A stretch of DNA of 56,163 nucleotides, the filler included, from Sphacelaria rigidula (taxonomy: Eukaryota): the NCBI GenBank assembly GCA_964200075.2. It is 7 parts of 7 records of this genome, joined end to end, with 100 filler letters (N's around TTAATTAATTAA, not from the genome) between each part and the next. Parts side by side here need not be neighbours in the genome. Positions count along the whole stretch, not along the records: positions 1 to 7,938 come from CAXNAA020012912.1; 6 more parts are not named here. The stretch is one strand, 5' to 3'. This document shows positions 1 through 56,163 of the stretch, piece after piece (within the stretch, counting starts at the first letter, position 1; each line of letters opens with the position of its first letter). The notes below the pieces were generated by a model. The model was not told the DNA's origin. It saw only the letters and a program-made list of their open reading frames with translations, and searched no databases. The translations under genes and the position numbers were made by a program.

Positions 1-1390
1 GGTAGTGCATGTCTGTTAGTCTTTTGTTTGTGGGATGTTGAGAGGCGATGGGGGGGGGGGGGGGAATTCGATTGCACGAAAAAAGAGGCTCATAAGTGTG
101 TCAGACGCTCTACTACACTCGCGGTGCGCTTGTATTAAATCCAGAACGGTGTCAATTGGTATGTGTGAGCGGTATTTATCTAGAACAAGCTCGTTCGAGC
201 AACGGTTGCCGCTTTCAACGACGATTCGATTTGGAATTCGTGCAAGGAATGGCCCGAAATACCCCCCCCCCTCCCTATCGTAGGATGACTCCGAGGGACG
301 TGAAATCATTGCTAACCGTGCTAGAACACTCCCCCGGTGTGTGCAAGAGGATGGACACCATGTGGTTTTTCCTTGAACGGTGTTGCAAGCATACCCCCAC
401 CTCAACATGAAGCACAGTATCACCTTATACAGCGATGGCTGGTCATCCTCCATGATACCGCCGATAATATGCTGCTGCTTCATACCCATACGTTATTCCT
501 TTATACCCTGAAGCATATACGTGTACGCCGGAGCTTTAAAGCGATCATTTAGATTTCTCTAAAGTGCTGCGGTTGTCGGCACGTGTTATTTTGACCTACT
601 GAGTCGTGCGAATCATGAAAACTTATTACGCATGCTACAAAAGCAGACCGCTTCGTTTCTTTGGACCTCGGAAAATCCGTGAATCTAAACCAAAATCAAC
701 TTTTTTACAAATAATTTTCGATTGATACAGACCAATTCCATAGATATTTGTGGGAAAATGAATCAAAGCTGAATCTTTTGGCAATGGTGTACCAACAGTA
801 AAACGCATATGTAAACACTTCTTCAAAATAAAATAAAACGTGAACAGAACAAGCAGCCTATTGTTTTTTATTTTTGTTATTAATACCTAAAGGATAAAAC
901 ATTAGACCGCCAAAACACATTTCACTGACGATAGAAACCGACAAGTTATGCTCTAATATACGTCATCTATAGGTTTTTTTTTGTGCTATGGGAAGGTAAA
1001 ATCCACGCAATATTTTCACACGAAACGCGATACGTGAAAAGTGTAACCCTCCCCGGGTAACAGGTTAAGCAGCTAAGCAGTCGAGCACATTTTTCGGATT
1101 ACCCCACGTTGCGATTAGCGATGCGCCAACGTAAAAAAAAATGTTGTCCATGCCTCCGGATTACAGACTTGTGCATCTCAGCCCTCGAATTTGAACTCTT
1201 GCACGCACATATATATATATATATAAATATTCTTACAGGTTCTGTGTCGCATTCGTGCCCCCATCGTGTTGTTGGAGCGCCAAGCAGCCCGGGAGAGGTA
1301 TCGGCTTCAGTTCCGCGGAGAGGTGGGTGCATAACATACACACACACGCGCGCGCGCGCGCGCGCCTGAAGAGGGCGTAGAGAAGCGCAT

Positions 1391-1392
1391 CG

Positions 1393-1429
<37 letters not shown>

Positions 1430-1520
1430 CGTACTCTTCACATTGAAAGCCGTTGCGATGTCTGCGCAGTACTCCGTGCTAGGCATCTGATGCGGGCGCC
1501 TTCCGTGGTTACAGACTAAC
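1391..1520 (-). mobile_element. 3' end of a non-LTR retroelement with (AAC)n tail; related copies at 47566-47675 and 50399-50520
   Basis: (GTT)n is followed by the shared sequence TCTTCACATT(G/A)AAA...GCATCTGATGCGG.C.CCT.CCGTG.T.ACAG.CTA in three contigs. Confidence 0.65.
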
Positions 1521-2454
1521 TACTCAACATAAGGTCAAATGAACGAAGAATACTTGAAATTGGACCCAAATATATATTTACGCAGACGCGATACAAAATA
1601 CTGTAAACCTCATACGTTCTGGTGCCGGAGGCGCATCTCATTCTCCGTATATAGAGTAATTGCTTTGTTTACTTTCGCACATCATCCGACGAGCTACACA
1701 TCTGGCCGTCGTAACACAACAGGTGTCCCCAACGTGGAATGTACAGAGATATAAATACGCGCCAAAGAGTAATGACACAACAGTGTGAGGTTGCACATAT
1801 GGGCCTCCCTCTCTCTTTTCTTTTACATTCCAACGTTTCGCGTGTAGTGGTGACAGGTTTGTACCCTCGGAATCTTACAATGTCCCGAACATATCCAAGA
1901 CACCTCCAGTCATGGAGTTCTACCGACTTTCACGCGGGCCGGGTGGTGGTAAATCATCATGGCTCTGTTGTTGGAGTTCCGCGTACGTGACTACCGTCTC
2001 GAAACATATAGCCATGTAATTCCATATCAGCAGACGAAGCTCAACCGCTTGTGTACAGTGAGTGCAATAACCCGATTGGTCGAGATTGGTCGAGATTGAT
2101 CCAGATTGATTGAGTGGTTGGTTGCATCTCACATTTTTAACAGGTGCACAGAGTGGTTCTACGGCAGTAGGGGTGCACATTTTGTTTTTGAGGCTCTTTA
2201 CTTTGGGAGCCCCTCGATGACAAATATCTGGGCCTTAGTGTGCAGCCTAGGAAAACAAATCGGGTTAAAGGGTGCACTCTTACCGTAAAAATACTCCGCA
2301 ATAAAGTTAGTGATGATCGCAACACAGAAGCGACCGGAATAACGTGCCATGAGGCTCACACCCGGTGCGGCGTGGATATCTACCTGCGGGTGGATGGACT
2401 GTGACAGTCTCATGAATCCTTCTCAGATCTCCGGCCCCTAGCCCCAATATGTTG

Positions 2455-2699
2455 CCCCTTTGGAACCGCTGATGGAAAACTGACGACTTACAAACTCCCG
2501 TATGCGAGCCTTCGTCACCAGGAAAAACGTCACTTCAAATTCGGTGCACGAATCTGTCACACTAGTACACTTGGACTGAGAGTGGTGAACCATTTTGGTG
2601 GGCTGCATCATCATCAACACTTGCAGAAAAACAATAATATCTTGCCCAAGAAAACGTCAATTGTAAATCATCACATTTCCATCAACGGTTCCAAAAGGA
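2455..2699. mobile_element. MITE-like element with ~38-bp terminal inverted repeats
   Basis: CCTTTGGAACCGCTGATGGAAAACTGACGACTTACAA (2457-2493) is the inverted complement, with few mismatches, of TTGTAAATCATCACATTTCCATCAACGGTTCCAAAAGG (2661-2698). Confidence 0.65.
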
Positions 2700-3236
2700 T
2701 TAATATTACCGTGTTGTAGTTTATGGTTCGATCTTGGTTCCCCCGAGATGGGTCATGAACCCATCCGCCTGCTCACAAATACTGTGTTCCGTACCTACGG
2801 GGTTAACGCCAGCTTGGCACTCCTGTACTCGTACACAAGTACAAGCATCGAATGAGAGCAGAAAACTAAGCTGTGAACAATTCGTGTCCCTTCTTGTCTG
2901 ACCCACAAGTACACAAAATAGTACCCCATCGCGGGACATGTAACGGGTCTGAATGACAAAGATGTTGCACATATTGAGTACTAGCAAGGCTTCCCCGACG
3001 TGAAGAAATATACCGGACCGTTGTAGCCATCTCACACTTGGCGTCGACCGTAGAACTTCAGATAGTTTCGCATAAACACCCGAACAAAAAAAGGAACAGG
3101 AGTATGACGGTAGGGACAGAGCCAAGCCCGGGAGCAAAAGCTCGAGCGAAAAAGTGCGAGAACTCCCCCCCAAAACATCATTCAAACGGGACACGACAGG
3201 CTTCTACGGTGAGAGCGGTTCAGAATACACGAAATA

Positions 3237-3489
3237 ATCTTTCTACGGTAGCCCCCCACCAAAACCAGCTCAAAATGGTCACGAAGAGAATGGCCATACA
3301 GCGCCTGATGTTTGGTTTCAGGCTGCATGAAGCGCTTCATGTGGGCGACAGTGGTGAGAACGAACCCAAGCGTGGAAACTCCCAGCTGCTTGTTGTGCTT
3401 GGCTTCGATCATTTCGATTAACGTGCAGATTTCCCTCGCCAAACAAGCCCTTTTGGGGGGTGGGAGCGGGGGCTACCGTAAAAAGTGTC
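3237..3489. mobile_element. MITE family B copy (TIR GACACTTTYTACGATAGCCCCCC)
   Basis: Colinear similarity to 39200-39459 (ATGGCCATACAGCGCCTGATGTTTGG...GAACGAACCCAAGCGTGG); ends CTTTCTACGGTAGCCCCCC ... GGGGGCTACCGTAAAAAGTGTC. Confidence 0.75.
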
Positions 3490-3585
3490 GAGTGCACGAA
3501 TTTGACCTCTGTGAATGCCATGTCGTCGGCGCCTCCGCTGTCATCGTCGATGTCGTGGTGCACATCTGAACGCGATCGGTTGCAG

Positions 3586-3687
3586 GTGGACCCGGGCGTA
3601 GATTTCTGGACGGAGGAAGAGGTGGTCGAAGAGCAGCGGATGTATGCGAAGGATGAAGCCAACGAGACCCTTGAAAAACTGTTCCAG
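3586..3687 (+). CDS. Internal exon of unknown gene (VDPGVDFWTEEEVVEEQRMYAKDEANETLEKLFQ)
   Basis: TTGCAG acceptor, 102 nt phase 0-0, coding-like composition, CAG/GCGAG GC donor. Confidence 0.6.
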
Positions 3688-3959
3688 GCGAGGGCCATTA
3701 AGGGCATATGTAGATTCTATACATTAACTGTGGCACGAAGTATATCTTCGTTCAACATGATTTTTTCGTATGAGGACAATGGAGAGAGCAGCTTGCTGTT
3801 CCAGACCCCAATGTGCTGGTATCAACATTTGCCTACTCCACCCAATCATTGATGCAGCGGATTTTGGATTGTGCAACTCATGGTGAGCGTGGTATCTCGG
3901 ACCGCAATATATGGGCACACAACGCCTTCTACAAATCGAAGATTCATTTTTTTCCACAG

Positions 3960-3974
3960 GCTTTTACAATGGAG
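3960..3974 (+). CDS. Putative 15-nt microexon (AFTME) of the same gene
   Basis: Strong TTTTTTTCCACAG acceptor, GAG/GTTTGG donor, phase 0-0 compatible with flanking exons. Confidence 0.35.
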
Positions 3975-4142
3975 GTTTGGTTTGTAGGAGACGTCGGTGT
4001 CGGCACGTTCAAGTCCGGAACCCTGATTCAGCTACATCACTAGCCATGCACGAGAAATAGAAAATTGGTTATGTGAAGGTGTCCTTGCGCCACCTCCAGA
4101 TAATGGCAGATTTAGAGCGGGCGGTTGAGTTTTTTCAGTAGC

Positions 4143-4386
4143 ATAGGGCCGAAGCTCTTAGGAGCAGGGCGGCGCGTGTACTGCGCCAAGTTGACCGGTG
4201 GCTTAGTGGGAGCACCCCCCACACTGCCTTGAGCCACCGCTCGAGGTGCCTTCCCCACATGACTGCCGCGAGGTGGTCTAGCCGAGCCTTCGGGTAATCG
4301 GCACACGAACTCGTTAGCGATCGCCTGCGATCACTTGCGGGTTAAGTGTTGGGTTGGGTTTCCTCCTTCCATTAAGGTAAAAAAAA
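4143..4386 (+). mobile_element. Retroposed structured RNA (SINE-like), copy 1
   Basis: Similar to 48863-49100; A-rich tail; flanked by the direct repeat CAGTAGC (4136-4142 and 4387-4393); hairpins with GNRA and UUCG loops. Confidence 0.7.
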
Positions 4387-5039
4387 CAGTAGCGTACATG
4401 AGTCACATAACCAGGGGCACTGTCTCTTTACAGAATACAAGCTCAGTCATGAAAGAAGATCATGTAGAAATGACGAGGTGTACTCGAGAAGAGCTCTCCG
4501 GTAGGCGGATCGGTAGTTTATGTGTGTATGTGTGTAGTTAGCCCGGTTTATTACGAAATCGTTGGAATCATCCCCACTGACTGCAAGTACATCTGTTCGT
4601 ACAATTGAAACGAGATCATGCAAAACATTGTCATCGGCAATATGTGGACTCGAATTGAGTACCCTTCGCAGCAGTTAAAGCTTCAATTCTCGTGCTGTAT
4701 GAATAACCAATCATGGGTGCTTGGATACAGGTAACAATAATAAATATATGTAAACATACAAACATGCAATGAAACAATAAATAAACAAAAAACATACACA
4801 GGTACATACCGCTGCGCCCCGATGATGAACCGGCACAAAATTACTTCATTAGGGTGTAAAATAACGCGTTTGATTCCAGCGAGATGCGCTCAGTTTTTCA
4901 TTCAAAAACATTTATCTTATTCCCTTCGTTTGAAAGCGTCGGGACATGAGTGGGAAAAACAGTCTGTTTGTAGTACTGAGTTTGTTTGACGATAGTCGGA
5001 GCAGTACGGGAGGGGAGTGCCGGTGGTCATAACCCAATC

Positions 5040-5155
5040 CGCGCGACCAGAACCCAAGGCGCGTACTTGTACTTGGGGAAGAGATTGGTTGATCCCTTCA
5101 GGCCGAGGAATAGTCCAGAGGAAGGGGAGGGGAATAAAAGTGCGACGAAAAATGG
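5040..5155 (+). repeat. Dispersed repeat; inverted copy at 15322-15432
   Basis: GGTTGATCCCTT..G.CC..GGA..AGTCC.GAGGAAG...AAAGTGCGAC is shared in opposite orientation. Confidence 0.6.
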
Positions 5156-5185
5156 ACAAAATGCAAACACATCTACGTAGTGTGT

Positions 5186-5410
5186 GCATACACATACATA
5201 CATACATACATACATACATACATACATACATACATACATACATACATACATACATACATACATGCACACATTCATACACATACACATACATTAATTCATT
5301 CATGCATACACTCACGTTCACACGTACATACATACATACATACATTCATAGACACGTTCATGCATGTATACATACACGCATACACATACGCACACATACA
5401 TATACATACG
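5186..5410. repeat. (TACA)n microsatellite, degenerate at its ends
   Basis: Direct reading. Confidence 0.95.
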
Positions 5411-5574
5411 CCATGAATATATAGTGCATAAGTCAGGCATACAGTTCCTGTCGTATTTAACGACTATTCATTTTGATACACGATGCTAGCATGACAGGTG
5501 AAACCCACAAAACGGGCGCAAACTATCAGCTCCTTACACCGTCTATTTCATCATCTTCACATTGGCATGCACAG

Positions 5575-5748
5575 GCGGAGAAGATCAGCCCCAATGACTT
5601 GGCCGTTTTTGACGAGGAAGCTGCACCCAATCAGTGGAGCCGGCGCGTACACGCGCTGGAGCGCATCGCAGATCGGGTGCCGGTCGCGAACCGGTTCCCG
5701 GCGTACGCCGCCTACAGCAACGAGGACAAACACAGACACCTCTTTCAG
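5575..5748 (+). CDS. Internal exon of unknown gene (AEKISPNDLAVFDEEAAPNQWSRRVHALERIADRVPVANRFPAYAAYSNEDKHRHLFQ)
   Basis: CACAG acceptor, 174 nt of GC-rich coding-like sequence in AT-rich flanks, CAG/GCAAG donor (an alternative GT donor lies 5 nt downstream). Confidence 0.65.
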
Positions 5749-5819
5749 GCAAGGTTTGAACAATAGACGTAATACCTGTGAAGTCGTTACTTTTTTGCAA
5801 TGCAACACACGTGTAGACC

Positions 5820-6270
5820 GATTGATTGCTTGGTTTGATTGATTGTATTGGTTGCATTGATTGCATCGATTGCATTGATTGTTTTGATTATGTTCATCGT
5901 ATTGAGTTATTGAGTTATTGAGTTATTGAGTTATTGAGTTATTGACTTATTGACGTATTGGTTGATTTGTTGATTTATTGACTTATTGACTTATTGACTT
6001 GTTGATTTGTTGATTTGTTGATTTATTGAATGCATTAATTGCATTGATTGCATTGATTGAACTGATTCCATTGATCGTATCGATCGTATCGATCGTATCG
6101 ATCGTATCGATCGTATCGATCGCGTTGACTGCATTGATTGTATTATTTGTATTGACTGCATTGATTTTTATTGGCTTATTTTGTTGCTTGATTGTCTCAC
6201 GTTGGTTGATTCGTTACAACTGATCCGTTACAAGTGTTTCGATACAATTGATTCGTCACAATTGATCCAT
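5820..6270. repeat. Degenerate TTGA-based satellite (TTGAGTTA, TTGATTGCA, TCGATCGTA units)
   Basis: Direct reading. Confidence 0.9.
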
Positions 6271-7880
6271 TATGAATATGGCTGCAGCCATGAACTAAAC
6301 GTACTCAACGTACGGTACAGATTTATTGAAAAATGAGGGACCCGATGTCAATGCGTCACGTTTACGAGGAAATGTACTTCATATATAGAGTAGTCTGAGT
6401 AGGGCGCTCATCGGCCGTACCCCGCTTTCAGTAAGGCGAACAGGACGTCGGTATATCTTTCAGGCGAACTTCACAGTGGTGAACACACCTAGTTTCAACC
6501 GCACAACATTTTTGAAAATGAATAGAAGCGCACGCCATTTACAAACGTGAACGGCTAGCTCGTGCGGTATTGCAAAGTACCTTTAAGTATCATTGTTTCG
6601 ATGGCTCATTCAGAGTTATGTCCTCCGGTCGTTTTCTGTATGGTTGTGTCCTCTGCATGTACGTATCTGTTACTTGACTAAAGCAAGCGGCATGCTTCAG
6701 AGGATGTTCATCGTACCGTAGATCCAATGTACCGCTGATTGCAGCATGGTAGAGTAAACTCTCTACAGGTATTGACACCGCTTGAGAACCTGACAGTTCA
6801 TAACTTGAGTCTCAAAGTCTTCACGATATGAGAAGTCGAGCACAAGCTGTGATTTCGGAAGAAGAACCTCTCACAAAATTCATAAGGTAGCTGTTGGTAG
6901 CCCACAGAGTATGTAAGAACTCGAGCCTCACAAAAAAGCAAGAGGGCCTTAAGTGGTGGAGCTAACTCTACATTGTACTATACCCGAATTCCAGTCTCGA
7001 TTCCCACTTCAGAGTTTGTATGTGTGCCTTTGCTGGAGCTATACATCACCTGGATAGGGCTTTTGCCTACGTACCGCCGCACAATACGCGATATGGATGC
7101 GCGTAACTATCAACAGTTGTGGTGGATATATTTCGGATCGAATGCACGGCAAAACTGCGTAAAAGACGATAGTCTCAGGTTCCTACCTGGCGATTCCGTT
7201 TCAACCGAATGGATCATGGGTATTTGTATTTCTTAGATATACTTGTACAAATAACTCTTGGATATACGTTTGTGTTTCATAGTATATACCACTCTGTCCC
7301 ATAATATTAGGTCGATATGGACAAAAAACAGGATATCTCCACTCCAAGGTCGAAATTTTGGACGCGGATTCGAGCCCCGCAACGGTCACGTTTTCCCCCC
7401 AACACATCTGACTTCTTTTTTTGTGAAGTTCCCTCGCGCCTCAAAGTCGGACAGGCTTTTTAGCTTTGGATATTTCACTCGCTGTGCACCGATACCATCG
7501 GTGATACAGAAAATAGGTATTCGTGTAGAAGGCCAGAGAGACGAGAAACAGCAACAAAAAGCAAATGGTGCAAGAAGAGCACTTCTTGGCCCCGTCAGAG
7601 CGTTTTGAAAAATGCCATATTTCCTCACTGGAAGAATCTCTGCCGTCCCCGGGTATCCCGGGGGAGGGGGATAGATACGAACCATCGACGCGTTCCAGGC
7701 CCCCCTCACCTCTAGACTCTTGGATTGGCGTCGTGTGGCAACGGCGCCGTCAAACAAGCCGCCAAAACCTAGACACATGTAAAGACTGTCACCGTACATA
7801 TACCGGGGACCGCCACTAGAAAAAAAGTCCCGGACCGACGAACACAACATGAAACAATTCAACAACCCAACAGTTCCTCC

Positions 7881-7930
<50 letters not shown>

Positions 7931-7938
7931 GCTAAACA

Positions 7939-8038
7939 NNNNNNNNNNNNNNNNNNNNNNNNNNNNNNNNNNNNNNNNNNNNTTAATTAATTAANNNNNN
8001 NNNNNNNNNNNNNNNNNNNNNNNNNNNNNNNNNNNNNN
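7939..8038. other. Artificial contig spacer (N44-TTAATTAATTAA-N44); identical spacers at 15977-16076, 24015-24114, 32053-32152, 40090-40189, 48127-48226
   Basis: Six identical 100-bp spacers carry a linker with stops in all frames; the intervening segments are 7938, 7938, 7938, 7938, 7937, 7937 and 7937 bp. Confidence 0.98.
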
Positions 8039-8789
8039 TGGTCAATGGTCAAATGACTATAGCAAGCAACAAATGAGTACGCCCCCCCTATCGTAGGATG
8101 ACTCGAAAGTAAAGGAAAACAATAGTTTTGTCGAGTAAGGCGTTGCCAAACACCGACTGAATGGAGAAATTTGTTCCGCAAAACAGGGGATGGGCGATTT
8201 TCATCCCCGCATTCGATGTTTCTTCTCTGCTTTTACTTCAAAACGGTTCGTACCAACCTTATGAACATTTGTATCAAAGGAGAAGGCCTGAGACGTCTGA
8301 GGTCGCGAGAAATCAAGTGCTGCGTAAAGTGTGCCGTAATTGAAACAGAGGGTGTTTTGGCCGCAGTTTTAACGTCGATAGAGCCATACTCCACATCTAC
8401 TCCTGCAAATTGGTTTGATTATTTTTCAATTTTGAAATACTTGGGTGATGGAGGATTAAATTGTCTCCCTCCGGATGCTCTGGGTATTGTTCTACGTGTC
8501 GTGGTTCCCACGAGCCAGAGTTCTTCCCCGTCAGGTGCCGTAAGCGTACCTTAATTGGGACATTTACCTCAAACCGCCGAGCGAGGACGCACAAAGGACA
8601 CGGGCGAGGGGCTTCCTCTCTGTCGTTGCTTCTGTCCCAGGTGACATCGTCATCGACACGCGTATACACCGCATTCGTTCGGTGCACCTAGCCACAACTC
8701 ATTCACTGCTGCAGAGTTTTGGGGGCAAAGGTGGTTTCGCTCTGTGTAACGCTTTCGCGTCATTCCTGCAAAACGATATGCCACTTGAA

Positions 8790-9025
8790 CCTCATTTTCG
8801 AGATCGACCCCATTTTTCAGGATCCACTGCTTTGATTCTTGATGCACGAGAGTATGGGTCAAGGCATCCTCGTTTGCAAGTCCATTCAGGATATCCCTAG
8901 CACACAGGAACAGTAATCCTGGCGTAGTCTCGCATGTTTATAAGTCGTGTTTCGGATGGGATGAAGGGCCCCTAGCAATTCCAATCTTGGAAAATATTTG
9001 TGCACCTCTACCTTAGAACCACTCG
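8790..9025 (-). mobile_element. Diverged MITE family A copy, inverted relative to 14889-15147
   Basis: GATGCAC..A.TATGGGTCA..CAT..GGATATCCC.AGCACA..GTAATCCTGGCGTA..AAAATATTTGTGCACCTCTACC matches the reverse complement of 14889-15110. Confidence 0.65.
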
Positions 9026-9345
9026 CTAGACAAAAAACCCATGTTTGACGGATGAAAATAGGTGAACGACGGCGCTACCTTCCCATGTATTACTGGAAAT
9101 TTAACGGCATCCTCTTGGTAGGCTCTCGTGCAGGAATACTATTTCCAATAACCGACGTTTTGTCAAACCAAGGTGCTATCACTCCTAAACAAAGCACAAA
9201 TTTCCAAGATTGTGTTCTGCAGGGTGCGTTATTTGGAATACCCGGGGTATTTATACGAGTATTACCCGTACCCGACAGTTCACTGAGCTCTGTTTAAGCC
9301 TCTCATACCGGTACCCGACCTTTCTGTGAGTTCAGTTAGGGTAAC

Positions 9346-9703
9346 TGAGAGTCTCTTGAAGGAGGTGCTCTGGACAGAGGGAAATGTTTAGTAACTCTTG
9401 TTGTATTAACGTCTTATACCCTTGACTCAAAAAACATATAGACCGTGCAAGCTCGACGAGCTTTCTCCAAACACCAAGTATGTAAAATGAAAATACCAGG
9501 TACAAATATGAAGTGAGGTAGTAGGAGCGTATAGGACGCATATCCTCATATGTGGCACATCTAGTCATAACACAATATCGACCTCATGATCGGTCCATTA
9601 TCTCTCTGCCCAGAAAATCTAGTACACCGTCAACCTGCACTGGAATGTACCGGAATCAATTTGATTTCATATGCACTAGGACTTAGGTCGGCAATATTAT
9701 AAT
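9346..9703 (-). mobile_element. LTR of the same Copia family, oriented opposite to the downstream element
   Basis: ~357-bp inverted copy of 14203-14559 (e.g. TATTGCCGACCTAAGTCCTAGTG, CCCTCTGTCCAGAGCACCT), ending TCA. Confidence 0.7.
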
Positions 9704-9719
9704 ATTACGCCTTCTTCTG

Positions 9720-10345
9720 CCGGCGTATCCTCAGCGCCGACTAGTGCAGTTCAGGTGCATGCCCCCACAGAGACTTAGTCCTTGCGTTCTCTTCTCGGTG
9801 TATCCCGAGCGCCGACTAATGCAGTTCAGTCGCGTGCGCCCCCTGAGATATTGTTTGCGCGTCCCTTGGTTGGCGTATCCTCAGCGCCGACTAATGCAGT
9901 TCAGTCGCGTGCCCACATTGAGATTTTTTTCCGCGTTTTTTTTCTGTTGGCGTATCCCCAGCGCCGACTCATACAGTTCAGTCGCGTGCACCCACTGAGA
10001 CATTGTTTTCGCGTCCCTCTGTTGGGGTATCCCCAGCGCCGACGAGTGCAGTTCAGTTGCGTGCCCCCAATAAGAATTTGTTTCCGCGTCCCTCTGTCAG
10101 CGTATCCCAGCGCCGACTAGTGCAGTTCAGTCGCCTGCTCCCAGTGAGAGCTTGCCTTCGCGTTCCTCTGTCGGCGTATCCCCAGCGCCGACTAGTGTAG
10201 TTCAGTCGCGCGCCCCCACTGAACGTTTGTCTTCGCGTTCTTCTGTCGGCTCATCCCCAGCGCCGACCGATGCAGTACGGTCACGCGCCCTCACCGAGAC
10301 ATTGTTTTCGCGTTCCTCTGTCGGCGTATCCCCATCGCCGACTAT
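9720..10345. repeat. 75-bp minisatellite, ~8.5 copies, each carrying the hairpin GTCGGCG-TATCCCCAG-CGCCGAC
   Basis: Unit starts at 9722, 9797, 9872, 9949, 10024, 10099, 10173, 10248, 10323. Confidence 0.92.
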
Positions 10346-10619
10346 TTCAATCGGTCCATCTGCACCCACCGAGCATTCTACTCAGACTTAAGAGTGTCCA
10401 CCTAGAAGTGCTTCAATTTTGGACAGCAATACTAACGTCAGTAGGAATCCCATAGAGTTGATTTCAGTTCCAGGTTTGGATTTTCCCGACCTAATCGCGC
10501 TTTTTCCGATTTATTGCCGGATGAGCATCAGAGAAACCCCCGGGCTTTTTTCCCGCGAGTTCTAAGCATTCAAAATTTGAGTGAAGAGGAGATTTCGGAT
10601 TTGGCACTTGCAGTTCTTG

Positions 10620-13600
10620 CCCCCGGCCGTCGACATTAACCACTTCCATGCTTCCCTCTGCCATGCTCATGAGACTGTTCTCAGAGCAACTGCCGCCCAA
10701 CAGAGCATCACCCACACGGGATAGTTGGCACCCTGCGCCGGATGTGTGGAGGCAAAAGGGCAATGTGCAGCACGCTCGAGTACTCGGTCGGCTACGGCCC
10801 TCAGCACCATACACCTGGACCTCACGGGACCTCATGTACGGACACTAGGGGATTCACTACACGTGCTCGTCTGCGTGGATAGTAGGCCGCGTCTCATCAC
10901 ACTGTACGGATTGGCGAGGAAGGCACAAGCCTTGGCGAAGGTGGAGGGCTACATGGCCGCCGTCAATCAAATCGGCACTTCCCGGTGCTTCCGTATCGTC
11001 AACGGCGGTGAATTTCGATCGCGGGATTTCATCGGCTTCTGTGACGATGTACGGATTCGCCGCGAGTATACCGCGCCCGATACGCCGAAGCAAAATGCTG
11101 TAGCCGAGAGCGCAATCCGGCGCGTAATGAAGGCTCGCCACGCTGCGCGCTGTGAAATATCGCGTCTCTTCCCCTCTGAAAGCTATACTACCATCCTCAC
11201 TTCGGGTGGCACCTTGGGTCGGCTCTGGTTGGAGTCCGCGGTGTGGGGCGCTGATGGTTTCAATCGCTCCGTGACGATGCCCAATCCCCTACGAGATCTC
11301 CACCAACCTTGCCCCTACTCTCTAGATTATTCTCTTCCTTCAACCATGAGTGATAAGGGTAAACCGCTGCTCCAAGATGGACCCGCAAGCTGTCACTTTC
11401 TATTACCTCGACAACGGCAGCCACCACTCCTCGTCAACGGTGAAAGTCATCAAAGCCGCAACCGGATCCGTCTGATACACCAGCAACGCTGTCTGGACAG
11501 TGCCTCATCCATCACTCCAGCCACCAGCGCCGTCCGACGGAAGGGGGGGGAAAGAAGACGCTTCCGGTTTCGCCGACGCCGCCGACAACCAGCCGCCGTG
11601 ACTACATAGTCCAGTCATGCCGCCGCTTCATCATACTGCCCCATCGTCGCGACCATATCATACCGTCCAATCGCGACCACATCATTCCGTTTCCGCCGAC
11701 GCCGCCGACAATCCGCCGCCGCGACCACATCCTTCAGTCAAGCCGCCGCTACACCATACGGTGCCGCCGTCGCGACCACATCATACTGTCCCACCGCACC
11801 ATATCACATTGTCCTGCCGCCGCCTACTGACCCGTCGACGCTACCATATCATCCCGTCCCGCCGCGATCCATCATACCGTTCCGCCGCGATCACATTATA
11901 CTCTCCTGCCGCCACCGCGACGTACTGTGCCCCTGCCGCTACGCCGTACAGTCGTGCCGCCGCCTCCATTTCCATTCGCCGATGCGCCACGTTATCGACA
12001 TCTAACTTCCACCGCACCGTCGATAACGTCGCCATCTGTCGCCACTCAAAATCAGCAATACCCGTACGCCATACCGCCGACTTCACCACCCTGACAACCG
12101 ACTTCACCGTTCCAACAACCAACTTCACCCCCGATATTCAACGATTTTTTGGCACCATCAACCATTTCAGCAGCTTCATCACCAGCAAGCCATCATCTAC
12201 AAGACCGTTCTCTACCATCACTGCCCGACAGGGTTATCAAGGAACTGAACCTGAGTAATGATCCTCGACAGCCGGGGAGAACGCGATCGAGGACAGCTCA
12301 CCACAAAGCCGAGAAGGAGTGGGGCAATAACATCGCTCTAGTTCATCACGAAAGGGACATTTTTGCGCAACTCGACAAGCCATGCCTTTTATCCGCCCAC
12401 CTCTCGCGGTCCGCTGTAGACGCCGAGACAAGGCGGCAGGATGACAGGAGAGGAGAGCGAGAGGGTATACACTTTCGGGATGCGATGGTGTTGGCGAGGC
12501 GGGAGGATATCGACATAGCAACGGAGGAACAGCGTCCGCCGCACAAATCGGCAAACTTCTTCGTCGCCCAGTGAAGGAGCTGAAGATCCCAAGGGCTTAA
12601 TTTGGAGCCACACTACCGGGGCAGAGAGGAGTGTGGGTGGACTTTCTGACGCGAGAATTTCAAGGCCTTGAGGAAGCGGAGACTATAGATGCGGCAGAAT
12701 AGCAAAAAGTAGCTAATTTCATTCACGCAAAGTGGGTTTACAACTGAAAGCCTGACAGGATTGGGTGGCCAACAAAAGTACAATCGAGACTTGTCGCAAG
12801 GGGGGATATGCAACGGGCAGACATCGACGTTGGTGAATTTCGCGCACCTACAGTGGCGGCTTCGAGTGTACGTTTGCTAATAGCTCATGCCTGTGAGCAG
12901 ATCCGTGTTTGGCAGATTCATGTGTATTCCGACTGATGGGGTACAACAAGGCAGTGATCACATTGGCGGTATATGTGGACGATATATTTGCCGTGGGGAT
13001 GAGGAAAGGTGTGATAGATTTGGTGAGCAAGTGAACACAATGGTTCCAGTTAAGAATCTAGGAGAACTGCGATGGTATTCTGAACTAAATTGCGAGAGAG
13101 AGATTTGGAGAGGGAGACCCTCACCATTTCACAACAGACTTTTGCAGAGGAGCTGGTCGAGGAATATAACATATCATGGGGGAACTAAACACCGATGAGT
13201 GCCAGCGTGAAACTCGAGGTTTTCAATGAGGATGAGCAGATCACGACATTTCCAGTCAGGGAACTAGTAGGGTCGTTGATGCTATTCGAAGATCACTCTA
13301 GACCGCACATTTGCGACCCAGTGAGAGCGGTGGCGAGATATTGCGCGTCACCAAGACTGATCCACCGGTGAACTGCTCCTGGTATACTCGGGTGTGTTAG
13401 GCGAACTAGTACGTTAGGTATTACTTTTCGGAGGGACAGTTTACAAGGCCTTAATTTCCAAGCATATGCCGATGCAGACTACTCAAGTAAGACAGCTGAT
13501 AGACGATCAGTGCCGGGGGACTGGTAAGGGGTGGATGCGTCTCATGGTTCTCAGGGACACAAAAGTGTGTGACGCTGTCAACGTCTGAAGCAGAGTACGT

Positions 13601-14559
13601 CGCAATGACTGGCGTGGTGAAGAAGTTGCTCTTTTTGTGACAGGTGTGGGAATTCATGCTGCCTGAAGTTGGAGAATCGTGAATTTCTGTTTTGGAGGAC
13701 AATCAGGGTACCATTCAGCTGGCACAAAACCTCGTTACGAAAACCAACTCCAAACACATTGATGTAATATACCAATTTGTCAGAGAGCTGGTGAGAAGAA
13801 GGGGGATCTCAATTATTCATGTGGGATCTGAGTACCAGCATGGCGATTTCTTGGCAAAGGTTTTACCAACGGACTCATTTGAATTTCACCGTGATTATGT
13901 CATGAGCATTTTTCATGTTCATGGTAAGGGAACTACGGATATCTTCGTGGTGGATTACGGAAGAAATATGGCTTGTGATTGAATCAAATATAACCCCTCG
14001 AATGCGAAAGTAATATAAGATTACCAGGGCGTATAGTGTAGGGAGTACCTTTCCCTGGACAAGTTTGGTCTTTTTCGATGCTGAGTCTTTCAAGCTTCAC
14101 GGTAATTGTCTCACGAGCATTATTGTTTAATTTATACGGGGAGAGAACTAAGATATTCCCTGCGTGATGATATGACCAGGGCTAAGCTTCAGCAAGGGGG
14201 GCTATAGCATATTGCCGACCTAAGTCCTAGTGAATATGAAATCAAATTGATTCGGGTATATTCCAGTGCAGGTTGACGGTGTACTGGATTTGCGTGGCGG
14301 AGAGATAATGGACCGATCATGAGGCCAATATCGTGTTATGACTAGATGTGCCACATATAAGGCTATCCGTCCTACACACTCCCACTACCTCACTCATATT
14401 TGTATCTCGTATTTGCATTCTACATACTTGGTGTTTGGAGACAGCACGTACAGCTTGCACGGTCTATATGTTATGTGAGTCAAGGGTATAAGACGTTAAT
14501 ACAACCAGAGTTGATGCGCATTTCCCTCTGTCCAGAGCACCTATTTCGAGAAGCTTTCA
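10620..14559 (+). mobile_element. Degenerate, 5'-truncated Ty1/Copia LTR retrotransposon (integrase, RT remnants, RNase H, PPT, 3' LTR)
   Basis: HHCC finger (FHASLCHAH...CAGC), rve core (IHLDLTGP, NGGEF, TAPDTPKQNAVAE), RT remnant (AKWVY), RNase H (AYADADY, LSTSEAEYVAM, EDNQGTIQLA, SKHIDV); IN-RT-RH order; multiple stops and frameshifts. Confidence 0.93.
14203..14559 (+). repeat. 3' LTR of the Copia element
   Basis: Begins just after the polypurine tract AAGGGGGG (14194-14201), has TATA-like GGGTATAAG near 14484, ends TCA; the second copy at 9346-9703 defines the boundaries. Confidence 0.7.
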
Positions 14560-14870
14560 CTTGCTTCAAACCTCCGATATTGGTAGTCAATAGTTCTGTG
14601 AGATTTGTTTGGAAATTTAACCTTACCCGGGGCACGGGTATGCCTTTGTAGGCATACCCGGTCGCGGGCAAGGTTTTCTGAGCAATCTCCTTGTTGTCGT
14701 ACCCGACGAGTTCCATCAGCGGTTCTGTAAGAACTCCATGCCGGTACCCGATAGTTCTGACTGTGACACTTCCATGCCGGTAGTCGACAGTTTCGCACGT
14801 TCTGTAAGAACCACCAAAGAGCTCCACTCTACTGATCATATCCGTACCCCACAGAACACAATCTTGAAAT
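14560..14870 (-). repeat. ACAGAACTTACAGAA/CGGGTACCGG-type repeat; also at 9200-9345 and, inverted, 32985-33200
   Basis: Recurrent GTACCCGA(C/T)AGTTCTG and TTCTGTAAG motifs; terminal motifs TTCCAAGATTGTGTTCTG (9202) and CAGAACACAATCTTGAAA (14852) are inverted. Confidence 0.7.
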
Positions 14871-14888
14871 TTGTTTTCACCGTTAACA

Positions 14889-15147
14889 GAGTGATGCTAC
14901 GGTAGGGGTGCCCAAATATTTTCTGAGGTTGGACTTTTTTGGAGCCCTTTATCTAATGCAAAAAGCGACCTATGAAAATATGTGAAAGTACGCCAGGATT
15001 ACAACTCTAATGTGCTGGGGATATCCCGAGTATATTTGTAAACGGGAATGTCCTGACCCATATTTTTGTGCATCTTGAATCGTTAGGAGCCCCCGAACTA
15101 GAGACATAATCTCGCGAAAAAAGTGCATCTCTACCGTAGCATTGCTC
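14889..15147. mobile_element. MITE family A (TIR GAGCAATGCTACGGTAGGGGTGCAC)
   Basis: 25-bp imperfect TIRs; colinear with 36725-36983. Confidence 0.8.
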
Positions 15148-15624
15148 GACACGTACCCAAATGTATTTTCTACTTCAATTTACTGCTGACGTGTAAGTAT
15201 TGTCAGCTCTTGCAGTAGACATCGTATCGTATTTACTTCGTCATGATAATATATCATATTGTATCAAACAAGGAACGCACGTCATCGCGCCATTTTTTTT
15301 GTTTTTTTTTATTTGTTTCATTTGTCGCACTTTGAACCCCCGTTCTTCCTCAGGACGAGTCCGTGGTCTAAAGGGATCAACCCATCTCTCCCCGGTACAC
15401 ATCTTGCATTTTGATCTCGCGCCCTGGGTCAGCACTCCCGCACCGCGTCACCTCACGTCAAACAAGCTCAGCCAACTACTTGGTTTGCTCACGTTCTCAC
15501 GCTTTCCATGTTGGAAATTGGATGCAACGAGGATAACATCCCAAGCATCGGAAAACGAACCCTCGTTTTCTCCACCCTAGCGGCGACAGTCAAACCATTC
15601 ACACGTTGGACATATCAGCTCCCT

Positions 15625-15920
15625 GTAGCTCGAGCTAGCTCCTTTTCAGCGTAGCTCCCTTGTGAGCTACAAGAAGCTACATGAGCTACGCATGTTTTTA
15701 CTGGGTGAGCTGTAAGAGCAACATGAGCTACGCATATATGTTTGCCCTGTGTGAGCTACCAACCCGTAGCCCATCAGCTCATATTCACCCCAGGTGAGGT
15801 TTTAAAGCTGCATGAGCTACGCATGTTTGTCCTGGGTGAGTTACCAACCCGTAGCTCATTAGCTCATATTCACCGTGAGTGAAATACAAGAACTGCATGA
15901 GCTACATATGTTTGTCCTGG
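15625..15920. repeat. Degenerate tandem repeat built on (CAT/GT)GAGCTAC
   Basis: Recurrent CATGAGCTACGCATGTTT..CTGGGTGAG units. Confidence 0.8.
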
Positions 15921-16076
15921 AAACAGCCAATCATCTATGTTGAGGATGGTGCTTTTGATTGAGGATGAGAACCCGGNNNNNNNNNNNNNNNNNNNNNNNN
16001 NNNNNNNNNNNNNNNNNNNNTTAATTAATTAANNNNNNNNNNNNNNNNNNNNNNNNNNNNNNNNNNNNNNNNNNNN

Positions 16077-16095
16077 CAGCAACAACAACAACAGC

Positions 16096-16180
<85 letters not shown>
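16077..16180. repeat. (CAA)n microsatellite
   Basis: Direct reading. Confidence 0.97.
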
Positions 16181-16182
<2 letters not shown>

Positions 16183-17356
16183 ATTTACCGTACCAATCCT
16201 CCGCCCGGAGTTCCTGCGACGGGGACGACGCGGAGCCGGACTACCGCTCCTGCCGAATAGTCGCCCCACCGTTAGGGTGAGCGTTTCAAAATGCCTTGCT
16301 ATTGTAAGCTAGGAACCTCGTTTAGAGCTGTTGACGACCCCTTTTATCTCCGGAAGATTGCCGTTATCTGCTGTCAGTCGTCGTTTTTGAGCTAGTGCTA
16401 CGGCCGCAGACGGTTTTATCCTGGGGTGTGTTTGCAGTCCCTTCGGCAGGGAGGCTAGGCTAAGCAGCGTGGATGGATGATCATCGGTCTCCTATACTGT
16501 ACGCAAAGTTGACTATAAAAGCACAGGGAGTCAGCACCCGATAAAGGTTTTCATATTCCTAACTTCTAACCTTTTGCGATACCACATGCCCTTTTGCTGT
16601 CAGGCACTCTCGAACACCGGAGAGATATTTCTTGCAGGTCGATAGGTACTGTAGTTTTAAAATTGCACCTATTCGTATCATCTCCCTCAAGGCCACGCTT
16701 GTCCCGGCCTTTCGATGCCCAGGACCATCAGTGGTTCAACCACGTCAGCCTCAGCATCACGAGAAGCACAGCAGGACAACTGGACGTGTATTGGCCGTGG
16801 TGACGACGGTGACTTGTTCGAGGACGTGGAATGTTCTTCATGGCGATTCTCTCCCGCATACTCGGCGCCCTCGGTTGGCCGTGCAGTCACCGGTGGTTTT
16901 GCTGTCGCTCACCCGCCGGCTGGCAATGAACAGCAGGTGAAGGTGACCTAAAACTCACAAAGCGCTAGCATTCCGTGGATACCTCGGGAAAAATATTGGA
17001 AGTTGCAAAGCAACCATCATGAGCACAGGTCAGCACACACACACACACACACACATACACACACTTGAACCGCAATACGTGCACCTATGGTCTTGTTTTA
17101 CAACTTCTCCGATTCGAGTGTTTCTCGCGTTTGGCCCTGTATCGTACGTATCTGGCAGTCCGAACGACCACACCGTCCAACAGCACACCACTGATATCCA
17201 TTGTCCCAATGCTCCTAATCGTTCATGCCGCACGGATGCCCTCGTTTTTCTTTTTGGGCATCTTCCTCGAAAATTTCCGCCGACCAACAAAATTACGCCA
17301 CTCCTTCGGGACGCCACAAGCGCCCACAGTCCATTTCGGTAGTCCGCGAGAACCTC

Positions 17357-17974
17357 ATGGCGTACGTCGGCTCGCGCATACTGCCGCCCATCACAGACTC
17401 TCAGCCACCCCTGCCAGCCACAGCCCCGCCAGGACCCACAGCTGACACTGTGCGCAGTCGCACTGGCCGCGCACGATCGTCAGCCGAGAGGACTCATGGG
17501 TCTAGCAGGCGGTATCATGAAAGGGATCCAGACGAGATGCCGGAATCATTTTCAACGCTTGCCATTACTCCACCACAACACGCAACCACTGGTGGTCGAG
17601 AGGTATCTCCAGAGCCAAGGAGTTTTGAGTGGGGCGAGAGGAAGGAAATACCTGGAAGCGAAAAAACAGTGGCCGAATCCCAACCGAGTGTATCACCTCC
17701 TGTGGAGTTTGAACCCATTGATTCCGAGGATGTGAAGCCGACATGCACGGGAAAGCGAGCAGGGCTTATCGGCGGTGGTGGCACCCTCCCTACTCGACCT
17801 GACTCGCTGCTCAACGTCGACGAGTTGGTGGAACTCATGTTAGCCGAAGCTGAAGCTTTGGGGAAGAGTCTGGGAAGGATCAACACATCCGAGGCTCGTG
17901 AGCCAGCATACGTCGATTCCTGGCTCGGCGGAGCAGTAGCACCACACGATCACCAGAAGTACGATCCGAGGACG
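17357..17974 (+). CDS. ZU5-domain protein, exon 1 of the model (low-complexity N-terminus; start uncertain, possible upstream exon ~16691-16936)
   Basis: Long open frame ending ACG/GTAAGC, phase 0. Confidence 0.65.
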
Positions 17975-18079
17975 GTAAGCCACGTCCTCTGCCTCTGTCG
18001 TTTTTCCTCAAAAGCGTACGTGTACCAGTTGTAGTGCCGCGGAGTTGTTGTCGAACGAGGACCAGTGTTGAGGAGAAAA

Positions 18080-18430
18080 GATGCAGTGTTGTCGTCTCAT
18101 CTATTCTGGATGCCGGTCTACACCTTCCGGTATATGTGGGCGCACCAGCCGGGGTCACACAGGAGGAGGGCCAACACAGAAGTTTTTCCTTTTCCGTTAT
18201 TGTTTTGGTACTCCACCTTCCTGCTGCAATGCTTGCCTTTTACTTTTATCGCAAGAGGGGTTCAGCAGTCCCTTTTTCCTCGTCGACTGTGAAGTCAAAT
18301 TTTGTGTACCCACGACATAGTCGCTCTCCACCATTGGGCATGGGAAAAAATCCCAGATCGCTCCGAGATTCGAACCCACGACCCAACCGTCAGAAGGTTT
18401 CGAGGTTGCCAAATGAGCCACCGGGGCGAC
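18080..18430 (-). mobile_element. tRNA-derived SINE in intron 1
   Basis: Minus strand begins GCCCCGGTGGCTCATTTGG (A box) and contains GGTTCGAATCTC (B box); ~340-bp homology to 51326-51665. Confidence 0.8.
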
Positions 18431-18853
18431 AATTTGCAGTACACTTATGTCGTCCACGGTGAATACGTGTGTTCTTTGCGAACAAAAAACATGTGCCCAC
18501 ACTTCACGCACAACACACCAACTAAAGCTGGTCTTCAAGCCGGGGGTGGGTACTGTTCACACTTCGTGATAGCACCGCTAGGGTGACGCATGGTGCCTCA
18601 CTGAACGCTCTTGTCCACTTACGCTCCACGTACCCGCACGCCGTGCAATATAGATGATAGCATCATTCTGTTGTGTGTGCAAAAATCGGCACGGTCTCCA
18701 AGCAGCTTCCAAGTGTTACTTTTCCGAATCTACAGTTGCTTGTGTAACAACCTGCATTCGCTTTTTCGGACACTACAGTACCAGGTGGTAACTCACGACA
18801 TCAGTTTTTGACACAACACGCGTTCCTGTTCCTATCCGGCAATCATGCACCAG

Positions 18854-19111
18854 AAACATGCGCGTGCGACAAACCCGAGCCGGCAAACTGCACGTAGGGT
18901 GAACATGCGCCAGAAAGTTGCTCGTGTGATGGAGGTCGTTGACGAAATGGCGTGGGTACTCACCAAGACAAACACCGTGGAAGAGGCGCAGAAGCTGGCG
19001 AGGTCAATACCCCGCCAGGTGGCAACAGCCGCAGTCGTACAGACGGAGGCCGAGAAGGGCGACACTCAAGTACCGTGGGCGTGTTCCACAAATATGGCCG
19101 GAAGCTTTGAG
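18854..19111 (+). CDS. ZU5-domain protein, exon 2
   Basis: CAG acceptor, GAG/GTGAC donor, 258 nt phase 0-0, helical-looking KHARATN...AGSFE. Confidence 0.75.
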
Positions 19112-19405
19112 GTGACCGAGCTTTGTTTGCGTCGTCTCGACCTCAGATATTTCGGATATAGTGTCTCTCGGTTGTAAACAGTGGTCCCCCCTGCAGAGTA
19201 TTGCGTGCAGAGTGTGTGTCGCGGCAGTCACAGTACTGCCTCGGAGTATCAATGTGAATCTTTTTGCAGTACAAATACCATAGCATTGGTGCACTCGTTC
19301 TTCGGCAAGTCTCCGTGGTGTGTGAAAATCGGCCAAGGTATTCGTGTCCGCAGATGATGCGCCCTCTGATGGTGTCTCCTATCTATCGCCCGTTGATCCT
19401 CGCAG

Positions 19406-19720
19406 GAAGAGCTGATCGAGTTTCAGAGTCGTCTCATTACGGACATGCGGTTGGATCCGGAGAGCTGGAGAACTTGGGTCGTGGACGTGTTGACTAGCCT
19501 GTCCATCAGAGAGGCGGAAGAATGGTTCTTCGAGCAGGAGTGGCGGCAAGCGGTTCCTGACTTTGGTTCGGGAATATCGCAAAGCAATCGCGAGAGAAGG
19601 TGCAGCAGCGGAACGCCGTTCTGGAGCCAGGTCTGCGAAGAGGAAGGCGACGTGGAGAAGCAACAGCGAGATGCCGACAAACCGCACGACAGGCGCGATG
19701 AAATTGCGACATATATGATG
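19406..19720 (+). CDS. ZU5-domain protein, exon 3
   Basis: CGCAG acceptor, ATG/GTATGA donor, 315 nt phase 0-0 (EELIEFQSRLITDMRLDPESWRTW...). Confidence 0.78.
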
Positions 19721-20069
19721 GTATGAAAGCGGCGTATGGTGTGCACATGCTATCCGTATGTGTTCCCACTTGCTGGTGCAATATGCAGGGCACAAATAGA
19801 TTCGTAGCTGACCCTATTTTCAAGTCTTGGAGTCTACAGGACATGATTCGTGGTCTTTGGGCAAGTGATTTCTTCGGCAGAAGGTTCGGCACGTTACGTG
19901 CTATCAGCGGGAAAGGGAAGGGCGCTGATATTTTGAGATACCCCAAGCCCCGCCGTTTTGTTGCACGAAGTTTAGGCACGATATACTTGTATATCTCGGT
20001 GACTTATTGCTCGCCGTGATCCCCCCTCCTTGTACCGCCGTTCTGTTGCGCATAAATTGAATAAAACAG

Positions 20070-20806
20070 CAAAGATGCAGTCTCATTGACGAAGAGTCCG
20101 AGGAAACTTTCACGCCGCATGCACCGCTGGACACCACTCACGGCAGCATTCGAGGGAGAGTAAGTGAAACAAGCGCTGCAGCAGCAGCGCGTGATGCGGC
20201 TGTGATTACGAAGCCGAAAGACAGACAAAGTTCTAGGTCAACAGCACAGGACAACGAGTGGGTGGAGGTCGAGATCCTCGAGACGCAGGAACAAGGTCGA
20301 TGCCCTCCTCGTGCGCAACCACCGCCGGCCGCACCATCATATTTGAATACCCCGGCGGCACAACCTCAAGAGCGGCAGCTCCCTCAGGAAGCAGCGCAAG
20401 ACATTATCCAGATTGTGAGTCAATTTGACTCGACACCGAAGGTCTTCTCTTCAGCAGGGGACGGCGTGAGGTTGCACGTGCACGCCGGCTGTCTACGGGA
20501 GGAGCAGGTGGCAGGGCCGATTTCCATCCTCACCGGGACCCGATGTTTAGTGCAGTGTGAGGGGGAAATGTTCTTGGTGTCGGAGGTGGTCGATTGTCAG
20601 CCTTCGGGGATTCGATTTGAACAACCCCTGCATCTGGACTTTCGGATTGACGTCAGTGAAGCAGTGGACGAGGAAGATCGGGAGGGAGAGGAGGAGGAGG
20701 AGGAGGAGGAGGAGGAGGAGGGGGGGGGGGGGAAGAGGAAGATCCAACGGTCTTGATGAAGGAACAACGAGAAGAATACATGCGGGAGCTCGAAGGCACA
20801 TACAAG
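20070..20806 (+). CDS. ZU5-domain protein, exon 4 (N-terminal part of ZU5; apparent frameshift in poly-G 20720-20732)
   Basis: GDGVRLHVHAGCL and SEVVDCQPSGIRFEQPLHLDF match ZU5 motifs (GVxLxIPxGA, SPxVxCxPxGxxFxxPxxL); after the G-run a shifted frame reads EEDPTVLMKEQREEYMRELEGTYK to AAG/GTGAC. Confidence 0.75.
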
Positions 20807-21313
20807 GTGACGCAAGTCGGCTGTTGCAAAGGGTGTGCGAAGGTGGTTGGTAGTCTCTCGCCTTTCGTTGATCGACCCCCTCCTCTACACATGGTGTTGA
20901 CGGGTAGGTGACAATGGTGGTGAGTTATCTCACGAGCGATCTCCGTGCGGCGAATCCGCGCTTGGCCATTGTACTGCTGAAGTACGCTGAAGACAAGTCA
21001 TGCGGGCGGGGCGCATTGAGAGCTTTCTCGCCTCTCAGTGCTTGATAAAGAAAGACCGACGTAGCTGGTGTTTTTATCCGCTCAGATGTCCAAGCGGCGG
21101 AATTTCGTGACACTCAAATAGCTATCGACTCGCGATAATCGTCGCCCCAGTACTAATGCATGTAAAAACGTTGTCTACTCAAACAACAACTACTGTACAG
21201 GAACGCGCTCCCGGATGACTCACAAGATGAAGTTACAGCAACGAGCTCTGATTCATAACCGTCCGCACTGACCGAATGGTCTTATTGTTTTACGAAATTT
21301 CACGAAAATGCAG

Positions 21314-22084
21314 GTGTTGTGGCGGGACGATAGCAGCTCACCTTGGCACTCGCAAGGCGCCGACAAAACACTCGTCCTCTTCGAGAACGGCAAGTTCTTC
21401 GTCCGAGCTCTTGTCGACCATTTCTCTCAAGGCTGTCTCGCCAAAAACATCCAACCGGGCTCCCCTTATCACGAAGAAGTAGTGTCCGGGTTTTGGGGCT
21501 CCCCCAAAAAGGGGCAGCTGGAATTCGTGAATGCCACAAGCCGACCCCTGATATTTCTGGTGATGCCGACGTCTGTGTCCAACACGGCGCTTCACTCCTT
21601 CGACGCCGGGGTATCGGTGGCAGAGGGTGGCGCGCACATTTCCATGCAGAAAGCCGTGAACCAATCGGTCCTTCTCGAGGCGATAAACCCACAGGTGCTA
21701 CAGGTTGGTCCCAGGAACGCCGGTGTTTCCGATGGCGGTCCTCGCGCCGGAGAGAGGTGCCCGTACGCTACGTGCTCTCTATCGAAGTGGACTGGGCGAG
21801 AAGCACGAGTAGCCTTGATAACGGTAGATGGCAACCTTGTTTCTGTGTGGAATTCGCGTATAATCAAACAGAGGACGCGAGTCATCGTGCTCCCTGGTCA
21901 GTTTGTGCAAGGAATGCTACCCCTGCTCGGTGTGCACGGCACGGACGGGCTCGTTGGCGGGGTAGAGTCGTGTGTGAAGATTGCGGTGTCAGTCGTGGGG
22001 AAGCACTTGGGGTGGAATACACTCCAATCGGCGCCGTTCTCAACCATTAAGTCCTCGGCACCTATGGCACGGTATGGGGATTAG
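21314..22084 (+). CDS. ZU5-domain protein, terminal exon (end of ZU5 with HFS motif, then a beta-rich domain)
   Basis: TGCAG acceptor; VLWRDDSSSPW...VRALVDHFSQG; 256 codons to TAG. Confidence 0.8.
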   Translation: MLWRDDSSSPWHSQGADKTLVLFENGKFFVRALVDHFSQGCLAKNIQPGSPYHEEVVSGFWGSPKKGQLEFVNATSRPLIFLVMPTSVSNTALHSFDAGVSVAEGGAHISMQKAVNQSVLLEAINPQVLQVGPRNAGVSDGGPRAGERCPYATCSLSKWTGREARVALITVDGNLVSVWNSRIIKQRTRVIVLPGQFVQGMLPLLGVHGTDGLVGGVESCVKIAVSVVGKHLGWNTLQSAPFSTIKSSAPMARYGD

Positions 22085-23169
22085 GTCGTGCTGTAATTGG
22101 GATCACAATCAGTCTCCTTCCGGGGTTGACCGTACAAAATGTAGGCGGAAGCAGTTAAACGTGATAGCTTGAAATTTCACGTTTGTAACAGCGAGGGGAG
22201 TTTCCGCGGCTGAATCCAACGCCGGTTCTTCTGTCGGGTGATTTTTTTTATTTATATGCTGTTCGACTTTGCACGATGGGTCGAGTGTGGGGAGTTTGTA
22301 TCAATACGAAGTATAGGACGGGATTTATAGTCTCTTGAGGTGATCCCCCTTCGCTGTAGACGTGAGACTGCTCAGGTTCGGTATGTTGATGGCGTGATGC
22401 GATCGGCCTTTTCAGTCCTTCAACCTCTTTTTGAACATGTTCAGAAGTATTTACTCTCATGTTTTCTCTTTTGGTGGACTGACATGTTTTTGTTTATTTT
22501 TGTATTATAGTATGGTTGCTGTAATTGTTTTTGAGCACTGATGTCTTGCCGCCGCGTGATTCGGTGCTGGGTGGTACAACGGTTTTTGATGAAACAGCAG
22601 CGCATTTGGCTAGTGCCGTTACGTGATGAATTACCCCGGGCATCCGCGATGTTTATACCATATGCAGTGTGCGCTGCATTACGCCATGCTATCTGCTGCG
22701 AGATGTCCCTGCTATTATAGATAGATTGAGCGATCGAGGGCCCCGTAAACCGTTTGTACAATGGGCACTGTGTTTTGAGAGTAATCGAGGATTGTAGAGA
22801 TCTTGAGATGAAGCAAGCTGCCTCTCGGAAGCCACATCACACCACCAGCGCTACTTCAATAATTTTCTTCTTTTTATTGTCGCTCGACAGCTAGGGTCCA
22901 CCGTCTCCTACAATTTTACTGTCTTTGACGGTGCCCCATATCGCTGAGTATTTTGGGCGGTCTATCAGGCGCTCGCCTAGCACTCGCCGTCCGTAGCTTA
23001 TCACCTCCATGAGTCGTCAAATCTGATCGCAATCATGGAAAGCGATGGCACTTGGCTAGCTGTCCTTTGTCGAGCAAGCCGGGCATCAGCTGTTCTGTCA
23101 ACGCCGAGACAAGTACCTCTTGAACGTAGTAGGGTGCTCTGAGGATATGTCACCATCACTGCGACGTCG

Positions 23170-23700
23170 GCTTGAGTGTTCAAGCCGAAAGCTGAACCTC
23201 CAAGTTGAGGGTGATGGTCTTGATCTACTGTAAATATTCAACATTCAATTTGAGGCTCGGAGAGTCGAGGTGAACGTGATCATATTGAAGCTCTAACCCT
23301 CGGGTTGAAGCTCGGGGGTTCAACGTTGAAGTTGAGGTTTCAACGTGAAGCCCCGACCCTCCAGCTGAAGCTTCCTGACATTCGACTTGAATTTCCATGA
23401 TGAACCTTGAGCTTCAACTCAAACCCTCAGCTCGAAGACCCACCTCCGACTAACAACTTTAATGTGAGGGCCACCCTTTGAGTTGAAGTTGACACGCCCA
23501 CGTGAATGCGAAGCGTTCATGTTGGAGCTTGAAGTCAATGGTAGATCTTCAAATCGAAGCTTGAACTTCTGGCCGGCCGACGAGTTGAACCTTCTGTTTG
23601 AAGTTTCGACTTGCAACTTGACTGAAGTTGAAAGTCACACTGTCAAGTTAAAGGTCTAGCCCTCAACCTGAAGACCCTGTACTCAACTTGAAGGAACCGA
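23170..23700. repeat. Degenerate GTTGAAG/TTCAAC-rich repeat region
   Basis: Dense recurrence of GTTGAA and TTCAA motifs on both strands. Confidence 0.7.
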
Positions 23701-24338
23701 TGTTCGACAACGTTTTGGGAGGTATTTATGTCCTCATGGTATTTTGTTCGGCATGTCGGAATATAACAGTGCTGCCATTTGTCCACTCTCCCATGAAAAG
23801 AGTTTGCCCAAAGAGACGCCCTACTGCTAAATGCGAGGATGTGTATCATAGGTTCACGTCTACACTCATGTCGCATGTCTCATGAACATAGATGCTTATA
23901 CATCTGAATATCTGCCCGCAGAATGTCAATTCCGTGCCCGAATCAACATACAACAGTGTTTTCATGAGATTGAGAGTAGATGATAGGATTGAGAGTGGCT
24001 TTGATCATTCGCTTNNNNNNNNNNNNNNNNNNNNNNNNNNNNNNNNNNNNNNNNNNNNTTAATTAATTAANNNNNNNNNNNNNNNNNNNNNNNNNNNNNN
24101 NNNNNNNNNNNNNNCGTACGATTCGAATCGATGACACTAAAACGAAGTAATTTCCAGACGAATCATTGATTTGTCCGACCCTTGGAAAAGTTGACGCATG
24201 AAGGCGACGGGTAGAAGTACATTCGCACACATGAGCAGAATCTGCATGCCTTTGTACTGCAAAAGTGATGCGATCCTGCGGCGCGCGGTTGGGTGCAAGG
24301 CAGCTTGTCGACCGAGTACCGGCAGACGCATTCCGTGC

Positions 24339-24478
24339 CTGCTGGAACTTGAACTTTTCTGACCACCAGGGGGGGTTCATCTGGGTTGTGCAGTCATTCT
24401 TCCAGTAGACATGATACCGACTCAGTCGATGACCCACTCCGGCGATCAACAGAGCCAAGCCCTCGGGCGCCGGGTCTC
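24339..24478 (-). CDS. Exon of unknown minus-strand gene (DPAPEGLALLIAGVGHRLSRYHVYWKNDCTTQMNPPWWSEKFKFQQ)
   Basis: TAG acceptor phase 1, CAG/GCACG GC donor. Confidence 0.6.
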
Positions 24479-25003
24479 CTATCGGGACAATAGCGTAGGT
24501 TACCCTTTCACACAGGTAGACCCCATTGCTTGACTCAGTAGCTCCCCTCTATTTGCGAGCACTACCCTTCACGACTAACGGCAACGGGACTTGTATGCCG
24601 CAATCCTCAGACTCTGAACCATCTGACAACGCAAAATAGCCACAGCACTTGTTTCATTCCTATTCTTCCACGGTACTCGTGGTTCATCCGAAGGTGTCTG
24701 TTATAGCGCACAAGGGATTGAAGGAAGGATGTCACGATTGACTATGCAAAGGTACAGTAGTGCAGGGCATGCGCTGTTGTGCATGTAGCGCGCAGGCCGC
24801 CCACGCAAAACGGAAGTCGTGCAGCAGGATGCAGCAGCAAGCTGAGCGCAAACACAGACTGCAACGCCAACCCCGGCCACCACAACCAAAAGTCGAGCAC
24901 GGCGACGCTTAAAGCGAACGCTGGGTGCACTCGTCCGTATACCAAAAGACAGCACCGCTCGTGGGGCTGTTGTTCGGGATATCATCCCGCCGCCATGCCG
25001 TAC

Positions 25004-25253
25004 CGTACTGCGGCTGCGGGGGCCAGAAGGCCTGCAAAACCATGTGTGGCGGAGTGCATCCTAAAACTAAGGTCATGTTACGTCCATCATTATCGACACA
25101 TGTCGGACTCGGAGTTCGGGCTTCTCCAACAATGGATCGGCTTGATTTTTTCTCCAAACCTTCATTGTTGGACGAGTCTGAAGATTTAGAACTGAGATCC
25201 AGCACTTCGGAGAGCTGCTCTGTGTATACGCCGTCGCGCTCGAAAGCTTTCAA
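25004..25253 (-). CDS. Exon or exons of the same gene (LKAFERDGVYTEQLSE...AFWPPQPQY); an internal intron is possible
   Basis: CAG acceptor phase 0, ACG/GTACGG donor phase 1 matching the next exon. Confidence 0.45.
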
Positions 25254-26824
25254 CTGTCATGAGCGTCCGAAATTTTCGGAGATTGGAAATAAAACAATTC
25301 AACAGTAGTTGTGAGCCTAGATACGACCTACATGATGTGTTAAACTGGTCCAAAAATTGAATAAAATTACTCAAAATTAGTCTGTGTTGAAACTCGTGGG
25401 TTGCTGCAGGTCAGTTATACAGCCCGTCCACTGGGAAAAGGTACAGCCGAACTATGCAGAGAGCATACTCGTACACAGTATAAGTTGTTTTACTCAGCCA
25501 GTGGAAATAGATACTGCTGAATTGTACTCTGAGTTATACGACATGAATTACATGTGCTGAACTGTCCGACGTGTGTTTATAATCTTTTACTCGTACCGAC
25601 GAAAGCACCGCTCATTCATACGCAACGGCTGGAGTGTGTTCTCTATGTTATTTTTCAAGGCTAGGTCCGCAGTCCGCACTGCCTTCTACTATAGTTGTCA
25701 GTTGTCTGTATTGATTTTTATATGTACATGTACAGCATAGGTTTATTATTTTGAAAAAATATATGTGCAACGGCCGGGCTGCTGGGGCGTGCTGGTTCAT
25801 TTTGAAAACACGCACGTTTCTCGTATTTTGTGTTTGGACAAGACAGCTTCTTCCTGGGAGGTCGATGGCTGTGCTCGGTTCATTCTGCTTTGGTCACTCG
25901 GTCAAACACGGCAAGCCTACATCAACGACGAAGCGAACATGTCTCGGGGACAAGGTCGATCCCGTGTTGTGGAAGGCGGTGTCACAGAACGCGCGTCGTG
26001 TCAGAAAATCTCATCTTCTAGCCTTGTCTCAGCCGTTTGTGTTTTGTGCTGGTATTTGTTTTTTAAATGGTCGAGGGTCGTGAACGAAAAAAGCCAGCAC
26101 AGAAAACGCAGGCCGATGCCCCAGACTCGAAGACTTTGTTTATCTGTCAGTGAGAAGGTGTTTTGGGCGGTCGACACGGGCAACAAACTCGGACACAATG
26201 GATACACAACACCCGGCTTCAGGATACCCAAACTTTGATGTAAAGAAGCACACGAGGACATGCACGATATTGCTCTGCGGCAACTTACACCAGATTAAAA
26301 ACAACCGGGCCTCAGTAGCGCACAGTCCATCGCCAGTCACACGCACAACACGGGCACCAAGCATGCATGCCGGCTTACTGCTAACAGATCGAGGTTCCAA
26401 AATGTTGACATATAAGGGACGAAAAGAGGAAATCGAGTGCTGCTCCATATGCAGGCTTTGTTGAAGAAAGAGGCTTGGATTTTGCCTACTACTACGGAGA
26501 CCGGGAAGGAAAGGGGGGTGGGCGGTACATCACACAGTCGTGATGATGTGATGGTATATTGTTGCGCTTTGTGCTCACGCCTTTATGCTATTGCAGCATC
26601 GCAAACAAACGGTAGTAGTATGTCTAACTGAAAGCTGTAGCTCCAACGCCCGCCAACTGCTTTCAAAAACATGTGCCGTCGAGGACAATTCGGTCATGAA
26701 TATAGAGTATATTTCACGTACAGGTTTGAGGGTAAGTGACCCTTGTGTTTATGATTATACTTATACCCACTTGATACAGATTTTGCAGTTTTCGGGGTAA
26801 ACCATGCGCAGTACGAGTCCTCAC

Positions 26825-26941
26825 CTCAAAGAGCATGTCTCCCTTGTCTTTGCCCCCCTTCTTCGACTCGGGTGCAAACCTCGTGACATCCTTCTTGTCG
26901 CGTGGGCCACGAGATGAAGCAGAGTTGGTGGCGGCGGCCAT
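26825..26941 (-). CDS. First exon of unknown minus-strand gene (MAAATNSASSRGPRDKKDVTRFAPESKKGGKDKGDMLFE)
   Basis: ATG start, GAG/GTGAGG donor, 117 nt. Confidence 0.65.
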
Positions 26942-27666
26942 ATTTAACTGTGAACCGCGCTAGGTGACTGTCGGCGTGGTTGTTTGTGTGACTGACTCCC
27001 TTGCTCTGACTTGTGTCGTGGACGTGCAGAAGTTCAAAGGGCACCGGGCGCGTTGCAATATTCGAACCAAAGTTTTTTGTTGTCATTTTCCATGATCTTG
27101 GAGGTTGTAAAAATGGCATGAAAATAGTACACATATACTGCTGAGAATGTAAAGCATGCGAGTTTTCTTCGATGAAGTATCCCAAAAACTATACGTATCA
27201 TTTTCATGCGCTACTTGCCATCCGGTGAGATCTTACGCATACCCGATACTGTATCCCTTCGACGTGCGATAGCACGACGGATCTGAACTTCGAGCACATG
27301 TGACGATGATTGAAGCGATTCGTTCCACTACTGTGATTGTACACGCCACAACATTGCTCGTGGATCTCACAGCAAAGCTGAGAGCACGTGCCATATTGCA
27401 GAACCGGAGGCCACAACCGCACCGCGCAATGCTCCCAGGCACTGCCGCAACGTATATGCTGTAGAAGATACGCGGTAGATTCACTTACAGCGTCAGTACT
27501 CTTGCTACTCGATCTGATATACTTTTGTACTGTTTGTTGTCTGTGACAGACAAGCGTTGTCCGTGCAACTGTCACATACGAAGTCGAGAGCATTACGACG
27601 GGACAAGACTGCCAGTGTCGGTAGGCAAGAGCAGCAAGGAGCTGTGAAGCACTGCACTGTGCTGGT

Positions 27667-27887
27667 ATGGCTCGCCGAGGAGAAGAATTCGCTCGCCTGA
27701 ATGCTGGCGGCGGCTACTCTCAGGCTCTTGCTGTTGGCAAGGGATTTACTGGAGCCGAGCGAAGCGTCACGAAGTCCTCCCTGCGCGGCAGCGGCGGTGG
27801 CCGAAGAGGAGGAGGAGGAGGGGGGGGGGGACGTGGCGTAATGAATGCTTTTGCCCGGCATCAGGAGCTAATCAAGAACTACCACAG
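27667..27887 (+). CDS. FRA10AC1: First exon of a FRA10AC1-like (spliceosome-associated) protein
   Basis: Gly-rich N-terminus, then MNAFARHQELIKNYHR resembling the FRA10AC1 motif (D/N)AYxRHxxxINDY; CAG/GTGTAA donor; later exons not found. Confidence 0.55.
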
Positions 27888-29499
27888 GTGTAATACGATT
27901 ACATTGCGCAAAGTCACTTCGGGTGTAGGGCTGTTTCGCTGTGTGTTTGCTGAGCTAAACCCGAGATGCGATTTAAACGATGTTGAATACAATCGCACCC
28001 TCTGAGGGCATCAAGAGCTTCACTCCGTGTACGCGAGACCGTCTTCTGGAGAAATATCCGCTTGGCGGTTCCCCATGTCAAAAATTGGGGGGGATATGGG
28101 GGACGTCGATACCCGAACTATCGTAAACCAAGATATCCACATGTTTAGCGGAGCGCCGTCGACCTGGTTTTCGTCCTGGCGCAGTACTGCGTCCAGATTG
28201 ATCTTTTTCTCTGTCTCGCGCCTAAGGGATGCGCTCTCTCTCTTTCTCACGGGTAAGATGTTATCTAACTGCACTCCCGGCTGATCCCACTTCATGGGAA
28301 CGCTTTTGGATATCGACAAACGCTTTCCCTACGGGATCTTTCCAGGGAAACACAGTTTCGGCCTATTCGAAAAAGTAGGCTGCTTGAAGTTAGGAAATCG
28401 TTCCGAAAAGAATCGCTTGGAAGGGTTCATTTGATGAGGGTATCACAGTATAACACGGTGTGTACCATCCAACCGTGGTGTGAGACGTCACCCCCCTGAA
28501 CATCATGCCTTCATGATGAGTTTTCAGCAACATTGGCACCATGTCATGACCTGGCACCATGTCATGACCTGCAGTGCTGTATCAGAGTAAGTGGTCCGGT
28601 CCCCCCTCCCCTCCCCCCTCCTCGTAAATATCGCACCCGGTTGATGAGTTGTCGAGTCCCTCAAACTCGTGGCTCAGAGTTTGTACACACCGTGTGCTGC
28701 GGTGGTGATGAGCGCCGTTGAGCTAAGGTAACATTAGCATTGCCATCGGTATTATAGAACTTTTGTAGAAATTCGTGATTTTGAGACAACGCCAGCCTAC
28801 CATTACGCTAACCCTGACCCCAACGAAGGCATGCCGGGAACCCTCCGGGAAGGGAGGTACAAGTTTTCTAGGCAAAGCGTGCATCGGTAGACCTCAAATC
28901 GGCGCTTGCGGCGCAGGTGTAGACAAGAACAAGTTATGTGCCAGTAGAGCATACTCATTGGTCGTGAGCAAAGGTTGTTAATTGATTTTGATCAGTATTG
29001 GGGGCTTCAAAGGGGCTGACGGTTTTGAATGCTCCTAGCTTGCCCAGAACGCGTATTTCTCCAAGTTGGCGCCGATTTGAGGCCTACCAACGCATACTTT
29101 GCGTAGAGGAGCCTTTGCACCCCCCCGTGCTCGAGGGTTCTTGCATGCCTTGGTCAGGATCAGGGATAGGGATGGAGCTAGCGTTACTTCAAGACCATAC
29201 TTTTTCGAGGATGCTTTGTCATCCCTTTACTACGACCAAAGTGTAACGGACCCCGTGTTATCGAGTCCAAAAATGTGGGAACGCGACGTGATAAGGAAAG
29301 TGATTGTGGCGGGGGGGGGGGTTCTTCACGATTCCGATTGGTTGTGATTTGATGCTACATTCTCACCTCCCCCAAAATCACTTTCACGAAAATTAATATT
29401 TTGGGAATTAATTTTCGTGAGAGCGAATGGACATTTTCGTTAGAATGCGAAGAGCAACGTCACATGGTTGCAAGGCGTGGGCTGTTTGGCTCTCCATGG

Positions 29500-30450
29500 G
29501 ACAGACGGTTGGCTTCCCGTCACTAGCAGTAGCCACGCCGGCTTCAATCCCATCACCAGCAGTAACCACGCGTGGGAGATACACTCCACGTGCACAGCTC
29601 CCACACAGAGATGCGCACAGCTATATCTCCCAGAACTTCGCCGAGTGAGCAAGCATGGACCCATAGGCGAGTAGTACGTACCAGCGCTGTCCAGCACGGT
29701 GGCCATAACTCGCAAGGTGCGTGGGTGTTGTCGCACGGTCAAAACACGGACCGTCTACGATCAAAAGCAGCAGCAACAGCAGCAGCACCGGCTGATTCAG
29801 ACCCACCCCCAGCCGTACACATTTACTGGCAATAAAGATGCTGCTGCTGCGGCGGCGGCGGCTGCTGCTCCTCGTGCGGGAGGCGGTCCGCGTTTCGACG
29901 TGCAACAATACCCGTGCACCTGTCGCGTTGCTGCCTCCTCCTATTTGAAATCGACTATGATCTGTTTCCGTGTTGTTACCCCCATAGCATTTTCAGTGCG
30001 AGTACATACCACTCGTTTTCCTGTATTGGACGCTGGCTTTATCCCCACTACCAGCAGTAGCCACGCGTGCGAGACACGTCCGGCGTACACAGCTCGCACA
30101 AAGAGATGCGCGCAGCTATATCTTTCAGCACTTAGCCTAGTGAGGAAGCATGGACCCATCGGCGGATAGTATGGACTAGCGCTTTCCGGCACGGTGGCTA
30201 TCACGTGCAAGGTGCATGAGCCTTGTAGCACGATCGAAACGCGGGCCTTCTCTACCATGAGGAAGAACGGCAGCAGCAGCAGGAGCAGTAGTATCGGCAC
30301 CGGCTGATTTAGACCCACCCCCAGCCGCGTACATCTACTGGCAGTAAAGATGCTGCTGATACTGCTACTGTTGCTTCTTCTCCTTCACATGCGGAAGGCG
30401 GTACGCATTTCGACCTGAGACAATACCCATACCACCTTGCGCGTGATTGC
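29500..30450. repeat. Diverged tandem duplication, ~495-bp period
   Basis: ACCAGCAGTA.CCACGCGTG.GAGA, AAGCATGGACCCAT, GCACCGGCTGATT.AGACCCACCCCCAGCCG and AAAGATGCTGCTG each occur twice in the same order. Confidence 0.85.
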
Positions 30451-31212
30451 CGCCCTTCTTGAAGTCGCTGGTCTGTTCGCGCGCTGTTTTACCGTCTTTA
30501 TATCACTTGTTTCCCACCCTAGCATGCACGGTTAGAACGGCGCGTGCTTTCTCGTGATAATGAAGTTGTGAACCGTCACTTCACTATCATTATCACGTCA
30601 TGGTTATCATTTCCCTTGTTTCGTTAAAACACCGCCTAAGCACCCCTCTGTTGCACACGCTAGGAGTAACACTTGGGACTATCAGCTGTCAGCCCCGCTG
30701 GAGATCCAATTTTGGATGTTGCCGCTCAAATCAAGTCAGAACATTCCAATTTTAGGTGCTACCAAGTAGTAATATCTACTGGTTGAGCCTCATTTCTCTT
30801 CTGTTCTTTATTTGTTGCGTTTTCATCATTTCCAAGGTTCGGGGAAAATTCTTGTGTGACCATGCTTTTCATTGGCAAATGAAGGATCGGAGCGTAGCGG
30901 GATCTGCGGTTTGTGTATCGGTACGAATCGTTACATAGTGCAACGGACCAAGCTGCCAGATCATAGTGAAGCAAGAATCGGATTCAGCATAGCCGGGAAA
31001 ATGAGTGGTGCCATATAAGAAGGCGGAGAAGAAAGGCAGGTGCACAAGGACGTAGTAAAATAACAGTACTGTACTAGTACAGCCTTTATTCAGCAATATC
31101 GTCAAGCAGCGCAGCAGGCAATTTCGTTGCCCATCCCTCCCACCCAGCGGGGGAAGTAGTATCGTCGTACGAGCTGGTTCAGATTCAACGCCCGAATTCA
31201 TTCCCCGGGATT

Positions 31213-31483
31213 CCCTCACGCTGTTTTTTTGAGCTAGACCACGAAAATTTGCACACATGTTCTTGAGGGCATTATCTCAAACTCGAAGACCGTTTTTTTT
31301 TTTGGTGTGTCAAGATAGTCGGGATCTGACCCCTCCCCCGGTGAAGTAGGTCAACCGCGACCTTGGATAAAAAGCCATCAACAAAAAAATGAAGAATAAA
31401 AAACGGTCTTCGAGTTTTTAGATACTATCCTCCAGAACATGTGTGCAATTTTTCGTGGTCTAACTCGAAAAAACGGCGTGAGG
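31213..31483. mobile_element. Foldback/MITE-like element with ~85-bp inverted arms
   Basis: CCTCACGC...TAGACCACGAAAATTTGCACACATGTTCT...AAACTCGAAGACCGTTTTT is inverted at 31398-31483. Confidence 0.7.
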
Positions 31484-32226
31484 AAATGCCAGAACGTGCG
31501 CTGAAGTATAAAAAAGTATGTAGTTACTTGATTAAAGTACAGATCCGCCCTTTTGGGGGTTGTTTTCACGGTAAGAGGCCCAGCCGATTCAGTTTTTCGA
31601 GTTGAGCAACGGAAGTTGGTACATATGTTCCTTGGGATACCACCTAACCCTAACATGTCAAAATTTTGGTTTTGGGGCATTCTGTACCGGTTTCCTGGGG
31701 GTCTTTATGCTGGGACCCCCGGAAGCCGGTAGAGAATGAAGAAACTTTGAAATCTTGCCAAGAATATAATATTTCTATTTGTATCATCAATACCTACGGA
31801 TCTGCCAAGTTTGAGGATGATCCGAGCTTTTTTCCAACAGATGAAGGGGAAATCGTCTCGAGGCTCCGTGGGTCTTTCGTACGTATCATGAGTGGAGATT
31901 AGACGTCGCCAAAGCTCCACATCACCGAAACATTACGGTTTGGGGCAAAATTCGACCCCGTTGGAACCGTTTTCACATTTGTTTCTCCCGTTAGATTCCC
32001 AAGCTGATGACGGTTACTACGAGTTGAACCATGTGGAGATTCGGAATCTAACNNNNNNNNNNNNNNNNNNNNNNNNNNNNNNNNNNNNNNNNNNNNTTAA
32101 TTAATTAANNNNNNNNNNNNNNNNNNNNNNNNNNNNNNNNNNNNNNNNNNNNGTCCAACTCCTAGTATCGCGCCGTGCGTCGCCTGAGCGAGATTCACAC
32201 CTACTCTTGGCTGGCCCAGCTCGCAC

Positions 32227-32319
32227 CTTGTGGAAGAACCATAACCGTAGCGCCGCGCTAGTCTGGCGAGCAAGCGCCTGCTGGATGAGGCTGTAGGCAT
32301 GCCGCGTGGCACTTACCCG
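32227..32319 (-). CDS. Possible downstream exon of the ORC3-like gene (RVSATRHAYSLIQQALARQTSAALRLWFFHK)
   Basis: CAG acceptor after a pyrimidine tract, AAG/GTGCG donor; homology not recognised. Confidence 0.35.
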
Positions 32320-35300
32320 CTGCTGCTTGTCGCCGGAAGAAGGCAAGTACGAGGAAGGCATTCGCGAATGAGCATTGTCACACTATCGTGTGAGTTACAC
32401 TGTCAATACCTTCAAAGCACGATATTGGATATCTTTCAAAATATAAACCCGCACTTGTTTACACGTGTACCTTTTTTTATTTTAACCTGCAACCTTGAAA
32501 ACCCAGTTTTTCCTCTACAGTACTTGAAAGAAAAAAATCTTCATCCGAAAATATCTACTCCCTCAGTTGATGCAACACAGCTAGTCTATTGATTGTCGCA
32601 TATTCAATGATCCTCGAGGGACCCAGCCGTGGTCACACAATCGGCGTACTCGAGATAAAACAAAACGGGAACACTCGCTGAAACACATAAGAAGAGAAGA
32701 GAAAAATGGAATACTGAGAGTAGACTGTAGGGGAAAAAAAAAACGAAACAAATGCAAGGGCAGAAACTAGGAATGCATAGCGTTTAATTCGTCCAGAAAA
32801 TAGCTAACTGGCAGGTGAACACCTGGGTCCTGTAGTCATTTTCCAGGTGAACATGACGCCGGTTCAAGTGATGAGGCACCCGTGGATGGGCAAAAGAGAC
32901 AAGAAAAACAACATTATGTTCCTGTCTGGAACCACCATGATGTTCTGGAGGGTTTGGGTATATTTGATAGGGTATGTGATTCATAATAGAACTTACAGAA
33001 CTGTCGGGTACCGGTATGGAGTCTTACAGAATTTGCAGAACCTGTCGGGTACGGTATGGAAGTTGTACAGAAACCCTTGCATGCAACCGGGTATTTTTAC
33101 GAGAGTGTACGGGTAGCCCGGGTAAGGGTAAGTATTTCGTGCAGATATCACCGAACTGCCGGGTGCGGGTATTGCGCGGGTAGATACCCCGAGTATACAA
33201 AAATCGTAACCTGCTACAGATGACAACCTTAAAATGACCAGTAGTGGCACAAGACTTCAATCCAACCCAACCCCAACACCTACCCTGCCCCTAACTGCAA
33301 CAACATGCAGAGTAGGGACCTTCGAGCACCGGTCGCCGGAGAGTGGGTCTACACTAGAGACAGCCACAGTGCCAAAGAGGGTGTTGGGTGGAATCGTGAC
33401 GTACGTAATTTTGACGTCATCATCACGAGACTTTTCTCGTCCACAGCGAATGAGAAGTACAGTACGTGATGTCCATGCCGACCACGTTTTGGGCGGCTAG
33501 GTTAAAGTCTCTCGGGTATTTCAGCACAAGGCGATAATTTTGTTTCCCATGTCATCGATCCCCCACCCTATTGATGAGAGGAATTGTGAGACTCAAGGCC
33601 AGCGTGTTGAACCTCGTCTCATGTTGCTCATCACCCACGAAGCTTGGGGTATTGAGTAAAATATTGACGTGCACTAAACGCGAGTAACATCATATCATGC
33701 ACTAAATAGCGCGTTAGCGTGTTCGGAACCGAAGCTTTTTCGCGAAAGGGGAAGCTCGTTAGCCTGTTAGAATGTGCCAGCTTGGTTGGCTTGCTTTGGG
33801 GGGAAGCACTTATTTGTCAGCAAAAACATCTTATCTCTGTCCCATGAGCACAATCGGCTATGTTTACACGGGCCCTTACCCGTACTAAAACTCTAGTGTT
33901 TTTTTTGTCATTTGTTGTTTCTTCATGTCCGCGCACTACTGTACTACCCTTCGTGAGCGAACGTCCGAAAACAAAATAGTCGACCAGAAAGTGGCCATAT
34001 TTCGATATTTTTGCTTGCACAAAAACATGAACAAAACCGAAAGATTCTCATATTATTTTCGTCTTTGCATCGACGCCGAGTTGAACTCTTCAGACTCTAC
34101 AGATCCATGAGATATAACCCGCGTCCGATGTTCAAATGCTGAAAATAGATCAAACTCGGCCAAAATTGTTAAAAATGGACAATTCCGACCCGATAATTAC
34201 CAATGATGACGACTCGGAGTTTCATTCTTCTTTTCTCCATAAGAATCTCTATAATTTATATTTTTGCAAAACCCATCCAAAGCATCGCAAGCACCTCCGT
34301 TGGGAAGGGATTATTTGCACCTTACAACCAACTGCACTCACGCAATAGAGGAATTATACACACATCGCAAACCCTCACGTATGGGTACTGTTAGAGGACC
34401 TGGCCGAAATCAATTACAGGCAAATGCGTGTGAATGAATGTATATGTATAGACACTTGAGTATTGCACACACCGTGAACAATGACGATATGATTAAAAAA
34501 TAGGACCAAGATCTACACGTACATGTTGGAATCACAGCCGCACGGTATTGTACTGCAGTATTCCTCAGAGGTGAGGCCTTGTGCAGCCCTTGCAAAAGTG
34601 TGAACGCTCAAGCAACAACTCTACCCTGCCCAGACAGGTGGGGAGAGCACACGAGCCTCTGCTGGAGTTTTCTCGTCGACGTATTAGTTCGTTGGTCGTG
34701 AGTGCGTCGTCGTCAAAGTTTGGTATTTTTCACCTGAAAAATCGAACATTTCGACCCGCGGTCAACCGGAGCGCCATCTCCCCCCCATCATAGTGTAGGC
34801 AGTAAAGCGCGGGCACGGGCGGAGAGGACAATTTTACGACAACCCTTGTGTCCCTGGTCATTTTCCAGTAGCCTTCTCCTGAAAAACTCGTTCTTCGTTT
34901 ACGGTGAAGCGATACCGTGAGGGGAAGGAAGAGCGCCCGTGCGCCGGCTACGTAGCTAAATTGCGGACTGAGCAAGCGAGTGCACAGGGAGCTGTCCTGC
35001 TGTTGCATGTGCTTCGATACCCGTCTTTTGCTTTTACGGGTGCACCTGCACCATGAGATTCTCCTATTGTAGTAACCGAGGCTGCGGACCTCAGTACAGA
35101 TGCAAGCACCTAGGTGAGCCGCTGTAAGGTCTCGAGTTGGATTTGGGAGGTACCCTCCGAGTGATCCGATAGAAAATGATGGGGAAACAAAAATCCGGGA
35201 AAATTTGCCTTTTTTTGTTGTGCGCTGATTGATGTCACTGTTCCCCTTCCCCCACCCCCCAATTTTTCAATCATGATGCGCAAAGGATCAAGCGTTTGTT

Positions 35301-35902
35301 CCTCGAATAGTTAGAGAACCACCGGAGTATAACCATATGCATTGATTGATTGACGCATTATCTCACATTAGCACTCACTGATGCGCTACGAATGCAGCTT
35401 TGGTCACTAGATACGAGATAGACAGACGCTCGTTGTGCGCACCCAAGGGCGTAAAAAATGAACGGAAACACTGGCTTTGCAAGACAACTGCTCGATAAGA
35501 GTAGACGCAAAAACAAAAACGAGGGAAACGAGTAGAGTAAAACCTGGGGAAATAACAAACCGGAAAAAAAAAAATCAAGGAAAAAAAAAAAAAACAAGAC
35601 TCAGAACTGCTACGCTACCATTCACGAGAACACCCCGACTTTTGAGGTAACGAGGCCGTAAAAAACAGAAAAACGCACAGATAATAAAATATGACCACTT
35701 CCTCCCATCTTACTTGTCCTACCTCGTACAACATACCCCCCCTTGCTCCTCGGGGTCAGTCCGCAGTACAACCCCCCGGCAGATACTGTACCGCCCTTGT
35801 GCTTGAACATCGAGAGTGAGATGGATAATGACTATTAGTACCCAATCTCGCCACCTGTACACCATTACTGATTGATGTTTCCAAGTCTCCAGCGTTGCTC
35901 AC

Positions 35903-36020
35903 CTGCTGTGATGGGACACCCAAGGCACTACGTTGAGCGGGGGTCATGTATCTGACGTCGAGAGCTAGCTTCGGTCCGAACCATGTGGTTGTGTCGTGCG
36001 CGCGACCCTGGTAGTTCATC
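35903..36020 (-). CDS. ORC3: ORC3-like protein, exon (MNYQGRAHDTTTWFGPKLALDVRYMTPAQRSALGVPSQQ)
   Basis: Phase-2 acceptor matches the previous exon; CAG/GTGAGC donor. Confidence 0.6.
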
Positions 36021-36724
36021 CTGCCGAGCGCCATAGGTTCGGGGTAGTTTCGTTGTTTAGCCAGAGAAAAACGAGATAGAGACAAGAAGAGCAAAATAAG
36101 AGAAAGGGAAGGGGAAAGGGAAACGGAAAGGATACGTTTTCGTCCCCGAATACGCCATTATCCAGAGGTAGTATAGATACAGGCCACGCTCCACGGTAAT
36201 AACGCAAGTAAGTGGTAGTACACCACATGATCCTGTGAGGTAGGTTCAGGACCCGCAGTCGTAAGCTTCATCGTTGGTGGTCTTATTCCATTTGGTTTTC
36301 GTCTATACTAGGTTACTAATTGATTGACTAGTTGGTTGATTGACTCTTGCACATCAACGTTGAATGATCCCGACGACCGTCCTGACAGTAAGATATATAC
36401 ATACATACAGTACGTACCCAAGGTGAATAAAGCAAAAACACTCATTTGCTCAAGGAACTTCGTCGAGAAAGGGAATATGCCACGGGGAAAAAAAACAGGA
36501 AACGATTATCAGAAAACAAATAAGGGAATTCATTAAACGACTGAAGAAAACCAAGAGAAACTAAAAGAAGCTGGGAAAAAAAAGCGAAGGACAGGCACGG
36601 GAACGAGCGGAGGGAAATGAGGACAGTGCCCATGTTGCCAAAATTGGGCGAAAATCTACCACCCGGGGATGATATTGATGGGGATGGTTTTTCACGTTGG
36701 GGTGCTGTTGAGCGACTTGTAGGG

Positions 36725-36983
36725 GAGGGATGCTACGGTAGGAGTGCACAAATATTGTCTGAGGTTAGCATTGTTAGGAGCCTTTTATCTCGTCCAAAAA
36801 ACGACCAATGAAATATGTAAGAGTATACGCCAGAATTACTGTCCTAATGTGCTAGGGATGTCCCGAATCAATTTGCGAACAGGGATGTCTTGACCCATAT
36901 TCTTGTGCATCCTAGAATGTTTAGGAACCCCCGAAGCAGACAAGATTTTGCGCAAAAAGTGCATCCCTACAGTAGCATTGCTC
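36725..36983. mobile_element. MITE family A copy, intronic
   Basis: TIRs GATGCTACGGTAGGAGTGCAC / GTGCATCCCTACAGTAGCATTGCTC; colinear with 14889-15147. Confidence 0.8.
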
Positions 36984-36995
36984 AGGGTGTAGTAC

Positions 36996-37075
36996 CTGTT
37001 GAGCCAAGGGGTGCAGGCGTAGAGGCAGAGGTAGCTTGACGGCAGCTTGAAGTGCTCGTACACCGCACGCTGAAT
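36996..37075 (-). CDS. ORC3: ORC3-like protein, exon (IQRAVYEHFKLPSSYLCLYACTPWLN)
   Basis: CAG acceptor, CAG/GTAC donor; EHF..P.S.LC matches the ORC3 EHFxxxPLSxL motif. Confidence 0.68.
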
Positions 37076-37199
37076 CTGTTGGCATGTTGGCGAGGACAGG
37101 AACATAGACGAACGCCCTGTATATATGAATGAAGACGTTGATTCATGAAAAAACATTGCTAGTATTTCTCACTTCGACGACGACGATGACGATGACGAT

Positions 37200-37240
<41 letters not shown>

Positions 37241-38101
37241 AAAAAGCGGCAATAATAAAAACAAAATAAATGAGCACACACATGAACTCATTCATTGATA
37301 AGTGATCAATGACTTGACTCATTTAGTCGAACGTCAACATCTAACCAACAAATGAAACAAACATTCCAGAGTTCGAACGAAAATAAGCAAAATGACAAAT
37401 TACGAAATATATCGATGGAATCATGCGCGTACAAATCTAAACCAACAGCACACGCACCAACGCATACGCAAAAAAAACAAAACAGATCCAAAACAGCATG
37501 AACGGAACAAAAAACACGGATACCACGCATACAATACTTAACTATCAAGTAATGGGCAAGCGTAATGGCCATTCCGGAACATTTTTGCGATAAAAAAATC
37601 AATTAACTTTGACAACCTGCCCCAGAAAAAAAACTCACCAAAATATTAAGCGGGCTGTAAAAATGGTGGGGGACTGGACATGACGTCAGCACAATGCAGC
37701 ACACATGCCCTATACATACAATTCATTGTGTGCTGAGGAATCATTCCATATGCACAGGAGTTCACAACCCTCACAAAATACTGTAGCACCAAGCCTCGCT
37801 ATGTGATGCGAGTCCTTCCGGTATTTCAGGAGTCACAACAGCTTGCGGGCGCTGCTGGGACAGAAAAGATGATCGTATCACCAGCTTTGTACAGTATGCG
37901 CTGCAGTAAATATTTCATCATGTATTTTGCTTCACTGCGCTGTAGGAGAATACACGAACCCCCGGGCGCACGCATTGTACTGTACGGTGCCTGTAGCATA
38001 TGTGTACCACTATGTTATGCTGTACTGTGTAGGCGACTCGATCCTGACCGCTGTAACAAAATTCCCATGAATAAATGTCAGTGCGGAAAACGTCTGTCAT
38101 G

Positions 38102-38261
38102 GACACTTTCTACGATAGCCCCTCCCAAAAAAGTGCATGTTCGCCGGGGGGGGGGGCGTACTCATTTGTTGCTTGCCTTAGTCGTTTGACCATTGACCAC
38201 GCATCCCTTTCGAGACGGAGCAAGGTTTGGGGGGGGGGGGGGGGGTATCGTAGAAAGTGTC
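38102..38261. mobile_element. Short MITE family B copy with a different interior
   Basis: TIRs GACACTTTCTACGATA / TATCGTAGAAAGTGTC, flanked by CATG on both sides; interior GGGCGTACTCATTTGTTGCTTGCCTTAG..TGACCATTGACC also occurs at 8039-8090, 42917-42970, 49950-50022, 56095-56151. Confidence 0.8.
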
Positions 38262-38864
38262 CATGGTGTCACAGTCGTTTCTCATTGCTGCGACTACTGC
38301 TGCTGCTGCTGCTGCTGTGGTTACAAGAGCGTGGCAGCCAACGTGTCCCGCTATGTGCGAAAGCACGTAATTAGGATGCCTAGTACAACAGCATCTGTGG
38401 CGGAAACAAAACCCCCGCCGTCCGCTAGTCCACTGGGATAGCGCTTGATTGCTTGATTGATTGTCGTAGATGAAGTGATCCCCACGAGATCCTGCCGCGG
38501 TCATTATCCACAACATGATTGTACCCTATCCGAGATAAAGGAAACGGAAGACGCTCGCTGAACAAAAAAAGACGTTGGGAATATAGACATGCATATATAC
38601 ATAAGACAAACGAGAGGAGTAAATTGAAGAACCATATAACAAAACAAACGAAACCAACAAATAAAAAAGAGCGATCGATACATGGGAAGTTCCCGGGCAA
38701 CCACGCATGGAAAACGCCATTTTTCTTTGGTTTCACTCTCTCCCCACGCTAAAATAAACAAATGAATACATCATCTCCTCTGTCTGCTCTCCCTCTGCCT
38801 GTTCTCTTCACTCTTCTTTACCGAGTGTTTCAGTTTTGTCTTGTCTCGGGTACGTACGTTCATT

Positions 38865-38935
38865 GTGTGACCGCGGCTGGATCATGACTCCTGAGGGGTC
38901 AGTTAGAGTGTGCGACAATCAATCAAATCAATCGG
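38865..38935 (+). mobile_element. 3' end of a non-LTR retroelement with (AATC)n tail; inverted copies at ~32590-32642, 40962-41028, 55208-55262
   Basis: GACC.CGGCTGGA...CAGTTA.AGTG.GACAATCAATC is shared among four sites. Confidence 0.6.
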
Positions 38936-39199
38936 AAAATAAGTAGCACATGAAAGACTCGGATGGATAAAAACTAGAGCGTGGCATAGACGAGTACTCT
39001 GACTCAACAAAAACTCACGTAAGGTGACGCAAGATCTTAACCGGCGTAGGCGTGGCTGCGTCCTTGTGAAAAAAACATAAAAGCAATACGGCAAACATCA
39101 GGTGAATAGGTGTACACATGGATGAATACCAAATATATAGATATGTGAACCCAGTAAAAACATTATTTCTCCACGTGATTGTTAACAAACAGAAGGCGC

Positions 39200-39459
39200 G
39201 ACACTTTCTACGATAGCCCCCCCCAAAAAACCAGCCCAAAAGTGTCACGAACAAAATGGCCATACAGCGCCTGATGTTTGGGGTCAGGCTGCATGAAGCG
39301 TCTCATACTGGCAACATTGGCTAGAACGAACCCAAGCGTGGGAATTCAATTCCCATCTGCTTGTTGTGCTCAGCTGTTCCCATTTCGATTTACGTGAAGA
39401 TTTTGCCTCCCAAAACCATGTTTTTTTTTTTTTGGGGGGGGGGCATCGTAAAAAGTGTC
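39200..39459. mobile_element. MITE family B copy
   Basis: TIRs GACACTTTCTACGATAGCCCCC / GGGGGCATCGTAAAAAGTGTC; colinear with 3237-3489. Confidence 0.8.
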
Positions 39460-39572
39460 AGCGGCAAACAAAAAAGGCAGCAGGCACGGCACACCAACAT
39501 TAGCATCAGAACATAGCGAGCATTATTGGAACATGACACCAACAAATATTCATAAGATGACGACACACCCAC

Positions 39573-39668
39573 CTCTCTGGAGAGCGTGGTGATGGAATTG
39601 TGAGACGTGTAGAATGACTTTTGCATCCATCCCACCACCTTTGCCCCCATCGCCACCGGCAGTCGACC
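39573..39668 (-). CDS. ORC3: ORC3-like protein, exon (GRLPVAMGAKVVGWMQKSFYTSHNSITTLSRE)
   Basis: TTCCAG acceptor, GAG/GTGGGT donor, phase 0-0; joined to the next exon it resembles the ORC3 segment PFxxxxKVxxxxxxxFxxxxxSxxxxxxxxxxxxxEHF. Confidence 0.68.
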
Positions 39669-39693
39669 CTGGAACAAATAAACATACATAATT

Positions 39694-39966
39694 GAGCAAT
39701 GCTACGGTAGGGGGTGCACTTTTTTCAGCGAAAACGTTTCTCGGGGCTGCTCGGGGTGTTGGACGGGTCATTTTGGAAATCGGCATCATTTTTACTTGAA
39801 AAAGACTGAAAATGATGCCGATTCACGAAAAGGCCCCTGCGTGCAAACACCATGTTTCTGGGACTTCGGTCCCCGGATATCTGGGTTGCACAGTAAACCC
39901 CATACATATTCGGGCTCCTACAAAAAAGAGACCTATAGACAACAAGTGCAACCCCTACCGTAGCAT
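39694..39966. mobile_element. MITE with family-A TIRs but an unrelated interior
   Basis: GAGCAATGCTACGGTAGGGGGTGCAC ... GTGCAACCCCTACCGTAGCAT; interior AAAATGATGCCGATTCAC also occurs at ~55561. Confidence 0.7.
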
Positions 39967-41649
39967 AATTGAATAATCAAATCAAGATGATGAAATTGTG
40001 GGAGTCGTGCATACGACGGACGAGCACGAGTGTCACTCGTGGCACTCGCACTCGTTGGGCCGCTCGTTGGCCGAAAAATGAATAGGGCGNNNNNNNNNNN
40101 NNNNNNNNNNNNNNNNNNNNNNNNNNNNNNNNNTTAATTAATTAANNNNNNNNNNNNNNNNNNNNNNNNNNNNNNNNNNNNNNNNNNNNACCTTTCCGAC
40201 TACTTTGCCACGTACTGGTGTACACACAAAGTAGTAACAACGAGTGAGCCGATAATCGAAACTTAACACGTACATCATGTATTTTCTACTGTTCGCATGT
40301 CCCACTGCCATATCGCCATTATGTAGGCAGACGTCGTTTAGCTCCTTACAACCACCTCGAGCAGTGGTGCTGAGCAGGGTAGATCATGTAACGTCATGTC
40401 AGTTGGTGTATGCAGCAGAGCGTGTGTTGCTTAAGCCCCCGGCCTGGGCACACAAGGCAGCGACGACTACCTGGCCACTCACATGTCGTGTTGAGCATGA
40501 AACACCGGGATATTTAGACCTTACAGTAGCCACCCTGACCCGATTGGTCACTCAATACAGAGTTCACTGCATTGAATCTAGGCTACTCTGACAGTGACAG
40601 CTAGTCAGCCAGTTTCTCGTGCAGCACCAACCGCACGAGACAAGGTCCTAGACAAGCTCACAGCGCCGACTGTGACTGGCAACAAAGCACCAAAGATACG
40701 TGTTCAGGCATCATGTATGAATTGCACATCGCTCAAGCAAGAGTATGGTACCAAACACTGTACTGCTTTGACGTACCCATCACACTGCAGACTCAGGCTG
40801 ACTCCACCGCCGACATGTGGAGGAGAAATCGGAAGCTCAGAAGACTCGATACGAGGATGAGTTGATGGCTGACCTCGATGGGGGTGAATCCCAAAAGATG
40901 AAATATAACAACACTCACGATCTCGGTCATGACCTACTTATCCGTTACCGGCTACTACCTTGATTGATTGATGGATTGATTGTCGCACTTTAACTGGCCC
41001 CCCAGGGGTCCAGCCGTGGTCTCATAATAAGCGTTCCCAAGAAAAACGAAACTGAAACACGCTCTGAGAAAAAAAGAAGGAACAGAAAAGAAAAAAAAAC
41101 GAGGCGTCGAACAAAACGACATAGCAGACTAAGTCGTGACGAAAAAAAAGTAATAAAGAAGCCACAACACTCTAAAGATTCGAATAACTTCAATGCAAGC
41201 ACGTGGGCATCCTGAATTATCTCTCCTAATCTTGGAAATGTTCATCGATTTGGGAATCAACCATCGCATAGCGTGTGCTCGTGATTCGCGTGAAGATAAA
41301 AGCCACCATGGCGACAATCTAGTCCACTTGAGCCCTCACCCTCCCAGCCCTCTCCCCCTCACCTCAATACCCCCTACTCGTTGTTCTGAGACCATCTCTT
41401 CCGGTGGGGTAATCTGGGCGAACAAAGCAATCTGGTGGTTTGATCACCTGCTGTTAGATCACTTGAGGCAATGTCATGAGGGAGGCGGGGGGGGGGGGGG
41501 GGGGGTTTGACCACGGGAACCGGCGGCGGGGCGGGATTTAATGACATATTTGCATTTGTTGGTTGGTTTTGGCNNNNNNNNNNGACCCTGTGTGGGGGGG
41601 GGGGGGATGGGGGGCGAAAAAGGTTGGGGTGTGGTTTTACCTCGTGTGT

Positions 41650-41698
<49 letters not shown>

Positions 41699-43005
41699 TT
41701 TGACCACATTACCCGGACTCATGTCTGATATTACTGCCATATTTTCATGATTGCGTTGCTTTGGACACGTTTTAAGACCAAAAGCCGCCGGAGGTGTCGA
41801 GTTTCCCGAGCGCAGCGATGAAGTGGCCAATATCCCGAAAATGACAGGCACTTTGATTATTTCCGATGACCGAAAGCGGTATCTAAGCGTGAGAACCCTC
41901 GGACATTCCTGCATTTTGATATCCCGCAGTAGGATTACAGCAGGATAACTGTTGTCTCTGTCAGCAGACACACCGTGCAACGCACAATACACACGACCCT
42001 GCCAGATGACCACAGAAACGCAAGAGAAATGGCAGTGATGGTGAGTGCAGTGCACCGCTGGGGATTGGGAAGCGAACCCCTTGTTCCGAGCAGTCGGAGA
42101 GGCCGTCACAGGTCACCGGGCGGGCAGCGCTTCGTGCGCAACATGAATCACAGGCAATGCTGCTGTAACAGCCAGTACGATGTAATGCTGAGACCGGTCT
42201 TCGCACCCGAAGGCCAACCGAACTGACTTGTAGTAATGTCGGCGCCGCCGTGTACTGTCACAGCTTTTGACATATGGGATAGATCGCCGCCAAAACAAGC
42301 CTTGCGTGCATGTAGTTGAGGAAGTGCTGGGCTCGTATACGTTGGGAGCTCCTGTGTGCATGTGGTCAGGCTGCGCGGGCACAGCATGGGACCACTATGA
42401 GTTTTGCTCACTATTTTGTGCGCACGCAAAAATCAACACCAATTTTGACATGCCAGCCGTTCCCCCATAGGAGGTACAGACTCCGTTGCCCTGAGCCAGC
42501 ACTCGAAATGTATCTTTTGGAGGGATTATCTTGACCGGGGAAACAGGAGAATCGAAATTCGAATGCGCACGTGATAAGCGCAAGTGGACTATACTACATG
42601 ACAAGTATATGTACCGTAACGGAACCTCGGAAACTACTCAACCAGTAATACCATTCCTTGATGAGGGCAAGTATTACTGGAAGGCTCCGGACCGAACAAT
42701 CTTAGGAGGATGCAGCTCACCCTTCATGCAACTCGCCGAACATATCACGGCACTTCGCGCGTGGTGATTGATTTCGAGCCTGGCCCGACGAAAACTCGGC
42801 GTGCTCCGTTCCGGCTTTGTAGGGATGCGAGGTCAACAATGGTCATGTGACTATGGTATGCAAGATCATGAGTATACCCTCCCCCACTTTCCCGGTGCTC
42901 CGGTTCTCCTTATGGGCTGCGTGGTCAATAGCCAAACGACTTAAGCAAGCAACATATGAGTACTCCCTCCCCCCATCTCCTCCCCCCGTTTTCTCTCTTT
43001 TGCAG

Positions 43006-43191
43006 GCTTGAGGAGTACCGGAGCCTTCGTGAGTTGGTGGAGTCTCTCCCGCAAGGGGCTTCTGCCCTTGCCGAGCTCGGTGCCCTGTTCGAATCGGTGG
43101 GGCTGGGGGAGGAAGCTGCGCAAGCACTAGTGAAGTTGGGGGATCCCACGGGGGCGATCGATGCTTGCGTCAGGCTCAACCACTGGGAAAG
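43006..43191 (+). CDS. WDR35: WD repeat protein 35 / IFT121 (IFT-A subunit), internal exon of the TPR-like region
   Basis: LEEYRSLRELVESLPQG...FESVGLGEEAAQALVKLGDPTGAIDACVRLNHWER matches the WDR35 C-terminal region; strong acceptor, AAG/GTGTG donor. Confidence 0.92.
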
Positions 43192-43591
43192 GTGTGTCTA
43201 TTGGCGATACGTACACACGAAGGACTACGATGGAGGGGGCCAGTACCCTGTTGGCCTGATTGTTCGAAGGTCGTAGGCACGTATGTACGTAAGTCCGGCG
43301 TACTGAGAAGTCCATCGTGGGTGCTACGAGACGAATTTCCCCGCTGACGGAGTAATATCCAATGATTATCGATACATATCGAAATTATCGCGAAGTGTGA
43401 TCGAAGGCTCCCACCTTTCGTTCTGGACTGGAGCACACGCCGCGTTTGACAGCAATTCATATTCAGAGCTCTCAATACAAATAGAGCTTCGGTCAAGACA
43501 GCAAAAAGTATGTATAATCTGGGTTGGCCAAGCGTGGGACACCTCGCGAAAAAACCGCCAGTGGCTCAAATAGTGCGCCGAAAAATTTCAG

Positions 43592-43764
43592 GGCGGTGGA
43601 ATTGGCGGAACGACACGATTTCCCGCAGATCGAAGCTTTGTTGGCACGACACACGAGCAAGCTTTTGCAAAAGGGAGATCCATTGCAGGCCGTGGAGGTG
43701 TACCGTTTGGCCGGGAAGGCGACTGACGCGGCCCTGCTGCTGGCCAAGCTAGCCGAGGATGCAG
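43592..43764 (+). CDS. WDR35: WDR35/IFT121, next exon
   Basis: AVELAERHDFPQIEALLARHTSKLLQKGDPLQAVEVYRLAGKATDAALLLAKLAEDA; phase consistent; CAG/GTAATC donor. Confidence 0.92.
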
Positions 43765-46700
43765 GTAATCGCCGTCCATAAGAGAAACAAACATGGTACA
43801 AAAAAAAAAGAGAAGAATGTGTTTGAAGGGCTTGACTTCACAAGGAAAACAGCCGTATAGCGTGCTCTGCGCAGCAGCTTACAGCACATATGCTGTATGC
43901 CAATGCCCGGCGATGTCGCCGACGAATGATGTGCTGGACATCTCACAAGAGTGGTATGATAGTTACCCAGTGTCTAGGACGAGTGACCTTGTGTAAATAT
44001 TGGCGATACCGATGGACAACGTGGTCCTATTATTGTCCGAGGAGTCGGGACCCCGGTGCCCCTATAGAGGCCGGGCTCCGCTCACCCCGGGACTGGACTC
44101 TTGAAACAAAATAACTCGAAAAAGCGCGATAAAAGGCCATCTGTTGGGCACCTCGTGAATGACGATAAACCTCAGATATCTGTCGAGTGCTCATAACCTC
44201 CGATGATAAACCTCGTTTTGTCGAAGTCTAGGGCGTGCCTCGCTGGGTTGAGTCCGCCTAGGATGTAGTAGTTGTTGCAAGGTCACGAACAAGCCGTCAC
44301 TCTCGGTGAATATAACCAAGCCCCCCGTCTTGCTGTACTGTAACGTTTGGAGAATTTGAAACTCAAGTTTCCGCTGAAGTGAACCATATTCGCCCAAACA
44401 ATTAATTTAATCAATTGTGTTCCATAAGGCATCAAAACTCCTGGCTGTACTCTTGAGATCGTTTTTTCTCGCTTCACCACCAATTAATGTCATGAGATGA
44501 GCATGAAAAGAAAAATCGTGACTCCAAGTGAAACGTTGTGAGTAATAGGGCCCATGAAGTGTCCGGCGGCATCTTAAACGGCAAGGATGGCAACGATACC
44601 ACAAATAAAATAAAATACTTTTCTCTTCTGCACTGGCATAAAATCAGGCTGCAAAAAGGCCGACCCCCTACGAGCGAAAAAACTCCACGTCCTCGCCGCC
44701 TTCGAAGTGGAGCGCCATCGAAAGCGTACCCTAGGGGGCGCAAGCATGCCCCGTCAGGTGGGTGGCTGTACCTTGCTCTCCTATACTCAGTAAGTTCGAT
44801 GGCTTGCTTTCGGATGACCATATCCATGAGGGCGCCGGAAAATGAGAAACACGCAAGGATATTCTGTGTGGCACTGTAGAAATAAAAAGGCATCGAGCGG
44901 TGTTAGGTTTTATTTATTAAAACTCGTATGTTACTGTAGTCAATGTTGATCTTCCGCGACTATTCTGTTCTGGGAGAGCTAGGGTCACTTCTGAAACAGT
45001 CCATGGCGTTATCGCGTAACATCCATCGAGAAAATAGAGCTGACTATCCATCTGACCCGTCCATCTCGAATTTCATATCTATCTTTGATGTGCACCCCAA
45101 CCTAGGATATCCCATGAAACGTCCATCTGGGACGTGGACATCCATCCGGAACATCCCTGTTAGACACGAGGTTAATTTGGGCCGTCCATCTGAGGCAAAG
45201 GCGTGACGTAGCGGCTTTCTCTTTTCCTTTCCCTATTTTGCCATGTCCTCTTTCGGTTACCATTGCGTCTGTCGAGTATGTATACGCTAGTATATATATG
45301 TATTCTTATGAATACGCTTTCCTAGTAACTCGTGGTTGTTGTACTGGCACGCCAATCCTCCTCATATTTTCCGCACGAATTATTTATGTCGGTGGTGAAC
45401 GTTTTCAGTGTGGGAAAATGCAACCTGCACCTCGCCACTGCAATGAGATACCCCCCACTGGAAGAGTTATCATCTTTGTGCATGGTTGCCCGGGATTCTG
45501 TCCCCTTTCGGCAGCAGTTCTGAACAAAAAGATTGATGTGATGGTAAAAACAAACTGCAATGGAGCAATCCACCAGGGATATCCATGTGAGGCATGCATA
45601 TTCGAATGGAATATCCGAGACCCCAAAACTACCGGGGACGACCATCAAGGCATACACGGTACAACTCAGTGCGTGCCAATCATGGATGCTTACCATACAA
45701 ACGCACACGAGATTGCTGAGCTCCACCGGCCCACGGTAACCCGAATGTACGCTATGCCGCACTCTACCTACGCTCACTATCCATAATTCATGCCCTTAAA
45801 GCGTACACTAGTTAGGAAATATAACCATTCGCTCAAGGTTTTGCCACGATTTTGGCCAGGGTTGCGAGCATGGCCGCTTTTGGGTTGAGTTGGGTCCTCA
45901 TCGTGGTCAGTGGGGTACCTAGCGACACAGTAGCAACGTATGTTTTGCATGGAGCTTGTGCGAAACCGCCCCAGTCTCCGGTAAAAAAGCGCACAAACTC
46001 CTTCCATGTCGAGCATTCTGACGGTAAACTTGGCGGTGTGATTCACGTCTGTTCTGGAAGAGCTCTGTTCAAGGCCTTGCACAAAAGTGGATGAAAGTAG
46101 TTGTTGTGCGGTTCTCGTGGATGAACGGATCATGCAAAAAGAATGCTCGAAATATCTCCGACCAGTACGGGGACATGGAGCTGCGAGTTTTCAAATTTCA
46201 CGGTACTTGGGTGCGTTTGATTCCGAGTATTTCACACCGAAGACTCAGTCGATCAATGAAGATGGAGGTGAAGTCATGCGTTGACTAGGCATTCACTTGC
46301 TGTTCTAGGGACCACCCCCTATCAATCATCATCATATACATTGCGTTCCTGTAGTCTAGCCAAGAGTGAGATATGATTTTCCGCGAATTTGAACGGTTGT
46401 GAAATTTTCAATGCTACGTTCGAAGGTTGGCACCGATAGTGGTGGTTGTTACAGTTCTTGCACCGAATTTTTATGTTTTTGAATGCATGTGATTAGCGAT
46501 AAGAGGGGGCTCAACTGCTTACATTCGCCTTGCCAACTGATGTTCTGCAACATATATATATATGTATGTATATATATGCGCGCGTACCTCAACCATATGT
46601 GTATGTATATTTACGTATGCATGCACCTTAACCGATGGTGAGTAGCCTCGTCAAAGCTTGATCAAGAAATGTTTTTGACGGTGCTACATAGGATCCATCT

Positions 46701-46789
46701 CTGGTCACCTGCGTCATGACAACGAATCTGCATCTGGAAAAATATCACTAGACATAACAAACTGGTCTTGGTAGGTGGAACTTTCAGGC

Positions 46790-47135
46790 GGGCGTCGAAT
46801 GCTTTGATGGGCGTCTTTTTCAGACGTTCCAGCCCCTGCCTGGTGGACATCCCAGAAAGGTCCAATGGCCCAGGCAGACATCTATGCCTCGCATCAACAC
46901 CCTCCCCGAATATATGCAAGGTCCCAGACGGGCATTGTAGATGGATGTCCATGTTCTAGACGAAGATCGATTTGCTCAATGAGCGTCAATGTCCCAGATG
47001 AATGTCCCAGATGCACCTGACGTCTCAGGGGGGGTATTTGCCTAGGACATGCCGGGTCCAGATGGCCCTTCCACATGGATTCGACATCTCAGATTGGCGT
47101 CCCAGATGGATATCCGTCGATATCCCAGATAAGCG
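46790..47135. repeat. Degenerate GTCCCAGATG/CATCTGGGAC-rich repeat; related patch at 45045-45195
   Basis: Recurrent TCCCAGATG, GGACATCC and GACGTC motifs. Confidence 0.7.
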
Positions 47136-48862
47136 TTGCTCGAACTCGCAGCAACGGAAAGTGAAAACTTGGGCTCTACACTTGATAGCGTGGCACTAGA
47201 AATTGCCGTTCGCGTACGTTTCCAAGTTCAGCATATACCGTGTTTTGTCGAGTACCCGCACCCGATACCACCTTGCCCACCACTTCAAGTACCTAGAGGT
47301 GGTTGCCCCGTGGTTATCTTGGGAACATTGTGCAGCCAAACCGAGTGTATTGAAGCGTTGCGTGAGTGATTTCCAGAGCTATTTTGATGTCCCGGATGTG
47401 TCAGAATCCCGCAGTAGAACGGAGCTGCCAGGAACGACCTGTATATTCTCTGTCAGGCATTCGGTATGCTTGCCCGCACGTGGCTTTTGCGTGGTGAACT
47501 CGAAGGTTAAATTGGGATGTAAGCCCCGCGCAGGAAATGACACTATTCACAATGATACTCCTTGATTGTTGTTGTTGTTCTTCTTGTCTTCACATTGAAA
47601 AACCGTTCCGATATTTGCGCGGTACATTCGTACTGGGCATCTGATGCGGACGCCTTCCGTGATCACAGGCTAGCAAAAAAACAAAATAGACCCAGATTAA
47701 AACTCACAAAACGTGATGCAAGCAAAAACAGGGATAAATAATAAAGAAGAAAGAGAATACATATGGCTAACCTCAGAAGATCCGGTGCCGCCGGTGGCCC
47801 TTCGGACTTCAGGAGGTGGTACCCGGCTTTCCAACTCGACGCGCGACGCCAAGTAGAAATTAACACAGGGTCCGACTATGGGCGAGACTCAAGGCCCCAA
47901 ATACCGCCAACCAAAAAACTCAGAATCGCAACTTTCCATATTTCGGCCTCTCGAGGGACAGCCATACGTACAAGCCTACCAGGTGTATCAAGAGAAGCAC
48001 TGCATAACATAACGACACCCCTCATCGGGGGGGTTCATCCCCCAACCCCCCCTTCTCTGGACCGTCGTCATTGCTGTGCTTTTTTTGCTTCGTTTGTTTC
48101 CCGTCTCATCGCCCGCAGTCGGCTGGNNNNNNNNNNNNNNNNNNNNNNNNNNNNNNNNNNNNNNNNNNNNTTAATTAATTAANNNNNNNNNNNNNNNNNN
48201 NNNNNNNNNNNNNNNNNNNNNNNNNNGCCGGACCAGGCTCGCAATCAATCACCAAGCGCAAAGCGCCCTGGTATGTCCAGCGAGTCGCATGAAGGGTGAG
48301 CTGCATCCTGCCAAGATCGTTCGGCCGGATGCGTACTGATAATCTTGCGTTTGGATGACAGTCTCCAATGAGTTGCCTCATTTTCTGGTATCGACACTTC
48401 CAGAGACAGCCACAGGTTACACTGCCTCATGGGTGTCTATCCCACAACGTAAACACTGTGCAGTACGATCATCCTCTTTGTGCGGAGTTGAGGTTTTCCC
48501 ACCCTACACGATATGATCAGACTCGACCACCATCATGGATACCGCAAAAAAAACGCGAGCGCACACAAAAAACGGTAACCTGGTTGCCTAGCTCACGCAG
48601 TGAGTGGCGTGTTTTACAGCGTCGTTGCCAACCGACGCCATCCCTCGAAGGGGGTGGGTTGGGAGGGGGCTGATGTGAGCACGACCTGCCCCGATTTCTT
48701 GCGAAACACATCCAAGGCTTGCCCCATCAACTATGAACGTTCAGCACGCGCAGCAGCAACGTTGTCGTTTGCCTGTCGGACAGTGTGCGCCATATTTATG
48801 CGAAGGCAATAAACCCATACATGGACCTTCACAAAACGTTCAACAGGGGCAATGTTATGTGT

Positions 48863-49100
48863 CTAGGGCCGAAGCTGACAAAGAGTAGGGCGGCTCGTGA
48901 ACTGAACCAAGGTGACAGGGGGTTTCAGTGGGTTCAACCCCCACATTGCCTTGAGGGAAGCTTTCCGAACGCTCCAGGCGCCTACCCCACATGACTGCCG
49001 TGAGACGGTCTCGCCGAGCCTCCGGGTAATCGGCAAACGAAGCCGCTTGCGGAGTGAATGTTGGGTAAGATGTCCTCCTTCCTTCAAGGAAAACAAAAAC
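48863..49100 (+). mobile_element. Retroposed structured RNA (SINE-like), copy 2
   Basis: Starts TAGGGCCGAAGCT like copy 1, has the same helices, ends TCCTCCTTCC..AAGG plus an A-rich tail. Confidence 0.7.
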
Positions 49101-49576
49101 ATGCCGTGTGTACGCTCAGGGCTCAAGATCCGACCTCTGGAAGATGACTGATGACAGTATACCGTACCTACAACAGTGTGTAAGCGGTTGAAGGGGGTGA
49201 GACGTGATGGGGAGATACCAAAAAATGTTTTTCAACCCCGTAAAAAAAGGACATACTTGAATAAAAATGAGCAAAAGTGGCCTTTCAAAAGCTCGGGAAT
49301 AAACAAATAAATGCCGCCTTGAGTGTTCTCTCCTGAATACGTAGCTTTCCAAGGGCACACCTGCTCGAATCATTTCTCCGAAACGTTTGCCCACCACCCA
49401 CAGAGGACCGATTACCATCTCAGGCGCATTTTAGATTTTCATACAGGCTGGCCCAGTCACACCCTAACGCTAACCTTAACCTCAACGCCAGCCCCGACGG
49501 GGGCAGATCGTGTACAATCACTTATTTTTTCATAAAACAGAGTGTTCGCGGGCCTGTGTAGAGCATGACACAGTTC

Positions 49577-49580
49577 GTGT

Positions 49581-49626
<46 letters not shown>
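49577..49626. repeat. (GT)n microsatellite
   Basis: Direct reading. Confidence 0.95.
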
Positions 49627-49643
49627 CCGCGTGCGCGCGCGCT

Positions 49644-49762
49644 TTACTGTACCTTTTTCACGTGTACGGGTTTCATGTGTACGGGGCAGTTGACGCAGTT
49701 GCAGCTATCCCCACAAGTGCATCCGGCGCCCCACGCCATGGCACAGCCGCGGTCCACGAGCC
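49644..49762 (-). CDS. Terminal exon of the zinc-finger/HMA protein: Cys-rich tail GLVDRGCAMAWGAGCTCGDSCNCVNCPVHMKPVHVKKVQ*
   Basis: TTGCAG acceptor, phase 1 matching upstream exons, TAA at 49644-49646; absent from the ORF track because it is short. Confidence 0.8.
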
Positions 49763-50710
49763 CTGCAACAGATCGTGAAGCACCAATTTTAAATTAAAGA
49801 CAGAACATTAAAACACATTGGTTGATGGATGGATAGATAGATTAGATAGATAGTTAGATAGATAGTCTGTCTCATATAAGCTGATCGCTGAGAGTTCAAG
49901 CAACAACATGAACGTAAAAATATACGAAGGGGTAACGGGGGCGGGGGGGCGGGGGGGCATACTTATTTGTTGCTTGCCTTAGCCGTTTGACCATTGACCA
50001 CGCATCCCTTTCGTGACGGAGCATCGTTCCTACTCCTAATAGACACCTCCAACATTCCGGCGCTCATTACATTCCTTCCATACATTACACAAGAACCTTA
50101 CATAGCTTATCCCCGTCCTGTTTCGCCGTCTGTGGCCACCATTTATCTCCTAGTATAGCCATCGCTTTCTACCTACTGTCTTTTGCATCGAACGATTTCA
50201 TGCCACTTTTGTTCAAAAACAGCAGGATAACTCGACGGCAAGAAGGTGTGTTACTATGTGCATGCTTCTCTTGGTGTGAGAAAAACACTACTCTGTAATC
50301 ACCACCGCGCCCCGGCGTCCATGCGGGTACACCGTTAGCCAGTTCGCGTGGAAGGGTGCGGGTTCGAGTCAGTCGCGACATATTATCGTCACGATCCATT
50401 GTTGCTGTTGCTATTGGTGTCTTCACATTAAAATCTGCTCCAACCTTTACGCCGTGCAATTTCGACTTCCGTACTGGGTATCTGATGCGGACACCTCCCG
50501 TGGTCACAGGCTAACAGCTACCCGAAATAACGTGAGAGGAAATTAACATACAAAAAAAAAACTCACCGGAATCAACACAGACACGATACAATCAAAATAA
50601 TAACACAGCACATCGGGGGGGGGGGGGGGGAGATNNNNNNNNNAAAAAAAAAAAAAAAAACAAAAAAAAAAAAAAACACAACAAAAAAAAAACAAACAAA
50701 AAAAAAAAAA

Positions 50711-50747
<37 letters not shown>

Positions 50748-50831
50748 ACAGTGGAAGGCAGGAATTAGGAAAGAACAAGAAGGATATTAAGGGATAGCGG
50801 GTACTCCTGTACCAGAGAAGTCTTCATGTAC

Positions 50832-50843
50832 CTGTTTGACCAC
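50832..50843 (-). CDS. Putative 12-nt microexon (GGQT) of the same gene
   Basis: TTTTATTTCCCCTTCGCCCCAG acceptor, CAG/GTACAT donor, phase 1-1. Confidence 0.45.
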
Positions 50844-50908
50844 CTGGGGCGAAGGGGAAATAAAAAGGATGATAATTAAAAAAAAAAAAACTGTACTCGC
50901 TGCTTCAC

Positions 50909-51059
50909 CTAGCGCACTGGCGATAGCCCAAACGGCCGTGACTCCGGGGTCCTCCATCGGCTCTTCTGCGGTGGACGTTGCCACACACCTAGACACGAAA
51001 CCAACATCCTCGAGGACAGCCGTGAGATCTTCCACGGCGACCGTGCACTCCGGTTCGAC
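50909..51059 (-). CDS. Zinc-finger/HMA protein exon completing the HMA domain (VEPECTVAVEDLTAVLEDVGFVSR...)
   Basis: TGCAG acceptor phase 0, TAG/GTGAAG donor; LxxxLEDxGF is the HMA C-terminal helix/loop. Confidence 0.82.
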
Positions 51060-51325
51060 CTGCACTACCAACACAATTCAACAGCACAATTCAGGATCGT
51101 CAGGTGTTTTGATGTGTCGATTATTCTGTGCTCGAGGTTTGTACAGCCAGTGCTTCTTCTTTCACTCACCTCGAATACACGTGAATACGGCTGCATTCGA
51201 AGTGAATCAGCTGATGCGAACAGGCAATCAGTGATTCAATGACTCACTAAGGGGCTAAGCGAGAAGTTGTACGCGGGCGCAAGGCGTGGTACAAGGTGAT
51301 TATCCATGCTACTGCTGCTAGGCCT

Positions 51326-51665
51326 GCCGCCCCGGTTGCTTAGTTGGTAACCTCGAAACCTCCTGACGGTTAGGTCGTGGGTTCAAATCTCGGAGCGATC
51401 TGGGATTTTTCCTCACAGTGGAGAGCGACGATGTCGCGGGTACACAAAACTCGACTTGACGGTCGACGAGGGAGAGGGACTGCTGAACCCCTCTCGTGCT
51501 AAAAAAAAAAACCCAAGCGCAGCAGATTGAAGGTGGAGGTCTAGAAAAAAAAAAAAAAAAAATCTGTGTTGGCCTTGCTCCTGTGTCACCCCGGCTGGTG
51601 CGCCCACATACACCGAGAGGTGTAGGTTGGCGCTCGGAAGAGATGGGATGACAACACACCCTGCT
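51326..51665 (+). mobile_element. tRNA-derived SINE, intronic
   Basis: GCCCCGGTTGCTTAGTTGG (A box), GGTTCAAATCTC (B box); homologous to 18080-18430. Confidence 0.8.
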
Positions 51666-51904
51666 ACTGAAACAGATTTCGACGTCGAAATGAAGAGAGA
51701 GAGAGAGAGAGAGGGAGAACAAGCTTTTGCAGTTTAGAGCATTTGGGCACAGGACAACAAGACGTTTCTCTGGTCCAGGCCAGCAACCGAACGGCGTTGG
51801 ATATCACATTTATCAAAACAGATGCGCATCAGATGAAGATGGACATATAAAAAAAAACACCGAGATATCCACATACACCACAACCAACAGAAAAAAAAAC
51901 GCAC

Positions 51905-54011
51905 CTGCACGTTCGCCGTCCTCGTCGGAAAGTGCACCGTCACGCTCCGCACGCCCTCAACGGTGCTAAGCGCATCCTGTACAGTCTTACCGCAGCTTTG
52001 CATGCACATCATACCCTCCACAGAAAGGCTGATATATGTGGGATTCGGCTGCTGAGGAGGTAAGGATCGCCTCCTCTTAGCCACAAAGCCGTCGGAATCG
52101 GTAGAGGAGCCCCGCCTGACCGTGTCACCATGAGCATGAGTACAACGGCGCCCACACCCACAGTTCGCGCCTCCTCCGTCATCGCCGCAGCTCCGCCCTC
52201 GCGGCGGTCCCTGCTGGTCGGCGCCGCAAGAAGTGCGGTGGGATTCTTGCCTGATATCACCCGCTGCCACGGTTCGCCCTGCGGTTGAATGAGAGCAGCC
52301 GGCCGCAGCAGCGTCGAGCCTGCTGTCGGCGTCGGCGCCGGCAGCGTCTCGGGGCGCTAGCCCCATCTTGCGGATCACCATACTTGTTTCGCTGACGATC
52401 GGGCCACCCAAGCTGGATGAAAACTCGGGCGCGTCGGAAGTGGAGGGTACCAGATTAGAGTAGGCCGCGGTATTTTTCGACGGCGGAGAAGTTGCAACGG
52501 CGGTGGCAGGGTAGCCCCAAGCGGGTTGAGAGAAACCCACAGGAAAGTTGTCGGCACCAGTAGATTCCATTGTCCCTGACGGGACGCATGGGTCACAATT
52601 CCCGCCGCTGTTGTCCGCGTAGGCTCCGCGACCCGCGCCGCGCGGCCGCGGCCATGCCTTAGAGTCCGAGACCACCTTGTCCATGTGCTCGGGGGTCGTC
52701 GTTGTCGTCGTGGAAGCGCTGGCATTGCCGCCGGGGTCAAGCAACAGAGGCATCTGCAGCGGTGACAGGCCCCTGGAGGGCGGAGGTGTCGTGGAGGGCT
52801 CGACCTTCCTACCAAACCGGTCGTGGTGCTGATCCTCCAATCTCAAGGCCATGCGACGATGCCCCTCCTGCTGTTGCCGCTGGACGCACAAGGCCGCGTT
52901 AAGGAGAACCTCTCCACGACCGTTTGTGTCGCCCCCAGGCCCCCGGGTAAACGCCTGGCGACCAACCCGCAACGACAGCACAGGAGGGAGAGCGGCAGCA
53001 TCACCACCACCACCACCACCACCACCACTAACGCCGACGCCAATGCCAGGGATCAAAGGCGAGGTCGATCGGTGATCCGGTGACAGCCGTCTCGGCGGAG
53101 CCACCGAGCTGGAAACCTCGGGGTCCAATGCGTCCAGCAGCTCCGGTGGCGGGCTGCCGCCACCGCTGGCGGTCATCCATTTCACCGTTCGTCCCCTGCC
53201 GGCCCCCGCCATCGCTTCCGCTGACGATGCCGTCGACAAGGGCCGCCTCAACCGCCAACCGCGGTAGGCGGCGTTTCGGTCGCTGTTGGACCCGACGCCG
53301 GCGATCACACTCCCCGCGCCGCGGGAAACCAATGCCTCCTGCTGCGGCAGAGATCCGCGCATCGAGGACAAACCGAAGTGGTTACTCTCAAGCGACGCGT
53401 GTGTCATACCCCTCCCTGGCGACAACGTCGGCGGCGGCGGCGGCGGGAGCGTCCCAGACGACACGGAGTGTCGCCGCCGCATTGGCGACAACGAAGTCAT
53501 CGCTGCCGAGCAAGCACAAACTCCGCTGCTGTCAATCTGTGCGTCCGGAGAACTCGCCAAGGGGTGCAATACCTCAAAACGCGTGGGAGATACTGCCGGC
53601 AGTTCCCGAGTAAAATTGTGGTGCCCGCCGGCGGTGGCGGACTGCTCGAGCGCCGCAAGCTCAGCCGGGGGCGGCAGCGAGAATGGCGTCGCGCCGTAGA
53701 GCGGGTCGGATTTCTGACGGTCGGTGTATCGGTGTCGGCGAGTTAAGGGTGAGGATTCGCCCACCGGGAATCGGGCACAGTGAACAGTAGTCGCCGTCGA
53801 CTCCGCCCGCCTCTGCAGCGTCTGGCCTCGGGGACGGGTTAGCCGCGGCCGTGATTGGCGCGACTGGGGCACGAGAGATGACTCTCCAGATGCTTCGGCG
53901 GCATGCTTGGTGCACCTGTTGTTCTTGCGCACCAGCTTTCGGCACCCCGGAACCATGCATCGCTTACCACCACCGTGCTTGATGCAGAGCACGTCCGCTC
54001 CACTCTGCGCG
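51905..54011 (-). CDS. Large exon: last WRKY19-like zinc-finger repeats, long disordered region, basic patch KRRRS, HMA domain (GMMCMQSC)
   Basis: 2107-nt open frame; LCIKHGGGKRCMVPGCRKLVRKNNRCTKH; YISLSVEGMMCMQSCGKTVQDALSTVEGVRSVTVHFPTRTANVQ; CAG acceptor, CAG/GTGCG donor. Confidence 0.9.
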
Positions 54012-54589
54012 CTGTTGTCCAGTTTGACGCAGGTTAAACATGCGCGGTAACCGTGGGACGTGGGTCATTCCACTCAGCTCTTTTTCCTTTCATTTCGGAC
54101 GACACGGGGAAAGGCGAAGAGGTGTCGCGGTCTACAGGAGGACAAGGACGGGTGCCGATTCCCCCAGTACGCACGGCATGCTTCGCCGATATACTGTCAC
54201 AATCATTTCGCGACACCACCAAGGTGCTATATAAATATATATATAAATATATACATATATTTATACATATATTCAGGGTGTACATGATGATCTCTTCGTG
54301 AACACCACCTATCGGTGTGTGGCAAATCGTGTGCAGTTCTGCCCACAAAGACGAGCTCAGACACACACCCTACCAGCGCAGATTACTCCGGGGTGTACCC
54401 GATCGACGCAAAAAGCACCCTAAAACCGTCTGACCTTTCATATCACGGAGGGACAAGTTGATGGAGGAGCAACCACACTTCCGGCTTCATCATGCTGCCC
54501 CGTACATTTACTCGTACGTTCTTGATTCGTGAGAGGATGCATACATTTGTGTTGGACTCCATGCACGTTGGATTAATCTGTTTCGTTAC

Positions 54590-54725
54590 CTCGTCATGCA
54601 CCCTGGGATTCTGCATCGCCTGCCGCCGCCGTGGGATTTGCAGAACACGCCTCCTGCCTGCGCCCCCTTCAGGCAGCCATTTGCTTGGCAGCGCTTTCCC
54701 CCTCCATGGCTCACGCACAACCCAC
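54590..54725 (-). CDS. Upstream exon with WRKY19-like zinc-finger repeats (GLCVSHGGGKRCQANGCLKGAQAGGVFCKSHGGGRRCRIPGCMT)
   Basis: TACAG acceptor, GAG/GTAACG donor, phase 2 joins the next exon as ...CMTSAQSGADVLCIKH; 5' exons not identified. Confidence 0.88.
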
Positions 54726-56163
54726 CTGTAGCAGACGGGTATGACCGGAGGCTTCAAGGGCGGGCGGCATGCATTCCCGGAGCGCTCTAATTCGCCACAG
54801 CGTAGCGAATATGACACATCTGCTGGAGCAACTACTGCCATGTACGAAGCGAACAACTACTCCCGCTGTAATCACGACTCGGTACCGAAGTCAACCCAGT
54901 TCGAGCTCATCATAGTAGGCGCCGGTTCCACATGTACTGAGATTCACACAGGCTCGTCGGTTAAGGTACAGCGTTCTATTACGATTTCGGGTTTCTCGGC
55001 CACTTCACTTGACGCTCGCCGCACCGTAGCTGGTAGAGCACCGTGCCCTTGCAGCACACATCGCACTGTCTTTTACCAGGGCATCCAGAGAGGACTCTCC
55101 ATTTTCTGAGGGTTGTTACGGCCCACCTTCATGGAGCTCGGGATTACGGCTCAGATCAAACAGTGCAATGGGCAAGCGGTTTATCCATGCCCACAGTAGA
55201 GACCGATCGATTGATTGATTGTGGCACTTTAACCGATCCGCTACGACTTTCAGCCGTGGACGTGAGTACATGACGTTGACATTTCGATTGCCTCCAACTA
55301 GCGCGGAAACAGCTGTTCAAAAAAGGTTGGGTCCAGTGTATGGCAGGTGTGAAAAAAAGGCTCCTTGAATCGACAACACCGAGCGACCTCAAGAGGTAGA
55401 TAACCCTGGACATACACTGTCATCTATCTCGTGTCGCCACCGTGATCTCTTTTAATTAATCCAAACACTATACCACCACGACGTTCTCCCAGCGCATATT
55501 TCTTGTGGAACCCATTGATGATTTTTGTTCCTGTGAAATGGCATTATTTTGACTTGAATCAAAATGATGCCGATTCACAGGAACAAAAATCGTCAATGAG
55601 TTCCAAAAAGGTTAATGTTTATCTTTGTGTCAGGGCTGGCTCTAAACCCCCCTTATTCTACGCTCACATCCTTCACATACGTCCGGCATCAATCGTTCCC
55701 GCCCCGAATCCCTGCGACAAATGTCCACCACCACCAAGACTCAAATTTCTTACGCAGTGCGCTCTTTTTAGTGTTCACTTTCGTGTGCCGCAACGAAGTC
55801 CCATTCTTCGGTATGAGAAACAGCACACAGTATCTCTGCACGACACATGTGCTGTACTTATGTAACGGGTCATCGTGAGGGGATTGAACCTCCGGCACGC
55901 GAATACACAAACGTCACCGCAAGGAATCTTGACTGAAGAGAGTGCCGTGGACGAGTCGGTAACTGTTGGAGAATCCATTAAATAAATCATCAGTCGCCTC
56001 GGGCCAACTGCTTCGCCCGAGCCGTGACTACTGTACACCCATCCACCATAGGCGACGGTCAATACCACCCTCGGGGAGTGTGTGTGTGTGTGGGGGGGGT
56101 GTACTCATGATCATGCTTGCCATAGTCATCAGACCATTGACCTCGCATCCCTACAAAGCCGGG

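Follow-up and report, generated by a model that had tools for sequence, protein, structure and literature searches.

A very abundant, probably SINE-type retroposon family with a predicted fold in its 3' half in an algal genome

Two related stretches of algal DNA, each closed by an A-rich tail and lying between short direct repeats, raise the question of what kind of unit was inserted at these sites and whether its RNA carries a conserved fold. They were found in a window of 56,163 nucleotides (the whole stretch of DNA that was analysed), which consists of seven pieces of about 8 kb with runs of N between them. Since the window is made of separate pieces joined in this way, copy 1 and copy 2 lie on different contigs. 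Both stretches are very probably insertions of one family of SINE-type non-autonomous retroposons, with a unit of about 235-245 bp and very many copies. The evidence for this reading, the fold of the 3' half and the possible origin of the 5' part are considered below, and the coordinates are collected in Table 1.

Table 1. Positions, along the whole window, of the two retroposon copies, their predicted RNA features and a second short element
Feature	Position	Strand	Remarks
Retroposon copy 1	4144..4386	+	Unit of 243 bp; one surplus base, A4143, precedes the element
Retroposon copy 2	48864..49100	+	Surplus base C48863 precedes; nhmmer match 48864-49098
Copy 1, left target-site duplication CAGTAGC	4136..4142	+	Read directly; same as 4387-4393
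Copy 1, right target-site duplication CAGTAGC	4387..4393	+	Read directly; exact 7 bp
Copy 2, left degenerate target-site duplication	48852..48862	+	8/11 positions as in 49101-49111
Copy 2, right degenerate target-site duplication	49101..49111	+	8/11 positions as in 48852-48862
Copy 1, A8 tail	4379..4386	+	Read directly
Copy 2, A-rich tail	49090-49100	+	AAAACAAAAAC
Weak tRNA-like cloverleaf	4145..4231	+	Relaxed ARAGORN (80%), reported from the element's third base; long variable arm
Acceptor-like arm of cloverleaf	4144-4151/4224-4231	+	Predicted
D-like arm of cloverleaf	4154-4157/4162-4165	+	Predicted
Anticodon-like arm of cloverleaf	4171-4175/4183-4187	+	Predicted; an extra arm and a T-like arm besides
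T-arm-like hairpin, GTGGG / 7-nt loop / CCCAC	4206..4222	+	Copy 2 counterpart at 48928-48944
Hairpin CCTTGAG/CTCGAGG	4227..4246	+	Copy 2 and most family members have a tip longer by 10 nt
Closing helix, 5' strand CCCCACAT	4254..4261	+	Pairs with 4345-4353; RNAalifold helix 8, both copies
Closing helix, 3' strand AGTGTTGGG	4345..4353	+	Paired in both copies
GNRA hairpin, 7 bp, loop GCGA (copy 2: GTGA)	4261..4278	+	Copy 2 at 48993-49010
UNCG hairpin GCCGA-GCC-TTCG-GGT-AA-TCGGC	4281..4302	+	Both copies; copy 2 at 49013-49034
Variable-length hairpin	4309..4343	+	Long in copy 1; CCG-CTTG-CGG in copy 2 and most family members
Small terminal hairpin CCTT/AAGG	4365..4377	+	Adjoins the tail; RNAalifold helix 11, 4 bp, both copies
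Second SINE family	51325-51657 and 18086-18431		tRNA head, B box GGTTCGAATCT

Copies, ends and abundance

The two copies open on the same first base with TAGGGCCGAAGCT and have a common 3' end, TCCTCCTTCC(N5)AAGG, which is followed by a run of A (A8 in copy 1, AAAACAAAAAC in copy 2). Between these ends 173 of the 215 aligned bases (80%) are identical, the 32 gap columns falling at two sites, and the match is far above chance (BLAST E 3e-35; nhmmer E 1e-83 and 3e-81). The flanks of the two copies are unrelated. An earlier reading made from the sequence only, without searches, had described two copies in different contigs with the same 5' start, 3' end and A-rich tail, all of which was confirmed by the sequence and by the BLAST and nhmmer comparisons; the 7-bp direct repeat that it reported around copy 1 proved exact, and the degenerate repeat reported around copy 2 (ATGTTATGTGT and ATGCCGTGTGT) agrees at 8 of 11 positions. 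No third copy was detected in the window with an nhmmer profile of both copies and filters off, and exact-pattern scans of the metagenome_contigs, genome_contigs and viral_contigs collections gave no further copies. Copies of the element lie where genes are few, probably in introns or between genes.

The contigs of DNA runs X1, X3 and X4, together with those of run X8, which is an RNA run by guess only and gave 177 pieces, were aligned to positions 3900-4700 at a likeness of at least 80%. The contig pieces matching the element numbered 3115 in X1, 2608 in X3 and 3008 in X4. A search of sequencing runs with sampled words gave four runs of one organism and an 'algae metagenome' run (61% of the sampled words); none of the runs listed is recorded as RNA, and it is by run label that the source is taken to be an alga. 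The summed word depth in X1 ranged from 164,532 to 606,562 over positions 4143-4385, compared with 64-79 on the flanks, and the ratios in X3 and X4 were similar; in terms of summed contig word depth, the element lies about 2,000-9,800 times above its flanks. The retroposon family is therefore very abundant, with copies that may number in the thousands, a figure to be taken as an order-of-magnitude reading only, as contig word depth is not copy number.

The ends of the unit are equally sharp in the wider family. Matches stop exactly before 4144 in 195 (X1), 154 (X3) and 175 (X4) contigs, with an upstream agreement of 0.33-0.34, and behind 4386 in 55-66 contigs in X3 and X4, where the consensus agreement is 0.35-0.36 and the loose-end consensus begins with further A letters and is random thereafter. 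Since the agreement of the loose ends reaches only 0.33-0.36, the flanks of the family copies are unrelated to one another. Depth along the element is roughly level, the 5' bin and the 3' bin lying within about two-fold, which indicates a unit with fixed ends.

Within these ends the family varies in length at 4194-4253 and at 4310-4343, where many joints and replaced stretches occur. In both of these parts the loose-end consensus is like copy 2, so that copy 1 represents a minority form. At 4215, 4247, 4314 and 4342, too, copy 1 departs from the family, another base being present in 94-97% of the aligned depth. That several subfamilies exist, differing in the length of two hairpins, fits a self-propagating family whose source copies have changed.

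A unit of 243 bp with fixed ends, an A-rich tail and a flanking duplication, highly abundant in three DNA runs, points to a SINE-type retroposon, in agreement with the earlier proposal of a SINE or retroposed short RNA. When compared with the criteria of SINEBase, the unit is short (<700 bp) and non-coding, has fixed ends and contains no domain-bearing ORF; its copies are many and dispersed (between 2,608 and 3,115 contig pieces from each DNA run); and it bears LINE-type marks, namely A8 with an exact repeat of 7 bp in copy 1 and an A-rich tail with a repeat of 8/11 in copy 2. The SINE label is used here on the grounds of size, ends, abundance, tail and duplication; in the strict sense, with a pol III head, the element is at most a putative SINE.

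The hairpins of the 3' half

The stretch best conserved between the two copies is 4250-4309, with 53 of 60 bases identical against 173 of 215 overall, and the best conserved stretch in the family is 4278-4304, where the depth bin is the highest in each of the four runs. The predicted fold is concentrated in the same half of the element. The 3' domain folds better than its shuffles in both copies (copy 1, 4250-4358, z -2.87, with 2 of 200 shuffles as good; copy 2, 48981-49072, z -4.66, with none of 200 as good), whereas the 5' halves do not (z -1.56 in copy 1 and +0.72 in copy 2). For the element as a whole the values are z -2.84 in copy 1 and -1.27 in copy 2.

Two small capped hairpins are the best conserved parts. 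As had been claimed from the sequence, the GNRA loop and the C-UNCG-G loop are preserved in both copies, and the family variants are compatible with both hairpins. The family variant table gives marginal frequencies only, and what follows covers the variants listed there. In the GNRA stem the listed variants C4263>T, T4264>C and T4274>C keep the pairing, and in its loop C4269>A and G4270>A leave a GNRA sequence, the loop G and A varying in less than 4% of the depth; the copy 2 stem contains one C.A mismatch. The sole variant of at least 5% listed in the UNCG hairpin is T4290>C, by which the loop changes from UUCG to UCCG. The listed variants in the two capped hairpins fit selection on source copies without proving it; by our own count, 9 of the 14 possible transitions in the GNRA stem would be tolerated anyway.

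The remaining helices are less uniform. The 4309-4343 hairpin contains a gap of 20 columns between the copies, and 170 (X1), 146 (X3) and 157 (X4) contigs have loose ends behind 4310 whose consensus is like copy 2. Before 4238 the consensus of the loose ends likewise resembles copy 2, in which the CCTTGAG/CTCGAGG hairpin has its longer tip. The long helices of copy 1 are broken by most of the family variants listed (8/10 in 4196-4239 and 5/8 in 4309-4342). The change from GGCGC/GCGCC to GGCTC/GAACC, which had been listed among the structure-preserving differences, includes one compensatory change and one new C.A mismatch. The pair CCCACACT/AGTGTTGGG, described as compensatory, is ambiguous because CCCCACA is present twice (4217-4223 and 4254-4260), and RNAalifold uses the second occurrence, where the change is one-sided. 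The proposed pseudoknot between AGTGGG and CCCCAC gives way to a plain local hairpin of 5 bp with a 7-nt loop.

The larger claim of a covarying multi-helix structure is thus borne out in part: the two small hairpins and the 3' junction domain look conserved, and the remainder of the element does not. When the two copies are aligned, none of the 60 consensus pairs is lost and three show double changes, a level equalled by 77 of 500 shuffles; two sequences only are without statistical power for covariation. In three replaced stretches, judged by eye, the stem that encloses a conserved TAGTGGGAGC-like loop is retained in different letters (for example GGGGGTT/AACCCCC against GAGGGAT/ATCCCTC), and the compensation in these stems is real, if anecdotal. 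Even the topology predicted for the 3' domain is provisional, because an alternative fold that pairs CCGYGAG with CUUGCGG competes with it and is both the MFE structure of copy 2 and the choice of RNAalifold.

It seems unlikely that the body is a new selected RNA module, either the descendant of an undescribed ncRNA or a fold by which the reverse transcriptase of an algal LINE recognises its template, in a SINE class whose head derives from neither tRNA, 7SL nor 5S. Such a module would take the form of a four-way junction with one closing helix and three hairpins carrying GNRA, UUCG and CUUG-type caps.

Searches for known RNAs bear on the origin of the whole element. Rfam at gathering scores gave no match anywhere in the window, and at E up to 10 each copy and each 5' part returned matches at chance level only (ArcZ, DUF805b, MIAT, PVT1, HgcG and pieces of lncRNAs). 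In line with the sequence-only reading, which could not match the element to tRNA, 5S, 7SL, snRNAs, hammerhead or HDV, the Rfam matches at E up to 10 include no tRNA, 5S, SRP RNA, snRNA or ribozyme family. Two short stretches resembling, by eye, the internal control region of 5S rRNA were considered and set aside, as their spacing is unfit and the Rfam 5S model is silent. Five stretches of the element gave no match in a full-text literature search.

These results leave some room for the copies being retropseudogenes of an abundant, structured cellular ncRNA of an undescribed class, with a function of its own and with the dispersed copies as by-products. The silence of Rfam would agree with this, as would a compact 3' junction with three capped hairpins that folds better than shuffles in both copies and the retention of GNRA and UNCG loop identity across the family variants. 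The abundance of the element and its several subfamilies with length variants, however, fit a self-propagating family; no source gene is visible; and the structured part is the 3' half beside the tail, which is, in the portions of the two SINE accounts on which this point draws (PMC3472496, PMC3531059), the usual place in a SINE for modules of LINE recognition. An origin of this kind is accordingly rated improbable.

The 5' end and a possible tRNA-derived head

The 5' end bears most directly on whether the copies are separate elements at all. If they were the 3' ends of 5'-truncated LINEs, or fragments of a LINE 3' UTR, staggered 5' ends and common upstream sequence would be expected. A depth about twice as great at the 3' end as at the 5' end and the good conservation of the element's 3' end could be read in this way, but both window copies begin at the same base, and 154-195 contigs per DNA run stop exactly at 4144 with unrelated sequence upstream. 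That the 5' ends gather at a single base speaks against LINE tails, which we regard as highly improbable.

There is hardly any chance that the ends of the element's RNA are defined by a self-cleaving ribozyme, HDV-like at the 5' end or of another class. In favour of one are the sharp 5' end without a clear promoter, and the 66% of X8 matches that run into unlike sequence as read-through transcripts would (a hint at the level of a guess); against it are the lack of any Rfam ribozyme family at E up to 10 in either copy, of any hit in either copy to a loose, home-made HDV-like 5' descriptor that occurs at least once in 25 of 100 shuffles, and of hammerhead core motifs by eye, results which also speak against the catalytic RNA domain suggested earlier.

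Taking the element again as a SINE-type unit, its first 88 bases show some resemblance to a tRNA. Besides the cloverleaf found with ARAGORN at the relaxed setting of 80% (Table 1), 7 of the first eight bases of the element pair, in each copy, with the eight bases that follow the T-arm-like hairpin after a one-base gap. Forcing the five-arm cloverleaf on 4144-4231 gives -33.4 kcal/mol against an MFE of -33.7 kcal/mol, a cost of 0.3. The same setting also reports a second cloverleaf at 4256-4349. Of 1000 dinucleotide-shuffled versions of the element, 108 had any ARAGORN hit, 4 had two hits and 3 had a hit starting at nucleotides 1-6; across the 56-kb window the 80% setting returned 30 hits.

The B-box consensus is GGTTCGANNCC. 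The T-arm-like hairpin of copy 2 holds GGTTCAACCCC, one mismatch from this consensus, and the consensus strings of the family's loose ends at the B-box-like site are, by eye, likewise one mismatch off. An exact A-box match at 4199-4209 is present in copy 1 only. It coincides in part with the B-box-like site, and in about three-quarters of the aligned contigs it is abolished by variants at 4199 and 4202. A canonical, properly spaced pair of A and B boxes is absent from both copies by pattern search.

The cloverleaf stays below the thresholds of the tRNA finders. ARAGORN at its default setting found no tRNA in the window, and neither the default nor the 90% setting gave a hit on the element; at 80% there was no hit in copy 2. 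With E values up to 10 allowed, the Rfam tRNA model matched neither copy, nor their 5' parts. A point of reference is provided by a second SINE family of the window: its tRNA-derived heads are clear and are detected by ARAGORN at 80%, and its head scores 13.3 bits (E 2.3) with the Rfam tRNA model, the same model that is silent on the present element. Both are short interspersed elements of the same genome, but they have only a weak similarity of 16 bases. A decayed tRNA head is possible for the present element because of the weak cloverleaf and the B-box-like loop in its 5' 88 bases, and the chances that these bases are a badly decayed tRNA-derived head with a remnant of a pol III promoter are put at about even.

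Proposed propagation and comparison with known systems

From these observations a plausible cycle of propagation may be outlined. A source copy would be transcribed into a discrete RNA beginning at TAGGGCC, which the reverse transcriptase and endonuclease of a LINE from another part of the genome could then take up. Target-primed reverse transcription from the A-rich 3' end into a nicked target would follow, and the insertion would leave the run of A and a target-site duplication of 7-11 bp. The conserved 3' half, with its closing helix, GNRA, UUCG and variable hairpins and terminal hairpin, may be what selection on source copies has retained; it would most likely be recognised by the partner enzyme or by an RNA-stabilising protein. 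Some LINE may have the element's tail in common; none of the 138 ORFs of at least 97 aa in the window contains a LINE reverse transcriptase or endonuclease domain.

Other observations on the window may be recorded here. The nearest protein clusters of an integrase ORF give a weak hint of stramenopiles, not of green algae, and the ORF at 21272-22081 gave no relatives in one protein search restricted to longer proteins. A short part of the dinoflagellate spliced leader had no match in the window.

This is a mobile element of an ordinary, known kind and, as far as can be judged without Repbase, Dfam or the whole genome, a new member of that kind. It opens no new kind of biology, the tidy 3' RNA domain and the head being its points of note. 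If the reading is right, the family is among the most abundant repeats of the algal genome, which matters for repeat masking and gene annotation, and its insertions would be useful as polymorphism markers. The conserved capped hairpins would furthermore offer a concrete candidate for what the enzyme of an algal LINE recognises in its template RNA.

The general layout of SINEs given in the SINEBase account (head, body and tail; PMC3531059) is matched by the element. In the part of that account that deals with family statistics, the median SINE length is 236 nt and the commonest layout comprises 41% of families (PMC3531059). The present element is like the commonest layout in its length of 243 bp, close to this median, in its high copy number, discrete 5' end, A-rich tail and short duplication, and in the weak cloverleaf and B-box-like loop of its 5' 88 bases. 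It is unlike that layout in that its head is missed by the Rfam tRNA model and by default ARAGORN and has no spaced A and B boxes. As far as the 2012 account extends, SINEBase lists no SINE for the group of algae concerned (PMC3531059).

Among algae, the passages of PMC12477816 on the repeats of the brown alga Ectocarpus describe as the most abundant repeat a short LINE-dependent element whose 5' origin is undetermined. This element, RTEX-N1_Ec32, is about 600 bp long and has its 3' end in common with RTE-X LINEs (PMC12477816). The present family resembles it, so far as it is described in those passages, in being a very abundant, short and non-autonomous algal retroposon of undetermined 5' origin, and differs in its length of 243 bp, in ending with a run of A and in having no LINE partner in the window. 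Four stretches of the element had no match in the supplements of PMC12477816, although the TE library may not be among those files.

A further comparison is offered by SINEX-3_CR and L1-1_CR of Chlamydomonas, a pair of the stringent type in which both members end in poly(A) (PMC3472496). The partner LINE is known there, whereas the window contains no LINE for the present element and the nearby integrase ORF points, weakly, to stramenopiles and not to green algae. In stringent-type pairs, as characterised in the relevant portion of that source, a 3' stem-loop beside the poly(A) tail is common to the SINE and the LINE (PMC3472496). The present element is like the Chlamydomonas SINE, to the extent that the source describes it, in having a conserved, structured 3' region directly before a poly(A)-like tail, with variation in its hairpins that is compensatory or limited to the loops.

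Sequence variants within the main element

Several variants in the 4268-4355 stretch, which lies in the 3' domain of the first copy of the ~240-bp SINE-type retroposon, were far commoner in X8, whose assignment as an RNA run is a guess, than in the DNA runs. Examples from the contig data are T>C at 4295, at 19% in X8 vs <1% in the DNA runs, and A>G at 4330, at 84% vs 4%. Such a shift would be consistent with X8 being dominated by a small number of specific copies, although, because the data are contigs, it is a hint at most.

DNA transposon-like repeats

The termini of the ~258-bp repeat are mutually inverted (..CTACGRTAGCCCCCC.. vs ..GGGGG..CGTAAAAAGTGT), giving the repeat the appearance of a DNA transposon of the MITE type. 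The three-copy repeat of ~260 bp is likewise MITE-like, with inverted termini (GATGCTACGGTAGG.. vs ..CTACMGTAGCAT) in both full-length copies and the far end missing from the minus-strand copy. The inverted repeats, tandem array and ORF with a weak integrase-core match between 9343 and 14562 together probably represent a decayed large transposon.

Other features of the window
Feature	Position (strand)	Details
Repeat, ~258 bp	39204-39459; 3239-3489	78% identity
Repeat, ~260 bp, three copies	36725-36983; 14889-15147; 8841-9024 (-)	75-80% identity
Inverted repeat pair, 355 bp	9343-9697; 14209-14562	88% identity
Tandem array, 75-bp unit, 8.4 units	9708-10344	Inside the 355-bp pair
ORF, weak integrase-core match	10725-11606	E 1e-3, below Pfam cut-off; inside the 355-bp pair
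Open frame, 776 aa	51737-54064 (-)	Mostly low-complexity
Homopolymer run, C47	7882-7928	
Homopolymer run, G48	41650-41697	
Homopolymer run, A-rich then G35	50644-50746	
Interspersed family, ~350 bp	51325-51657 (+); 18086-18431 (-)	80% identity between copies

Putative metal-transport exon and homopolymer runs

Close to the start of the 776-aa open frame lies a zinc-finger-like stretch of the WRKY19 type, and towards its end there is a heavy-metal-associated domain. The frame probably corresponds to exon 1 of a gene for metal transport. Some of the long homopolymer runs adjoin piece ends or N gaps.

A second, tRNA-headed SINE family

The head of the ~350-bp interspersed family is clearly tRNA-derived. 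It contains an A-box-like TTGCTTAGTTGG, with GGTTCGAATCT or GGTTCAAATCT as the B box of the family, and a 121-nt search with the Rfam tRNA model gave it a score of 13.3 bits (E 2.3). A-runs are also found internally. The same genome that carries the main element also harbours a canonical tRNA-SINE, represented by this family.
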